Of a DNA stretch of 64,000 bases, positions 1 to 64,000 are shown piece after piece. The position numbers were made by a program, and so were the translations under genes. The DNA is taken from NCBI GenBank assembly GCA_010093705.1, contig MU006097.1, forward strand, positions 507,905 to 571,904. Direction: 5' to 3'. Source of the stretch: Patellaria atrata CBS 101060 (lineage: Eukaryota). Numbering within the stretch: position 1 is the first letter of the stretch; every line of letters starts with the position of its first letter. The notes below the pieces were generated by a model, which was given only the letters and a program-made list of their open reading frames with translations, was not told where the DNA came from and did no database searches.

Positions 1-837
1 AGATCTTAAATTCACGGTCTGGCGCATATGTTTAGAGATAAAAAGCGGAGAGAGGAGAGAGCTCAACATGACGTGCATCGGACTATCGGACTTAAGATCT
101 GCTTATTCAGCAAAATATTCCCTTTCACGTATGTTCATGTCAACATCCTTAGAGTCATATCGACTTGTCCTCTCATACTATACTATACATCAGAAGAAAT
201 AAAACCCAGTCTCCAAATCACAGCACTAACGGTGAGATTTTGGTGTTTGTCAAGTCTGGTATTTGCATCGAGATAGTTATCTTAAGGGGCGGATACAAGA
301 CTGATGAGCTTCGAAAGAAGGAGGAAAGTTACCAAGCTTTAAACGTATTCTAAGAGCTTAGCTGCTTCTATACGTATTAATATAATTGAGCATTCAAGGC
401 TTCAGTGGTTAAGATGAAAAGAAAAGATCGAGATAGTTGATTACATCCGCAAGGCTGAAGCGGCTGACACTTTGAATACAGGTACAGAGATATACAACAT
501 CCTATTTGTATGCCGTGGATAGCGCTTCTTCGCGTTGTTTATCATACAATCTCCTTTAAGTAATTAAATTTCTCTTATCAATTCGAAGAATACCTGATGA
601 AGTAAGACGTGCGGCTACAGGAAAGCTTACCTTTTCCACCACCAATACCGTATGAACAGGATGCTGTATAATATATTGATTTCTCCCAATCAGACAGACG
701 TGGTACATTGCAATGGCCGGACGTATTAGTTCAACCACCTGGTTTTCGTTCGGACACCATAGAACCAGAATGGGATTTTTTTCAGGACCATTCGCCGGAA
801 AATCTGGATATCCCTGTGTGAGATGAGAAAGTGGAGG

Positions 838-1640
838 TAATGCCTTGATTCTATTTTGTATGAGGTTAAACCCGTCGTAACTACACGATATCTATTAAGG
901 TATCGTTGTAGATCAGCTTCTAGACAATTCAGCTGTTTTTAGTCCGTATCTTATTTTACATACCCTTCCAGCTTCTCTAGTTTATACTAGACGAGCTAAG
1001 ATAACCGCTAAAGAAATATTAGATAACTATATAACTATATATATGTATCTAATAACTCCGTGGGCTACTTAGTCCATATAGTACAATGATCGTCTCGGCA
1101 CTTGACTCTGAGCTGTACTGGAGATATCGGTTGGTGTTCAGAATGATGTAAACGGTGGTTTGTGGAGAGATTCGTGTAGCACGCCGTATAGACGCCGTTC
1201 CAGAGGCTCGTTGTGGCCATTGAAGAGGCCGAACCGATGGCAGTTGACGTGGCTGAACAGATAGCCGAAGACGTGGCCCGAAGACGAGGCGGATCAGATG
1301 GCCATAGATCAGTTCGTACAGATAGCTGTTAACGAGGGTAGTTTACGTCGTATACGACGAGCTAATTCTCGTGGGTTAAATGGTGCCAAATAGACAGAAG
1401 CAAAAGTACCCAGTTCTTTTACATCGTTAGATACGAGGCGTCAAACCCGATTCTTTTACACTTGCCAGCAACGGAAGACAGTAATAAGGTGACAGCAGTG
1501 TTCACGTACGTACTTAGAATATAAGGCAAGCCGGGCTGATAATTATAAGATGAAAAAATTGAGATAATGCCTTGATTCTATTCTGTATATGGTTAACCCG
1601 GTGTTAAATACACGAATTCTGCCAAGGTATCGTTGCAGAT
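838..1640. repeat. Diverged ~76-bp direct repeat (838-913 and 1565-1640), probably a relic of a duplicated, decayed minus-strand gene
   Basis: Both copies run from TAATGCCTTGATTCTATT to AAGGTATCGTTGYAGAT. The minus-strand translations align (LQRYLNRYRVVTTGLTSYKIESRHY vs LQRYLGRIRVFNTGLTIYRIESRHY). Flanks are AT/TpA-rich with no intact ORF. Confidence 0.7.
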
Positions 1641-1990
1641 ACGGTAAGTTTCCTAGCCTGATATGGTATCTCCATGTCCCTCAAACGAAACGTCGCCAAA
1701 TTCCGCCGAAAGGGGTGCACAGATTGAAAGCGCTCCTTCAGATGCAGTTTTCCCTTTTCCTATCATTGAGGACAAGCCTAAAGTAAACAAGCCTAAAGTA
1801 GACAAACGCAAGAGGTATGCATAGTAGCCTTCGTGCTTCTGGACAATCTAACCGTCTATCTAGAATATCCGACACTGATGACGTTGAATTAGATAGGCCT
1901 AAATTGTCGTAGAGACAACTGAATAGATATGAGGGCCCTGAAAAGGATTGCACCCGGAAAAGTGCCCGTGGTTTCTTCCGCTATGATCAC

Positions 1991-2629
1991 TTGAAGCTCC
2001 ATTTCTTCCAAAATCATCAAGATTGTAATCTCGAGTGCGGTCGAGGGGGTGGCAAAACTTTCACCTCTCTCCATCTCTGGGCTGTTCACGGGAGATTCAA
2101 TTCGAGCGGAGGACTGCATGGAACGCTTGGTAACAGTATTTGCCGACAGACATTTTGCCCGGTTTCAAACCGCCTAACATTTATGCAGAGGGAATCATTG
2201 AACACACATATCATTGAACACATTACCCAGGGGCTTTCAACTGCGCAGCATCGTGCTATTCTTGATGCTGAAATCGATCCTACGACTGTTGACATCGTTT
2301 GTCCCTTATGCAAAGGAAGGTCAACCGATTTCGATAGGTTTCTATTTCACCTTGATGCTCACTTCATCAACGGTCTCGACGATCTGACGCATCATCGTAC
2401 GCTCAGATAATATGAGTTGATTAGATCTTGGGATATGTTAGACAACGAGCAATCCTCGGGCCCGTGCCCCGGGCACGCAAATTGCGATGGGGCCCGCTGG
2501 TCTCATGGTTTTCTGTATGCCCCGTATCCAGACATCCACAGTTACCGGGAACGGATCCTTAACCTGGACCCGGATTTCTACACGCATCCCGTTTTCGATG
2601 ACTTGAGAGCTTGCCATCAACCTCCCTAA
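1991..2629 (+). pseudogene. Fragment of a C2H2-like zinc-finger protein, interrupted by an in-frame TAA
   Basis: ORFs 1991-2410 and 2417-2629 share a frame and are separated by TAA at 2408-2410. Motif CPLC-x12-HLDAH and C-terminal 'RERILNLDPDFYTHPVFDD'. No clear start codon. Confidence 0.45.
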
Positions 2630-2959
2630 CGCTCACGACTACTAATCTAGGATATTCAGTAACTCGAACGTCCATCCTACCATCAACTAGCAAACCAGTA
2701 AAGGGATTCAGAGGTTGCGAGTGTTAGAAAGGATGATTCTGATTGAGGACTGGATTACTACCTATTTCACTACTCTCTTTTATTGTTCCAAGTTCCTGCT
2801 TCCAGTTTCCACCACCAAATTGCTCCAATCTTCTTACCTTTTTTATACTGAAAGATCCACGGTCTCCCATCTCATTTCTATCCACAGCAACATCTTTCTC
2901 CTCAGATTTCCTCACCACACTCTTTTGTACCGAACGATTCACGGCCTTTCATCTAGATA

Positions 2960-4400
2960 AAATATAAACCCCACGCTCCTTAAAAACCTCATCCCAAACC
3001 GTACCCATCGTGACACCCACCACCTGCACTACCAGAACACCAACCACTCTATCGAAACCACTGACCATCGAGAATCCCCCATGACGGACGAAAAGCCCCT
3101 CCCACCACGCATGTCCATAAACATCATAAACGCCGCATGGCCCCCATCTCACCCTAAGCAAACAAACCCCTCCCCCTGTACCTCGTACACCCTACCATAA
3201 CCCCCATATAACGTTATCCCCTTAGACCTCTCCTCATCAACATTTAAACTGGCTCTATAAAGCCTCAGATTTTGAATAGGGATCTTCCCAAGCATCCCCC
3301 CCCCCCCCGTCTTGCAGACCTATGGACCTAAGGACTCCCTCGTATTTTGGATCTTTCCGATTGTTATACTTACGCTTCTGCTATTTGACCTTCTCCCGTA
3401 TCCGAACCCATTCCCCCCCCCTCCCCCCCGAAAAACAAACAAACAAACAAACAAACTCTCCAGAAACCCTTCCCACTATCAACAGCCTCCTCATGAGATC
3501 CTCCCCCACCAGAAACCCCCTCCCATCCACCCTTCCCCCTATCCGACCTTCTCTCCTGTTTAGCCTCCCCCCTAAACACCATATTCCCCACCGGACCCGG
3601 CTACGGCATAACAATATAATATTACACACGGGACACGGTAAAGTTAAATATATCACCCCCCCCCCCCCCCCCCCCCCCCCCCTTCCTCTCTATGCCCCGC
3701 ATTAAACCCTACGGAAGGCCCCCGAACCTATACTCTAAACTCTATATTCCACACGTCCCAAATCCATCACCAATGTTTCAACATCTCTTCCATTCTCTAT
3801 CATGGGCTGAGATGACGATCGATCGATCGACTGATTAACTAATTGATTGGATTAATTGATTTATATCCTGAGATATCTACCTTAGGTAATCGTATGGTAT
3901 CATATATGCTTGAATGTAGTAAAGTATGTACTTCCTTCCTTCCTATCTCGTCCACTGCCTCACTCCCCCTTCCGTTCATTCAATATACAATAAAGGACAG
4001 GAGGAGCAACCGCATGATCGCTCCTTCCCTTTCCCTCTCCCCTTCCCAATCCGTCCACCTCACTGCCATTACAATTAAATGACACCTCAACTCATCCTCC
4101 CCCGCCTTGAGCATTCTCCATCCTTCAATAATTCAATCTACCCCTTCCCCCACCCCTCCACTATGGTAGGTAATTCCGTCCCTGAGGTATCTTCTATGCC
4201 AACCCAAAATTCCTAATGCTATATGTATCCCAACCTGAATTCTAAAAAGGAGAGTCATGACCCACAGGATCCATATTCATACACTCATTAAACTAAACTT
4301 CACCTCCCAAACACCAATTACCAAACACAAAATCGCGTACCAAAATCCCGCCATGCAGCCCAAATTTTTTCAAATAAACAGAAAGGAAAAGAGTAGAGAG
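2960..4400. repeat. Low-complexity C-rich/G-poor tract with poly-C runs (longest ~3656-3682) and an (AAAC)n microsatellite (~3433-3454)
   Basis: Seen directly in the sequence; no credible ORF. Confidence 0.8.
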
Positions 4401-4425
4401 CCCACCAATTCATCTCTTGCAGATC

Positions 4426-5559
4426 TTATACCAAGATAGCTCCAACGAGACCAACCGCGGCGCCGAAACCCAGTCCCACAGCAGCAGTAGCTCTCGGGCC
4501 GGCACCGGTCTGGACCGCGGGCGTCCCCGTCGCCGACGAGCTCTCCGCCGCACCACCGCCGCTTCTCGTCCTGCTGGCGGCGACGTACGCATACTCCGTC
4601 ACCGTGCCGACCTGTCCATTCGGCAGTGTCGTGGTCTTCAGCACGGCAGTCGTCACGTACCCGCCCTCGGGTGTATAAGTCGTGACAAATGTGCTTCCTC
4701 TGCCGTCTGTCGTCGTGATCTCTTGCCCTGGTTGTACGTCAGAGATGGTGAGTGTTTCTCCGCCGGAAGCGGTGAGGGTGATGTCGACGCCCGCGGCGGG
4801 GCGGGTGACGAGGGAGGTTGAGCCGGCGGCGTCGGTGGTCGGGACGATGATGCCGGGGCGGCGGGTTGAGGTGACGATGACGATGCCGGAGGAGGTTCGT
4901 GTGATCGGAACGACGACCGATGCGGTTGGCTCGGGGATGGGGGTTATGGTATCCTCGGGAGGAGGAGGAGGAGGAGCTGTTGTGGTCTCTTGGGGAGGAG
5001 GTGGAGGAGCACTGGTGTCTTCGGGAGGTGGAGGAGGAGCATTGGAGGTGCTATCTGGGGGTGGTGGGGCGGGCGTGGTATTGTCGTCAGGTGTGGGCGG
5101 TGATGAGGTTTCGGTCGGAGGTGGTGGAGGGAGTGTGGATGTAGGTGACACTACAACGGTAGTGGTTTCAATGACGGTATTTCCACCATCATCCGTCGTC
5201 GTCACAGGCGGTGGGGGTCCCACGGTTGTGTTCCCACCAGTCTGATCCTGCCGTTTTGCAAGATCTAACTTCGCAGCTGCAAGGACCGCGGTTGCGAGAG
5301 GTGGATTTTCCTTGTGAACGGCCTTGACTGCCTCGCGCTCGCGCTCATAGATCCCTTCCCGATACTTTGGATGTAGGTGATCACGGAGAGCGGCGTGGAG
5401 TGAGGATTCGGGCAATAGTTCGAGCAGGGCTTCGAATTCCTGCTTCCAATTCTCAGCAGCATCCGGGAGGTTTTGCGTGCTCTCGGGTTGAGGTTGCGCG
5501 GAGATGGAACGGGAGAGGAGAGGGAGGAGAAAAAGGGTTATTTGGCGTATTGAACGCAT
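4426..5559 (-). CDS. Secreted, probably GPI-anchored Pro/Thr-rich cell-surface protein (377 aa)
   Basis: N-terminal signal peptide MRSIRQITLFLLPLLSRSISA, then a helical domain and a Kex2-like KR (LAKRQ). These are followed by poly-Pro/Thr repeats, a Thr/Ser-rich region and a hydrophobic C-terminal tail (AAVGLGFGAAVGLVGAILV) after small residues. Confidence 0.85.
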   Translation of the reverse strand: MRSIRQITLFLLPLLSRSISAQPQPESTQNLPDAAENWKQEFEALLELLPESSLHAALRDHLHPKYREGIYEREREAVKAVHKENPPLATAVLAAAKLDLAKRQDQTGGNTTVGPPPPVTTTDDGGNTVIETTTVVVSPTSTLPPPPPTETSSPPTPDDNTTPAPPPPDSTSNAPPPPPEDTSAPPPPPQETTTAPPPPPPEDTITPIPEPTASVVVPITRTSSGIVIVTSTRRPGIIVPTTDAAGSTSLVTRPAAGVDITLTASGGETLTISDVQPGQEITTTDGRGSTFVTTYTPEGGYVTTAVLKTTTLPNGQVGTVTEYAYVAASRTRSGGGAAESSSATGTPAVQTGAGPRATAAVGLGFGAAVGLVGAILV

Positions 5560-7569
5560 CGTGGACGTCGTTTGAGGTGGTGTGTGGTAATGTACAGAGG
5601 AGGACTTATTAGTCCTTATGAACGTTCTTCAGATTTGCCTGGTCATCCGGTCATCAGCTCGTGATTCATGTAGAATTGATGATTTGTTTGCAGATTTAAA
5701 GCTGAAGAAAAAGATATGATAGAAGGTGAACATACAGCTCACACAAAAGCAGGTGGCTGGTCTAATCAAGTTTGAATCGGCCGCTTGCTCGATTGGCGGT
5801 TTTGGCACTGATTCGCACCGTCGTGGATGACGCGAGGCTTGATCCCACCACAACAGGAAGGGAGTATGTACAAGTCTGAATAGGATGAAGCGAATGTGAT
5901 TCTAATGATTATCTTCCTCTCAGTAAATTGAAATAGAATATAGGAAGAAAGGTAGACGAGGAAGAAAAGCGAGCGTGAGGAAGAAAGAGTTTCAGGGTGG
6001 TGTTCAGTTCTTCAGTAGGAAATCGGAAAGTCAGATCCGATAGTGGAACAAGGCGGCTCAGGTGTTTCTTTTCTACAAAAGGGTCATGCATACGTAGAAC
6101 TAAAAGTACGTACCTAAAACTAGTAGAAAAAGAGCCCTACGAGAAGTACTGTAAATCGGTAAGAGCGGCTTATTAGTAGCTTCTCAGAAGGGCATCTTTG
6201 GCCACTAATATCATGAAAATACGAATAGTCGGCTTCTCTTACTGTGATGAATGTTTATGTCAATTGTCAAGGCAGAAAGCCTGTCCATTTCCCTCCTTCT
6301 AGTTCTAGCCCGCCTTCTCTGCGTCAGTCTGGCATCAAGCGCACAAGCATCTCACTCACAAATCGCCGTCCACCACCTCAGAAGGTCAGACTCCGCCAAG
6401 ACAAATAACAAGCATCCCAAAAAATCCATAAGCCGAACTTCCCAAAAGAATAATCTGAAACGCACGAGAGCGCTCTATCCTGTTTCTGTACAGCAAACGA
6501 CGTCAAAAACAGGAACGACGCTAGACCCTTTGCCAGCGAATGTTCGACTTCACCTTAATTTGAACCGGACGCGAGACTACGCGATGTGACATCTGTCAAC
6601 CGTGTTCGCGCAAAAAAAAGAGGGACTTGTGTACTGTTCTCCGTCCTACTGTATGTAGGGAGGGGGTGGGAGACAATATCGTCATCGCTATCTACTCACA
6701 CACGTAGATCCCGTACAGAGAAAGTACACACTCAAAACACCGACCCTACTTTCAATTGGTCTCTTCACATCGTATTCTACCAAATACCGCTCCTTTCACC
6801 GGCACTGACTGGCCAACCGTACAGCACAAAAACGAAAGCTGATGCAGCCCCATCACGAGCGTCTCAGACCTGCAGTCGATCCGTCTCAGAGCTACGCAGC
6901 TTATCTAACAGACACGAGCGGAGTAACTAAAAAGGTATTTCGTACAATTTGCACCTATAAGCGTTCGCACATACAAAACCAAAAGAAAAATCCCCCAAAA
7001 AGATCCGCCCTCTAGAATAGTTCCCCACCCTACCACCGTATGTATGCAACCACCGCCTCGCTTCCCAAACGATCGTCGAATTTCTATTCATAGCATCCGT
7101 GTGTGGCGAGTGGCAACCCGCATCACGAGCACGAAGTGATAGTCGGAGGGAAAAAAAAGCAGGGTTGATGTACAACGAAGGCCGCGACGCCCTATATTTG
7201 ATCAGTTCAAGGGTAAATAGGTACAGTAAGTATATTCTAGAGTTTCTACGAAAGATTTTATTATAGTAGTAAACATCCAATAGAACTGTACAGCACCGAA
7301 GAAGCCAAATACCAAGAGCTGATCATAGCTCTTCCTGGATTCATATCTGAGAGTCGTATGCTACTGTACTTACAGAAGGCGGGAAACCCATCAACCTGAA
7401 AGGTAAGCAAAAGTAATCGAACATAGAAACCAAAAGACCAAAAGCTCCAATCTCAAAACAGTACCGCCATCCATGATAGCGCCCAAAAGCTCCTTTTCAC
7501 CCCCTATACAAATTCTACCAGGCGCAATGAACTTCCCTAGATCCCTCTTAGGTCAAGAAGTCGGTTTGC

Positions 7570-10240
7570 CTACTCCTTCCGACCCTCGTCACCCATGCTC
7601 ACTCCACGTGGGACATCCATACTCTTTCCCCTCATCGGAAGGGCATCAGAACTTAGCATCAAGCTCGCACGACTTCCACTCGGTGGGCTCTTAGCCCGCT
7701 GCTTCTCCTCCGCCTTCTCTCGACGTTCCTGCATCTTTCTTCCAAACCATCCAAGCTTCTTCTCCGGCTCTTTATTATCCGGTTGCGCAGCTCCTGGAGT
7801 AGTCGAGGAGCCACTTATCATCGTAGCTTCAGACGCATTTGTGTAAGATGGCGTAGCGGCATTGTAATTGTTGTTGTTCTGCGCCGACTGACCATAAGGT
7901 TGTGACTCAAGCGTGAAACTCTTGCGGCCAGCAGGATCCTGCTGGCTGCCGAAGGAACTCATGCTTTGCTCAGCCTTCGAATTAGCACCGAAGTTCGATG
8001 TACTCGCTTTCGGCGTATGTTCCTGATCCTTCTTTGAGGACGAGAGTCGCCAGCGGTGTCGTCGTTCGCGCTCCTCAGGCGCGCTGCGAGTATTCTCGCC
8101 TTGCTCGTTTTCCGACTGATCGGTGAAGACGTCTGACTGACCCTTGGATGAGCTTGTTGGAGATGCACCGGACTGTAGTGTTGAGCCAGTTGCCTTCTGC
8201 GGCGTGAGAGATGACTCTGGGATCGCCGTTTGTGCGAGTTCGGGCGTCTCTTTGAAGTGACCAGAAGAATGACCGCCACTTGGAGGTAAAGGCGAAGGTG
8301 GCCCGTCGTATGATGACCCAGCTCCACTCAACGATTGTGTCGAGCTATTAGCGCTTTCATTCGCGTTTCCGGGTCCACGCTTCTTTTGGAGTTTCCTTGG
8401 CCTCCTAGGGTCCTTTTGATTCTTCTCGGTGTCGCTAGTTGATGGCGACTTGCCAAAGATGCTAGTGAAAGTCCTGGGAGGTCCACCTGACGGGCTCGGA
8501 TTTGGATCAATGTTAAGGTTGGGATAGTCCGCTGGCTCCAATTTCCGGGTCGGTGTTGTTCCTTGCGGGATTGGCTGTGGTGAAGTGGCTTGCGTTCGAG
8601 ATAGTTGATAAGCTTGTTGAGTTTGTGGGCTTACCTGCAGAGCAGCCTGCTGTGAAGCCTGAGTTTGCGCACCTGCGTCTGGTGGTTGGGGTTTTAAAGT
8701 CGGGGTGTCGCTCGAAGTAGATGATTCGACTTCTGGAGACGGACGGTTAGAGGTAGTAGCAGCAGAGTTTGGACTTAATGTAGTAGGAGGAGTCAACCCT
8801 GACGTGGGTGTTGGGGGATCCGATGGCTTGTTCTCCTTTGAGAATCTCGTAGTCGGTTGTATATGAGGAGATCTCCTAGAGGGGACCGTATTGCTCCTAT
8901 GAACCCCCGTATTTGTGAACGCCGGAGTCACAGGGCTTGGGGCAGCCGTAGAATGTTTCGATCGCCTCGAAGATACGCTTACGTTTCGTCTAATATCACC
9001 AAACTTGCGGACACTTTCTGCTCCGGCGCTGGCGTTTGACGTAGATCTACCAAGACCTTGCTTGCGACCTGGCGTACCTGGGGGTTTACCTGAGGGAGTT
9101 GGAGGTCCACTTTGAACCTCCTCAACAGTCTTAGCATCGACAGCGGTTCCTTGCATACCTATTAGAAAGTTATCTTGATTTTCAATCAAGAAAATGAGGA
9201 CGTCTTGACTCAAGCGATACTCAGATGGGGCCATGTCGTGCTGAGGATGTGATAATAGGCCAGGTTGAAAGATTGCGGCAAGATTCGGGGTTGTCATCTT
9301 GTTTTGATCCGACTTAGATGCGAATACAGCCAAAAGATCAAGGATATAGAGTAGTAGCTGCCGATTCAATGGCGGTAACTCGGTGATCAAGTGCTGATAC
9401 TCCCTTATAGCTTTGTTCATATCGAAGTCACCAGTAGCTGGGGTCTGGCCCTCCATTTGTCCAACAGCTTGTGACTGGTGTCCTTTAAGAGGGTCACGGA
9501 ATTGGTCATAGAACTCCAGTGGAATGATGGGTTCGGGAAGCTGGTTGAAATAACGACGAAGGATATTCGCCGCATCATGAACTGTGTAGCCAGTCCAATC
9601 CAGACCTTTCCCGTACCTATCTGGAGAATTGAATGCGGTTCTTAGCTCCTTGATGCGTTTCTCCGATCCAGCTAATCGGAAAATGCCTTCGATATCGGTA
9701 GCTACAGAAATAGATGAGTTAGTGAAAGGTTGTAGCTACATATACAGGACGTCAAAACGGACCTTTCTCCTTTAGAAAAACCCCACACTTAGCTACCACA
9801 ATGGGCACGTATCCGTAAATGTAACTACGTCCTTGATCATCGTACAATGATATCGCAACATTGGCATAGCGAATGCTGGTTTGTAAAGGAACGCCAAAAA
9901 TTCCAGGTTGTTCGGCTTCTACGCCAAATGTATGTTAGTAATGATCAATAAAAGATACGACTTAGTTATTTCTGAGTGACATAACTACAGTTCCAAGTAG
10001 TAATTTTCACTTCATGAGAGGCTGAAATAGAATGCCTACTATACTGAATAATGTAGAGGCATGGTAATCTTGTAACACCAACTCACCTTTCTCTTCTTCC
10101 CTCTCCTTATTTGAAGAGCTCTTCTTAAAGCCTTTCCACCAAGAAGTTAGATCGCGCTTAGAGGGTACGGCTTCGCCAGCGCCTGCGGGCGACACTGGGA
10201 CTGGTTGAGGCTGGCCATGCTTGGGTCGAAGCGAAGCCAT
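7570..10240 (-). CDS. Rho GTPase-activating protein, Sac7/Bag7-like; exons 10240-10087, 9918-9763, 9701-7570
   Basis: The spliced reading gives GIFGVPL...YVPIVVAKCGVFLKEKATDIEGIFRLAGS (arginine finger)...NKMTTPNLAAIFQPG. Both introns have GT donors, branch sites and TAG acceptors. Long disordered Ser/Pro-rich tail. Confidence 0.92.
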
Positions 10241-11516
10241 TGTTGAGGGTGCCGTGCAGCGGCTGGCGACCCTCGAGGAGATTTATACAAAATATGCGAT
10301 CGCAGCTCGTGGTGGATGTTGCTTTTGCGGTGTCGAATGAGTTGTTCCCAAAATAGGTACGCGAGAGATGACGCGGGAGGTCGAGCAACTCCTAATTTGA
10401 GAAGCGTGCAGTGAACAAGGCTGCTAAGTCTCACCAACCCTTTGAGAGCTTGTTGCTTATAATGTCGTCTGTCGTCGGACGCGAATAGCGCAAAGAGGAG
10501 ACGATACTGGGGTCAACTGGGGTGACAGAATGCGCGGGAGTCAATCTGCCTTGAATTGCTGCTGGGTGTGATGCGGCCGTTGACTTGAGTGGTTGAAGTG
10601 CTAGGTCAGCGAAACGCGAAGTATGCGGTTCGTGCAGGGTCGGTGGCAGTGCTTTGTCGATAAGCTGCAGGAGCGAGAGGGATACGACAGGAGGTTTATG
10701 TAGGTATGAAACACAGTTTGAGAAGAAAAGAAGGGAGAAGAAGTACGACGGTGGCCTAAGTGTCAGGTGTGGGATTTTCTTTGAAATGGCAACGATCGGT
10801 TGGAGAACGAGCGAAAAGACAGCAGGTCTGCAGGAGAGGTGCAGCAACAGGAGAGTTGAGTTGAGAAAGGCTGTCGCTTGGCGAGTGAACGAAGTGGCTG
10901 CGGAGCTCAGGTACAGTACTTGGATACCTGATGCCAAGGTATCCTCCACCCGAAAACAACAATCTTCAATTTGCAGAGTGGGTGCGAGATAATTGATGAT
11001 GTTTGAAAGAGAGTAATGAGTGTAGTGCGCACAAAGGCAGATGAGTGTGGGAACGGAATAAGGAGAGATGAAGCTCAAAGAAAGGGTGAGGAGAACTGAG
11101 ACTCTCGTGGTCGTGGTGGATACTCCGGTACCAAAGTTGGGAGTACTTTGTACCCTAAAAACGAACTCTACCTCCTTACGCGCATACCAAGAGATTTAGG
11201 GAACAAAATATGAGTATAAATATATACTATGGGCCTGATAATCAATTATAGTAGCATATTATAATATTATAAAGCTTTGAGGTGCAATTAGAGTGGATAT
11301 CTAAACAACTATAAGCTCATCTACATATGGAAGCTTTGACCCAGAGGAGGTCGCTTCCCAAAAAGTTCGGGAGAGCTGGAGAGAGCTTCATCACATATCG
11401 TACACCATACCGAACCTTCATCGACCTCCGTGTAGTGAACAAGACACCTACTTAAGGTATTAAGGACTATACTTCATATAAGAGGGATCTAATACGAATT
11501 CCTAAACAACCTCATA

Positions 11517-11920
11517 ATGGAAGGGTACGTCACCCTCACCCCAACTTCCACTCCATCATCCGAACTAACCTTCTCTCAGACTCAACGCCCAAGAACAAAG
11601 GGAACTCCAATCCCGCATGGAGAAGAAGCAGATGAAGGAATTCATGACGGTCCGTCTCATCCCTTCCCTCCTGTCCATCCCCGTCATCCTTATCCTCCAA
11701 ACCCATGTCTAACTCTCTCCTACAGATGTACTCTAATATGGTTCAACATTGCTTCGATGACTGCATCAATGACTTCACCTCCAAGACTCTCGGCTCCCGT
11801 GAGGAAGGCTGCGTCATGCGCTGCATTGATAAGCGCATGAAGGGCTCAGAGAGGATCGGGAATCGGTTCCAGGAGCAAAACGCTGCGATGGCGCAGAGTG
11901 GAGCGTTGCCAGGGAGGTAA
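11517..11920 (+). CDS. TIM9: Mitochondrial intermembrane-space small Tim chaperone Tim9; exons 11517-11524, 11580-11649, 11726-11920
   Basis: Spliced product [46 protein letters not shown]...GCVMRCIDK...RFQEQN carries the twin CX3C motif. Confidence 0.95.
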
Positions 11921-12368
11921 AGTAACAAAATAGCGAGAGGAGGTCGTATGTGAAGACAATGGGTGTTACATTATGGCAAGTCAAAATGCGGGAAGTGCTG
12001 ATGGAAGAGGGAATGGCATGGAACGGCGTTCTGGCAATGTCAGTGCTGCTGGCTTGGTAGCAAAGATTGTGAGGTTTCGCATTGCTTGATCTTCACTCTT
12101 GGATGTAAACATAGTATTAGGATTCGAATATATTCTCGGGAATTCATGACATACTGACGTTCTTCTTGCAGCTGAACTTGAAATTTCTTATCTAGCTGGG
12201 TCCACATGTAAGCACTGGCCAACAAGGTATGCTTTTTTTGTTTTGGTTTAACAGTAAACTTTCTCTGCTTTTCATCATTGACTAACATGAGGATTCTATT
12301 TCTATAGTAATTTTTTCAAGAAGCAATCAACACCGCATCAGCATTCAAGCACCCATCTTGTTCAATCA

Positions 12369-15300
12369 TCATGCCGTACTACCACGTCCTCCAACCTTTC
12401 CAGCAGCCTCCTTCTGCATGTCTGTGAGCTTGATGTCCGGTAATGGCTTTCCCTTTCCTTCAACGGGAGGTGGCATGAAACCGGTTGCTACAAGATAAGC
12501 CAAGTAGACCCCCAACTCCTTTTCTGTAACCGCACTACCTGCGGAGACGTCCTCGCCCGTCCACTTCGCGTCGGCCTTCAATGCGGTTGCGGCATTCGTG
12601 TCGGCAAGATCTGGCGCCTTAGTACCACCAGGGAGATCGGAGGTTACCATGTCGTAAAGGGGTAATCTGATACCGAAGTTAGTGATGAACTGGGAAGAAA
12701 ACAGAAAGGGAGTAAATACAGAGCGTGGTCTTCCTTCTGCTGCTGCTTGCTGTTTCCAACATACTCCTCCATTCTCTGAACCCATTCCCTATACTCCAAC
12801 TCGGGTACATCATACCCATACCCCCTCAGCGCCGCGCCCATATCTTTAAATGTAATTCTCGGGTGGGCCGTCACTTGCGCCACACCCAATGGCGCCACTG
12901 GAGGGTTCAGCGTCGATGCTACAACGACCCTGGCAACATGTGTAACCGGAACCTGATTAATCGTATTCTCAATTTTAGGAGCTGCCGAAAGCTGCACGCA
13001 GCCCTTAAGGAACCGCACCAGGAAGTCGTCCGTGATAGTGGCTCCACTGACTGGATCACCAAGGATGTAGCCGGGTCTGATAACGGTGCCGTTCAAACCC
13101 CTCTTACCTGCCTGGCGTACGATATATTCGCTGGCCCATTTGCTCTGACCGTAGCCGTTTCCGAGGCCTTTTCTGCTCCCTTCTAGGGGGTCGGATTCGG
13201 GGAGTCCGGCACCACCGGCTGCGAGATTGTCTTCTGCTATCTTGACGATGGAATCGGTGTCTAGAACGCTAGTTGAGCTGACGAAGCCGAATTGTTTTGG
13301 CTTACCAGATGCGCAGAGTTCAAGTGCAGCAACTGTGCTGAGTACGTTTACGTTGCGGAGGTTTGCGTACGGGTAGATCCAGTGGACTTGTGCTCCGTTG
13401 TGGATTACTACGTCCACAGTCTCCTTGAGCTTTTCCCAGACTGGCTTCTCTACGCCAATGTTGAGTTGAGTGAGGTCACCGAGAACACAGGAGATTCGGG
13501 TTCGCCAGGCTTCATCCCAGACGCCGTACGCACCGCAAGTTCTAATGATTCTTTCTAGGGCTGTAGCTTCATCTTTAGCCCTGACGTGTGCAAAAACTTT
13601 TACACCTGGTCTTAGGAGAAGATCTCGTAAGATATATGCACCCAGGAAACCGGTACAACCAGTAACGAAAACACTGAGTTCGCCGGACGGGTCCAGAATT
13701 GCGGTCTGAAACTTCCGTGGTAGCTGCTGGGCCAATTGTTCCGCATCTGTAGAATAATCGTCGTCCTGATTTTGTGCGTTGTTCAGATCCTCAGCATTAT
13801 CAATCCGCAGACCAATTGGATCACGTATGCGATCAACCTCTGCCGCAAATTTTCGTAGTGTTGGATATCGGAATATTGCAGGCATTCGCACATCTGCTTC
13901 AAACTTCTTACGGACAGTACTTAACATACCCTGTGCGATCAATGAATTTCCTCCAAAGTCCCAGAAGTTGGAGTCGGGTTCCAAGGACGATTCGCTTAGA
14001 TCTGGTATTAGGTCTGCCCACAGCGCAGCAATCGCCTTCTCGGTGTCCGAAAGGTTGGCGGTTGCTTCCGCTGACCTCTTAGGAGCAGCTGAAGATAGAT
14101 TCGCAGGTGTAGGATAAGGGAGAGCGGGTTTATCGATCTTCCCATTTGGATTCAGGGGAAAGCGCATAAGCGGTACAAATACAGACGGAACGGCATATCC
14201 AGGTAATTTGGTCTTAAGATGCTCTCGGATATCATTCGTCAAGGACCAGAACTTCTTCAGCATTGCAGACATGCTCTCGTCCTCCGGTGCTACCTCGAGG
14301 CCATGGTCATTATGTTGAGTCGCTATCCACTTTTTGAATTGTGTGATCTCTGGTACGAAATACGAGACGAGAATGGGTTCTTGATTAGGTGTGCGTCGAA
14401 GAATCGTGACATTCTCACGCACGATCGGGTGTGCTGAAAGATGTTTGTCTATTTCACCAAGCTCTATCCGAAAACCGCGAATCTTGACCTGATTATCAAC
14501 GCGCCCGGTGCATGATACGTTACCATCAGATCCTCTGACTCCCAGATCACCGGTACGGTAAAGACGATCTCGCGGCCCTAAATACAACTGTCGCCACGGT
14601 TCAGGCGCTCCTTGTGCCTGAACTCGAGCATTGTCTTCTTCTACCCATTTTTTGGGATCGAGAAACCAATTTGCGACGAATTTCTCCTTAGTAACTTCTG
14701 GCAAGCCAAGATAGCCTTCTGCAAGGCCGGCAGCGCGGACATAGATCTCACCTGTCTCGCCTACATCGCACAATCGATTTCTATCTTCTCTGTCGACTAC
14801 TAACAGTTGAACTTCTTTCATCCCCCTTCCAGCGGGTACTATGTCACCGATAGTGTCGAGGAAGTTCGGATCAGAATTGCGGCTTGGGATCTCGTAGTAA
14901 CTGACGGCTCTGCTCGTTTCTGTGGTACCGTACATGTTGACGATGAATACCTGGAAGAGTTAGCTGCGATGGATTTCCTCTCCTATGCCAGAGTTGCACT
15001 CCTTGATTACTGTATGTTTACTATACAGATATCGGCGAACTGCCAATTCTAAAGTACAAACATACAACTGTCACCCATGCAATGCAGGTATTTGTACAGT
15101 TGATACATGGTTGTGGTCTCAGTACTTTGTATAGTAATGCCGGGATCTTACTCAGACTAACCGTCCAGTATGCCAGGCTCACCATGAAAAGGAGAAAAGG
15201 ATGGAACAGGAAAATGTACACTTACATTTGGAGCTAAGTCTTGGAGGCGTCGGCAATCCCTTTTGATCAAGATGTCCCCAACGAAGAATGAATGGTGCAA

Positions 15301-16453
15301 TGCTGGAAATTGGGTCTTATTCTGGCCACCAACCAAGATGGAGCCCATTGCTGGAGTCAAATGCGTGATAGTCGCGCCTTCTCGGTTGAACCAGTCAACT
15401 AAACTATCATGTTGTATATCTTCCCGACTCGGAATCAGGAGTTGTGCGCCTAAGAAAAGTGGGGTAAAGATATCTCTCTGGATCGGATCGTGTGCTATGC
15501 CACTAAGCATAGTGAATTTATCTTCCGAACTTAGATCGAACCGCTCCTTCATCCAGGGGTAATAGGACGTGAGACTGAAATGACGCCCTCTAACACCTTT
15601 TGGACGTCCTTCAGAGCCAGATGTGAAACTCAATGTCGGGGTACTATCAGGACCAACTAATACATCTGGCATTTCTGATTTGAAGGGTATTTGATCTTCA
15701 AGAGCATCTTTACCATCCACCATACCACCAAGTAGTTGGCCATTTGGTAGAAGTTCAATCGCAGGAATTTCCACTTTTAGATCCAAAGTGTCGTTGATGA
15801 AATTGCGCACAACATCAGAAAGAGGTCCTGCTTCTTCAGTAGCCTAGATTATGAATCAGCTTCCAAAGTACTTACACTTTTGAAGGTCATTATACCTTTT
15901 TCAGGATACATAGAGCTCTAGGTCTCGAAACATCGAGATAGATATTTTGTCTATCTGGAGGATAAAGGGGGTCAAGCACGGAGAATGTAGCTCCACTCAT
16001 CAACACACCCTAGTCGAGTCAGCGATTGATAACTTGATAATTAACAATCAGATTGTGAGTACCATGATGCATGTTGCAAGTTCCACACTTCTTGCGGCAT
16101 AAATCATACACACATCTCCTCTCTCTACTCCTGATGCTACTAACTTATGTGCAATTAAGCAACTGGCCTCGAAGATTTGCTTATAAGCTAACATCCGAAA
16201 ATGTAATCAGTCTAGTGTCATAGTGAATTGATTTTAAGAATACGAACAATATTCCCTTCTAGGCGGTCCAGTTTCGGTTATACAGAGCCTGTCTGGATGT
16301 TTCTTAACATTTTGGGCGAACACGTCGTGGATAGTGCCCTGAAATTCTGACCACTGAAACTTGTCAATTGAAGTAAATATTTGGGATAAAGGCTAAATGG
16401 TCTACCTTGAGATCAGACGTTGGATCTGGCAAAATATTTCCATTTACTGCCAT
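12369..16453 (-). CDS. LYS2: L-2-aminoadipate reductase (NRPS-like A-T-R enzyme), six introns including a 275-nt intron at 15225-14951
   Basis: Starts [23 protein letters not shown]-domain motifs [67 protein letters not shown]. Carrier motif FGGNS. Reductase motifs [11 protein letters not shown] and GYGQSKW. C-terminal GGRG. Confidence 0.93.
14951..15225 (-). other. Unusually long, structured LYS2 intron (candidate intronic ncRNA or cis-regulatory RNA)
   Basis: GTAAGT donor, GCTAAC branch and CAG acceptor. Three hairpins plus a closing stem read by eye (see findings). Confidence 0.55.
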
Positions 16454-16696
16454 CTTGGTTCAAAGTTTCTGGGGAGTAGATCTGACACAGACACAAAGAT
16501 TCGTGAGTGAGATATATCGGATCGCACAGGGCAGGGATAGGCCCCCAAAGTCCGAAAATTCCAATTGTTCAATATATCCTCAGAAAAATATCTTCAAAAA
16601 TAATGATTGCAAATCTGCACAGAGAACCTATTGAATTGTGAAACCAGTTTAGTAGAAATATAAGGAATTGGGTTAAGTTTTCATCAGAAATGTAAA

Positions 16697-16702
16697 TGAC
16701 TC
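16697..16702. promoter_or_regulatory. Putative Gcn4/CpcA (cross-pathway control) site TGACTC upstream of LYS2
   Basis: ATGACTC lies ~245 bp upstream of the LYS2 ATG. Amino-acid biosynthetic genes are established Gcn4/CpcA targets. Confidence 0.45.
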
Positions 16703-17079
16703 CCAGTGTCCCTTCACGTCTCGTCAAAATATAAAGTCGATATCGGAGAGATACGCGAGGGAAACGGCGGAGGAGTCGGAATTACGGACGGAACATGAGC
16801 CACTCCCGAGACATTATCACGTGATACACGTGGTGTTTGACATAGAACCGCCACGAATTGTGGCTGTGATGTTCTACCTTGGCCTCCGTAATCGCCAAGC
16901 TTCTTTCGGCTAACTAGTTGCGGTGAGCTGGCCTTGTTTCTCTCAGTAAACAACAATATAATAAGGGCGGACTCCCCTCGATTTCTTCTGAGCTATCCAA
17001 CATTCTCACAACCTACAAACTCTCTCCAACTCTACGATCAAGCAACAAGAATTTCAAAACAACACAACTCCTTATCAAC

Positions 17080-17264
17080 ATGGGTCTTATGTGGACGAAG
17101 CACTTTGGTGGCAGGCATGCTGGTGGAGGTACGTTGAAACGTCCGGATTGTTGATCGAGACCTATGATAGACTAACTATGCTCCTAGGTGTCGTCATCGA
17201 TAAGCATGGTCCTCGCAGAGCTCCCTTCCGATTCAGTATTGGAAGATTTAGCTGTTTCCGTTAA
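17080..17264 (+). CDS. Spliced 41-aa cationic microprotein of unknown function; exons 17080-17128 and 17188-17264
   Basis: TCAACA-ATGG start context, a C/A-rich leader and a TATA-like element at ~16957. Intron 17129-17187 reads GTACGT...ACTAAC...CTAG. Product MGLMWTKHFGGRHAGGGVVIDKHGPRRAPFRFSIGRFSCFR. Confidence 0.7.
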
Positions 17265-17876
17265 TCAGTAACTCTCTGGTTCGTAAGGAGAAAGGCGACC
17301 TCAAACCAGCTGAGGTTTGCTGATCAATTGGACTACAGCGAACGGTCTCTTATCTTTATTACCACACTCTACAAATTCTCGGTACTCCTCGATATCTCTT
17401 GATCAAACAATGATGGATTGATCCTGTTTCTGGTATTTGGCGGATCTTTTAGCAGGGCGTTACACGCTGATGGGAAATGGTAATTCCAGTGCAACGGGGG
17501 CAACGGAGGGTCTCCTGATGATATGATGTTTCTCTTTACTTCTCAGCATTCTGGCAGTATGATTAGAGCCTAATAGAGAGTATCTCTCAGATCTTTGAAC
17601 TTCCTATGAACCCGCCTGTGCATCGGCAGATTGTCAGTTAGCGCGATGCCCTCAACTTCAAAATTGGCCCACTCTTTTTTTCCTCTGATACTTGCACACA
17701 ACTGCCGAATATAGATAAGATATCCTAGCTAGTATGGCAAAGAGTCGCACCGCCACAGCCCAGAACCATTTACCCGAGGATTGAAGAAGTTTCTCCGATA
17801 ATGATCAGCAGGTCAAAAGATTTTGAACCTTTCTAGGAATTGTGAACACACCAACACATCACCACACACTAGCAGT

Positions 17877-18675
17877 ATGGGGCGCCAACGGTCCATTTTG
17901 ATAATCAACCCTAATTCCACAACGTCTATGACTGAGGGTCTTAAACCATTAGTCGAGGCATTGGAATTTAAAGATGTACTCTCGCCACCCTTTCAAGAAT
18001 GTCTTATAACTTCTTCACTAACATATGAGACAGACAGACCATGAATTCTTCACCGCGCCATCCGGGCCCAAAAGCATCAACGACGAAGACGACGCCGCCG
18101 AAAGCGCAGACCAGTGTCTCCCGCACCTCGAAAAGATAGTCGACCAGCACTCCGGCTTCCTCGTCGCCTGCTACTCCAAGCACCCGCTCGTCCCGATCCT
18201 CAAAGCGAACGCGCACATCAAGAAGGCAAGCAAGCCCGTCACCGGCATCTTCGAGGCCTCCGTCGCCGCCAGTCTCCAGCTCATCGCGCCGGACGAGCGC
18301 TTCGGCATCGTCTCCACCGGCAAGGTATGGGAGCAGATCCTAACGGACGCCATAGCGGAGTTTCTGGGCACTCAGCCCGGCGGTGGCGACCGGTTTGCTG
18401 GTGTCGAGACGACGGGGTTAAATGCGACGGAGTTGCATGATGCGCCGGCGGAGGAGGTGAAGGATCGCATGAAGGCGGCGACGAAGAGGCTGGTGAGGAA
18501 GGGGAAGGTGGCTGCGTTATGTTTGGGATGTGCGGGCATGTCGGGCATGAATGAGATGGTGAGGGAGGCGTGCGTGGAGGAGTTGGGGGAGGTGGATGGG
18601 GAGAGGATTAAGATTGTGGATGGGGTGCAGGCGGGGGTGGCTTGGTTGGAGGGAGCGCTGAGGTCAGGGTTTTAA
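17877..18675 (+). CDS. DCG1: Asp/Glu/hydantoin racemase family protein (Dcg1-like), one intron starting at 17976
   Basis: ILIINPNSTTSMT, APSGPKSIN, FLVACYSKHPLV, VTGIFEAS and CLGCAGM (two catalytic Cys), plus IVDGVQAG. Confidence 0.88.
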
Positions 18676-18730
18676 GAGGCAGAGGAATGATATGTAATAT
18701 GCAGAAATGCGATCAAAGAGACGTATCATG

Positions 18731-19915
18731 CTACGCTACCTTCGCCACAGTTGCCTTTACAGACTCCTCTAATGGGATGAACCCACGGCCCGCAATCGAC
18801 TTGAGTAACTCTTCCGCACGCTCATTTGCTACCTTGCTAATATCATGCCCGAGTTCGGGAAAGTCATCGATGAACTTCTTTTCAGGATATAGTTTACGGA
18901 AGATAGCAAGGATTTCGTTCCAGTTATAAGGTTCTGCAAACGCAAATAAACGCTCCCCTGAAACGGTTGGATTGATCAGAGCAGCAAGATGGATTAGCGC
19001 TTGATCCTGAACTGCAATGTAGTACTCTGTAGACCTATGAGTACTGGTGGAAGTATATTGGAATTCCTGTACTTACGAGGAGGAATCGTTAGCTGCATAT
19101 CCACATTCCCCAAGAAGAGGTCCTTAAGCCGTCCTACTGTCGTTGGATAGCCTTGCTCCTCTGGAAACAAGACCTCACCAAAGTTGGCCGATGGAAGAAC
19201 TAGAAATTCGAAAATCAGCCCTTGGAACACCGCCCAGTTCAAGCTCGAGTTACCTGTGTTGAATGCAAAAGTAGCATTATTCTCCGTCACCCATCTGAAA
19301 GCAGCTTTCTCTGCTTCTACTTTACTGGTTGCATACACGAACACCGCACGATCCGTCTCGTACGGTGGAGGAGCCCACGCTTTCTCCGCTGCATCTTCAG
19401 CGTAAGTATTGCTATCCAAGGTCATCTCAACGTCAGGAATTGGAATACTAGCAGCCCATGAAGAAGAAGTATACACAACTGCTTTGACCGAGGGCTCTTT
19501 AGCCGCAGCTTTCAAGGGATTGATGAGCCCGGCGATCACAGCGGGAATAACCACATGAGGGTTGATACCTGGTGTGTGAGCAGTATGAATAATCCCGGAA
19601 ACACCTAGTACTGTTAGCGAAACCTCCTATAATATCATCTGGGACAGAATAGGAAGAATGTAAAAAACCTTTCACGGCCTCACCGTATGCAACAGCATCT
19701 GTGAGATCTTTAATGACGACAAGGTCAAACTTTCCAGGCCCATACAATTCGTCGAATTTATCTTTCAACCAAGCTGACCTTTTTCTATCTCTAACGCTTC
19801 CACGCACTTTATAACCTGCTTTCAATACTTCATTTACTATGTGGCTTGCAACGAGTCCGTTCGCTCCTGTCACGAGTATCCATGATCCAGGGGTTATTCT
19901 TAGCTCTGAGGTCAT
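18731..19915 (-). CDS. NAD(P)-dependent extended SDR (aldehyde reductase II/epimerase-dehydratase-like), multi-exon
   Basis: ILVTGANGLVASHIV...GYKVRGSVRD (Rossmann fold), VYTSSSWA and YATSKVEAEK (YxxxK). Several short introns; stop at 18731. Confidence 0.87.
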
Positions 19916-20995
19916 TTTGAAAGTCGTGGTAGACGAATGGGTGAATATGACATAAGAAAATGGGATTGATAACGAGATCCAGGTTTGAATTAGAGCGAGG
20001 CGTTGTTGAGATACCAAAACCGGGAGCACCTCCTGTGATTTATATACTGTTTCATCGTGCTCGGCCTTCGGGCTTCAAACTCTCCAAACTCTTCCAGTCT
20101 TCCTCTTTGTCTACGCGCTTCACCGAGCAGACATTATTTTCTCCAATCGGAACTCATGAATACGTAGCGTAAATTTTCCATGCTTCCAAATGTACTTATT
20201 AGTCCAAGGCCTTGATGAAGAAAGTAGCATACAAGTGTAATTTAGTACAATGATAAAACATATCTGGGACGAAAAGATGGAGATAGTTTAGGGCAAATTT
20301 TTAAAGCAGGTCTACAGCCGGCCCATTAAAGATCCCTGGTGTGCTTTGTCATCATCTTACTTGACTGTGGGCCTAATGTGTTCAGTTATTGAATTATTTC
20401 CCCCGATGAGATTGACTACAGAGGGAATGAGCCATATAATGCAAAGGCCACTGTTAATTTTTCTGTAAGTGTCTTTTTCCCTCTGAGATATTCAGCCTTC
20501 TCCCTTGAATAGAACTACAGCGAATGTCTTAGTCAGTATTCATGTGAAGGTAGCATAGAAATCGGCATGATCATTAGTCCATATTCTGCTATGTATGGAT
20601 ACAATTGAGGGCTGCTAACTAAGATCAATATGAAAGTAGAATCATCTACTAGCGTCTCTAGTAGGCAATTTGCTTGAGCTAACTGTGTAGAAAAATAAAA
20701 AATCTCGCTCATGGAGACTATTAAAACCTCATCCACGGTATGGGATCACGTCCTCTTCCTTGATCAGAATTGTGCTCAGAACGTATACACCTTATTGAAC
20801 ATATACTGGAGGGGCGGTGTCAGTCGAAGTATCAGGAGATTTAGGGTACACCCACATGGCCGAGCTAATTGCTCGATTAAGAGACTTCCGTACATTCTCG
20901 TGTTTCTCGTACGGTGCAGTCGAAGACAGTGTAAAATGAAAGCGAACATTAGGGAGTACAGAATGGATAAGAGAGTTAATGTCGGCATAAGTGGT

Positions 20996-22364
20996 TGATA
21001 AAATACTAGATCCATCCTTGGTCCATCTGCCCCATCCTGTCTTCTTCCATCCCCCAATAGGGAGTATGTCGAATCTACTGAGCGTTACGCCAGCTAACGA
21101 CGGATATTCTGAGTCTACGGATGTAAACGCCCCGTATGGAAGCGACAACACCACTTCTAATATCCGGCGATAAACGAAATCCAGTTCCAACCAGAGGTTC
21201 GAGGGATTCGCTCTTCCTATGGGACTGGCAAGAAATTCGCTGTCTGGATCAGGCGCCATCTGTACACGCAAATGTCGAAATGTTTTAATACTGCCCAGAA
21301 TGGGTGTAAGCTTGGTGATGTGGTTTGCCAATGGAAGACTGCAATGTATAAAACGATCGCAGGCCGGGGTTACTCGTATCACTACTCTGATTTCGGTCTA
21401 TTTGCCCCGTCCTTACACAGTCGTAACAGCATGTCCTCCAACGATTGAGTTGACTCTCTCCGTTGATACCCATACATCCTATAGGCCTTGAGCGATGAGC
21501 CTTCGTTGTACCCTAAATAAGTTCATGGTCTAATGTTGTGCAACCCGGCTTCCGGTGGTGAAAGATAATTAGGGACATAGCACTCGTCTGTCCTGGCACC
21601 ACTTGTCTTCGATTTATCTTAACGTAGTTCAAGATACTGGAACGCCCTATTGAATGCCCAATAATCACCTTCAGACCTGTTCGAATCCATAAGCGCAGCC
21701 ACCATATTGGGAGGTGCAACGAGAACTGGACGTAACGGATCTAAGTCATTGAAAAATCGGTTTCCACAACAATTCTAGTGAGCTATAGATGTAGTCTGTA
21801 TTTGTTGGAGAGTATTCCCTTGCTTGTGCATCCGCATGCGGAGTTAGACTCTTCACTTGGAGATTACGTTCGGCAATGAACCTAATTAATGGTCGAGAGT
21901 CCTTGTTCAATCGCGGTAACTAGCAGCGCGGCGTATTCATCATATGGAGATGGAGATCCTCATCTCCGACATATGCAAGCTTCCTGCCGTGGGATCTGTA
22001 GTTTTGGGGTTTGTTCGGGCCCCCATACATTGTCAAAAGCGACTTGAATACCCGGTCTTCATGGCCGCTACGGGGAACACGGTCCTTAAGATACTCAAGT
22101 AGATCAAAATTCCATCCATATCCACCCGTGTTCAGGTTCGAGAGTCACGCGAATACAGCTGAATAATGTCGCTCGGATAAGATTCCTCAGTCTCCAGCAA
22201 GTGAGTGACAGTGTCTTCAGTTGTTTGTTTTCGGAGGATGTCAGATCAATGGAAGGTACCTCAGAGAACTTCCCGATGGATGGCGGATCGAGATCTAGGT
22301 AAGAGAAGATGTCAAGAAGAATCTCATCAGGTAGGTTGAGAAGCCGGCTCACGGGTAATGTCAT
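20996..22364 (-). pseudogene. Decayed F-box-like gene
   Basis: N-terminal F-box-like LLNLPDEILLDIFSYL...LKTLSLTCWRLRNL ends at a stop after 86 aa. A downstream fragment (LRVQMAPD...IGRANPSNLWLE) lies in a separate ORF, with multiple stops and frameshifts between them. Confidence 0.6.
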
Positions 22365-24071
22365 TTCTGCACATCAATTGGATTCCAAAGAGGATAGAAT
22401 TGAATTAAAATATTATACCGGCAATCCGCAATTCTTATGTGAAAATCTTATCTGTCTGCCGTAGATAAGACGTAGGTAAATCGTCGTTAACATAGTAACG
22501 CGTACACTGTTTCAAGTTCGCAACACAACATACAATAAATATCTTCCAAGGAAAAAGGTGGGACTAGAGCTGCTTATTCTCTATGCCGCCCTAGCTTTCA
22601 GATTTTTGAAATGTTAGTTCTACGTTGTCTCAAATCTATCGAGCCACGAAATCACCGACTTTTGTCGATTTTGGTGAGGCGAGGGCCTTTTGGTGTATCA
22701 ATTATTTTGTGAACAACGTGGTAAGGTGTTAGAACTACCTTACCGTAAGAACTCACTTGTTGTCACCCGAGGGCATAGCGTCAGCTAATAATCTAAGGCG
22801 GTAATTGTTAAGCCAGAACGACTACGATGTTAGCTGACGGTATTCTCTCGAGTGACAACAACTGAAGTTTTAAGGTACGGTATAGGTAACGAAGTCAGGC
22901 ATAGTTCTACGCGAGGTCATGCCCTAGTTCTAATCCGTACTAGACTTATGTAGAATATTAACATCGCCTTGAAAACCACCTCAAGACTTCCCATCGTCAG
23001 CTCAGCTTTGTTACATTTCAAGGAATAAGATCAAAATAGTCGATGCCAGAGAAACCTAGAACAGATGTTTCCTTGGTTTCATTCATGCTTTCCATTTGTT
23101 TGTAGGATCTTCGCCTACTTTAGTTCTACTGGACACTCGCTCTCGGTGCGATCTCTGACTCTACACAGGGACATCGAAAACGTCCGAATGAGGTATGAGC
23201 ATTTTCATCCACGGGTGACTTGACTGTAGACATTTGATCTATGCTATGAATTGAACAGTCCGTCAATAGTTGTTCGACATGTATAGTTCTGTAGAAACCG
23301 GAATTTTCAAATGTGACTGGGAATGTGCTACACAGCATCAATATCAATCTAACTTTAACTTTGGGTTATTGCTAGCAAAAATCCTCTTACTCTCTAGACT
23401 CCGTTTATATATTTTACTATCTTTCCGTTTCACAGTTTATCGCTCCACTATTTCCATGTTCAAGTCTTTCATCTTGTCTATCCGATCATAGATAGTATTC
23501 CACTTTCTCAGTTGACATAGATCTGGCCCAATATTCATTCCAAATATGCAGAGACTGAGATGAATGAACTCAGTTTGATTCTTTCTGTGCACACTGGTAC
23601 TCTCCCCTCGACTTTGCCATAAGGAGAGATAATTATTTTCGGTTACCACAAGTCCACTCGGTGCTTGTACAAGTCAGTATATGACCAAGTTAAGAAAGAA
23701 TTTTACTCATTCGGAATTAGCACTTTAACTCTCTTGTTCATGTATAGAGGTTGTTGTACTAAATATTGGGTTCGCGACTGGCATACTGTATGATACTTCT
23801 TTAGAACACTGAAGCTCTTCAGACTACAACGCAAAGCTTAAAACTCTCGTCTCGCACTGCACATCTTATCTACAACATAACTTTCACAAGAGTAGATTAG
23901 AAGCGATCGAGTTCTGAAACCAATAATTACACCTTTTCAGCAAACCCTCGCAAGGAATCACCTCATGTCTCTCAACTGGAACTATTATTATCAAGGAGTC
24001 CGTTCTCCCTCTATCTATGCATTCTTCAAACCGATTTTCAATTAGGCAAATACCCATAGTACGTGGTCAAA

Positions 24072-25500
24072 ATGAACCTCATGAGTCTACCCTACGAAAT
24101 ACGCCAAAATATCTTCAAGCAAGCTGGATTGTTACGCGCGTGCACAATTAACTTCGAAGCTGAAACGAAACGCTCAACTTTGGCTTAATGTGCTGCCTTA
24201 CGATGTGGATCCTGACGCATTTTGCACGTGCATCCCCCGTTATGTTGAGAATGAGGAATATATCACAACCAACCAAGGTTTATACTGCCTACATCCTCCA
24301 GTTCCGACATCCCTGTTCTTGGTTTGCAAAGCCCTATACCATGAATGCACGAAAACTTTCTACACGAGGAACTTGTTTGCACTTGACCTATCCAGCCGTC
24401 AATGCCGCAACAATTTCTCTCTCCTGTCCGATCACTCGGTGTCGCTTATCAGAAATCTATACGTAATTTTGCTCCCGGATAACGTCGAATATAGAGAGAC
24501 ATATATGACTAATGAGAGCTGTAAGATTGGTGACTATCGAAACCTTTTGGAACTCTGGGATAGCTTTTCTGCCATTCTTGCACCTCGACTGGCTCTAATG
24601 ACCCTGAGCCTTACGGTTCATGGACTAATGCACGAACTACATCTTACAGAAGTTGTACAGAAGAGTTTGGTACACCTGATGCATTTAAGAGCGTTTTATG
24701 TCAATGTTGGAGACTATACCAAAATACAAAGCTTTAGCCCTAGCTTTAAAACACTTCATTGACGCAAACAGAGTGGACAGGCAACAAAATTTAGGGCGAC
24801 TACAACGAAAGCTTCCATCAACAGGGGTATTGAGCGCCTTAATGGACGGCCGCGGCTAGGCAAATACTTACGTGGGTGTTGTGGAAACTGTGAGCCGGTT
24901 CCCAATATATACTGTTCTTGGTGTAATCATAAGAATAGAGCACACTTCTCTAGCACCTGCACTTATAATATACTACCTGACTTACCCGACCAGATATTCC
25001 TCGTCAGCCGTTTCTGTATATGCTTTCGCAGAAGAGACTTTTTATGCTTCTAATAAGTTTTTTATTCGAAAGGGATCAGTTCGGGACACCAAAGAAGCTA
25101 TTACGAAGATAAAGGCAGAATTATTTTCGAGTATTAGGCGCCTTTGTATTAATATTAGTGGTATATGTATGAACTTTGTGGGAGACGAAGTCTATTTCGT
25201 CAGGGCGGCTCTCCTATTTCTCTTGAATACACCTTACAGTGTTACCGCGAACTTCTTTAACTCATTTTTCAACGCGCCCATCCGAACATAGAAATAACCT
25301 TATTTGACTGTGGTTTTTACCCAGAGCTCGGGCGGCCGAGAGTCTCCCAGCCGCGGTTCAGAGTTTAGGATTCAAACAGGTCACGCTCCTAATGCTCGAC
25401 TCCAACTCCAGTCGCATTCTCTCTTCTCATCGGTCTACGATCCTACTTATTGGAAATCAAGAGATCTAATCATCTCGAAATGGAACTCGGAAGTAAACCA
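24072..25500 (+). pseudogene. Decayed F-box-like fungal hypothetical gene
   Basis: MNLMSLPYEIRQNIFKQAGL ends at a stop after 38 aa. It continues in other frames (PTSLFLVCKALYHECTKTFYTRNLF; AEETFYASNKF) with stops and frameshifts. Confidence 0.55.
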
Positions 25501-26469
25501 GTAGATCGAACAAGAGCCACCAAGCTGACCATAGCAAGAGAGCAGGGTCTTTCCTTGAGTTACATGCGATTAAGTTACTTTGTGGAAGGGAGAAACTATT
25601 TTCTGGAGATAGTAGCTTATTAGCCGCTGGAGGTGCTATCTTAGTACTAGACTATGGAGACGCGATGGTTCTCTGAATTTGTCGCTCAGTGATCATAAAA
25701 GTCGTCATATCCGCTCAACCCAATCTGTAAGGTAGCAAGTAACTTCCACATAGGCTTTGCCAGAGCAAACCTTTCTCTCAACTTAGTAAATGGGATTGAC
25801 TTCCGCCATGTGTCCCGGATATCTGGATTGCTAGATTGGCAAGGAAGGGGTACTCCGTGGTATTATCTTCGTTTTCTCAATATCTCTTCCTACTTCCTAC
25901 TGTACGATTTTTTGTACTCATAATGGTTTAGATCGAACTTTTGTTCCCGGTTCGATTTCACTGGTCTATTCACAATGGCATACTTCCAATTTTCGTCCCT
26001 AAAGCAATATCTTATTACTGTACAATGAAGTCGGAGGTACAGGGCAATAAACGTACCGCAAGACGTGAGCACCACAGAAATAGATACGTCCAAAAGTTAG
26101 TTTTGTAATCTAATAATTTCTTCGATTATTATATCCCTTAGCTATTCACTATTCACTATTCACTACCTACACTAATTAATGGTCTGACTAAACAAAAGAA
26201 AATTGTGTTTTGCGAATCTAAGATCTGAGATTTCCATCGGAGGAGTATACCATCTAGAACCAGCCACCATCACATACTACCAATCATACAAAGTACCTCA
26301 TAAAAGATGAAAGAAAGACTCATGGCCTTTTAAAGCTGTACGAAATATTCCCTCCGAAGTGACCCACATACAATCCCAATGGCACGTATGCCACAGGATG
26401 GAAGAAGCACTATAGCTACAAGAACAAAAGCGCCACACATTAAGCAAACCGATTACCAACCCATATGAT

Positions 26470-29400
26470 TTAATCTCCGAGGACACTTTCTACCTCGTCC
26501 TCAGCCGGCACATCCGTTTCATTCTCCCTACTCTCCCGTTCCTCCTCCTCCCTCCGCTGATCCTCCTCAGCATCCACCTCCTCCAGCCTCTCGTCGCCCT
26601 CGCCCATCTCCTCATCCTCGTCATCATCCTCAACCACAATCTCCTTACTCTTAGCAATTTTCCCCGCATCACCCTTCCTCCCCTTCTCCTTCTGCCCTTT
26701 CTTAGCTCTAGAATTCGATTTCTTCTCCCACTCCAATGCACTGACAACTTCCCTCCAATTGGAGCCCAACAGCCCTTTATTTCTTTCCAGTCTGGGCCTC
26801 CAGTTTTCGTCCACGACGCCTGCGGTGACGCCCAGCACCATGCGCGCACCCAACTCGCAGAGGCGTTGTTCCGCGAGCAACACGCCTTGCTGTTTCTCGA
26901 CCCATCCTTCCTCTTCCTCGTCCGAGGAAGCGGGTTCGTCGTCTGGGTCCAGCGGCTCGTCACCAGGGTCGATCAAGGCGTCAAGTTTCTTCCGCAGCCG
27001 TTTGGCATATGCTTTTTCTGCGGCTGCGAGGACGGAGAGGAGGGTTTTCTGTGCGCGATCTGGGATGGGTTGGATAAGCTCCTTGAACAGCTCTGTGCTA
27101 TCTTGTTCCCTTTCCTGTGATTTTCCCTGTTTCCTCTTTGGCTGTGCGTACCGTAATGTCGAGAACAGACAATGTAGATCCATCAATACACCCGCGACTG
27201 TCAACCGGACTTCGTCAGCGCCGTGGAGCGCGTCGAGAACATGGGTAAGCACAGCGACGAATGTGTCTCGGTGCATAGCGAGGGACTCGATGGAGCGCGA
27301 TGAGTGAGCCGGTTGGGTGGAGTCGATGAGCGCGGCTTGGATCCCTTGCACTTTCCAGATGAAGTAGAAGAGGAGAGCATTGGCAGCATTGGTAACGAGG
27401 ACGTCTTCTTGCGCATCTTTGTCGGGGTCGAGGTTGTCGGTGGGGCTACCCCTGTAGATGAGGTCGATGAGGAGGTTGATGCCGGGCTGCGGTTGTTGGG
27501 ATTGAGATTTTGATTTCTGCTTGGTGCGCGCAGCGGGGATAGCTTCAAGGGCTTCCGTATTATTAGAGATACGGCTGAGGTTATGGATGCGAAGGACAGT
27601 GTTAGAGACGCCGGTGAGGACATTCGTCCCCAGGCTGCCACGAGTGCGGAAGTCCTTGTCGCGGTGGAGGGTGTGCAGCGCGTTCATGGTATCATCCCAG
27701 AGCGCTTGTAGCTTTTCTTCTGTCACTTCGCCGAGCTGCTCGAAGCCTTTGGCGTGGAGGAGGGCGACGCCGGCTTCTTGTATCACACGCGAGCTGCCGT
27801 GGGTTAGGAATTGAGCGTTGATGTCATCAAGGAGTGCTTTTAAAGTGGCTGAGTCCTCTCTGAGCTCTTGAAAGACTTCGAGATTGAGGACGTGGACGAG
27901 CCGAAGGACTGAAGCTGCGGCGTCGGGTAAGGCGCCAAACTTCTTCAGAAGGCGAGGGATAATGGCGGCAAGGTGGCGAGCTGCCTCTTCCTGCTCTTCT
28001 TGTAGCTGTTCTTTTTGAGCCTTTGTCTTTTTGACTTTCTTATCAGTTGCAGCTTCCCTTGCTTCCTGCAGCTTTAGGGATACCGTGGCATTGAGGATCT
28101 CAAGGAGCAAAATTTCTTCCTTCTCGTTCAATGTGCAAACCTGTTTTAGTAAGGATTCGGGGTCATCGCTGAAACCATTCTGTGCGGTTTGAGAGTGGTC
28201 AAACAATAGATATCCCGCGATGTTTTCCCACTCCCTAAGCTCTGACATCTGGTTATATAACGCCGCGGCTGCAGTTGAGAAGCGTGATTCGATGCCAGCG
28301 GCAACGAGATACGTAACACCTCCCCAATTCTCGATCTCACTCGGCAATGCTTCACCGTCTGCATCATAGTTATCGAAAATCTCTACCAGTGATTTAAGCT
28401 TCACCCATGCAAGCCTTGGGCTTTCGAAGTCTTCATCAGCCACGGTGTTGAGCGCTTCGTTCAATGCTTCTTGTCCGCCAATATCTTCGACGTGAGCTTC
28501 GTATGCGTCGTTGACATTTTCTGCGAAGAAAGGGACGACTGCCTTCCGGACCTTGGGTTCTGAGTCGAAAATCAGTCTACCGACCTCATCGATGTCGTCT
28601 GGTTCTAGCAGACCAACATCTCGTAGGGTGTCGAGGAGTTCCACTGTTGCCGCTCGAACATTGGCGTCCATATCCCTGGTAGCCATTTCCACCATTCTGG
28701 GTCGAAATCTTTCCGTGAAGGTCTTGAGACCAGCAAGCTTATTTTTATCTTTGAACAGCCTTTGTAATTGCCTAATACATTCTAGGCGTGTTTGTGCGTG
28801 ATGATCTGAGAGAACCCAACCCAAGTATCGCAGATGCTCACCGTCGAGCAGTAGGTCTGGGTACGCAATAATCCACTCACTCAGACCCTGTACACAGTCG
28901 ACTCGTATCCTGGGGTCAACATCTCTATATCGATGAACAAACACCGTATCTATCCAATCCTTGATGATAGCGTTGATACTTTCCTGCTTCTCGGCTTGTT
29001 CTTTGGCTTTCTCTTCCAGCTCTCGACTCCTTCCTGCTTTTGCTTTCTTTTTCTGTCCTTCAGAGAATCTGAGATTGGTGGCAATATCTTGGGCAATATC
29101 TCCTCCGATTTCGCAAAGAGAGCTGACAATAGCTAAAGATACGACTGTGGAAGTGTGCCGAAATGGTCGGTTTGCCGCAGATGACATGGTACTTATCCAC
29201 ACCTGTATATTCTCCATCAATTCTATGTGAGTAAACAAAAGTCCAGACTTAGATATTGTTTGGATTAAGGAGTCAAAGAACCCTGTTACTGATGTCTTGA
29301 AAGATACACCTGACCTTCCTTTGGCTATAAGCGGATAGTCTGTGATATGTTGCTACGTTTCAATTAGCAAGATTTCAACATAAGGATTGCAAGGACTTAC

Positions 29401-30115
29401 AGCTTGATATTCCTCTTGTAAATCTAACAGTTTGCTCATTGCACTATCTGGGTCTGCGACATCATTCTCGTCAATGCTACCGTCACTTCCAGAAGCTCTT
29501 ATGACGAAATTGACAAGAGACGCGATCGCCCTCGCTTCGTGCTGTTCAAATTCTGCAAGCCATTGTGCAGCAACGTCGTCAAGAGTATGGCCGCGAGCAA
29601 AGACTTCAGCTGTAGAGATATTGATATTAGCGTTCCAGCCCTTCAAAAATGCCAAATGCGCACTTACCAAAAAGTCCACCAGCTTCCTCAGCAGCCCCAT
29701 CGTTCAGCGGTTTCGCCTTCTTTGGCCTCGGTTTATTCGCCGCTTTTGAGCCCGCCGGTTTACTCACAGGTCTGATCGCCAGGCTAACAGTCTCCCCATT
29801 CGTCTTTGTCTTCTTTGGTGCAGGTTTCTTGGAAGGAGGTTTCGGACGACTTCGCGCCTTTCTCCTCTTTTCTCTCAGCTCTTCCTCATCCGGTTCACCC
29901 TCTTCACTCTCTTCAACAGGTTCTTCCTCATCGTCTTCGGCCTCTTCATCTTCACTTTCCTCGGCACCATCGCGTTTGCGCTTCGTGCTGCCCGCTGGAC
30001 TCGACGCGGCATAGACTTGTGGTTTACGCACGACCCGGGCAGATTTACGACGCGTAGCGGTAGATTGCGCGTCAGGTTCGCTTGAGAGCTCCATACTGGA
30101 GTTTCGGGCGGGCAT
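26470..30115 (-). CDS. SCC3: Cohesin subunit Scc3/Psc3 (STAG domain); introns 29667-29610 and 29400-29353; alternative start at 30094
   Basis: STAG-domain motifs RPFRHTST, VFVHRYRDVDPRIR, LRYLGWVLSD and FTERFRPRMVEMATRD. Acidic and basic disordered termini. Confidence 0.93.
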
Positions 30116-30159
30116 ATAATGTTGTGGTGGTACTTCGCAGAGATATGGTCGTCGCAACG

Positions 30160-30165
30160 ACGCGT
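30160..30165. promoter_or_regulatory. MCB-like element ACGCGT (within palindrome CGACGCGTCG) just upstream of SCC3
   Basis: Exact ACGCGT. Cohesin genes are G1/S MBF targets in yeasts. Confidence 0.35.
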
Positions 30166-30887
30166 CGTAGATATTGAGGGACAAAATGAGTGATAGTTAT
30201 AAAGTCGACCACAGGGGGTTAGGACAGGTCGCTTGACAACCGGGTTAGTCAGGGAGCGCGATGTTTTGGAATACTGTTAAAGCTCAACACAGTATTTTTC
30301 TTTCAATGCAAAAGAAAATTGAAGTATTTAGAAGCGCGGTTGGAGACGTTAAGCTGGTGTCACTGGTACGTCCAATAAAGTTGTTGTTCGTTCGACGGCC
30401 AGGCTCGGTGATGCCCCGCCAAATCGCCAAAACTCAGCCAGCTCATTCTCGTCCTCTCCCACAACTGTGTACTGTACCTGTAACTTACAATTGATAGATT
30501 CATCATTAAACACTACAATCCGCGCGAGTTATGAGCCTATGCGAGTCGACTCTAAGGAGCCTGGGACGGGACACTGTCACCGCTCTTATGTATTCGTATG
30601 TACCTACGGGATGTCGATATTTCCTAGTTGGGAGCCGGCGGGAAGTAATTGATTGCATCTAGCATTCTAGGCTGTCTTGCCCTACATATGCTATACACAC
30701 AAGGTTGAAGCCACCAACCCTAGCCCTATGCAGGAGACGGTACCTATTGATACTCCAAGTAGAGAGGAGCTGATCGCATTTGATATGCCCCGCCAGCCCC
30801 TCATGATGGTTTCTTTTGTCACTTCTTGTAGATTATCATATCTTTATTGTCTATTCTTTAATCTCTAAGTCTCAGTCAATATTCATT

Positions 30888-32817
30888 ATGTCTCGTTCGA
30901 CCACAGTAGATGACTTCTGCGCCCGTAAGTTTGATTATGTGATATGCGGCGGTGGGACGGCTGGATTGGTTGTTGCCGCTCGTCTCAGTCAAGATTCCAA
31001 TATTCAGGTTGGCGTGCTAGAAGCTGGAACCGATGGTATAGATGACCCGATTATCTATGTTCCTGGTCGATTCGGAGAGGCAATAGGAACCAAGTATGAT
31101 TGGGCTTGGAAGACCGTCCCTCAGCCAGGCCTCGGAGGACGTCAGCTTGACTACGCTAGGGGTAAAGTCCTGGGTGGAAGTAGCGCCATCAATTTCTTTA
31201 CTTGGATGCGAGGAAATCGCGAAGATTATGATGCGTGGGAAGAGTTAGGAAACGAGGGTTGGGGGTGGGAGAGCTTGCTGTGAGTTACCCCTTTTTGTGA
31301 GATCAAATAAGCATTCAGCTAACCAGTAGTCAGACCTTTCTTCAAGATGGCTGAGAAATTACATGCTCCAGATGCTGAGCTTGCAAAACAACACAATATT
31401 GATGTTGATCCAAGCAGTCATGGTGAAAATGGTCCAATCCAGACAGTTTACTCGCGAGAGCACGGTGGCTCCCATAAATTTTGGCATGAGACAATGCAGA
31501 ATCTTGGAGCTGAGCGTAGACCGACGTTCAACGGCTCGAATGTGGGCGTTTGGACAGCTTTGACTTCCGTGGACCCAACTACCTGGAGAAGGTCATACGC
31601 AGGATCTGCTTACTATCTACCAAACGCGTCACGAAGCAACCTTGCTGTATTATGCAATGCTATGGTAAGAGGTGTGGTACTAGAAGGACACGGTGACAAT
31701 GTAGTCGCCACCGGCGTCAGGTTTGCTTATGGTGGGCAAGAATATACCGTACAAGCAAAAGCTGAAGTTATCGTCTGCGGTGGAAGTATCAACTCCCCCC
31801 AAATTCTCGAACTCTCTGGCATAGGTGACCCAAATGTACTCAATGCTGCTGGTATCCCGGTAAAGGTTGAGAATCCTAATGTTGGAGAGAACCTTCAAGA
31901 TCGACTCAGTGAGTTTAACATTAAACATTGAAATCAGTACTGAGACTGACGATTTTATAGTGACTTGTGCGGTATTTGAGATCGACCCGACAATACAAAC
32001 GAGAGAAGATCTGATAAAGGACCCAGGATTAAGCAAAGCCGCAGCTTTAGAATATGAACAAACCAAATCTGGGCCGCTTACAGTATTGCCATGTTCAATG
32101 TCGTACTTACCTTTAACCTTCATGATGTCCCCAGAGGAGATTACGGTCATAGCTAAGAAAGCACTTGGAGCACTTGACAATCGGCAGCAGATACTTCTAC
32201 GAAAGCTGACTTCAGAGAAACCATTAGGTCAGATCGAATTTGTGTTCGATGCGAACAACTGGTACCCCGTCTTCCCACAAGAACCAGGAAAAAAATACGG
32301 CACCATCCTACAGATGTTACAATATCCTTTCACTAGAGGCTCCATCCACATACCACCAGCTGCACCGGGGAGAACCACTACATCAGATGACGGATTGGTA
32401 ATCGACCCTCGATACTACCAAGACGACGGCGAACTGGATTTTGCTGTGTTCAAGGCCACGCAAGCTTTTGCAGACAAGATCCCACGCACAGAGCCTCTGT
32501 CGAGTATTGTCAGAGAACGCGTCTGGCCACCTCCAAGCGTGGATCTAACCGAAAAAGAAGACTTTACGAACTATATCAGAGACCACACAATCTCTGACTG
32601 GCATCCGGTGGGTACCTGCGCAATGGGCGGAAAGAACGGAAAGAGCGCAGGGGTCGTCGACGAAAGATTACGCGTGTACGGCGTGAAGAGAATGAGAGTT
32701 ATCGACGCAAGTATCATGCCTCTACAGATCAGTGCACATTTACAGGCTACTGTGTACGCGATTGCGGAGAAAGGTGCTAGCATGATATTGGAAGGTCGAG
32801 TTAAGGGAGGGGATTGA
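30888..32817 (+). CDS. GMC oxidoreductase (AA3-like), no signal peptide; introns 31280-31333 and 31909-31960
   Basis: FDYVICGGGTAGLVVAARL, RGKVLGGSSAIN, GGSINSPQILELSGIG, WHPVGTCAMG, and VIDASIMPLQISAHLQATVYAIAEK (His/His catalytic pair). Confidence 0.93.
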
Positions 32818-33393
32818 ATATCTAAAGGGTGGGTTTTTGGGTGGATATCGTGTCTAAGAGACGACATCCCATTTCACTGGACAGTGTCATCGTCCTGCTG
32901 GAAGGTGTAGGAAACCGATGGTCTCTGTTATTGGAGTATCTAAGTTATCCATAAAAGAAAACGGTCGTGTAGATGAATTTCAAAGATTTTTAACATGCAA
33001 AGCTAGGCTCCGCCAACGTAATAGTTCTAACCCAAAAACGCTATATCAGGAGCAGATTGTTCAACAATTCTTTTATTAACAGCTTTGGGAAACATTGTTT
33101 CTGAGGCGGACTAATTCCGCTCCTTCGGTGGAACGGATCTTAATTAGATCAACTACATTCATCAGAAGTCAGTTACAACCCATCAACATGTATATCTCAT
33201 GTCGAAGGTCTCAAAAACCTGAATTACTTCAGTGGTGTCCCTTTGCTTTAAGAGGTAACGGGAGGTGGTCACCGCATGTGGCTGAGCGTCCATGCAGATG
33301 ATTTGACTCATCTCACCAACATGACATGTTAAAGGAAGGCATAGAGCCATCTTAGAGCTTTATTCCCGCAGTAACTGCATTAAATTTAACCCT

Positions 33394-34735
33394 ATGAAAC
33401 GAATAGCGCACCTTGAAGGAACTACGCTCGAAGGCGGAGGACAACTTCTTCGACTCTCCCTTGGTCTGTCCGCGCTAACCGGAATTCCACTGCGTATCGA
33501 TAATATCAGAGGAAGACGAAGTGGTGGCGGTGGCCTAAAACATCAACATCTCACAGGAGTCAATTGGCTTGCTAAAGCATGTTCCGCGGAGACGGTGGGC
33601 GCTGAGCATAAGAGTAAGATTCTGGAGTTTACGCCGAAGCGGATGGTTGATGTACGGTACCATACGAGACGATAGAATATGGAGGCATTGCTAATTACTA
33701 TATCAGTCCCAGCCAGACTTATACCGTGAACGTGTTTTACTCGATGGCTCACGGATTGTGGAGTGTACCATCTCTCAAAACACCCCAGGGGCCATAGGTC
33801 TAGTGTTCCAAGCTGTTCTACCTTTCATCCTGTTCTCGGGGCAGCATTTATCATCCGCGGATGGTATCCCAAACCCGCCCAAGTATGTACGACTAACCAT
33901 AACCGGGGGTACAAATGTATCCATGAGCCCATCGTACGAGTACATCTCCCAAGTCCTCCTTCCGACGCTTTCCCTCATTGGTCTCCCCACCATTCGTCCG
34001 AGACTCATCAGCCGTGGCTGGAGTACCGGAAGAGTATCCCTCGGCGAGATACAATTCGAAATCGAGCCGCTTCCACCTAACAAACCCTTCCCAGCCTTCA
34101 ACCTCGAAAACCGAGGTGAAATCACCGACATCAAAGCCACATTTCTCGTCCCACCAGTATGCGAGACACATGCACGCGAAGAACTCAAGTCCACGATCCG
34201 CTCCAGACTAGGAAAACTCCTCCAAAACCCCCAAGGCCAAGTAAACATCAGCGTCTCCTTCGAAGACTCCGGCCATCCCAAACGCCTCTATCTTCTTCTA
34301 GTCGCAACGACTAGTAACGGACACGAGCTCGGGAGAGATTGGCTCTACGACGGCAAGCTCAAGGGGGTAGATACCTCTACCGAAGCGCTCTTCGTTGCGG
34401 CCTCCCGGCTTGTCAGTCGTGTTGTCGGTGATCTAGCGACGGAGCTCTCGCACGGTGGCTGCGTGGATGAATACATGCGGGACCAGATTGTCGTGTTTCA
34501 GGCATTGGCTGAGGGCGTTAGTCACGTGGATGTCGGGAAAATGGAGGATGGGAGGAGTGTGAAGCCGAGTCTGCATACGCGGACTGCGTGGTGGGTAGCG
34601 GAGCAGATGCTTGGGACGACGTTTGATGGGGATGGGAAGGTAGAGGGGGTTGGATTTGTTATGGATCAGAAGGGTGGAAGACATTTGGAGGAGGATGTTG
34701 CTGGGGAGATGGAGTCGCTTAGTCTTTCTTGGTAA
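33394..34735 (+). CDS. rtcA: RNA 3'-terminal phosphate cyclase, RtcA-type; intron 33652-33706
   Basis: EGGGQLLRLSLGLSALTG, IRGRR, GLKHQH, ITGGTNV, CVDEYMRDQ and SLHTRT (His at the position of the adenylated His of RtcA). Confidence 0.85.
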
Positions 34736-34897
34736 GGGGGGAGAGGGGGTAAGGGGTGGAGGTCTGGGACTGTGCGTTTCCGTACAGCTTCCCTTATTGT
34801 ACCATTCCTAGCCTATGTACGCTCACTCTTAAAGAGGTGTCGAATTTTACTATACGGGGGACAGAAAATTTAAATTGATACAAAGAGCCTTCGATTG

Positions 34898-35233
34898 TGC
34901 GTACGAGCCCACGCATCACATTATTTCGACTACCCAATTAAGTAATGTGTTTACAACTCCCGTAGACGTTCGATGAGATTCACCCCCACACGTTGTTTCC
35001 TTTCTAGGAAGTATTTCCCGCGTGTCGGCTTTGCTATTCACGTGGTAAATCAGGGGGCGTTTGCCGTCGCGTCTGACACCGACTACTGTTTCCGGTAATA
35101 TGTTTACTGAAATTGTGAACACGCGGACTTTTCGTGGTAATGGTGCTTGAAACTTGGTTATCTTCTAGATCACGCCTTGCAAGCGGGTGTTCAGCAAGCC
35201 TACGGAGGTTGAGCAGTGTCAGCCGTCACAAGA
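34898..35233 (+). ncRNA. Candidate structured non-coding RNA (possible H/ACA-type) between convergent rtcA and fRMsr
   Basis: Several stems contain G-U pairs that work only on the plus strand. A ~155-nt nested rod at 35069-35226 is followed by ACA at 35228-35230. Confidence 0.45.
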
Positions 35234-35296
35234 GAGGAAAGTATTGATTTATCTAAGGATCTTGAATTGATCGACTCTTTCAAGAGGCAATATCAA

Positions 35297-36134
35297 TCAC
35301 GCGTGTAACCTATCCAAAGTAAAGGGAAAAACGCTACTCTTACTGATCAAATCGCACAACTTCTCAAGCTCCGCCTGATCTTCCTCGTCGAACCCATCCA
35401 CCTCCGCACAATCGATATCCAAAATAGCTACAACCTAAGCCATTATCAGCGTCGATAACCGCACCATGAGAAGACAATAACCAAAGAAGTACACAAAACT
35501 AACAAAACAAAAATTGAACAGTGATAACCGAAAACTTAACCTACCTTCCCTAATTGATCAATCGGCACAACAATCTCACTTCTACTCGCCCCATCGCACG
35601 CAATATGTCCCGGAAACGCCTCTACGTCCCCCACGAGTTGCGTCTTCCCACTCTGCGCCGCAGTCCCGCATACGCCTTTGCCGAACTCAATGGTCTGACA
35701 CGCAACGTGGCCCTGAAAGGGGCCGAGGATAAGTTGCTTCGGTCTAGCGGGGTCCACGAAGTAAAACCCGCACCAATTGACTGCTGAAGAGGGGAGAGGT
35801 AAGGAACGTAGAGCATGATGTAGAAGAGAGGAGGCATTGGAGAGGTTGCTGTTCGGCCGAAAAGGGGGGCAGTCAGGGGAATCGCTTCTTTTTGGGTGGG
35901 GAGAGCGGGGATTTACCAGACCTGGAAATGGGAAATCTGGGTCAGGGATGCGAGGTTGGGACGTGGTTCGTTTGCTTACCCAGTTGCTTTGGCCTTCGAA
36001 TAGGGCTTCCGCTTGCTCGAGCACGCGGGCGTAGACCTCCTTTTTGCTGAGGTTGGAGGAGAAGGTGGATGCGTCGGCGTGAACCTGGGATTGATTGGTT
36101 TGATGCATCTGCTCGGAATCTTGGGACTTACCAT
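35297..36134 (-). CDS. msrC: Free methionine-(R)-sulfoxide reductase (fRMsr/MsrC, GAF fold); ATG-only first coding exon and a 5-nt microexon at 35921-35917
   Basis: The spliced product contains NWVCNLSNASSL, VNWCGFY, LGPFQGHVAC, GKGVCGTAA, FPGHIACDGASRSEIVVP and ILDIDC, matching the yeast YKL069W family. Confidence 0.92.
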
Positions 36135-36472
36135 CTTGTTTACTTATCTAAATTGCTATTAAAAAGAACAAAAGTTCCAATTCAATTGATTGAAGATTGA
36201 GTGGACGAAGTATTGAGAAAGGAAAAGATTCCGGGATGGCATCACCGGATCGGATTTTCGGTGTTTCGATAATCACGAACTTCGGTGATAAGTAATGTAT
36301 ATACGTCAATATAAGAATTAAAAACCCATCTATCAAGCTTTATTTATAGGACTCAAATACACTCAAATTTGTAATTCAAGGGATTATTACCCTGATAAGT
36401 GCAGTCACATGATGCGCGCCAATATCGTGTTTCCAGTCGCGCTTTCACGCGATCCCCCAAACCGTAGACATA

Positions 36473-36868
36473 TCAAAAGACCGTGATTTTTTTGGTCATT
36501 TGCTTATCCGTGAGTAAAACAGATCTCTAGATAAGTTTATTTTTTTAAGATCGCGACCAAAAATCTCGAAGAATCATGTGCGATATGACTTTTTTTATGT
36601 GGTGGTGGAAAGTGAAGTTTCCTAATCGCCGAAGAAAGTCGGTCGTGTTTCAACAATAGACATGTATAAAATCGTGGCATTACTATCTTCAAAGACCGTG
36701 AGTTTTTTTTTTTTTTTTGGCACTTGCTTAATCTTTAGAAAAATGAGGAAATAACATAGTTACCTAAAATCGAGACGAGAAATCTGGAAGATTCATATGC
36801 GATATGAGTGTTTTATAAGGTGGTGGAAAGTGAGGTTTCCCAGAACGCGAGGGAAATCGGTCGCGTTG
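36473..36868. repeat. Diverged tandem duplication, unit ~216 bp, in the divergent fRMsr/Fta4 promoter
   Basis: Shared blocks AAAGACCGTGA-polyT-GG, TTGCTTA, AAATCT.GAAGA.TCAT.TGCGATATGA, GGTGGTGGAAAGTGA.GTTTCC and TCGGTCG.GTT, starting at ~36473 and ~36689. Confidence 0.85.
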
Positions 36869-36941
36869 CCCCCCCACCCTGCTTCACGTTTCTACCTTCA
36901 CAAACTTGCCCGTCGCTACGCACCCCTGAATTAGGACAAAC

Positions 36942-38076
36942 ATGGCTACGAATATCGATACTGTGATAGCGCTCAAATCGGCATTTTTGCGCGGGCAGAT
37001 CCGTACCCTTTCGCAACAGCTCCAAGTTCCTGAGCGATGGCGTGAGGATAGCGATGAGCTGCCCGCGAAGATGGTGAGGGAGGTAGTTGGGGAAGGTATG
37101 TTTACTTCTAACATCTGATTCCGTAAGAAAGTGTTCTTTCTCTTGTGTCACATCCAAATATTCTATCATTATAGTCACTGTTGAATATATTCGATCCGAA
37201 CCATTTTCATTCCAAAGTATAGGATGCGTACTTCGTCCCCCTTCCCACTATAAATATCTCCTTTACCCTTGTTTCCAAACAATTGATCGGTTCAAACTCA
37301 AGCTACAGCTCACACAATTCCCAGTTAATCGCCGTATACGGCACCATAATAAAACCGTCTACTTCACCCCCGCGATCCGCCAAACCGCCGAGCAGATCGA
37401 CGCCCTGTACTGGAAATCCGGCGAACCAGACCTGACCGTGCTGGAATCCGAGAACGCAAACCCAGACCCGACGCCCGAGCAACCGCTGAGGGAAGGCGAA
37501 GACCTAAGCCTAGAAGTGTACGTATATCCCCTAACAATGACCGAAGGGGGAAGCTGAACCCGTTCAGCAATATCGCACGCATTCCTGCGACCCTGGAGCA
37601 TTTGGATGCTGAAGGAGAAGAGGAGCTGGTTAAGCTGCAGACTCGATTGCTGGAGTTGGCTGAGCGCAGAGAGGCGGCGAGGAGGAAATTGGGTATGGTT
37701 CATTTCTCTTTACTAACCTTATTCCTTCTTCATACCGGCTCGATTGACTCCTTGACCGTTTATATTTCAGCTGCTCCATCATGCTAACTTCTAACCAGCA
37801 ACATACACCCATCTTCAGACCCTAATTGCACCCCTTAAAAACCCCCAATCCTCCATCCAGCCCAATCTGGTGACTCGCGATGGTCAACTCGCGGCTGAGT
37901 TGGCCAAGTTGCGGAACTTGAGCGTGCGAGTTGCAGGAAGAGTCCCGGAATGGGTTGAGAGGGAGAAGGGGCGGAAAGGGAGAGAGGGGGAGGAAGAGGA
38001 AGAGGGTTTGGATGACGATGACATAGAGATAGAGGATGAGGATGAGAAAGTAAGGAGAATCTGGGAGGGTATGTGA
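36942..38076 (+). CDS. FTA4: Kinetochore Sim4-complex subunit Fta4-like protein, four exons (first intron 37096-37324)
   Basis: Spliced product MATNIDTVIALKSAFLRGQIRTLSQ...HNKTVYFTPAIRQTAEQIDALYW...IQPNLVTRDGQLAAELAKLRNL. Confidence 0.8.
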
Positions 38077-38694
38077 GTGCTGTTAAGGTTCTGGATGTGA
38101 TATGAGAGGTCTCGAATTGATCGGTCTCCATTGTTGGTGTTTGAATCCAATGGGTTTGGGAGGAGCTTGGGCGTATGGATGGGCTGGGAGTTGAATCTGG
38201 GTGAGAGCGTAGCTCAATTTAGGCGATTATAATGGTAAGGAGGTAGTAAATGTATTGTAGACATCAAACTACCCTAGAGATTATCCAGCGCTTTCTCGCG
38301 CCTTTTTCCAGAGCAGTTTTATAATAACCCTAGGAGTGCCATAACAGGGAAAGGGCTGTCACGAATTCTCATCTTACCTACAATAACATCTTCCATCAAA
38401 TGCGGTTTCGAGTCAAGTCCGACCCAGCCCCTACCACACCTTCCTCCTCTTAGACCTCCTTCCATGCTGCCGCCAACTGTAAACATACTATACTCCATTT
38501 CTCTCCTCAGACATTCTCTTTTCCTCTTCTCCATACACTCACTTATCGAAGACCATCACTATCACATATCCATTCCATATCAAACCATACCGTAGCTATT
38601 ACACTCGCTAAACTATCGAATTACACACCATATACCACGTATACCAGTACATACCAATCACTAAGTTCTCATCAGCCAGTCTCCCCATACCAAA

Positions 38695-41517
38695 ATGCCA
38701 TTATCAGTCTTCGTGTACGACGATGTCTGGTACAATGATAAGCTAAAAGCCTACAAATACCGCCGCAGCAACGACCAATCCGACGGAGATTCGGTCGACA
38801 ATCCTAGTTTCGAATGTCCCGGTCCCGATTGGGTTTGGGCAGGGAGAGCCAAATTCAACGCACCTGACCATATCATCTTTGAGACCGCTTCGAAGATCGA
38901 TGATAGGATCCAGCAACGTCATTCGCTCACAGGGTGGAGAATGGTTCAGGTTGTAATGGCTATGAATTGGGTAAGAATTCCGTCCCCAGAGACAAACACA
39001 GCTATACAGGAAGACGGCGACAACGCGAAAGGGGTTGAAAAGGAGGAAAATCAGGATGAATCTGAAGAGGAGGGTGTGGTTGAGGAGGAGGTGAAGACTA
39101 TCGTCCAGACTTTACAGAGGGTGTGGAAGATTCTTTCATTTCTCAGGCGGCCCAAACGGCGGTGGAATGAAGTCGAAGAAGAAGTATTCAGGAGGTTTAT
39201 GATTGCATATCGTGAGAATGAATCCAGCCCGGAGGAAAACGTCCAGGAGAACACTGTCCAGGAGAACACTGTCCAGGAGAACACTGTCCAAGAGGAGACC
39301 GCCCAGGAATCGAGTAACGTGGAGGAAGATGCCGTAACATTTGCGGAAGTCTTCCACAAATTGGACCTCCTAATGAAACCGTGGAATCCTGCAAAATTTG
39401 CATTTGAAGTCGGGCTTAAGACGGCTCGAAGGTTAATCGGGAGGTATCTACTTGTGTCGCGTAGGACTTTAGAAAATGACCAGGAAGAGGCGAGGGACCG
39501 AAGATTAGAGAAGCAGGAAAAGACTATTCAAGGCAACTATCTACACACAAGCGGAACCACTAGAACCACTAAACTAACATCATGGTGGCAAGCTATTAGG
39601 TGGAATGAACCAGATATTGGTAACATTTGCTCCGACGCCCCCAAAACACTAGCGCCCGAAGGTTCTGTGATCAAAGTGGTGCTAGGTATCGCCAACCCAG
39701 AGGTTGGTCAGGAGCAAAGTAGCAATCTGCAACCAGTAGATTCAAATTTGTCTACTTTGAGGGAGGTAGAGAACGAACACACCGTGGAAATATGCGAAAT
39801 GGAAGCAGAACTAGACCAAAGTCGTCCAGTTGAGATGGTCGACGAAGGAAGTGATACTTCAAGTGACAATGAAAACGAACGTGTTACTCATCCCTCTGAG
39901 ACTGGTGTAGCAGAACATGATACCATTACAGTAACTTCTGGAGAACATGATGAAAGCTATGGGCTACAAAGTATTGTGGGCCTCTCTGATAATGATTCAA
40001 TCACGTTCGATGGCATAGCTGCTTCCGAGGAGCCACGGTTAGAGGTTACTATAATGAAGGTCACCGTAATAGAGGTCGACGATGATTCTGACTGCGATAC
40101 CATTGGTGAGGATGAACACAAAGTACGGGACCACTCTCAATCTCCTTCAAGTCTCAAGTCACTGAGATCTCCTGATCGTGATCAAGCTGTACAGGAAAAC
40201 TTCGAAAAAGACGAAATTGAAAAGGCAGCTCATAAAGTATTTGAGAAATACAAGACTCTGGAAAGACATGAAAATGAATGGAAACTGCACGAATTGCCAG
40301 AATTTGAATGTCAAATACGCCAAACCACAACGAATTTTGGATTATATTGGCTCGGACAAGGAGCTGTATTTCCGAAGCTGAATGATCAGTCTAAACACAA
40401 GGAGATCGCCTCAGGAGACGACAAGAGTTACACGGAATCAATTCCTGGCGACACAGACGTCGAGTATTGGACCTTATATACTTCACCTGAAGATGAAGAT
40501 GAGTGGAGGGCCAGAACATCAACCCCAAAGTCTCCAGAACCACAAACCTGTGACAAGCTTACCTTAATCCCGGAGCTGGAAGAGCAGGACTTGGACGGTT
40601 GGAATTTCCGAGTATCCCAGAGCCTGAACAATCGTGATGTCGTAGAGCCAGAAGTAAAAGACGGCGGTATTCCTCCAAACCGTACTCCTGAGAATATGGC
40701 AGCGAAGTTTAGAGAAGACTTCGCCGCTGTTATGGAAGAGTTTGATCCGGATGAACTCGAATTCGAATCAGATCAACTCTATTTCGAAACCCAGCCTGTA
40801 GAAAGAATATCCGAGAGCGTGGACAAACCTGCTGTCGTAAACCTTGAAGAAAAATCCAGCGGCGTATCCTCAAACCGTACCCAGGAGCAGATGGCGACGA
40901 AGTTCAGAGATGATTTCGCCGCTATTATGGAAGAGTTCGATGAGGATGAGCTCGACTTCGAATACCAGCCTCCAGAAGGGGTGCATGAACTGGAGAGAGT
41001 GAGCGCACGGGCAGAAGCGCGATATGCTGATGATGGCGGCACTGGAAACCTGCTTCTATTGGACTTCGGTATTCAGAACTCAGCGTGGGATGCCAACATT
41101 GATCCTCCACCATACAGCAATGAAGAAGACATTGAGGAAAATAGTGTGCCTAATCCACAATGGTCAGAAGGCTTATGGGACAATTGGGATGAAATGGAAG
41201 AAGCAAGATTCCATGACGAACTCGAAACGCGAGAAGCAGGTTTTATTCTCGACCAAGAACTGTACGAACATGTGATCCCGCAATTAGGCGGCAATATGAC
41301 ACACTTTGGTGGAATAAAACTATACGATGGCCCTGCAGATGAAGAACCACTGCCGGCCCATGAATCGGATGAGTTGAGTGAAGAGAGCGACGATAGTACA
41401 GAGACTATCAAGCCATCTCATTTTGCTGGGCATGATGACAGTACAGATGCTCCGCGCAGTGATAGTGGTAATGTACAACCAACGTCTTGCGACTATTATT
41501 TGCTTACTGGGTCATAG
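38695..41517 (+). CDS. Intronless 940-aa highly acidic protein of unknown function with internal repeats
   Basis: Uninterrupted 2.8-kb ORF with CCAAA-ATG context, rich in Glu and Asp. No family motif recognised. Confidence 0.75.
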   Translation: MPLSVFVYDDVWYNDKLKAYKYRRSNDQSDGDSVDNPSFECPGPDWVWAGRAKFNAPDHIIFETASKIDDRIQQRHSLTGWRMVQVVMAMNWVRIPSPETNTAIQEDGDNAKGVEKEENQDESEEEGVVEEEVKTIVQTLQRVWKILSFLRRPKRRWNEVEEEVFRRFMIAYRENESSPEENVQENTVQENTVQENTVQEETAQESSNVEEDAVTFAEVFHKLDLLMKPWNPAKFAFEVGLKTARRLIGRYLLVSRRTLENDQEEARDRRLEKQEKTIQGNYLHTSGTTRTTKLTSWWQAIRWNEPDIGNICSDAPKTLAPEGSVIKVVLGIANPEVGQEQSSNLQPVDSNLSTLREVENEHTVEICEMEAELDQSRPVEMVDEGSDTSSDNENERVTHPSETGVAEHDTITVTSGEHDESYGLQSIVGLSDNDSITFDGIAASEEPRLEVTIMKVTVIEVDDDSDCDTIGEDEHKVRDHSQSPSSLKSLRSPDRDQAVQENFEKDEIEKAAHKVFEKYKTLERHENEWKLHELPEFECQIRQTTTNFGLYWLGQGAVFPKLNDQSKHKEIASGDDKSYTESIPGDTDVEYWTLYTSPEDEDEWRARTSTPKSPEPQTCDKLTLIPELEEQDLDGWNFRVSQSLNNRDVVEPEVKDGGIPPNRTPENMAAKFREDFAAVMEEFDPDELEFESDQLYFETQPVERISESVDKPAVVNLEEKSSGVSSNRTQEQMATKFRDDFAAIMEEFDEDELDFEYQPPEGVHELERVSARAEARYADDGGTGNLLLLDFGIQNSAWDANIDPPPYSNEEDIEENSVPNPQWSEGLWDNWDEMEEARFHDELETREAGFILDQELYEHVIPQLGGNMTHFGGIKLYDGPADEEPLPAHESDELSEESDDSTETIKPSHFAGHDDSTDAPRSDSGNVQPTSCDYYLLTGS
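39241..39290 (+). repeat. Coding 15-bp tandem repeat (GTCCAGGAGAACACT)x3+, encoding VQENT
   Basis: Three perfect copies plus a partial copy. Confidence 0.95.
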
Positions 41518-42065
41518 TCCATTACATTGAGGATGTGAAGAGTGAGGATCCAAACGAAAGTACGTAACATTGATTCCCAATGGTGAACAAGAAATCTCGA
41601 ATGAACCCAAGCAAGTTGCATTACCTCGATATTCTTTTGTCGTGTGGTGATTGATATATTGGTGGTTAGAGAGATGGAGAGACGGAGCTTCCATTCCTTT
41701 ATATTCATATGCCAAGATGCCGCTAACCGTTGAGTTTATGGTTGGCAGGAGCTGATGAGAGTGAGGACGACAACACCCAAATAAACACACAGCAACCACA
41801 AATCTCTCCTACTTCCTCACCTACTGTAGGCGAACTCACCGAACGGCCTGAAAGGCCAGAGGATACCTCGACCGCTTCTTCTACCGATGTTCAAGCTCGC
41901 TTTTGCTTCTTGAACACGTCAGCGCAACCTAAGTCCTCCTTTCCAATCACATCCCTCGTCAAGCGCCTTCTAGACGGAGAGACTGTGCCACAGCAAACAC
42001 ATCGACCTAGGCCAACAACAGGCCTTGCTAGATCCTCTAGAACCCCTAGCGAATCGGAGCCGAAA

Positions 42066-42988
42066 ATGAACAATTTCCCTTCTTTCCTCGACACCTCCGG
42101 CAACGGTGTAGGAGGTAACCCACCACGGCAAACGCCCTCTCCAGGACCAGGTCAGCATCAGGCGAATGGTATTGGGAGCGCAATGAACTTTCTCAATGGA
42201 GCAGGTGTCAGCTCTGCTGCTGCTCAGATGGACTTGAACTATGTTATGCAGATGGTCCAGCAGCTGGCGGACATCAATGCGGAAAACAGAGCAGAGCAGA
42301 ATAGGATTGTCAATGGTATAACACAGCTACAGGTAACTATAAGGTTGTGTATAGATATGGAACCTATGTTGACAGGAAGCTAGCAATCACACACGTACGA
42401 TTCTCTGTCTCCGAATGGCGGACCCGTAAATGGTGATGCACATGGTGAGTTACGCTTGAACGATATGGAATCACGACATGACTAACAAGCCTTCAAATAG
42501 CTGCTGCGAGATACGCCGAAATAACTACGGAACTAACTGTAGTCACCAACAAGCTTCATAATGCCGAACGAATGGCAGAAGAATCCAAACTTGAAGTGGA
42601 TGTGATGAAAGAGATCAAAGAGGAGTATGACAAGACTATACAGCACCTGATGAACAAGCTTCGGCCATATGCATACAGTCATACCCAAGCGACCATCGCT
42701 CTCCACAAACATTACCAAGCTCTCCTTGACGCTGAACGGCAAGCAAATCTCGATCTCCGACTCGAACACCAACAATGGCAGACTGGTCTTGCAAGAGTTG
42801 CAGAATACGCACGCCTTGCACTAGGCGCCCAGAGCGATGCCAGTCTATCTTATGTCACAAGGATTCGAGAATTGAAACAGGAGAATAAAGTATTGAGAAA
42901 ATTGGCAGGGTGGGAACCAGCAGAGGACAGTGATAATGAGGAAGAGTCCGTGCAGAAAGGGGAAGCTCAACATCGTCCCCAGCAGTAG
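42066..42988 (+). CDS. Small coiled-coil protein, possibly a STRIPAK SIKE/Far3-like subunit (SCI1/SipB type); two introns
   Basis: Spliced ORF (introns start at 42333 and ~42445) with heptad segments MDLNYVMQMVQQLADINAENR and HYQALLDAERQANLDLRLEHQQWQTGL...LKQENKVLRKLAGW. The family assignment is from recall only. Confidence 0.6.
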
Positions 42989-44148
42989 AGCACGAGCATT
43001 CGTTTAGATCATTTTATGAAGCATAGCGCCGGCGTTGGTCTTGGATAACACTTGCATATCATACATTAGGAGCTAGGAGTTTGGGGATCATTACGGTCAA
43101 GATCGAGTATCAATCATTTTGTAGAGGGCGAAGAATGGACTACTCAAAACAAAATATAGTTATTCCCTCAGTCCAAGCGCTTGCGGTGATGATGCAGCAA
43201 AGAATGTGTCGCCGAGGCTATACATCGCGGTCAACAAGGAGGCCTAAGACCCACAGTTAATGGACAGCATATGACAATCTCTCGGCTTCTCAGGGATGAA
43301 AGATCTATAGAAGATTGATAGAATCTTCTCTTGCAGGACCTTGGACCCACTTTGTCTTTGTGGAGTGCATATAGATACAGTACGTATAGTCCCAGTTCGC
43401 TGACTTCAAGACAGAAGCGAACAGAAATACAACACCATACTCATAGATTCTGACTTCGGTCCGATACGATACACATGCGGCGCATTCAACCCTCTACCAG
43501 GAAGGTATCAACAAAATCATGCGCCAAAAGCGCATCCAAACCGCCATTTTGGGATCTCGTGAGCAGCAAGATCGTCGTTGGGTGTTGTCCCAATCCCGGG
43601 TAAAATAGCAATATAGATGAAATCCACCATACAATACCCGGTCCACAAGCTCTTAGCCACATATCTATCTGGATACACCGAGATCTCTACCCTTGTTTAA
43701 TTTAATTTATCAATGTAGTATACCAAAGAGTCTACCTAAGTTTCATTATACTAATGTGATTGCTCAGGTTGTCTTCATCATCCTGCCGTCTGCACTCTTA
43801 CTGCATTCCGCATTGAACTGATATGTTCACCATATCCCAATTGCATGTCCCAAGCGCTTGGTAACAAGTGTACCCACCTGCTGTTCAATATAACACAATA
43901 GGTACGGCCCGACGGCACCGTATGCATACCTCTATGGCAGTACCTTTAATTCTCCTCATGAGAAATCCCAAGCGTCCAAGAGGCTCAACAGGCTTCGCAT
44001 GACGAGAACGCCAACCCTTGTTGGATACGCCGTCCATCGGCCTCCCTACCGTCTCCACGCTCCCACTACATATAAAGTCTACTGCGACCACAATGCATTC
44101 TCTTCCCCACTCCGCATCAACATCAGAATCCGTCCCTCTCCCTCCAAG

Positions 44149-45347
44149 ATGCAGCTCACCGCCGTCCTCCTCGCCGCCCTGGCCACCGCCGTCTCTGCCC
44201 GTCCTCCCCCGACCGCCAGCGACGTTAACCCTTTTGTCGGCAAGGACCTCTACGTCCCCAAGTCGTACGCCGCAAAGCTCGATACCACTATCGCCAACTT
44301 CCTTGCCAAGAACGACACCGTCAACGCGGCGCGCACCCGCACCGTCCAGCGCACCAGCACCTTCACCTGGGTCACCACCCGTGCCGGCCTCGTCAACATC
44401 GACACGGCGATCAAAGAGGCGCGCGAGCAGAAGCGCCGAACCCGTAAAGAGACCATCGTCGGCCTCGTCCTGTACAACCTACCGGACCGGGACTGCTCGG
44501 CCGGCGAGTCGGCAGGCGAGCTCAGCTCTGCCAAGAACGGGCTGGAGATCTACAAGAAGGAGTTCATCGACCCGTATGCGAAGAAGCTTGCTGACGCGGG
44601 GGACTTGACGTTCGCGGTGGTGCTCGAGCCGGACAGCCTGGGCAACGCGGTGACGAACCAGGGGATCGAGTTCTGCAAGAACGCAACGACGATCTATGAG
44701 CAGGGCATCGCGTACGCGATAAAGCAGCTGCAGTTGAAGAACGTCGCGCTCTACATCGACGCAGCGCACGGTGGATGGTTGGGATGGGCTGATAATCTCG
44801 AACCCAGTGAGTGATCCCCTCTTCCCCTAATCCGAACGGGAGGTCCAAAGAAACGTTACCAACGTCTCTTGTAGCTGCCAAGGAATTCGCTAAGGTCCTC
44901 TCCATGGCTGGTAATTCGACAAAGATTCGTGGTTTCGCTACTAACGTCTCGAACTACAACCCCTACAACGCCATCATCCGCGAGAACTACACCGAGTGGT
45001 CGCCCTCCTGGGACGAGTCGCACTACGCCACTTCCCTCTCCGAGAAGCTCGTCGCTGAGGGTCTGCCCGCGCATTTCATCATCGATCAGGGCCGTGTTGC
45101 GCTCCCTGGAGCGAGAGAGGAGTGGGGCGAGTGGTGCAACGTGTCGCCTGCTGGATTCGGACGCAGGCCCACGACACAGGGACTGAACAATACGGTTGTC
45201 GATGCGCTAGTGTGGATCAAGCCTGGTGGGGAGAGTGATGGCCGCTGTGGCCTTGAGGGTGCACCGGCGGCGGGCGCGTGGTTCGATGAGTATGTGCAGA
45301 TGTTAGTCAAGAATGCCGATCCACCTTTGACTATGAGCTTGAATTAA
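44149..45347 (+). CDS. Secreted glycoside hydrolase family 6 cellulase without CBM1; intron 44808-44874
   Basis: Signal peptide MQLTAVLLAALATAVSA and GH6 motifs YNLPDRDCSAGES, LEPDSLGN, IDAAHGGWLGW, GFATNVSNYN, WGEWCN and WIKPGGESDG. TATAAA at 44071. Confidence 0.95.
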
Positions 45348-45969
45348 GGGGTTGTATGAGGAGAATGGGTTGTGGTAGGTTCTATTGTACATATTCTATG
45401 ACTGGACGATATAGACGTATAGAAAAGAGATCAAGGTTGTATGTAAAAATTGACATTTGGTCACTTGTACAGGTTGTATTCTTGTTGGACTTTGGATAGT
45501 ACCTGTCCCTTTCTTGTGGTTGGTATCCCTCGCTCATTGTACGCTCGCTGTACACAACGGGATAACCCTAAGTAGGACCGTTTATTGGAACTTTTTTGTA
45601 TCCCGTTCAGTAACTCGGAGCTATTGCTTAAGTAATTATTCTAGCACAGCCCTGAACACAGAAGGAAGTATGCCACACATCTCTGTTAGATTACCATATA
45701 CCGTGTAATGTTGAACCCAGCCATTCATATGGCATACAGGAGAGAATAAACGCCGTCCTAGCCCAATTGCTCTCACCAATGCCGAAAACTCCAACCCGTA
45801 ACAGACACTATAAGTGCGCCTTAATAATCCATCAGCAGAAAAACAGAATCTCACGTACACCGTACTGTCAGTGCACCTCTGCGCACAATATAACCCCACA
45901 GCCATTACAGCCATATCTATCGTGAGCCCTTACTTACCGTAATCATTCGTATGAGTCGAGTGTAGAAGA

Positions 45970-47123
45970 TTAGACTTCCATGCTCTCGACCAATCCCTCA
46001 CTCATACCTCGAACGGCGCTCTTATCCCTTTGACGCTTGTCCTCTCTCGTGCGCATCTCTCTCTCCTCATCGCTCACAACGTCACCATCCCAACTGACTT
46101 CCCTATCCCAATCAAGCTCAACATCGGCATCTATTTCGTCGTCGCCCGGTAAGTGCAGCACTTCATCGTCATCCTCGGCATAACCCGCCTGAACATAATA
46201 GCCTGGTCTATCACCCAACCAATACTTCGCCCTCTTATTCGCACTGAATGCAGAAAACGAGATACTGTTTCTTGCAGAAGCGCGGCGCTTGATCGGGCTG
46301 GGGTGAACGGGTGGAGAATGGCTGATCACGCTCTGGCCCCTGATGTACATGTAACAGACACGCTTGCGGGACTTATTAAAGAAGAAGTAGTTGAGACTCC
46401 ATATCGCGCTATCTTCGCCGTCGAAAGGGTCTTCTTCCGGCACGTAGCAATAGATGTGGCAGTCCCGAATGTTCATTTCGTTGTCTATCAGACCCCACAT
46501 GCGCGGGCCCCAGATCTGAGACCCGCCGGGTGTCTGCGCACCCAAGGGAATGCCGCCAGGAGCTAGCGCATTAGGTGCGGCTAGTAGAGCGCCTGTAGGG
46601 CGTGGACGCAGATTGTACAGTGTTGTGTCTATGGTGTTCATCACTTGTCTCAAACTACGCTCACGACGGAAGTCCGTTGGCTTGAGGATGTGGGAGAAGT
46701 CATAATCCGGATGACTCGCATTCAATGTTGCAATCAAGTATGCGAATGTCCGTCGACTCGAAATCTGACTCAGCGGGCCAAACGGGCTTGAGCGCGACAA
46801 ATTCAATGACTCGGCAAGAATCTCGGACTGAGGTGGGGAAAGGGAGGCAGATATACGGAGAAGGGATTCGTGTTGCGCTTCCAAGGAATGCTCTATGTTC
46901 TTGTAGAGTTTCTTGTCGGTGCCGGCCGCTTTAGTGGTGTAGAGGTCGCAACCACCGATGACGTGACAATCGGGGGTGTTGAAGTTCAGGGCAGATGTGA
47001 CATCTTCGAAATCGCGTAGTGGTAGGTACTAAATAGATGAGGTTAAGTACGCGGTTCTTTATTTCTTGCTCTTGCTGATACAGTAACCGGGCCAGCAAGG
47101 ATGGAGATGGAACGTACCTTCAT
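45970..47123 (-). CDS. MAF1: Repressor of RNA polymerase III transcription Maf1; intron 47117-47029
   Basis: MKYL...GCDLYTTKAAGTDKKLYK, SRRTFAYLIATLNASHPDYDFS and WSLNYFFFNKSRKRV. Confidence 0.95.
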
Positions 47124-48205
47124 GATGGTCTGAACGCGCAACCTTTATGCTGAGTGGTAACGGATCTGGTAAAACAACTCGAAAAGAAAAGCGCAAAGGT
47201 AGATCTAAAAGCGGAGTTGGGTGCCTTGAGCGCAAACGCACTTCTTTATTCAGTTTGCGTTTGCGATAAGGGTTCACCTGCTGAAACAAGACAGTACACA
47301 AGAGATCACTCCAGGCTGGCTGCAAGGACCAAACTCAGTGTGCTGTACAAGCCAGACTTAACGTCTAGCAGGAAGCGCTGGTATATCTGATGGGGAACAT
47401 TGCGGTATATGTTGTTGTTGTTGGTAGTGAGATCAGGAAGTTGGAACTGAACGGGATGGAGGTTGCGTTGTTACAGCTGCGGTGATGGCTTGTCCAATCA
47501 GCTCGCATCGTGCAACTCATCCAAATCACATGATATGAGCCATCCACGACTTGTTCCAATATCATCTTTGAACATCTCCACGTGGGTCGAAAGAAGGATA
47601 TATATCGTTTAGAAATGCTATTATAGTCAGATTGAAGACGGGGAAGTGTTTGTTTACGTCGAAGTCAAGAAGCCGGAACCATCCGGGGTCCAGAAAGGTG
47701 GGTGACCACTCATGCCTATGCATATTCAACGTCCGTCTTCGTCATAGCCGTTCCATCTTGATAAATGCTTCGAGTGTAAATTTAACAAAAATTGCACTAG
47801 TAACAAGGTAAACAAGCTTGGGGCAAGAAGTACTTGAGGTCGCTATGATGATAGTAACTTAGCTGACCACATAATAGCAAGGACTGCTATCCTGGCATAG
47901 GTCGTGGAATTAATTACAAAATAATACCACTCTTTTGGTTACCTTACGTATCATCACCATGGAATATCTAGTTCGTGGCTATCGATTTATAAAATCGTCT
48001 GACTTTTTCCCGGGCCTATCGTGGGTCCCGATTTGATGCCGTCTCGCACTGTCGTTGTCTCATATCATGCCGTTTTCGCGCATCATATCGAGGATATCAT
48101 TCTCGCCCTGCATGTATGGAGACAGGATGTGGTTAGCGGACAGCGTCTGGATGATGGATTCCCGCGTTTGTGGCTCAATATGTATGCAGCAATGGGTTGT
48201 AGGAT

Positions 48206-48979
48206 TCACATAATCTTCCTGATAGGATCATCATCGGTCTTGAAGAGTTTGAGTATCAGTAATGCATCAAACCGAAAGATGAGTTCAGGAAGACTGCAGA
48301 GAGAGATTTGCGCCTGGGTTGTGTGGCATCGTATCGAATGCAGTCAGAAAATGGACCAAAAAAAATCAAGCATACCTCCATATCTTCGAGACTATCCTGT
48401 TGGCTTATACACCGCAAGACGTTCTTCTTACTACTCTCCTGCATCTCGCCTGCTAGCAAAAGCTCGTCCAATATAAAGTACGCTTTCTGGAAGTTGAAGA
48501 TGATGTCCAGTTCGCAGACATTGCCGTAGTACTTGTCCATCTGTTCTACGTAACGGTGCACGATCTCGAGGGTAATCAACTCGTTATCCGTCGAGTCGCA
48601 CCCGGCAATAAAGAAGAGGGAGGCATATCTTCGATACACGACCTTACTATCTGAGGATCACCTGTCAATTACATCTAGATCCAGGTCTCTTTGTGGGCTA
48701 ACCTTTGTATTCGAGAAAGTTGCACATCCGGGTACGTCGTGCTAAGACCAGTTGAGAGACATCCTTAATGATTTTCGCTTTGTCTTTTGGGGATAGAGTA
48801 GTGAACCATTTGGCCAGCCGCTGGATAGGGTATCAGCATCGATCCACTTGCTGCAAAGCAGACGCTCACGCACCACTTTGCCCTGCCTTGAAAGCAGAAT
48901 CAGATACCTAAAAAAAAAAAAAAAATCAGAATTGTATTCTGCGAGGTTCTGCTAAGGTAGTCACTCACTTTATGGCCAT
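48206..48979 (-). CDS. APS1: AP-1 clathrin adaptor complex sigma subunit, five exons
   Basis: [39 protein letters not shown] and [19 protein letters not shown]. Last exon 48238-48206 ([10 protein letters not shown]). Confidence 0.95.
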
Positions 48980-49493
48980 AGTTGTGCGATGCTAGAGTTG
49001 AAAAGAACGAACGGGGTCTTTGGAACAACTCTTGGTGCTTGAGGTGGCCATCGTAATTACGTAATCGGACGTTCTATCATCTGCTCGAGTGCATCACCAC
49101 ATCTCATCCATTCTTTCTTCAACTGTTTCAAAACACCCTCCCCGAAAGTTGTGTCATCCCACTAAGGATCAGGTGCATCTCCTTCTGATTTTACTGTCAC
49201 TCAACCTCATTGAAACTTTTGTTCTACCAATCAGCGAGTCTGAGAATTCGCCGACCACAGTTTCGGGATCACAAAGTGGAAAAAAGGTTCTTAGCTTTGA
49301 AATATCAGTTGTGTATCTAGGACACAGTATATAGAAGAATCAAGTGATAGTTCTATTCTCTGACTCCTTTTTTTCCCAGCCTTTTTCACTCACGAGTACT
49401 CAATGGTTATAAATCTCAAATCGTCCTATAAGGAACCTCTTTTTGAAGCCAGTGCGAAGGTGTACTTGAGACAGCATAACAACTAGAAAGAAA

Positions 49494-50550
49494 ATGGTAC
49501 ACTTCAGTTCTAAATCTCAGCCGAAAGGCCTTAGTCTCCTGAGCCTTCCCCTTGAACTCCGCTACGAAATATACAACCATCTCATGATCAGCAACGGAAC
49601 TGTCCCCAAAAGCATCTTTCAAACCAACGTTGGCCGTAAAGAGGTTGAGCGTTGTCGAGCTGTGCAAGATTGGGGTTGCTTCTATGCAGGCATAAGTTTC
49701 CCGTACTTCCCATATATGCCAGAACTACACGTAAACCGCCAAATCCGCGCTAAATTCCTACATCATTTTAGATTATCTTAAACTTAGAATCCCGGGATTT
49801 TGATGAGAATAGCAAACAGTATATCCCTTTCTTTAATGCAAAGCTACTCGTATCACCGATATAAGGCCGTCTATGGATGTACAAGTACCATACTAACGAT
49901 AATGCAGTCTAACGTCTTTTTCGAATGGTGCACCAACAAATAAGCACGGTCGATCTCTTTGAAACTTCTCTTGGTCTTCTCTCCTTCTACGCTCTAAAAC
50001 TCCTCACTATCAACGTCAAAATATCTCGGGAATGGTGGGTAATCCGACCCGGAGACACTATCCCTAAATGCATCAGTAGTTTCATTGGGCAGTTCTCGTC
50101 ACTGGAACAGCTCAACATCTACGTCGTCAGCGACGAATTATGCTCAGTTATGTTTCCCCAGACGATTGGAACGGACAATCTCAAGTACCTCGTCCGCATT
50201 AGTAAACACCTGGACTCCTGCTTCACGCTCGACTCGCTGGAGTACACACTTTACCAGTGGAGCCAAATGTGTACCAATTTACTGATTCTCGATATTGGGG
50301 ACTTCTGGAAATCTGTTTCCCTACGACGGCTGGATTTGTTTTTTCTAGATTTGATCACACCTGGTTCAATGTCACGCGTACTGTTCAGGCAGACACAAGA
50401 GCGTGTAAATGCTCCAGGTGATGTATCGGTATGTGGTGAAAATGGAGACTGGGCAGAGAGAATTTAAATTTGAGAGAGCACAACTTATAAATCAAGCGCA
50501 GAAGCCAAGATTATCCGATTTCAGATGGGCGACATAATAAGGAGGCAAAA
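49494..50550 (+). pseudogene. Decayed F-box-like gene, copy A of a tandem pair
   Basis: LLSLPLELRYEIYNHL...LHVNRQIR ends at a stop at 49781. A downstream fragment reads LKYLVRISKHLDS...LILDIGDFWKS. Confidence 0.6.
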
Positions 50551-51133
50551 GGACCGTCCTAAATCGCTTTTAAAGATCATTTACAAAGACTTAGTATGAC
50601 TTAGATATCCAAATAGATCGTCACTCTAACTTAAGTCTTTTCGAGCGTGTTACTGTAGCTCTCAAGACCACAGGAAGGAGTGAAAATGCATTTTACAATA
50701 TTAACCCTTAATCCACATAACGCTCAAAACTCCAATACCTTCAGCCGCTATGCAACTACGATCTTACACATATCAATGTTATGATGGAACTACCTTACCG
50801 TGTGGTCCCATTGAGCACCGAAGCTGGAGAGCATTACGTAAGCCTTACAGACTTCATCAACCCACCCTCTCACATTTCTTTTCATATGCTTAACAAACCA
50901 CGTTGTAGATTAGATGAAGTCTTTTCGTGAAACCTAGTAAACTCATAGTTCTAGTAAGGTAAGCTAGTATATCGAGAAATAGCCTCTGCAAGTTGACAGA
51001 TATCATTATCCAAGCATTAATATATCACTTATGAGACCTGATGATAATCAGTAGGTTTGGAATCAATGTGTGTGCACAATTGATAGATTGGCGTTGTCAA
51101 ATTTTAGGTTTTTACTGATTTTTATAGAAAGAA

Positions 51134-52210
51134 ATGGCAGATCCTCAGTCTAGATCAGTGTCGGAAGTCAGTCCTCTCCTGACACTCCCTCTGGAACTCC
51201 GCTACGAAATCTACGGTCATCTCTTGACCTCCAGCAGCAGAAAGATCCACTCAAACACGTCTACTGAGACATTCGAAGGATTGATTGGTTTTCCTCGTTT
51301 CCTGTACATCATAACCTTACACATCGACCGTCAGATCCGCCGTGAAATTCTGCACTATTACAGATGATTTTTGGAGTAACGATCCAGTGGCTATGGGTAG
51401 TACCTATTTATTTTGCTTATTCTTCCATTGTTATCTTTGTGATCGCACCTGCAGGTTATATATCACTTATTTGAGCGAACTCTTTCCAAATCATTATATT
51501 TAGGCACTGAAAACATGCACACCCCCATGTCGCATTGGGCACAAGTTTGGTTCATCCACCTTGCGTTAATATTTCACACGTCTGACTCTCCTAGATACTA
51601 TGTTATATGTACCACAGTGTATGGACTAGGCATCTCCTTATCCGATACACTTCAAGGAATCTTCCCCCTTTTCAGCAATCTGAAATGTCTCGAGATCGAC
51701 GTCCTCGCCAGTCTAGCGATCAGAGCACCGGTAGCTGGACTCGACTCACAACTAGAAAGGAATGTCATCCACAATTATCTTCTCGCCGTTATCGTAGCGC
51801 TACCCAGGCTTGATCAGCTCTACACTGTGATCTGGTCTCCATGCGTATGTCTTTGGTCCCAAAATTATGACCTGAGGTACTTGGTCCGCATCAACGAGCA
51901 TCTAGATTCCCGCTTTACAAAAACGGATGGTTCCTGGAAAGGTCGGTCCATAAATCTGTTCATCCTCCACATAGGCGATATCTGGAAATCAAGCTCCCCG
52001 CGGCGATCCACACGTATTATCCCTCGTTGTGACGTGAATTATCGACATCTGCAGACCCCAGTGCCACACTTCGCGCAAGTGCAAGAGCGGGTCCCCGGCT
52101 CCGATGAAGTTACCGTCCAGGACCAGGCAGGCTTCTGGAAGGATTCAAAGTTCAGACTTTTGGGCTCACAATTTGGTGGTTCGGAGAAAGAAGATAGGGA
52201 TTGCCCGTGA
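51134..52210 (+). pseudogene. Decayed F-box-like gene, copy B of a tandem pair
   Basis: LLTLPLELRYEIYGHL...LHIDRQIR ends at a stop at 51367. A downstream fragment reads LRYLVRINEHLDS...FILHIGDIWKS. Confidence 0.6.
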
Positions 52211-53046
52211 GAACTTGAGTTCTTCGATAACCGAGTATTGCACTTTTCGCTGGGCCACTGTTTGAAGGGTCACTATAAAACGCATTCTATGGCCGTGGAT
52301 GTTAAAGCGCTTCGCTTACCTTGTTTCAAGTCATTGGCCCCATCACAGTGCAGTTCCTCACAAATCACTGTACTTAAAGGTAGCATGGCACAATCTCCCA
52401 ACAACGCTGGGGCCAGATTGGTATAACCTCTATAGCCACAAAAGTTATGACTTTGGGGTATCTCACCTTCTCCCGACTCACCTTTCCAATTAGTTACGGC
52501 ACAGACACTTCTCTTCAGATTATGATTGCCATGTCAGTGCGATATGGTATGAATCATGAGGATACATGGAGTAAGCATGGTGTTTAGGATACTAAAAATT
52601 AAGTCTTCGGACAATTCACTCAACGTCAACTTCTTCTTACTGAGGTGCTGAATATGAACACTGTTTTTGTATTAGGAAATTAGTACTGTAAACAACCATA
52701 TGATGATTTCGCCACCCGCAAGACCCCCTCCCCTATCCACAAGATCCCTCCCCCGTAGACTTCAAAATCTCAGCTCTATGATTATAACACGCAGCAAGAC
52801 AACATTTGTATCCCGCGCCTGAATTGTGCTTTCAAGCCACAGGTCAACTCACCTTCCCAGGGTTCTCACAAATCGGAATTAAGATTGATATTCATATTGA
52901 TATGTTTTTCAGATTCAATAAATATTAATTCCCGACCAAATCACCGTTCCATACCTCAAGTTCACACGCTCAAAATACCTGCTCAGAAAGTAAAGCGCCA
53001 GAACTGACCCCAGAGATCACCTAACCACGCCGCTGGAGAATTGGAC

Positions 53047-54682
53047 CTAAGCCTCAAAATCGTTCAACCAGTGCTTAATTACGACCTTCCCTTCGTCGAA
53101 ATCCTTCTTCTGACTTCTCACAATCACGGCCGCATGGCTATGAGCACTATTATGGATATATACTGGATACTTCCTGAACCCCACATCGTCCAGCGCCTGG
53201 ATCATAGAGAACTGCGTAGGTGTTAAGGCCAGAGTCGGGAACTCCATTTGATGTTTCGGAATCTCATCCTGACTTCCACCATCTCCGCTCGCACTAGAAC
53301 TTGTCTTCTCGGTCGCAAAGCCCGATAGTGAACGGCTAGTCTTAGGTCTTAGCAGCGGAGAGTGCGGCGTGACTAACTCCTCCGTTCCGGCTGGGAGGTA
53401 TTCTTGGCTTTGTGTGCTGTTTATGTTTTCGAAAACGCCTTCGGCTGTTCGTCGCACGTCGTCTACCATGAGTGGAAAACTGTACATCGTTGGGCTCAGG
53501 GCTGTTTTGCCCTCATGGTGAAGTCTGATTCTTTGCCGGCTACGGATTGATTGTACGCCGCAATTGATCAGGAAGAGAACGGTTCCAATGGGTATGAATA
53601 TGATGAGAAAGAGCCCAATGGGAACTTTGCCCAATACGGTGCGGCTGCTCCCTGCAAGACGTCGTGTAAATGCGGGAAGTTCCTCATGGTTCTCCTTCGG
53701 AGTGACTGGATTCTCTCCATCGATCACAACGGGCTCGTAGCCCGGGACGTAGTTGATAGTGACGTCTTTCAGGTTTACGAACGGATCTATACGTGAGATT
53801 CCGGTGGTGTAGAAAACGGCCGACCGATCGTTTACGATGTTTGCATAGAGACTCTTATGCCTAAATTTTTCTAGTCCCTTAATGAACACACTTGATGGGT
53901 CTGCAAGCAATGCTAGAATGGGCCGTCCGGTGTCACGGAATGAATCTATCATGAACAGCTGTCGTCCTGACGTTGAGAGGGTCCGCGCACCCAGGACATT
54001 CCAGATGTGGTTGTGCCATCCGAGAAGGGGAGTTCTAACGCCCAAATGTGGGGTGACGAAGGTCGTGAAGTTCTGGAAATTACTTGTGTCAATACCGGAT
54101 GAATGTAGTATGAATAGAACAAATCTCACTCACAACCGGTTCCAATTTGTCAAACCATCCTTTGTGATATAAGAGGCCAATCGTGTATCGCGAGACCAGT
54201 CCTCCTAAGGAGTATCCAATGATACTTAGCTTTCTGATATGGGTTCCACGCTGAGATAGTTCTTCGAGCTTCTCTTCAATCTCGTTCGTGACACGTTCCC
54301 CACCAAGTTCAACCCCGTCATACGTGAAGCTCCCAGAATTTTCTTTCGCGACGAGGATGTGGACTTTGTCTTCAGAGAATTTCTCCCTCAGCGCCGTGGC
54401 CATATAGCTCATATGACATGGATTTCCCCATAGCCTGTGCCAACAAGGTTAGCTGAAGACCCATTGGAGGAAGGATTTTGGTAAGAGTACAACTGCTCAA
54501 TGAGCTACAAGCCACATAAATTCAAAGACGTCTGAAATCTCTGGATTAATGATCGGACCTTTGAATTCATAAGTGTCTCTGGTCGCAATTCGACGCTGCA
54601 AGCATGTTTTTACTGTGGCTTACCCATGAACCAATACGCATAAATGATCAGCAGTACAATTGCTAGAAGATTGCGTGTGCAT
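53047..54682 (-). CDS. DUF676 serine esterase/lipase (Rog1/Lpl1-like); first intron 54623-54435, second intron near 54130-54080
   Basis: ADHLCVLVHGLWGNP, TYDGVELGGERV, nucleophile motif GYSLGG, FTTFVTPHLGVR, YANIVNDRS and HSHAAVIVR. One hydrophobic segment. Confidence 0.9.
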
Positions 54683-55653
54683 TGCTCGGAATGCGGTGAC
54701 GATTGTTCTGTCCAGACTGGAGAGGGAGAATGGAAGTGCCATGTAATAGAAGAAATAAAAGAGAATACCCAGCAGGCGGTCCTCCTTTTAGCCCGCTGGG
54801 CTTTCACACGGTAGTGAGACCTTATCGGAGCACGACCTTAGTTTTCTGTCTCGTAAATTATTGTGCAGTGACGACAGCACCTTGGGAAGTACGTAAACGG
54901 AAGCTAAAATGCGGCTAAATCTTAGTTCTAGGAGCTGCAGGGACCAAGAAACGTTGAAGTCCTGTTCTCTTAGAAGAATATATGTGATGTATGATGAAGA
55001 GGGTGGGGAAAAAAAATCTTAAGAGACAATGTACGAGAAGAGACTTGAGAAAAAGATTATGAGTTTAAGGTATGGGGAAATGACTTCAAACGGAAAGAAT
55101 GTTAAACTGGAAGGAACAACCTGAAGGGGAAGTCACTGGGAGCTGGGACCACATGTACCTCGCTATCTTATCTTGCACCAAGTTAGAGACGTCGACGAGC
55201 CATACTATTGAACTTGGCTCATGGTATGCGGTTTATCGGGAAGCTAAACAAACAACTTTGTTACCTGTAGGTCTTCTTAAGCCAATTCCTTTTTTGTAGG
55301 TCTAATCTAGACTAATGATCTTGTCGATTTTCTACGCGCTTGCTTCCCAATTGTGAGATTGATCAAGGCTAACTCGAGTCCTAAGACAGCCTAAGTGCTT
55401 TATTCGACCACTTCAAAGTGGGATCCACATGCGTCCGCTGTCAGTTCAAGTCAACTCTACACGTCCTGACCGCTATCTATCTTGATAGCTTCATGTGCTC
55501 CTATAACACCCATTTGATTCATGATCGTTAGACCGTCTGTCGTTCTTGGCAACATTATATCACACATGATCCAATCACACTACTCCAGATCAGGCTATAA
55601 CAATAATCTATGAATCTGAAACTGATATTCTAATTCCCACCATCCAAAAAAAA

Positions 55654-57645
55654 ATGTTCACGGCAAAAGGTCTATTCAAAACCATACCATGCCCGACCGG
55701 AGATCAATGTCGTCTTCCTAACTGCATGTTTCTTCATGAAGATCCATGGAAATCGGTAAAGGAAAATGAGAGTACAGAACCCCAATCTAGAGCTGCATCA
55801 ACTCCCTCGGATTCCTTCCAAGAGACGGGCGATCGGAAGAGGCGCAAGTTGGAAGATGGTAAGAAGGCGGCGGTACCGTCTGAGGGACCCAGACCCAGCG
55901 AAACTTCAGAAAGAAAACCTTTCACTGGTCTCATAGCGCCAAAGGTAAACACGACATCAAAACCCACAGCTGTCCGGCCGGTTGTTTTGAGTAGTGTTAG
56001 AAGAGCTGTATCGCCACCTGCAGTCGCACCTAGGAACAAACTGCAAGCCGTACAGCAAACCAGTTCTCAACCAAAGAAAGAGGTCACCGAAACACTCAAT
56101 CCACGTCTAGTCCCAAATGACCCTGCGGGGCATGCAGTACGGAGGACGTACCTTGTGAAACTTCACGAACTTGTAGGGTTATTGAATACTCAGATGTTAA
56201 AGAGTGATGATCCCGAAGATAAAGCCTTGTATCTCAGTGATCAACAGCTGATAAAAGCTGTCCTTGACGAGGAAGAAGGGATCGCCCGAAACAATGGCCC
56301 TGTTTATGCGAATATCATCAAATTAAGGATGGTAGCATATAAGAAGATGAAATCGGAGGAGTGGAAAAAGCTGAGACTGGAAGCATGCGAAACTAAAGAG
56401 CAAAAGGCTGCGAAGAAGAGAAAAGGTGTCACCATAGAGACAGGTCTCAGTGCTGCAGAGGAACTGCTCATGCTGAAGAGATTCGTTGCGCCCAAAGAAG
56501 GTCTTCAGAATTTTGGCTACGTCATGTCGCCGCCTACGAAGGAAGAAATAGAATCAGCGAAGAAAGGAGTAGAAGCGTCAGATCACTGGGAACTCTGTGA
56601 TCGCTGTAGCACGCGTTTTCAGGTCTTCCCTGATCGGCGGGAAGACGGTGCGTTAACATCGGGCGGGACTTGTACTCACCATTGGGGAAGACCGTTCAGA
56701 AATAGAAAAGACAAAACCTCAGTATATACTTGTTGCTCGGAAGCCATCGGTAGCCCAGGATGTACTACCAGGGAAACTCACGTATTTAAGATATCAGAGG
56801 GTAAAAGGTTGGCTACAATTCTACCGTTTATCGACACGCCGATGAACCCAACAGCACAATCTCACAGTGCCGTGGCATTCGACTGCGAGATGGGCTACAC
56901 ATCGTACGGATTGGAACTTATACGCTTGACTGCCACATGGTGGCCTAGTGGCGAGCCTTTGCTAGACGTTCTTGTCAGACCTCTTGGTGCTATACTTGAC
57001 CTAAATTCGCGGTTTTCCGGAGTATGGCCAGAACAATTTTTCAATGCCCAGGAATTTGAATCTAAGGGGCCCCAATATCCATTTCCTAAATCCACGCCAG
57101 AAGGTAAGGAGAAAGGAGTAAAAAACCCCAACCCATCATCAGAATTGCGCATTGTCTCAGATCCAGCCGCGGCGAGGTCCCTCCTACTTTCACATATTAC
57201 GACGACGACTCCATTGATTGGACATGCGATGGAAAATGATTTGAATGCGATTCGGCTGGTTCACCCTACAATAGTAGATACGATCCTCTTGTTCCCCCAT
57301 CCGCAAGGTTTACCGCTCCGGTTTGGCCTGAAGAACCTCGTCAAGCAATATCTGGAAAGAGATATCCAAACTGCAGGTGCAGCTGGACATGACAGTCTTG
57401 AGGATGCCCGAGCTACTGGAGACCTAGTACGGTGGAAAGTTGGCATGGATTGGAAGAGACTCCAAGGGGATGGATGGACGGTGAGAAATGGTGAATTCTT
57501 CGCGCCCTTGCCGTCGCAAGATTCGATTCCCGAGAAGGCTCAACTTCCAGCGCACAATATGGAAAATGTCATTCGCTCAGAACAGGCTAAGAAAAACAGG
57601 AAGAGGCCGAAAGACGAAGTGACCCCTGAACGAGAAGTTGCATGA
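55654..57645 (+). CDS. REX3: RNA exonuclease Rex3-like (DEDDh) with an N-terminal CCCH-like finger
   Basis: CPTGDQCRLPNCMFLH, CDRCSTRFQVF...CTHHWG, and DEDDh motifs AFDCEM, GHAMENDL and HDSLEDA. Confidence 0.9.
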   Translation: MFTAKGLFKTIPCPTGDQCRLPNCMFLHEDPWKSVKENESTEPQSRAASTPSDSFQETGDRKRRKLEDGKKAAVPSEGPRPSETSERKPFTGLIAPKVNTTSKPTAVRPVVLSSVRRAVSPPAVAPRNKLQAVQQTSSQPKKEVTETLNPRLVPNDPAGHAVRRTYLVKLHELVGLLNTQMLKSDDPEDKALYLSDQQLIKAVLDEEEGIARNNGPVYANIIKLRMVAYKKMKSEEWKKLRLEACETKEQKAAKKRKGVTIETGLSAAEELLMLKRFVAPKEGLQNFGYVMSPPTKEEIESAKKGVEASDHWELCDRCSTRFQVFPDRREDGALTSGGTCTHHWGRPFRNRKDKTSVYTCCSEAIGSPGCTTRETHVFKISEGKRLATILPFIDTPMNPTAQSHSAVAFDCEMGYTSYGLELIRLTATWWPSGEPLLDVLVRPLGAILDLNSRFSGVWPEQFFNAQEFESKGPQYPFPKSTPEGKEKGVKNPNPSSELRIVSDPAAARSLLLSHITTTTPLIGHAMENDLNAIRLVHPTIVDTILLFPHPQGLPLRFGLKNLVKQYLERDIQTAGAAGHDSLEDARATGDLVRWKVGMDWKRLQGDGWTVRNGEFFAPLPSQDSIPEKAQLPAHNMENVIRSEQAKKNRKRPKDEVTPEREVA

Positions 57646-57916
57646 TTGGATATTTCTCAATTGGATATGGATATCTCAATCTAGATAATACATATACCCT
57701 GTACTTTAATTTACTATCACTTGAGATTCAACGGTCTCTCATCAGGAAGTAAATTTAGTCTATCTGCTGCATGACTAGTAACGTACATGACGTGTTCACA
57801 AAATAATATGTCGCGGTGTCACATGATCGCTCTAAAACTAGCTGCTTTCCCGTTGCGACCCTGAAGCTCAAGCACGACACCTAATCGTCAACGAATCCCC
57901 TCTTCATTCCACGAAT

Positions 57917-59801
57917 ATGACCGAGGCAGAGGACAAAGAAAAGGCCGAGAAATTAGCTGCGGCTAAAAAGCGCGTACGGTCCCTAAGAAGCTTTCAACTG
58001 AGTTGTGGCGCAAATGCATCCCTTGCTAATATTAATTTCGAGCACAGTTCGAGCAATTGAAGAAACAGAAGAAGGGCGCGAAGGGCGGCGCTTCCAAGAA
58101 AAAGGAAGACAAGACAGAGCCAGAAGCTGAAGCTGAATCCTCAGCTCCCGCGGAAAAGAGAGACGATGCGGTAGAGGACAAATCAGAGGAGGATCCTCCC
58201 CCGAAAACCATCGAAGACGAGGCGTCGGAAGAAGTTGCAGAGGAGATATCGCCTCCGAAGTCAAAACCATCGCATGATCGAAAAGTATCACTATCAGTTC
58301 AATCGAAGGCCCGTTCAGAGTCCTTCCGACTAGGCTCAAACGCTCAATCACTATCGTCACCTATATTACAAGGTTCAGGAGGCGACGCCGTACAAGACGT
58401 TTACAGAAAACAGGCACAAAGGATAGAAGAATTAGAGAAAGAAAACAAGAGATTACAAACCGAATCGAACGACGTCCAATTGCGATGGAGAAAGACGGAG
58501 GAGCAACTAGAAGAGTTGATGGAGGCAAATGGCGAGTTTGCAGAGCTGAGAAGCAAAGCAGATCAAGCAGATTTAAGAGGAGAAGAGATTGAGAAACTCG
58601 TGAGCACAAGTTCACTTATACTTAATCTTTCTATTACTAATGCGCTAAGAAAAATGAATTAACGGCCCTCCAACGACAACATACACAGCTTCAGTCCCAA
58701 ACTTCTAAACCGCGGCGTATGACCACTTCTAGCCCTTCAAGCAAAGAAGATCTTTCCGCCGAATTAGCCTCCAAATCAGCCGCAGTGGAGTCCTTGGAGC
58801 TTGAAATTTCAAAGTTAAACAACCAACTAACGAAATCAGAAGATGAAAACAACAAACATCTCGAGCGTATTACTGCTCTTGAAACTAATCTTGAACGATC
58901 TGAAAGAGCTGCCTCATCTTCGGCAACCGAACTTTCAGACCTAAAAAAGAATCTTGAGCGCGCCTCAGAAACAGCTGTAAAGGAAGGCTCATCAAGGACC
59001 TCGGCCGAAACTCGCATAGCACAGCTTGAAGCAGAACTTGCCACCGCGCAACGTAGTGCGGATTCCGCAACCAAACGTGCGGAAACGCTCGAGAAGAAGC
59101 TAGAGACTCTGACAACACTACATCGCGAAGCAGATGCGCGTAACCAAGCCAAAGCCCGCGAAAAGGAAAAGGTCGAGCGCGAGGCTAAAGAGCTCAGAAG
59201 TCGAATTACCAATCTCTCTAACGAAAATGCCAGACTGAAGGAAGCTTCAGACAGCCGACGCAAAGCGGAAACCGAAGGCCATGATGACGGCGTCGATGAG
59301 CTTGAAGACGCAGAACACTCGCGTCTCATGGCACGTATCCGCGAGTTAGAGGAAGAATGTTTCGATCTGCGCCGTGGAGTCTGGCGGGACCGTCGCCGTG
59401 AAATGCAACCGGGTCTCGACGATTCGGCGGGCAGTGGCGATCCCGCAGCCGGCTTCCATGATGTTGATCTTGATCAGTCTCCCCGCCGTGGACTTTCTGC
59501 TACCTCGTCCACCCCGCAACGCTCGGGCAGCACTTTCCAGGATGTGATCAATAGCGGCATCAGTGCGTTTACGGGAGGAACGAAAGACAAGCATGGACGG
59601 AAGCAGAGCGTGGCGTTATTAAGTGAGGATGGGAGTGAGTTCGGGTTTGATGAGGATGCGTGGAAGTTAGCTCAGGAGGAAGAGGCGAAGAGACGCCTTG
59701 AGAGGGTCAAGGAAGTCAAGAGAGGCTTGAATGGCTGGAAAGGGTGGAAAGTTGATATTGTAGACTTGAGAGCAGGATGGGGAGGTGTGTTTGATGTTTA
59801 G
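57917..59801 (+). CDS. Long coiled-coil (golgin/'M protein repeat'-like) protein; introns 57974-58047 and 58600-58649
   Basis: N-terminus KAEKLAAAKKRFEQLKKQK, extensive heptads, and C-terminus RLERVKEVKRGLNGWKGWKVDIVD. Confidence 0.8.
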
Positions 59802-60264
59802 AGGTATGTATTTCTATGATACTAGCTGGTGTTAAGTGGAACTGCGTCAAAGCCAGAGCGTACACTGGCTCATTATATTGATTACGCCCGACGAATACTT
59901 CCCATTAAGATTCTGAAGCAGTTAAAGATGTCAATATCTAAAGATGAGAGTTCTATTAGGTATATTACAAGTTTACGCAAAGCTGACCAATAGCATGCTC
60001 CAAACACCGCCACTTCTTCACCGGAACCTGAGGTGAGCCGGAAAGAGCTTCGCATGTGTCTTAGGTTAAGCTCCCCCGGGGCTAATTTAGTGACCTTTCC
60101 CTTATATAAACTCCATCTATCCGAATATGAAAAGCCGTTCTCCCTTTCGCGTCCAAATCAACACACTGTTGCCTCAGTATGCAATTAGAGATACACCAAA
60201 GGATGTATAGAGCACCACTACCTTAATATCTTTTCCCTAAGAGCTAGGAGTATGTCCTTCATCC

Positions 60265-60908
60265 ATGTCGAGTCGCACGATCTCCTCTCATGTTTCCCCT
60301 CCACCTTCCAACTTCGTCTGGTCAGGTAGAGACACCGGCTGCGAGTATGGACGAGATGAAACGCTCCCTTTGAGGGTCGTAACAAGCCTTGGGGGGTCAG
60401 TCGACAAAGTTCTCTGCAAAAGCTTTACGTTTGCTCGTAAAACGGTTCATTGGCCACGACGAATCTCCAAGGCTGAAATTCAGCGTGAGGTCAACATACT
60501 AAATTACGGCATCCACATATCATTCGGCTCATCGGATCTTACTTCTAAGGCCGTTCTTTACGCATTATACTATATCCCGCGGCGGAATCTGATCTAGGCA
60601 GAATCCTTGGGAATATTGAAGACGATAAGTTTGAAGGCAAACTTGCGTTTCCTTTACGTGGACCGCAAGCTGTGATTTTATGGAGCTTCCTTGGCTGTCT
60701 AGCTGAGGGCTTGAGTTTCATTCACGCAGCTAAAATCAAGCATAAAGATATCAAACCGCAGAATATACTCGTACATAATGGTATCTGCATGTTTGCGGAC
60801 TTCGGAATCTCCGAGGACTTCGAACAGCGAGCGCTAAGTATCAGTACATGCCCAACAAAGTTCATACCCATGGTAAGTTCTCAAACCATGATAGATACAG
60901 ATGTGTAA
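60265..60908 (+). pseudogene. Protein kinase pseudogene
   Basis: Subdomains ARK (II), E (III), HPHIIRLIGSY, HKDIKPQNIL and ADFG. It has a frameshift near 60503, an in-frame TAA at 60546-60548 and a degraded Gly loop, and no APE or later subdomains were found. Confidence 0.8.
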
Positions 60909-61337
60909 GCTTATACGACAGCGGTATATAAACCAATTAGAAACATATATGGGTCAAACATCTTCAGCAGTTACATTTCTTCTAGACATTTTCTTCGATA
61001 TGGACGTCTGGTCTGCCACAACCATTTCAAGAATTTAAGAACTCAATACTTTTTCTCTCAAAAAGACCAAGGATATTTTACTACCTGCTCAAAAGATTTT
61101 ACTACGAGCTGACAGCAGGTGAGAGGACAATGTTTGCGCTCCAAGGATTTCAGACTGCAAATTTAGCAGTCGTGACAAGAAATAGCATTTCTTCTCTTTC
61201 TGCGATTAGACCTATCTGGCTGGATGTTTTGACTGGTTTAGGCTCTTTGAATGCCTGTACAGCCAATCACTGCTCTAATAAGAGTCTTCCTGGTCTACTC
61301 CACAGTACCCTAATTTCCGCTGTTCCCTGTACAACTG

Positions 61338-61538
61338 ATGGACTGCAGAGCTACCATATGCACATTCAGCTATAACCGAGCCTTTTCACGGATTCTGGAG
61401 TTCCAGAGACATCATGATATCAAACCCGCAAATATCCTCGTACTCACTTGCAAATGGCTATCATTGGACTCTGATTGGATGTTGTCTACTGTCCCCAATC
61501 ATGAACTCGATCGTGGCCAGGATCCCTTGATCTCTTAG
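61338..61538 (+). pseudogene. Second short kinase relic (HHDIKPANILV)
   Basis: Catalytic-loop-like motif only. Confidence 0.4.
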
Positions 61539-62025
61539 CTCTTCATGTTAAGATGTCTAAAATATAAAAGGGACGAAGCTCTTCGTAATCTGCATACGCG
61601 CAAGCTCAATCGAAGGAATCGCGGCCGTCTGCAAGCCCCGTGCGGCAATTGCGGCGGCTACCCCAAGTCGAAGAAGCATAGAAGGTTGTGGGCCGTGATG
61701 GGCAAAAAAGGAGCCGGTGGGCTATAGCGTTCTTTAAATTTGGTGGTGTATCGATATTAGTAACTTCTGTGCGAATAATTTCACGGAGGAATTTGCGATC
61801 TTGATCGAAATAAATGATACCCCGGAAGCAAATGTATTTTATGTAATGTTATATCATGATGTTATATGTGCTTGATCCACGCGTGAGGAAGGGGAACTTT
61901 TTTGATAGCGTTATCTGCATTCCAGTTACATGATTGGGGTCCGACATGACCCGTCCAGAACCGGCTTGACAGCATGCCCAGCTCTCTAGTACTAAGAATC
62001 CACCATCCGATATCATTAAAAGCGA

Positions 62026-62118
62026 CTACGAATTCCAAAGAGCTGGATCGACCTCATTAGTGTCGTCCGCTTCATACTCCTTCATCAGGCGTGTTGAAGT
62101 CCCGCAATTGGAGCCCAT
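62026..62118 (-). CDS. Possible 30-aa microprotein MGSNCGTSTRLMKEYEADDTNEVDPALWNS
   Basis: CACATC-ATGG start context, preceded by a ~350-nt pyrimidine-rich leader with CATCAA repeats typical of fungal 5' UTRs. No larger gene follows. Confidence 0.45.
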   Translation of the reverse strand: MGSNCGTSTRLMKEYEADDTNEVDPALWNS

Positions 62119-63009
62119 GATGTGAATGGTGCAACTATAGAAACTCGGAATAACTGAATAGTATGGCTGATGTGGGGATAGGAATTGAATATTGTGGGCT
62201 AGATCCTGCGAGATGTGTTGATGTTGATGTTGATGCTGATGCGGATTTGACTTATGGAGGTTAGATCTGGGGATGTTCCGGAATGCTCGGGGTGTACTCA
62301 GCTGTAGGAGTATAAATGATGATAGGGGTAGAGTAGAAAGAAGAAGAGAAAGAGAAGAAAAGAGTGGCAAAAAGGGGTTGAAGGGTTGACGACCGAAAAG
62401 GGAAGAGAAAGGTAAAGAGGCTGAGGTGATTGAAAGATTGGGAAGAGGGCGCTTTGCAGCATAATTTAGAGAAGACGCCAGGCGATGAGGGAAATCGAGG
62501 TTATAGTTACTCAGCACATACATATAGCTCAGACCTCAGTGTCCGGATGCCAATCGGGTCTCAGTGATTCTGTTCTAGATGATATGTGAGATTCAGGACT
62601 AAGTCTATGAATCCGTTGGCTGATCACGGTAAACTCTAAAGCACTTTAAGAATCTGACTTGGGGTGAGGTCCTCGATTCTTTATGAGAAGTAATCCAAAG
62701 TCTCTGATATAATCTATGTATCTTCGATGTAGGTGTCGTGGGCGTACAGTAGTTGTCCAACATCGGATGCTGGTCAGTGACCGAGCTCCGCAACCGGCCC
62801 GAAACCCGAACTGCCTAACCCCAGACTATGAGTACTTTGAGTTACATATAGACGAAGAACTGTCCTTTTCTCAATTTTCTTTGTTAAACTAGGACGTACA
62901 CTCAAGGGATGCCATATATATATATATCTGAGAGTTATCTCAGCATATTGACGGATTCCTTGGTAGATGAGTTCTAGGTATGGCTAAGGTGGATTAGTTC
63001 TACTAAAGA

Positions 63010-63016
63010 TGACTCA
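63010..63016. promoter_or_regulatory. Gcn4/CpcA site TGACTCA upstream of trpC
   Basis: Perfect ATGACTCA ~135 bp upstream of the ATG of a Trp-biosynthesis gene. Confidence 0.65.
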
Positions 63017-63148
63017 GGGCAGAATATAAATCATTACACACTACTGTTCACAAAACAGAGCTGCTTTCCGTTGAACATACTGATTCACGGGAAAGTATAA
63101 AACGTCGAACTGGTCGATTTTCCTGGAGATACCATCTTGGAAGCAATT

Positions 63149-64000
63149 ATGGCTGGTTTATCCCTCGTTGACAATTCACCCCACAATCCTAAGCCATCTC
63201 CTCCCATCCCAACGGCCTCTAACGTTATCCTGATCGATAACTATGATTCCTTCACATGGAATGTATATCAATACCTCGTCCTCGAAGGAGCTACCGTCAC
63301 GGTATATCGCAATGACGAGATTACCCTTCAAGAATTAATCCACAAATCGCCCACACAGCTTGTTATAAGTCCGGGTCCTGGACATCCGGAGACAGATTCA
63401 GGAATAAGCAATGAGGCCATCAAGCACTTCTCAGGCAAGGTACCTGTCCTCGGTGTCTGTATGGGCGAGTAGGTATTCTGTCTCCATAACGTGCAGAACA
63501 CTGCTAATTATCCCCCACTAGGCAATGCATTTACGCAGCCTTTGGTGGTAAAGTAGATGTAACTGGAGAGATACTACATGGCAAAACATCCCAATTACAA
63601 CACGATGGGAAAGGCATGTATGCGAATCTACCGCAAGAGCTCAATGTCACTCGTTACCATTCCCTCGCCGGCACACATCCCACCCTCCCAGAGTGTTTAG
63701 AAGTCTCATCCTGGGTGAAATCAGGGACAGAAGGTGGCAAGAGCATAATCATGGGTGTTCGACATAAAACATACCTTGTTGAGGGAGTGCAATTCCACCC
63801 GGAAAGTATTTTAACGGAAGAGGGATATACGATGCTGAAGAATTTCCTTCACATGCAAGGCGGCACTTGGGCGGAGAATGAAAGACTCTCGGGGAAAGCA
63901 TCTAGGAACGGTACCGTCACTGATGGAACTCCTAAGTCTAAAGGGAATTCTATTCTTGAGAAGATATATGAACATCGCAAAACTGCCGTAGCGGCACAGA
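63149..64000 (+). CDS. trpC: Multifunctional anthranilate synthase component II / IGPS (/PRAI), 5' part truncated by the window; intron 63469-63521
   Basis: [30 protein letters not shown] (catalytic Cys), RYHSL and GVQFHPES, then the IGPS start [11 protein letters not shown]. Confidence 0.95.

Follow-up and report, generated by a model that had tools for sequence, protein, structure and literature searches.

A small spliced gene beside a LYS2-type gene belongs to an undescribed microprotein family conserved in filamentous ascomycetes

Calcimembrin (C16orf74) of mammals is presented in PMC12612047 as a short, intrinsically disordered, lipidated microprotein that carries Gly-2 and a cysteine and docks onto a signalling enzyme via a short beta-strand motif. 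Like calcimembrin, the fungal peptide described here contains a Gly-flanked stretch of the form [GT]-x-[VI]-x-[VAI]-D, and a CrzA-type motif lies in the promoter of its gene, a likeness to be taken as a lead only. Unlike calcimembrin, to which it has no sequence relationship, the fungal family lacks the PxIxIT proline in all members compared, about half of its members lack Gly-2, and the single cysteine is placed at the C-terminal end. A second point of comparison is Gid4, the component of the GID/CTLH ubiquitin ligase that recognises Pro/N-degrons and whose best human binder is given as PGLWKS in 10.1101/2021.09.03.458554. The demethionylated N-terminus of the fungal microprotein, [P/G]-hydrophobic-hydrophobic-[W/Y]-[S/T]-K with an invariant lysine, recalls such ligands, but the resemblance is one of motif only: Lys and Ser/Thr come in a different order in PGLWKS, and the second residue of the motif is bulky instead of Gly. 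Pro and Gly, exposed once the methionine is removed, both leave a free N-terminus.

The arginine attenuator peptide of fungal arg-2/CPA1 is a conserved-peptide upstream ORF (uORF). Like uORFs of this kind, the microprotein is encoded by a short frame, sometimes split by an intron, with an enzyme gene on the same strand, and its C-terminus is the best conserved part. Unlike the arg-2/CPA1 uORF, it is separated from the enzyme ATG by 440–664 nt holding 7–16 ATGs, it has a candidate TATA promoter of its own and, in other lineages, its gene is solitary or is followed by genes of other kinds. The closest deposited sequences are SNOG_16005-like proteins of 41–43 residues from Pezizomycotina, which are of the same family; exon 2 of the present gene matches the C-terminal ends of the proteins retrieved by a profile search, and the gene differs from 20 related loci in having its intron 6 nt further downstream.

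The gene lies in a 64-kb stretch of Patellaria atrata DNA, which was analysed as a whole and is called the window here. Its parts and surroundings are as follows (positions are those of the window).

12644–16453, minus strand: LYS2-type alpha-aminoadipate reductase gene with several exons, ATG at 16453, divergent from the microprotein gene and outside its unit.
16860–16868, plus strand: candidate CDRE-like site for CrzA (calcineurin-responsive), GTGGCTGTG, an exact match to the consensus, 220 nt before the microprotein ATG.
16878–16899, no strand assigned: two candidate PacC-type sites forming an inverted pair, CTTGGC at 16878–16883 and GCCAAG at 16894–16899.
16957–16961, plus strand: TATAA box and, after it, a pyrimidine-rich, ATG-free leader; the box lies 123 nt upstream of the ATG.
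17080–17128, plus strand: coding exon 1, 16 codons and one base, with the ATG in the context caacATGG.
17129–17187, plus strand: phase-1 spliceosomal intron of 59 nt, with GTACGT at 17129, ACTAAC at 17171–17176 and TAG at 17185–17187.
17188–17264, plus strand: coding exon 2, two bases, 24 codons and the stop TAA at 17262–17264.
17283–17338, plus strand: probable 3′UTR intron of 56 nt, with GTAAGG, GCTGAT and ACAG, starting 18 nt past the stop.
17877–18675, plus strand: gene of the Asp/Glu/hydantoin racemase family (DCG1-like), Pfam PF01177 at E 2.5e-35.

Every sequence feature that the initial annotation named at the microprotein locus is present. Its central claim, that an intron of 59 nt with the signals GTACGT, ACTAAC and TAG joins two exons in frame, holds in all its elements, and the joined exons, computed from the window sequence, form 126 nt that encode a product of 41 codons and thus 41 residues. 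The strict form of this intron pattern (GTA[CT]GT, [AG]CT[AG]AC and [CT]AG at fungal spacing) occurs three times on the two strands of the 64-kb window, against a mean of 0.78 in 100 Markov shuffles, and the remaining two matches are located inside multi-exon genes. A scan of the plus strand from 16900 to 17079 revealed no ATG upstream of the one at 17080. That the small spliced frame at 17080–17264 is a real protein-coding gene can be regarded as practically certain, given its relatives, the selection acting on it and the behaviour of its intron.

Relatives of the encoded protein are numerous. The first protein query was a 40-codon stretch of the window ending with exon 2; this exon-2 frame retrieved a single match, P0002, a protein of 48 residues (E 1e-6, aligned over exon 2), while the exon-1 frame used as a protein query gave two candidates, neither of which was scored. 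A two-sequence profile searched against 1.84 billion representative proteins yielded 27 matches at E ≤ 0.001, of which 25 were compared. Among these 25, the entire microprotein is found uninterrupted at the C-terminal end in 11, with the exons joined as predicted for the window and with an evidently translated leader preceding them; four more contain both exons, with an intron at the identical site translated in frame between them, and the rest contain exon 2 only. P0005 was left out of the comparison; it is a protein of 2070 aa with ten matched stretches in the profile search.

With an alignment of ten full-length forms as the query, 118 candidates were obtained, of which 81 reached E ≤ 0.01, many of these being NCBI ‘hypothetical proteins’ of 41–43 residues. 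They derive from the genera Fusarium, Colletotrichum, Verticillium, Hapsidospora, Elsinoe, Aureobasidium, Neodothiora, Hortaea, Parastagonospora, Paraphaeosphaeria, Fulvia, Bipolaris, Botrytis, Marssonina and Stipitochalara, which span the Sordariomycetes, Dothideomycetes and Leotiomycetes, the class assignment having been verified in the taxonomy for three genera. Examples include SNOG_16005 of Parastagonospora nodorum, ACRE_053060 of Hapsidospora chrysogenum, CH063_06291 of Colletotrichum higginsianum and D9617_9g024010 of Elsinoe fawcettii. Seven residues are invariant in the family (M1, K7, G10, G24, R31, C39 and F40), and the window protein has all of them; G11, G15, R27 and P29 are nearly invariant, and conservation is highest in exon 2, at the C-terminal end. 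The initial annotation had placed the protein in no recognised family, and no Pfam entry matches it. For 11 members, Pfam returned noise below the cut-off, confined to their upstream-extended parts, and NCBIfam gave no match for the one member searched. Searches of main texts by locus tags and peptide strings found no literature on the family, and a general query on fungal microproteins gave nothing relevant among the matches listed. Conserved homologues, whose absence would have spoken against the gene, were thus found in quantity, first 27 and then 81. Judged by these comparisons, the window gene is a member of a family that is already deposited but undescribed, and that has been conserved almost unchanged in many filamentous fungi, its ascomycete members spanning three classes or more.

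The pattern of substitution is that of a protein-coding sequence. Across 21 distinct coding sequences, the variable columns at codon positions 1, 2 and 3 number 28, 22 and 40 of 41, and the summed entropies are 20.6, 16.0 and 48.3. Between the window and locus L015, 18 of the differences are synonymous and 7 are non-synonymous (pS 0.66, pN 0.07). When seven independent, non-overlapping pairs are considered together, 113.2 changes at 199.2 synonymous sites compare with 86.8 changes at 661.8 non-synonymous sites (Fisher P 2e-33), corresponding to a pS of 0.57 and a pN of 0.13, with pN below pS in all seven. These values indicate that the microprotein is under strong purifying selection. At the DNA level, in a sensitive blastn of positions 16400–18800 against all related loci, only 17057–17130, 17186–17274 and the coding region of the racemase gene align, and no alignment to relatives was obtained for the microprotein intron, leader, 3′ region or promoter. 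Fifteen related loci align with exon 1 of the window, beginning no more than 6 nt from the ATG, and each of the two exons aligns to 15 loci or more.

A scan of metagenome contigs provided 30 related loci, and all except L030, a weak and non-terminal match, entered the gene models. The intron lies at ATG+43 in 20 of these 29 loci, with a length of 49–146 nt; in L004 it is found at ATG+66, after codon 22; in seven loci there is no intron in the coding frame; and L023, in which the pattern used detected no exon 1, is the one locus with no gene model. All 28 models have a product of 41–42 residues and an A at position −3. In the window the intron sits at ATG+49, 6 nt downstream of the usual site and within a series of consecutive glycine codons, with no change in product length. 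The frame has therefore survived sliding, relocation and loss of its intron, which argues that it is a coding frame.

The two sequencing runs found for this organism proved to be DNA contigs, and evidence for splicing comes from a pair of contigs of relatives. L010 equals the genomic contig L014 minus three introns, with 99–100% identity flanking the first two, and it is therefore considered to be RNA-derived. The sequences absent from L010 are the 64-nt coding intron of L014, a 49-nt intron (GTAAGC, CTGAC, TAG) that starts 35 nt past the stop, and an intron of the racemase gene. This comparison shows that both the coding intron and the 3′UTR intron are spliced in a close relative of one locus. 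The proteins P0015 and P0028 also run without a break over the site of the L028 intron; they come from a somewhat different relative, with 63–78% identity in the translated leader. The second intron-like segment that had been proposed in the 3′UTR is present as a pattern and is plausible, the intron at the corresponding position being the one removed from the RNA-derived contig. Candidates for such an intron, 18–40 nt past the stop, were identified in the window and in L001, L002, L006, L012, L014 and L019, while the candidates in L011 and L013 are weaker; none was detected in the group formed by L022, L024, L026 and L028 or in the Fusarium-like loci.

The composition given for the protein was confirmed, with 8 Lys and Arg residues against a single acidic one (Asp and Glu counted together), 8 Gly and 5 Phe; the window protein also contains three His and one cysteine, and its GRAVY is −0.30. 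By sequence, it is strongly basic and rich in glycine and aromatic residues, and no signal peptide, transmembrane segment or other hydrophobic stretch is apparent; repeats are also absent. An AlphaFold2 model built on a 35-sequence alignment reached a mean pLDDT of 52.1 and displayed only a weak hairpin, at residues 18–27; in so short a chain, a low-confidence fold of this kind is weak evidence for disorder. Among solved structures, a sequence search with one protein and one profile returned noise only (E 0.28 and 0.051), and the ESM Atlas offered no usable match. Several peptide classes were considered for the family and set aside. A CaaX-prenylated, a-factor-like peptide was rejected because such peptides have the cysteine exactly four residues from the C-terminus, whereas in this family 2–6 residues come after it, so that it does not belong to a CaaX box. 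A secreted cationic or cysteine-rich antifungal peptide and a RiPP precursor were discarded in view of the single cysteine and the lack of a hydrophobic stretch and of repeats. The calcineurin-docking motif PxIxIT was not found either: residues 16–21 conform to [GTV]-x-[VILM]-x-[VAI]-[DSNG], in which PxIxIT positions 3 and 5 fit, but none of the 35 aligned members has Pro at position 1.

Upstream of the gene, a TATAA box 112–190 nt before the ATG is shared with L001, L003, L006, L007, L011, L012, L014 and L019. When 6-mers were counted with no prior hypothesis over 500 nt of upstream sequence from each of 15 non-redundant genes, GCCACA and CTTGGC came out on top, each in 14 of 15. CTTGGC is the complement of GCCAAG, which follows the consensus GCCARG given for the PacC site in PMC3618310, and the strict CrzA consensus, as it appears in PMC2818617 and PMC3402410, is G[T/G]GGC[T/A]G[T/G]G. 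The motifs were defined post hoc on the same data in which they were counted, and the loci are related (L012 with L014, for instance, and L022, L024, L026 and L028 with one another), so that binomial P values overstate the independence of the upstream regions. With these limits, 15 of 16 upstream regions carry GCCAAG or its complement, as do 68 of 328 background windows of 450 nt; the strict CrzA consensus is found in only 5 of 16 against 7 of 328, a relaxed CrzA consensus in 8 of 16 against 21 of 328, and GTGGC within 5–45 nt of GCCAAG or CTTGGC in 8 of 15 against 10 of 330. The CACGTG boxes in the window promoter were disregarded, as none of the 14 other upstream regions shares them. Given PacC-type and CrzA-type sites together, the gene would probably be responsive to pH or cation stress; regulation of the promoter by pH or calcium stress is offered as a reasoned hypothesis and not as a result, and we rate it at somewhat under even odds. 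PacC sites leave the direction of the response at alkaline pH, on or off, unspecified.

Taken as a whole, the locus is best explained as an autonomous spliced gene that encodes a basic docking peptide of 41 residues and is driven by its own TATA promoter with PacC-type and CrzA-type sites, a reading to which we assign a probability of roughly 0.55. Both the function and the mechanism of the microprotein are inferred from its sequence, and the steps of the proposed mechanism differ in strength. The best supported step is transcription from the gene’s own TATA promoter, on which the PacC-type sites would respond to ambient pH and the CrzA-type site to calcium and calcineurin. In a second, less supported step, a peptide with no stable fold of its own would act by docking, with short linear motifs as its contacts to a conserved partner. 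The motifs proposed are the N-terminal [G/P]-hydrophobic-hydrophobic-[W/Y]-[S/T]-K, the central Gly-flanked beta-strand, and a basic, hairpin-like C-terminal segment with the invariant Arg and Cys-Phe. Docking as the mode of action is a tentative proposal, less likely than not. In the least supported step, the Gly-2 form present in this fungus may be N-myristoylated and thereby placed at a membrane. A far more specific scheme can be imagined, in which the peptide would be a stress-signalling microprotein made when PacC and the calcineurin-CrzA pathway are active, would dock onto a conserved enzyme through the Gly-flanked beta-strand and the basic C-terminal hairpin, and would feed back on the signal. 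Calcineurin would then be the first candidate partner, as it is with mammalian calcimembrin or the RCAN proteins, and the free Pro or Gly at the N-terminus, with the aromatic motif there, would set lifetime or location, by a Gid4-type degron in the case of Pro and by myristate in the case of Gly. In this full form the scheme is a long shot.

The autonomous docking peptide also provides a concrete starting point for the bench: a protein this small is a compact experimental target, easily deleted and synthesised, and control by pH or calcium stress is the first hypothesis to address. The family is among the most constrained short reading frames, and its hosts include many plant pathogens.

A lipid-anchored membrane microprotein, N-myristoylated and possibly S-acylated, had been suggested initially and is an unlikely alternative. 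The N-myristoylation consensus places Gly at position 2 and Ser or Thr at position 6. The window protein, with Gly-2, Thr-6 and Lys-7, has such a start, so the proposed MGxxx[ST]K motif fits this protein, and Ser or Thr stands at position 6 in 25 of the 33 Gly-2 forms. The cysteine that had been noticed near the C-terminus is Cys 39, third from the end in the window and invariant in the family, and lipidated, disordered microproteins do exist, calcimembrin being an example (PMC12612047). The motif does not hold across the family, however. Of 65 distinct full-length forms, 33 have Gly and 32 have Pro as residue 2, and the Pro-2 forms are not myristoylatable, so the conserved function cannot be founded on N-myristoylation. 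Gly-2 and Pro-2 forms alike retain the hydrophobic, aromatic, Ser/Thr and Lys positions after residue 2, and the N-terminal motif would therefore serve something other than the transferase.

The genes on either side suggest further readings. The gene described earlier as head-to-head with the microprotein gene is indeed a divergent LYS2-type gene, recognised by NCBIfam TIGR03443 (two of its exon pieces score 1022 and 332 bits) and by the Pfam domains AMP-binding, PP-binding and NAD_binding_4, with 627 nt between the two ATGs. The idea of a shared promoter region fared less well: LYS2 queries match none of the 30 related loci, which makes the LYS2 neighbourhood local to this genome. As far as these sequence comparisons go, neither the lipid anchor nor the LYS2 part of the initial annotation generalises across the family.

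The neighbour that is conserved is the racemase gene, found in 12 of the 30 loci, all in one group of fungi. The window and 11 loci (L002, L004, L006, L010–L015, L019 and L020) have it in tandem on the same strand, 440–664 nt past the microprotein stop, the distance from stop to racemase ATG in the window being 612 nt; in L003 it is divergent from the microprotein gene instead of downstream. The outer neighbours of the racemase-linked loci vary, with LYS2-type and SDR-like genes in the window and a RhoGAP gene upstream in L012, L013 and L019, and the microprotein–racemase pair has therefore stayed linked in that group. Such linkage, kept in two orientations while the further neighbours change, could reflect joint function, with the microprotein acting as a subunit or regulator of the adjoining enzyme. 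We consider this quite unlikely, as the linkage is confined to one sequence group, lineages with no racemase gene in the flanks (the Fusarium-like L005, and L024, L026 and L028) conserve the microprotein just as well, and neither sequence points to an interface.

The same arrangement could make the microprotein frame a conserved-peptide uORF, or first cistron, of the racemase mRNA that controls the enzyme gene. The constant order of the two frames on one strand amid differing outer flanks fits this reading, as does the peptide’s best conserved part being its C-terminal end, and the RNA-derived L010 carries both frames with the intron between them removed, so that read-through or a shared transcript is possible; one contig covering two genes is nevertheless no proof of a single transcript. 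Between the two frames there are 7–16 ATGs, in none of 11 cases fewer than expected from shuffles, and a TATA-like AATATA at 17708 precedes the racemase ATG. The divergent racemase gene of L003 also runs against a uORF, and no racemase gene was found in nine loci with at least 1.8 kb of downstream sequence; downstream of the microprotein gene, L024 and L028 have a convergent AMP-binding gene and L026 has a cutinase gene on the same strand. Control of the racemase gene by the microprotein frame is thus a very improbable explanation.

A chance ORF, or a non-coding spliced RNA that works as a transcript and not through its peptide, has next to no prospect of being right: the 41 codons and the poor predicted fold would suit it, but third codon positions are about twice as variable as first and second ones, pN/pS is far below 1 in all seven independent pairs, the frame retains its start, stop and length even where the intron has moved or disappeared, the untranslated regions and the intron are unalignable, no Rfam family is found at E ≤ 1 in 16300–18000, and pairwise nucleotide identities of 57–100% among the related loci exclude contamination of the relatives from a single source.

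The autonomous gene favoured here is of a kind that annotation handles poorly. Proteins of this size are routinely missed by gene callers, this gene being reportedly missing from the ORF track of the window, and the relatives are partly mis-modelled in public sets, which gives a recognised family a practical use as a profile for annotators. The Botrytis models diverge after residue 30, those of Fusarium and Colletotrichum are extended upstream, and one family member is named a carbohydrate-binding module protein.

The place of the intron varies within one tiny gene, as seen when window positions 17123-17134 are set against the related metagenomic loci L001-L029. Among these loci, the microprotein gene carries its intron at ATG+43 in 20 cases, after codon 22 in L004 (1634-1809), and is intronless in seven, while the window intron, at ATG+49, represents a 6-nt slide within GGN glycine codons. 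For the RNA-derived contig L010 (282-776) and its genomic counterpart L014 (4226-4722), the coding parts are 100% identical, whereas the stretch between the two genes shows only 95.6% identity, with small gaps. This discrepancy suggests that the population was mixed or the assembly chimeric.

Four public Botrytis/Botryotinia models (P0088, P0091, P0092 and P0094) are family-like up to about residue 30 and then continue into unrelated tails, a pattern resembling read-through of a second intron. P0067, a 63-residue family member from Colletotrichum scovillei, is recorded under the name 'carbohydrate-binding module family 35 protein'. The 41-residue P0046 has the same sequence as the L028 product and occurs on 54 contigs of one source, a count far above that of every other family member; either strong expression or the abundance of a soil fungus could account for this. 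A search with the exon-2 profile additionally matched 10 stretches of the 2070-residue protein P0005 (E 6.5e-14, profile positions 13-32); this is probably a glycine-rich repeat.

The following features lie upstream of the microprotein gene:

11493-11920, plus strand: small gene containing an intron of the strict pattern (11525-11579)
12644-16453, minus strand: LYS2-type gene, divergent neighbour of the microprotein gene
16818-16833: two CACGTG boxes, 9 nt apart, in the promoter shared by the LYS2-type and microprotein genes

No CACGTG box was found in the 14 other upstream regions compared, and the LYS2-type gene is therefore the likelier target of the two boxes. Canonical alpha-aminoadipate reductases have an N-terminal domain that appears to be missing from this neighbour, given that the gene's match to the NCBIfam profile TIGR03443 starts only at about profile position 228, that an LPDPT motif follows directly after its ATG at 16453, and that profile positions 1-227 found no match in any minus-strand frame of window positions 16572-17992.

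The translation of the small gene at 11493-11920 contains twin Cys-x3-Cys motifs, like those of a small Tim protein, a candidate identity for its product.
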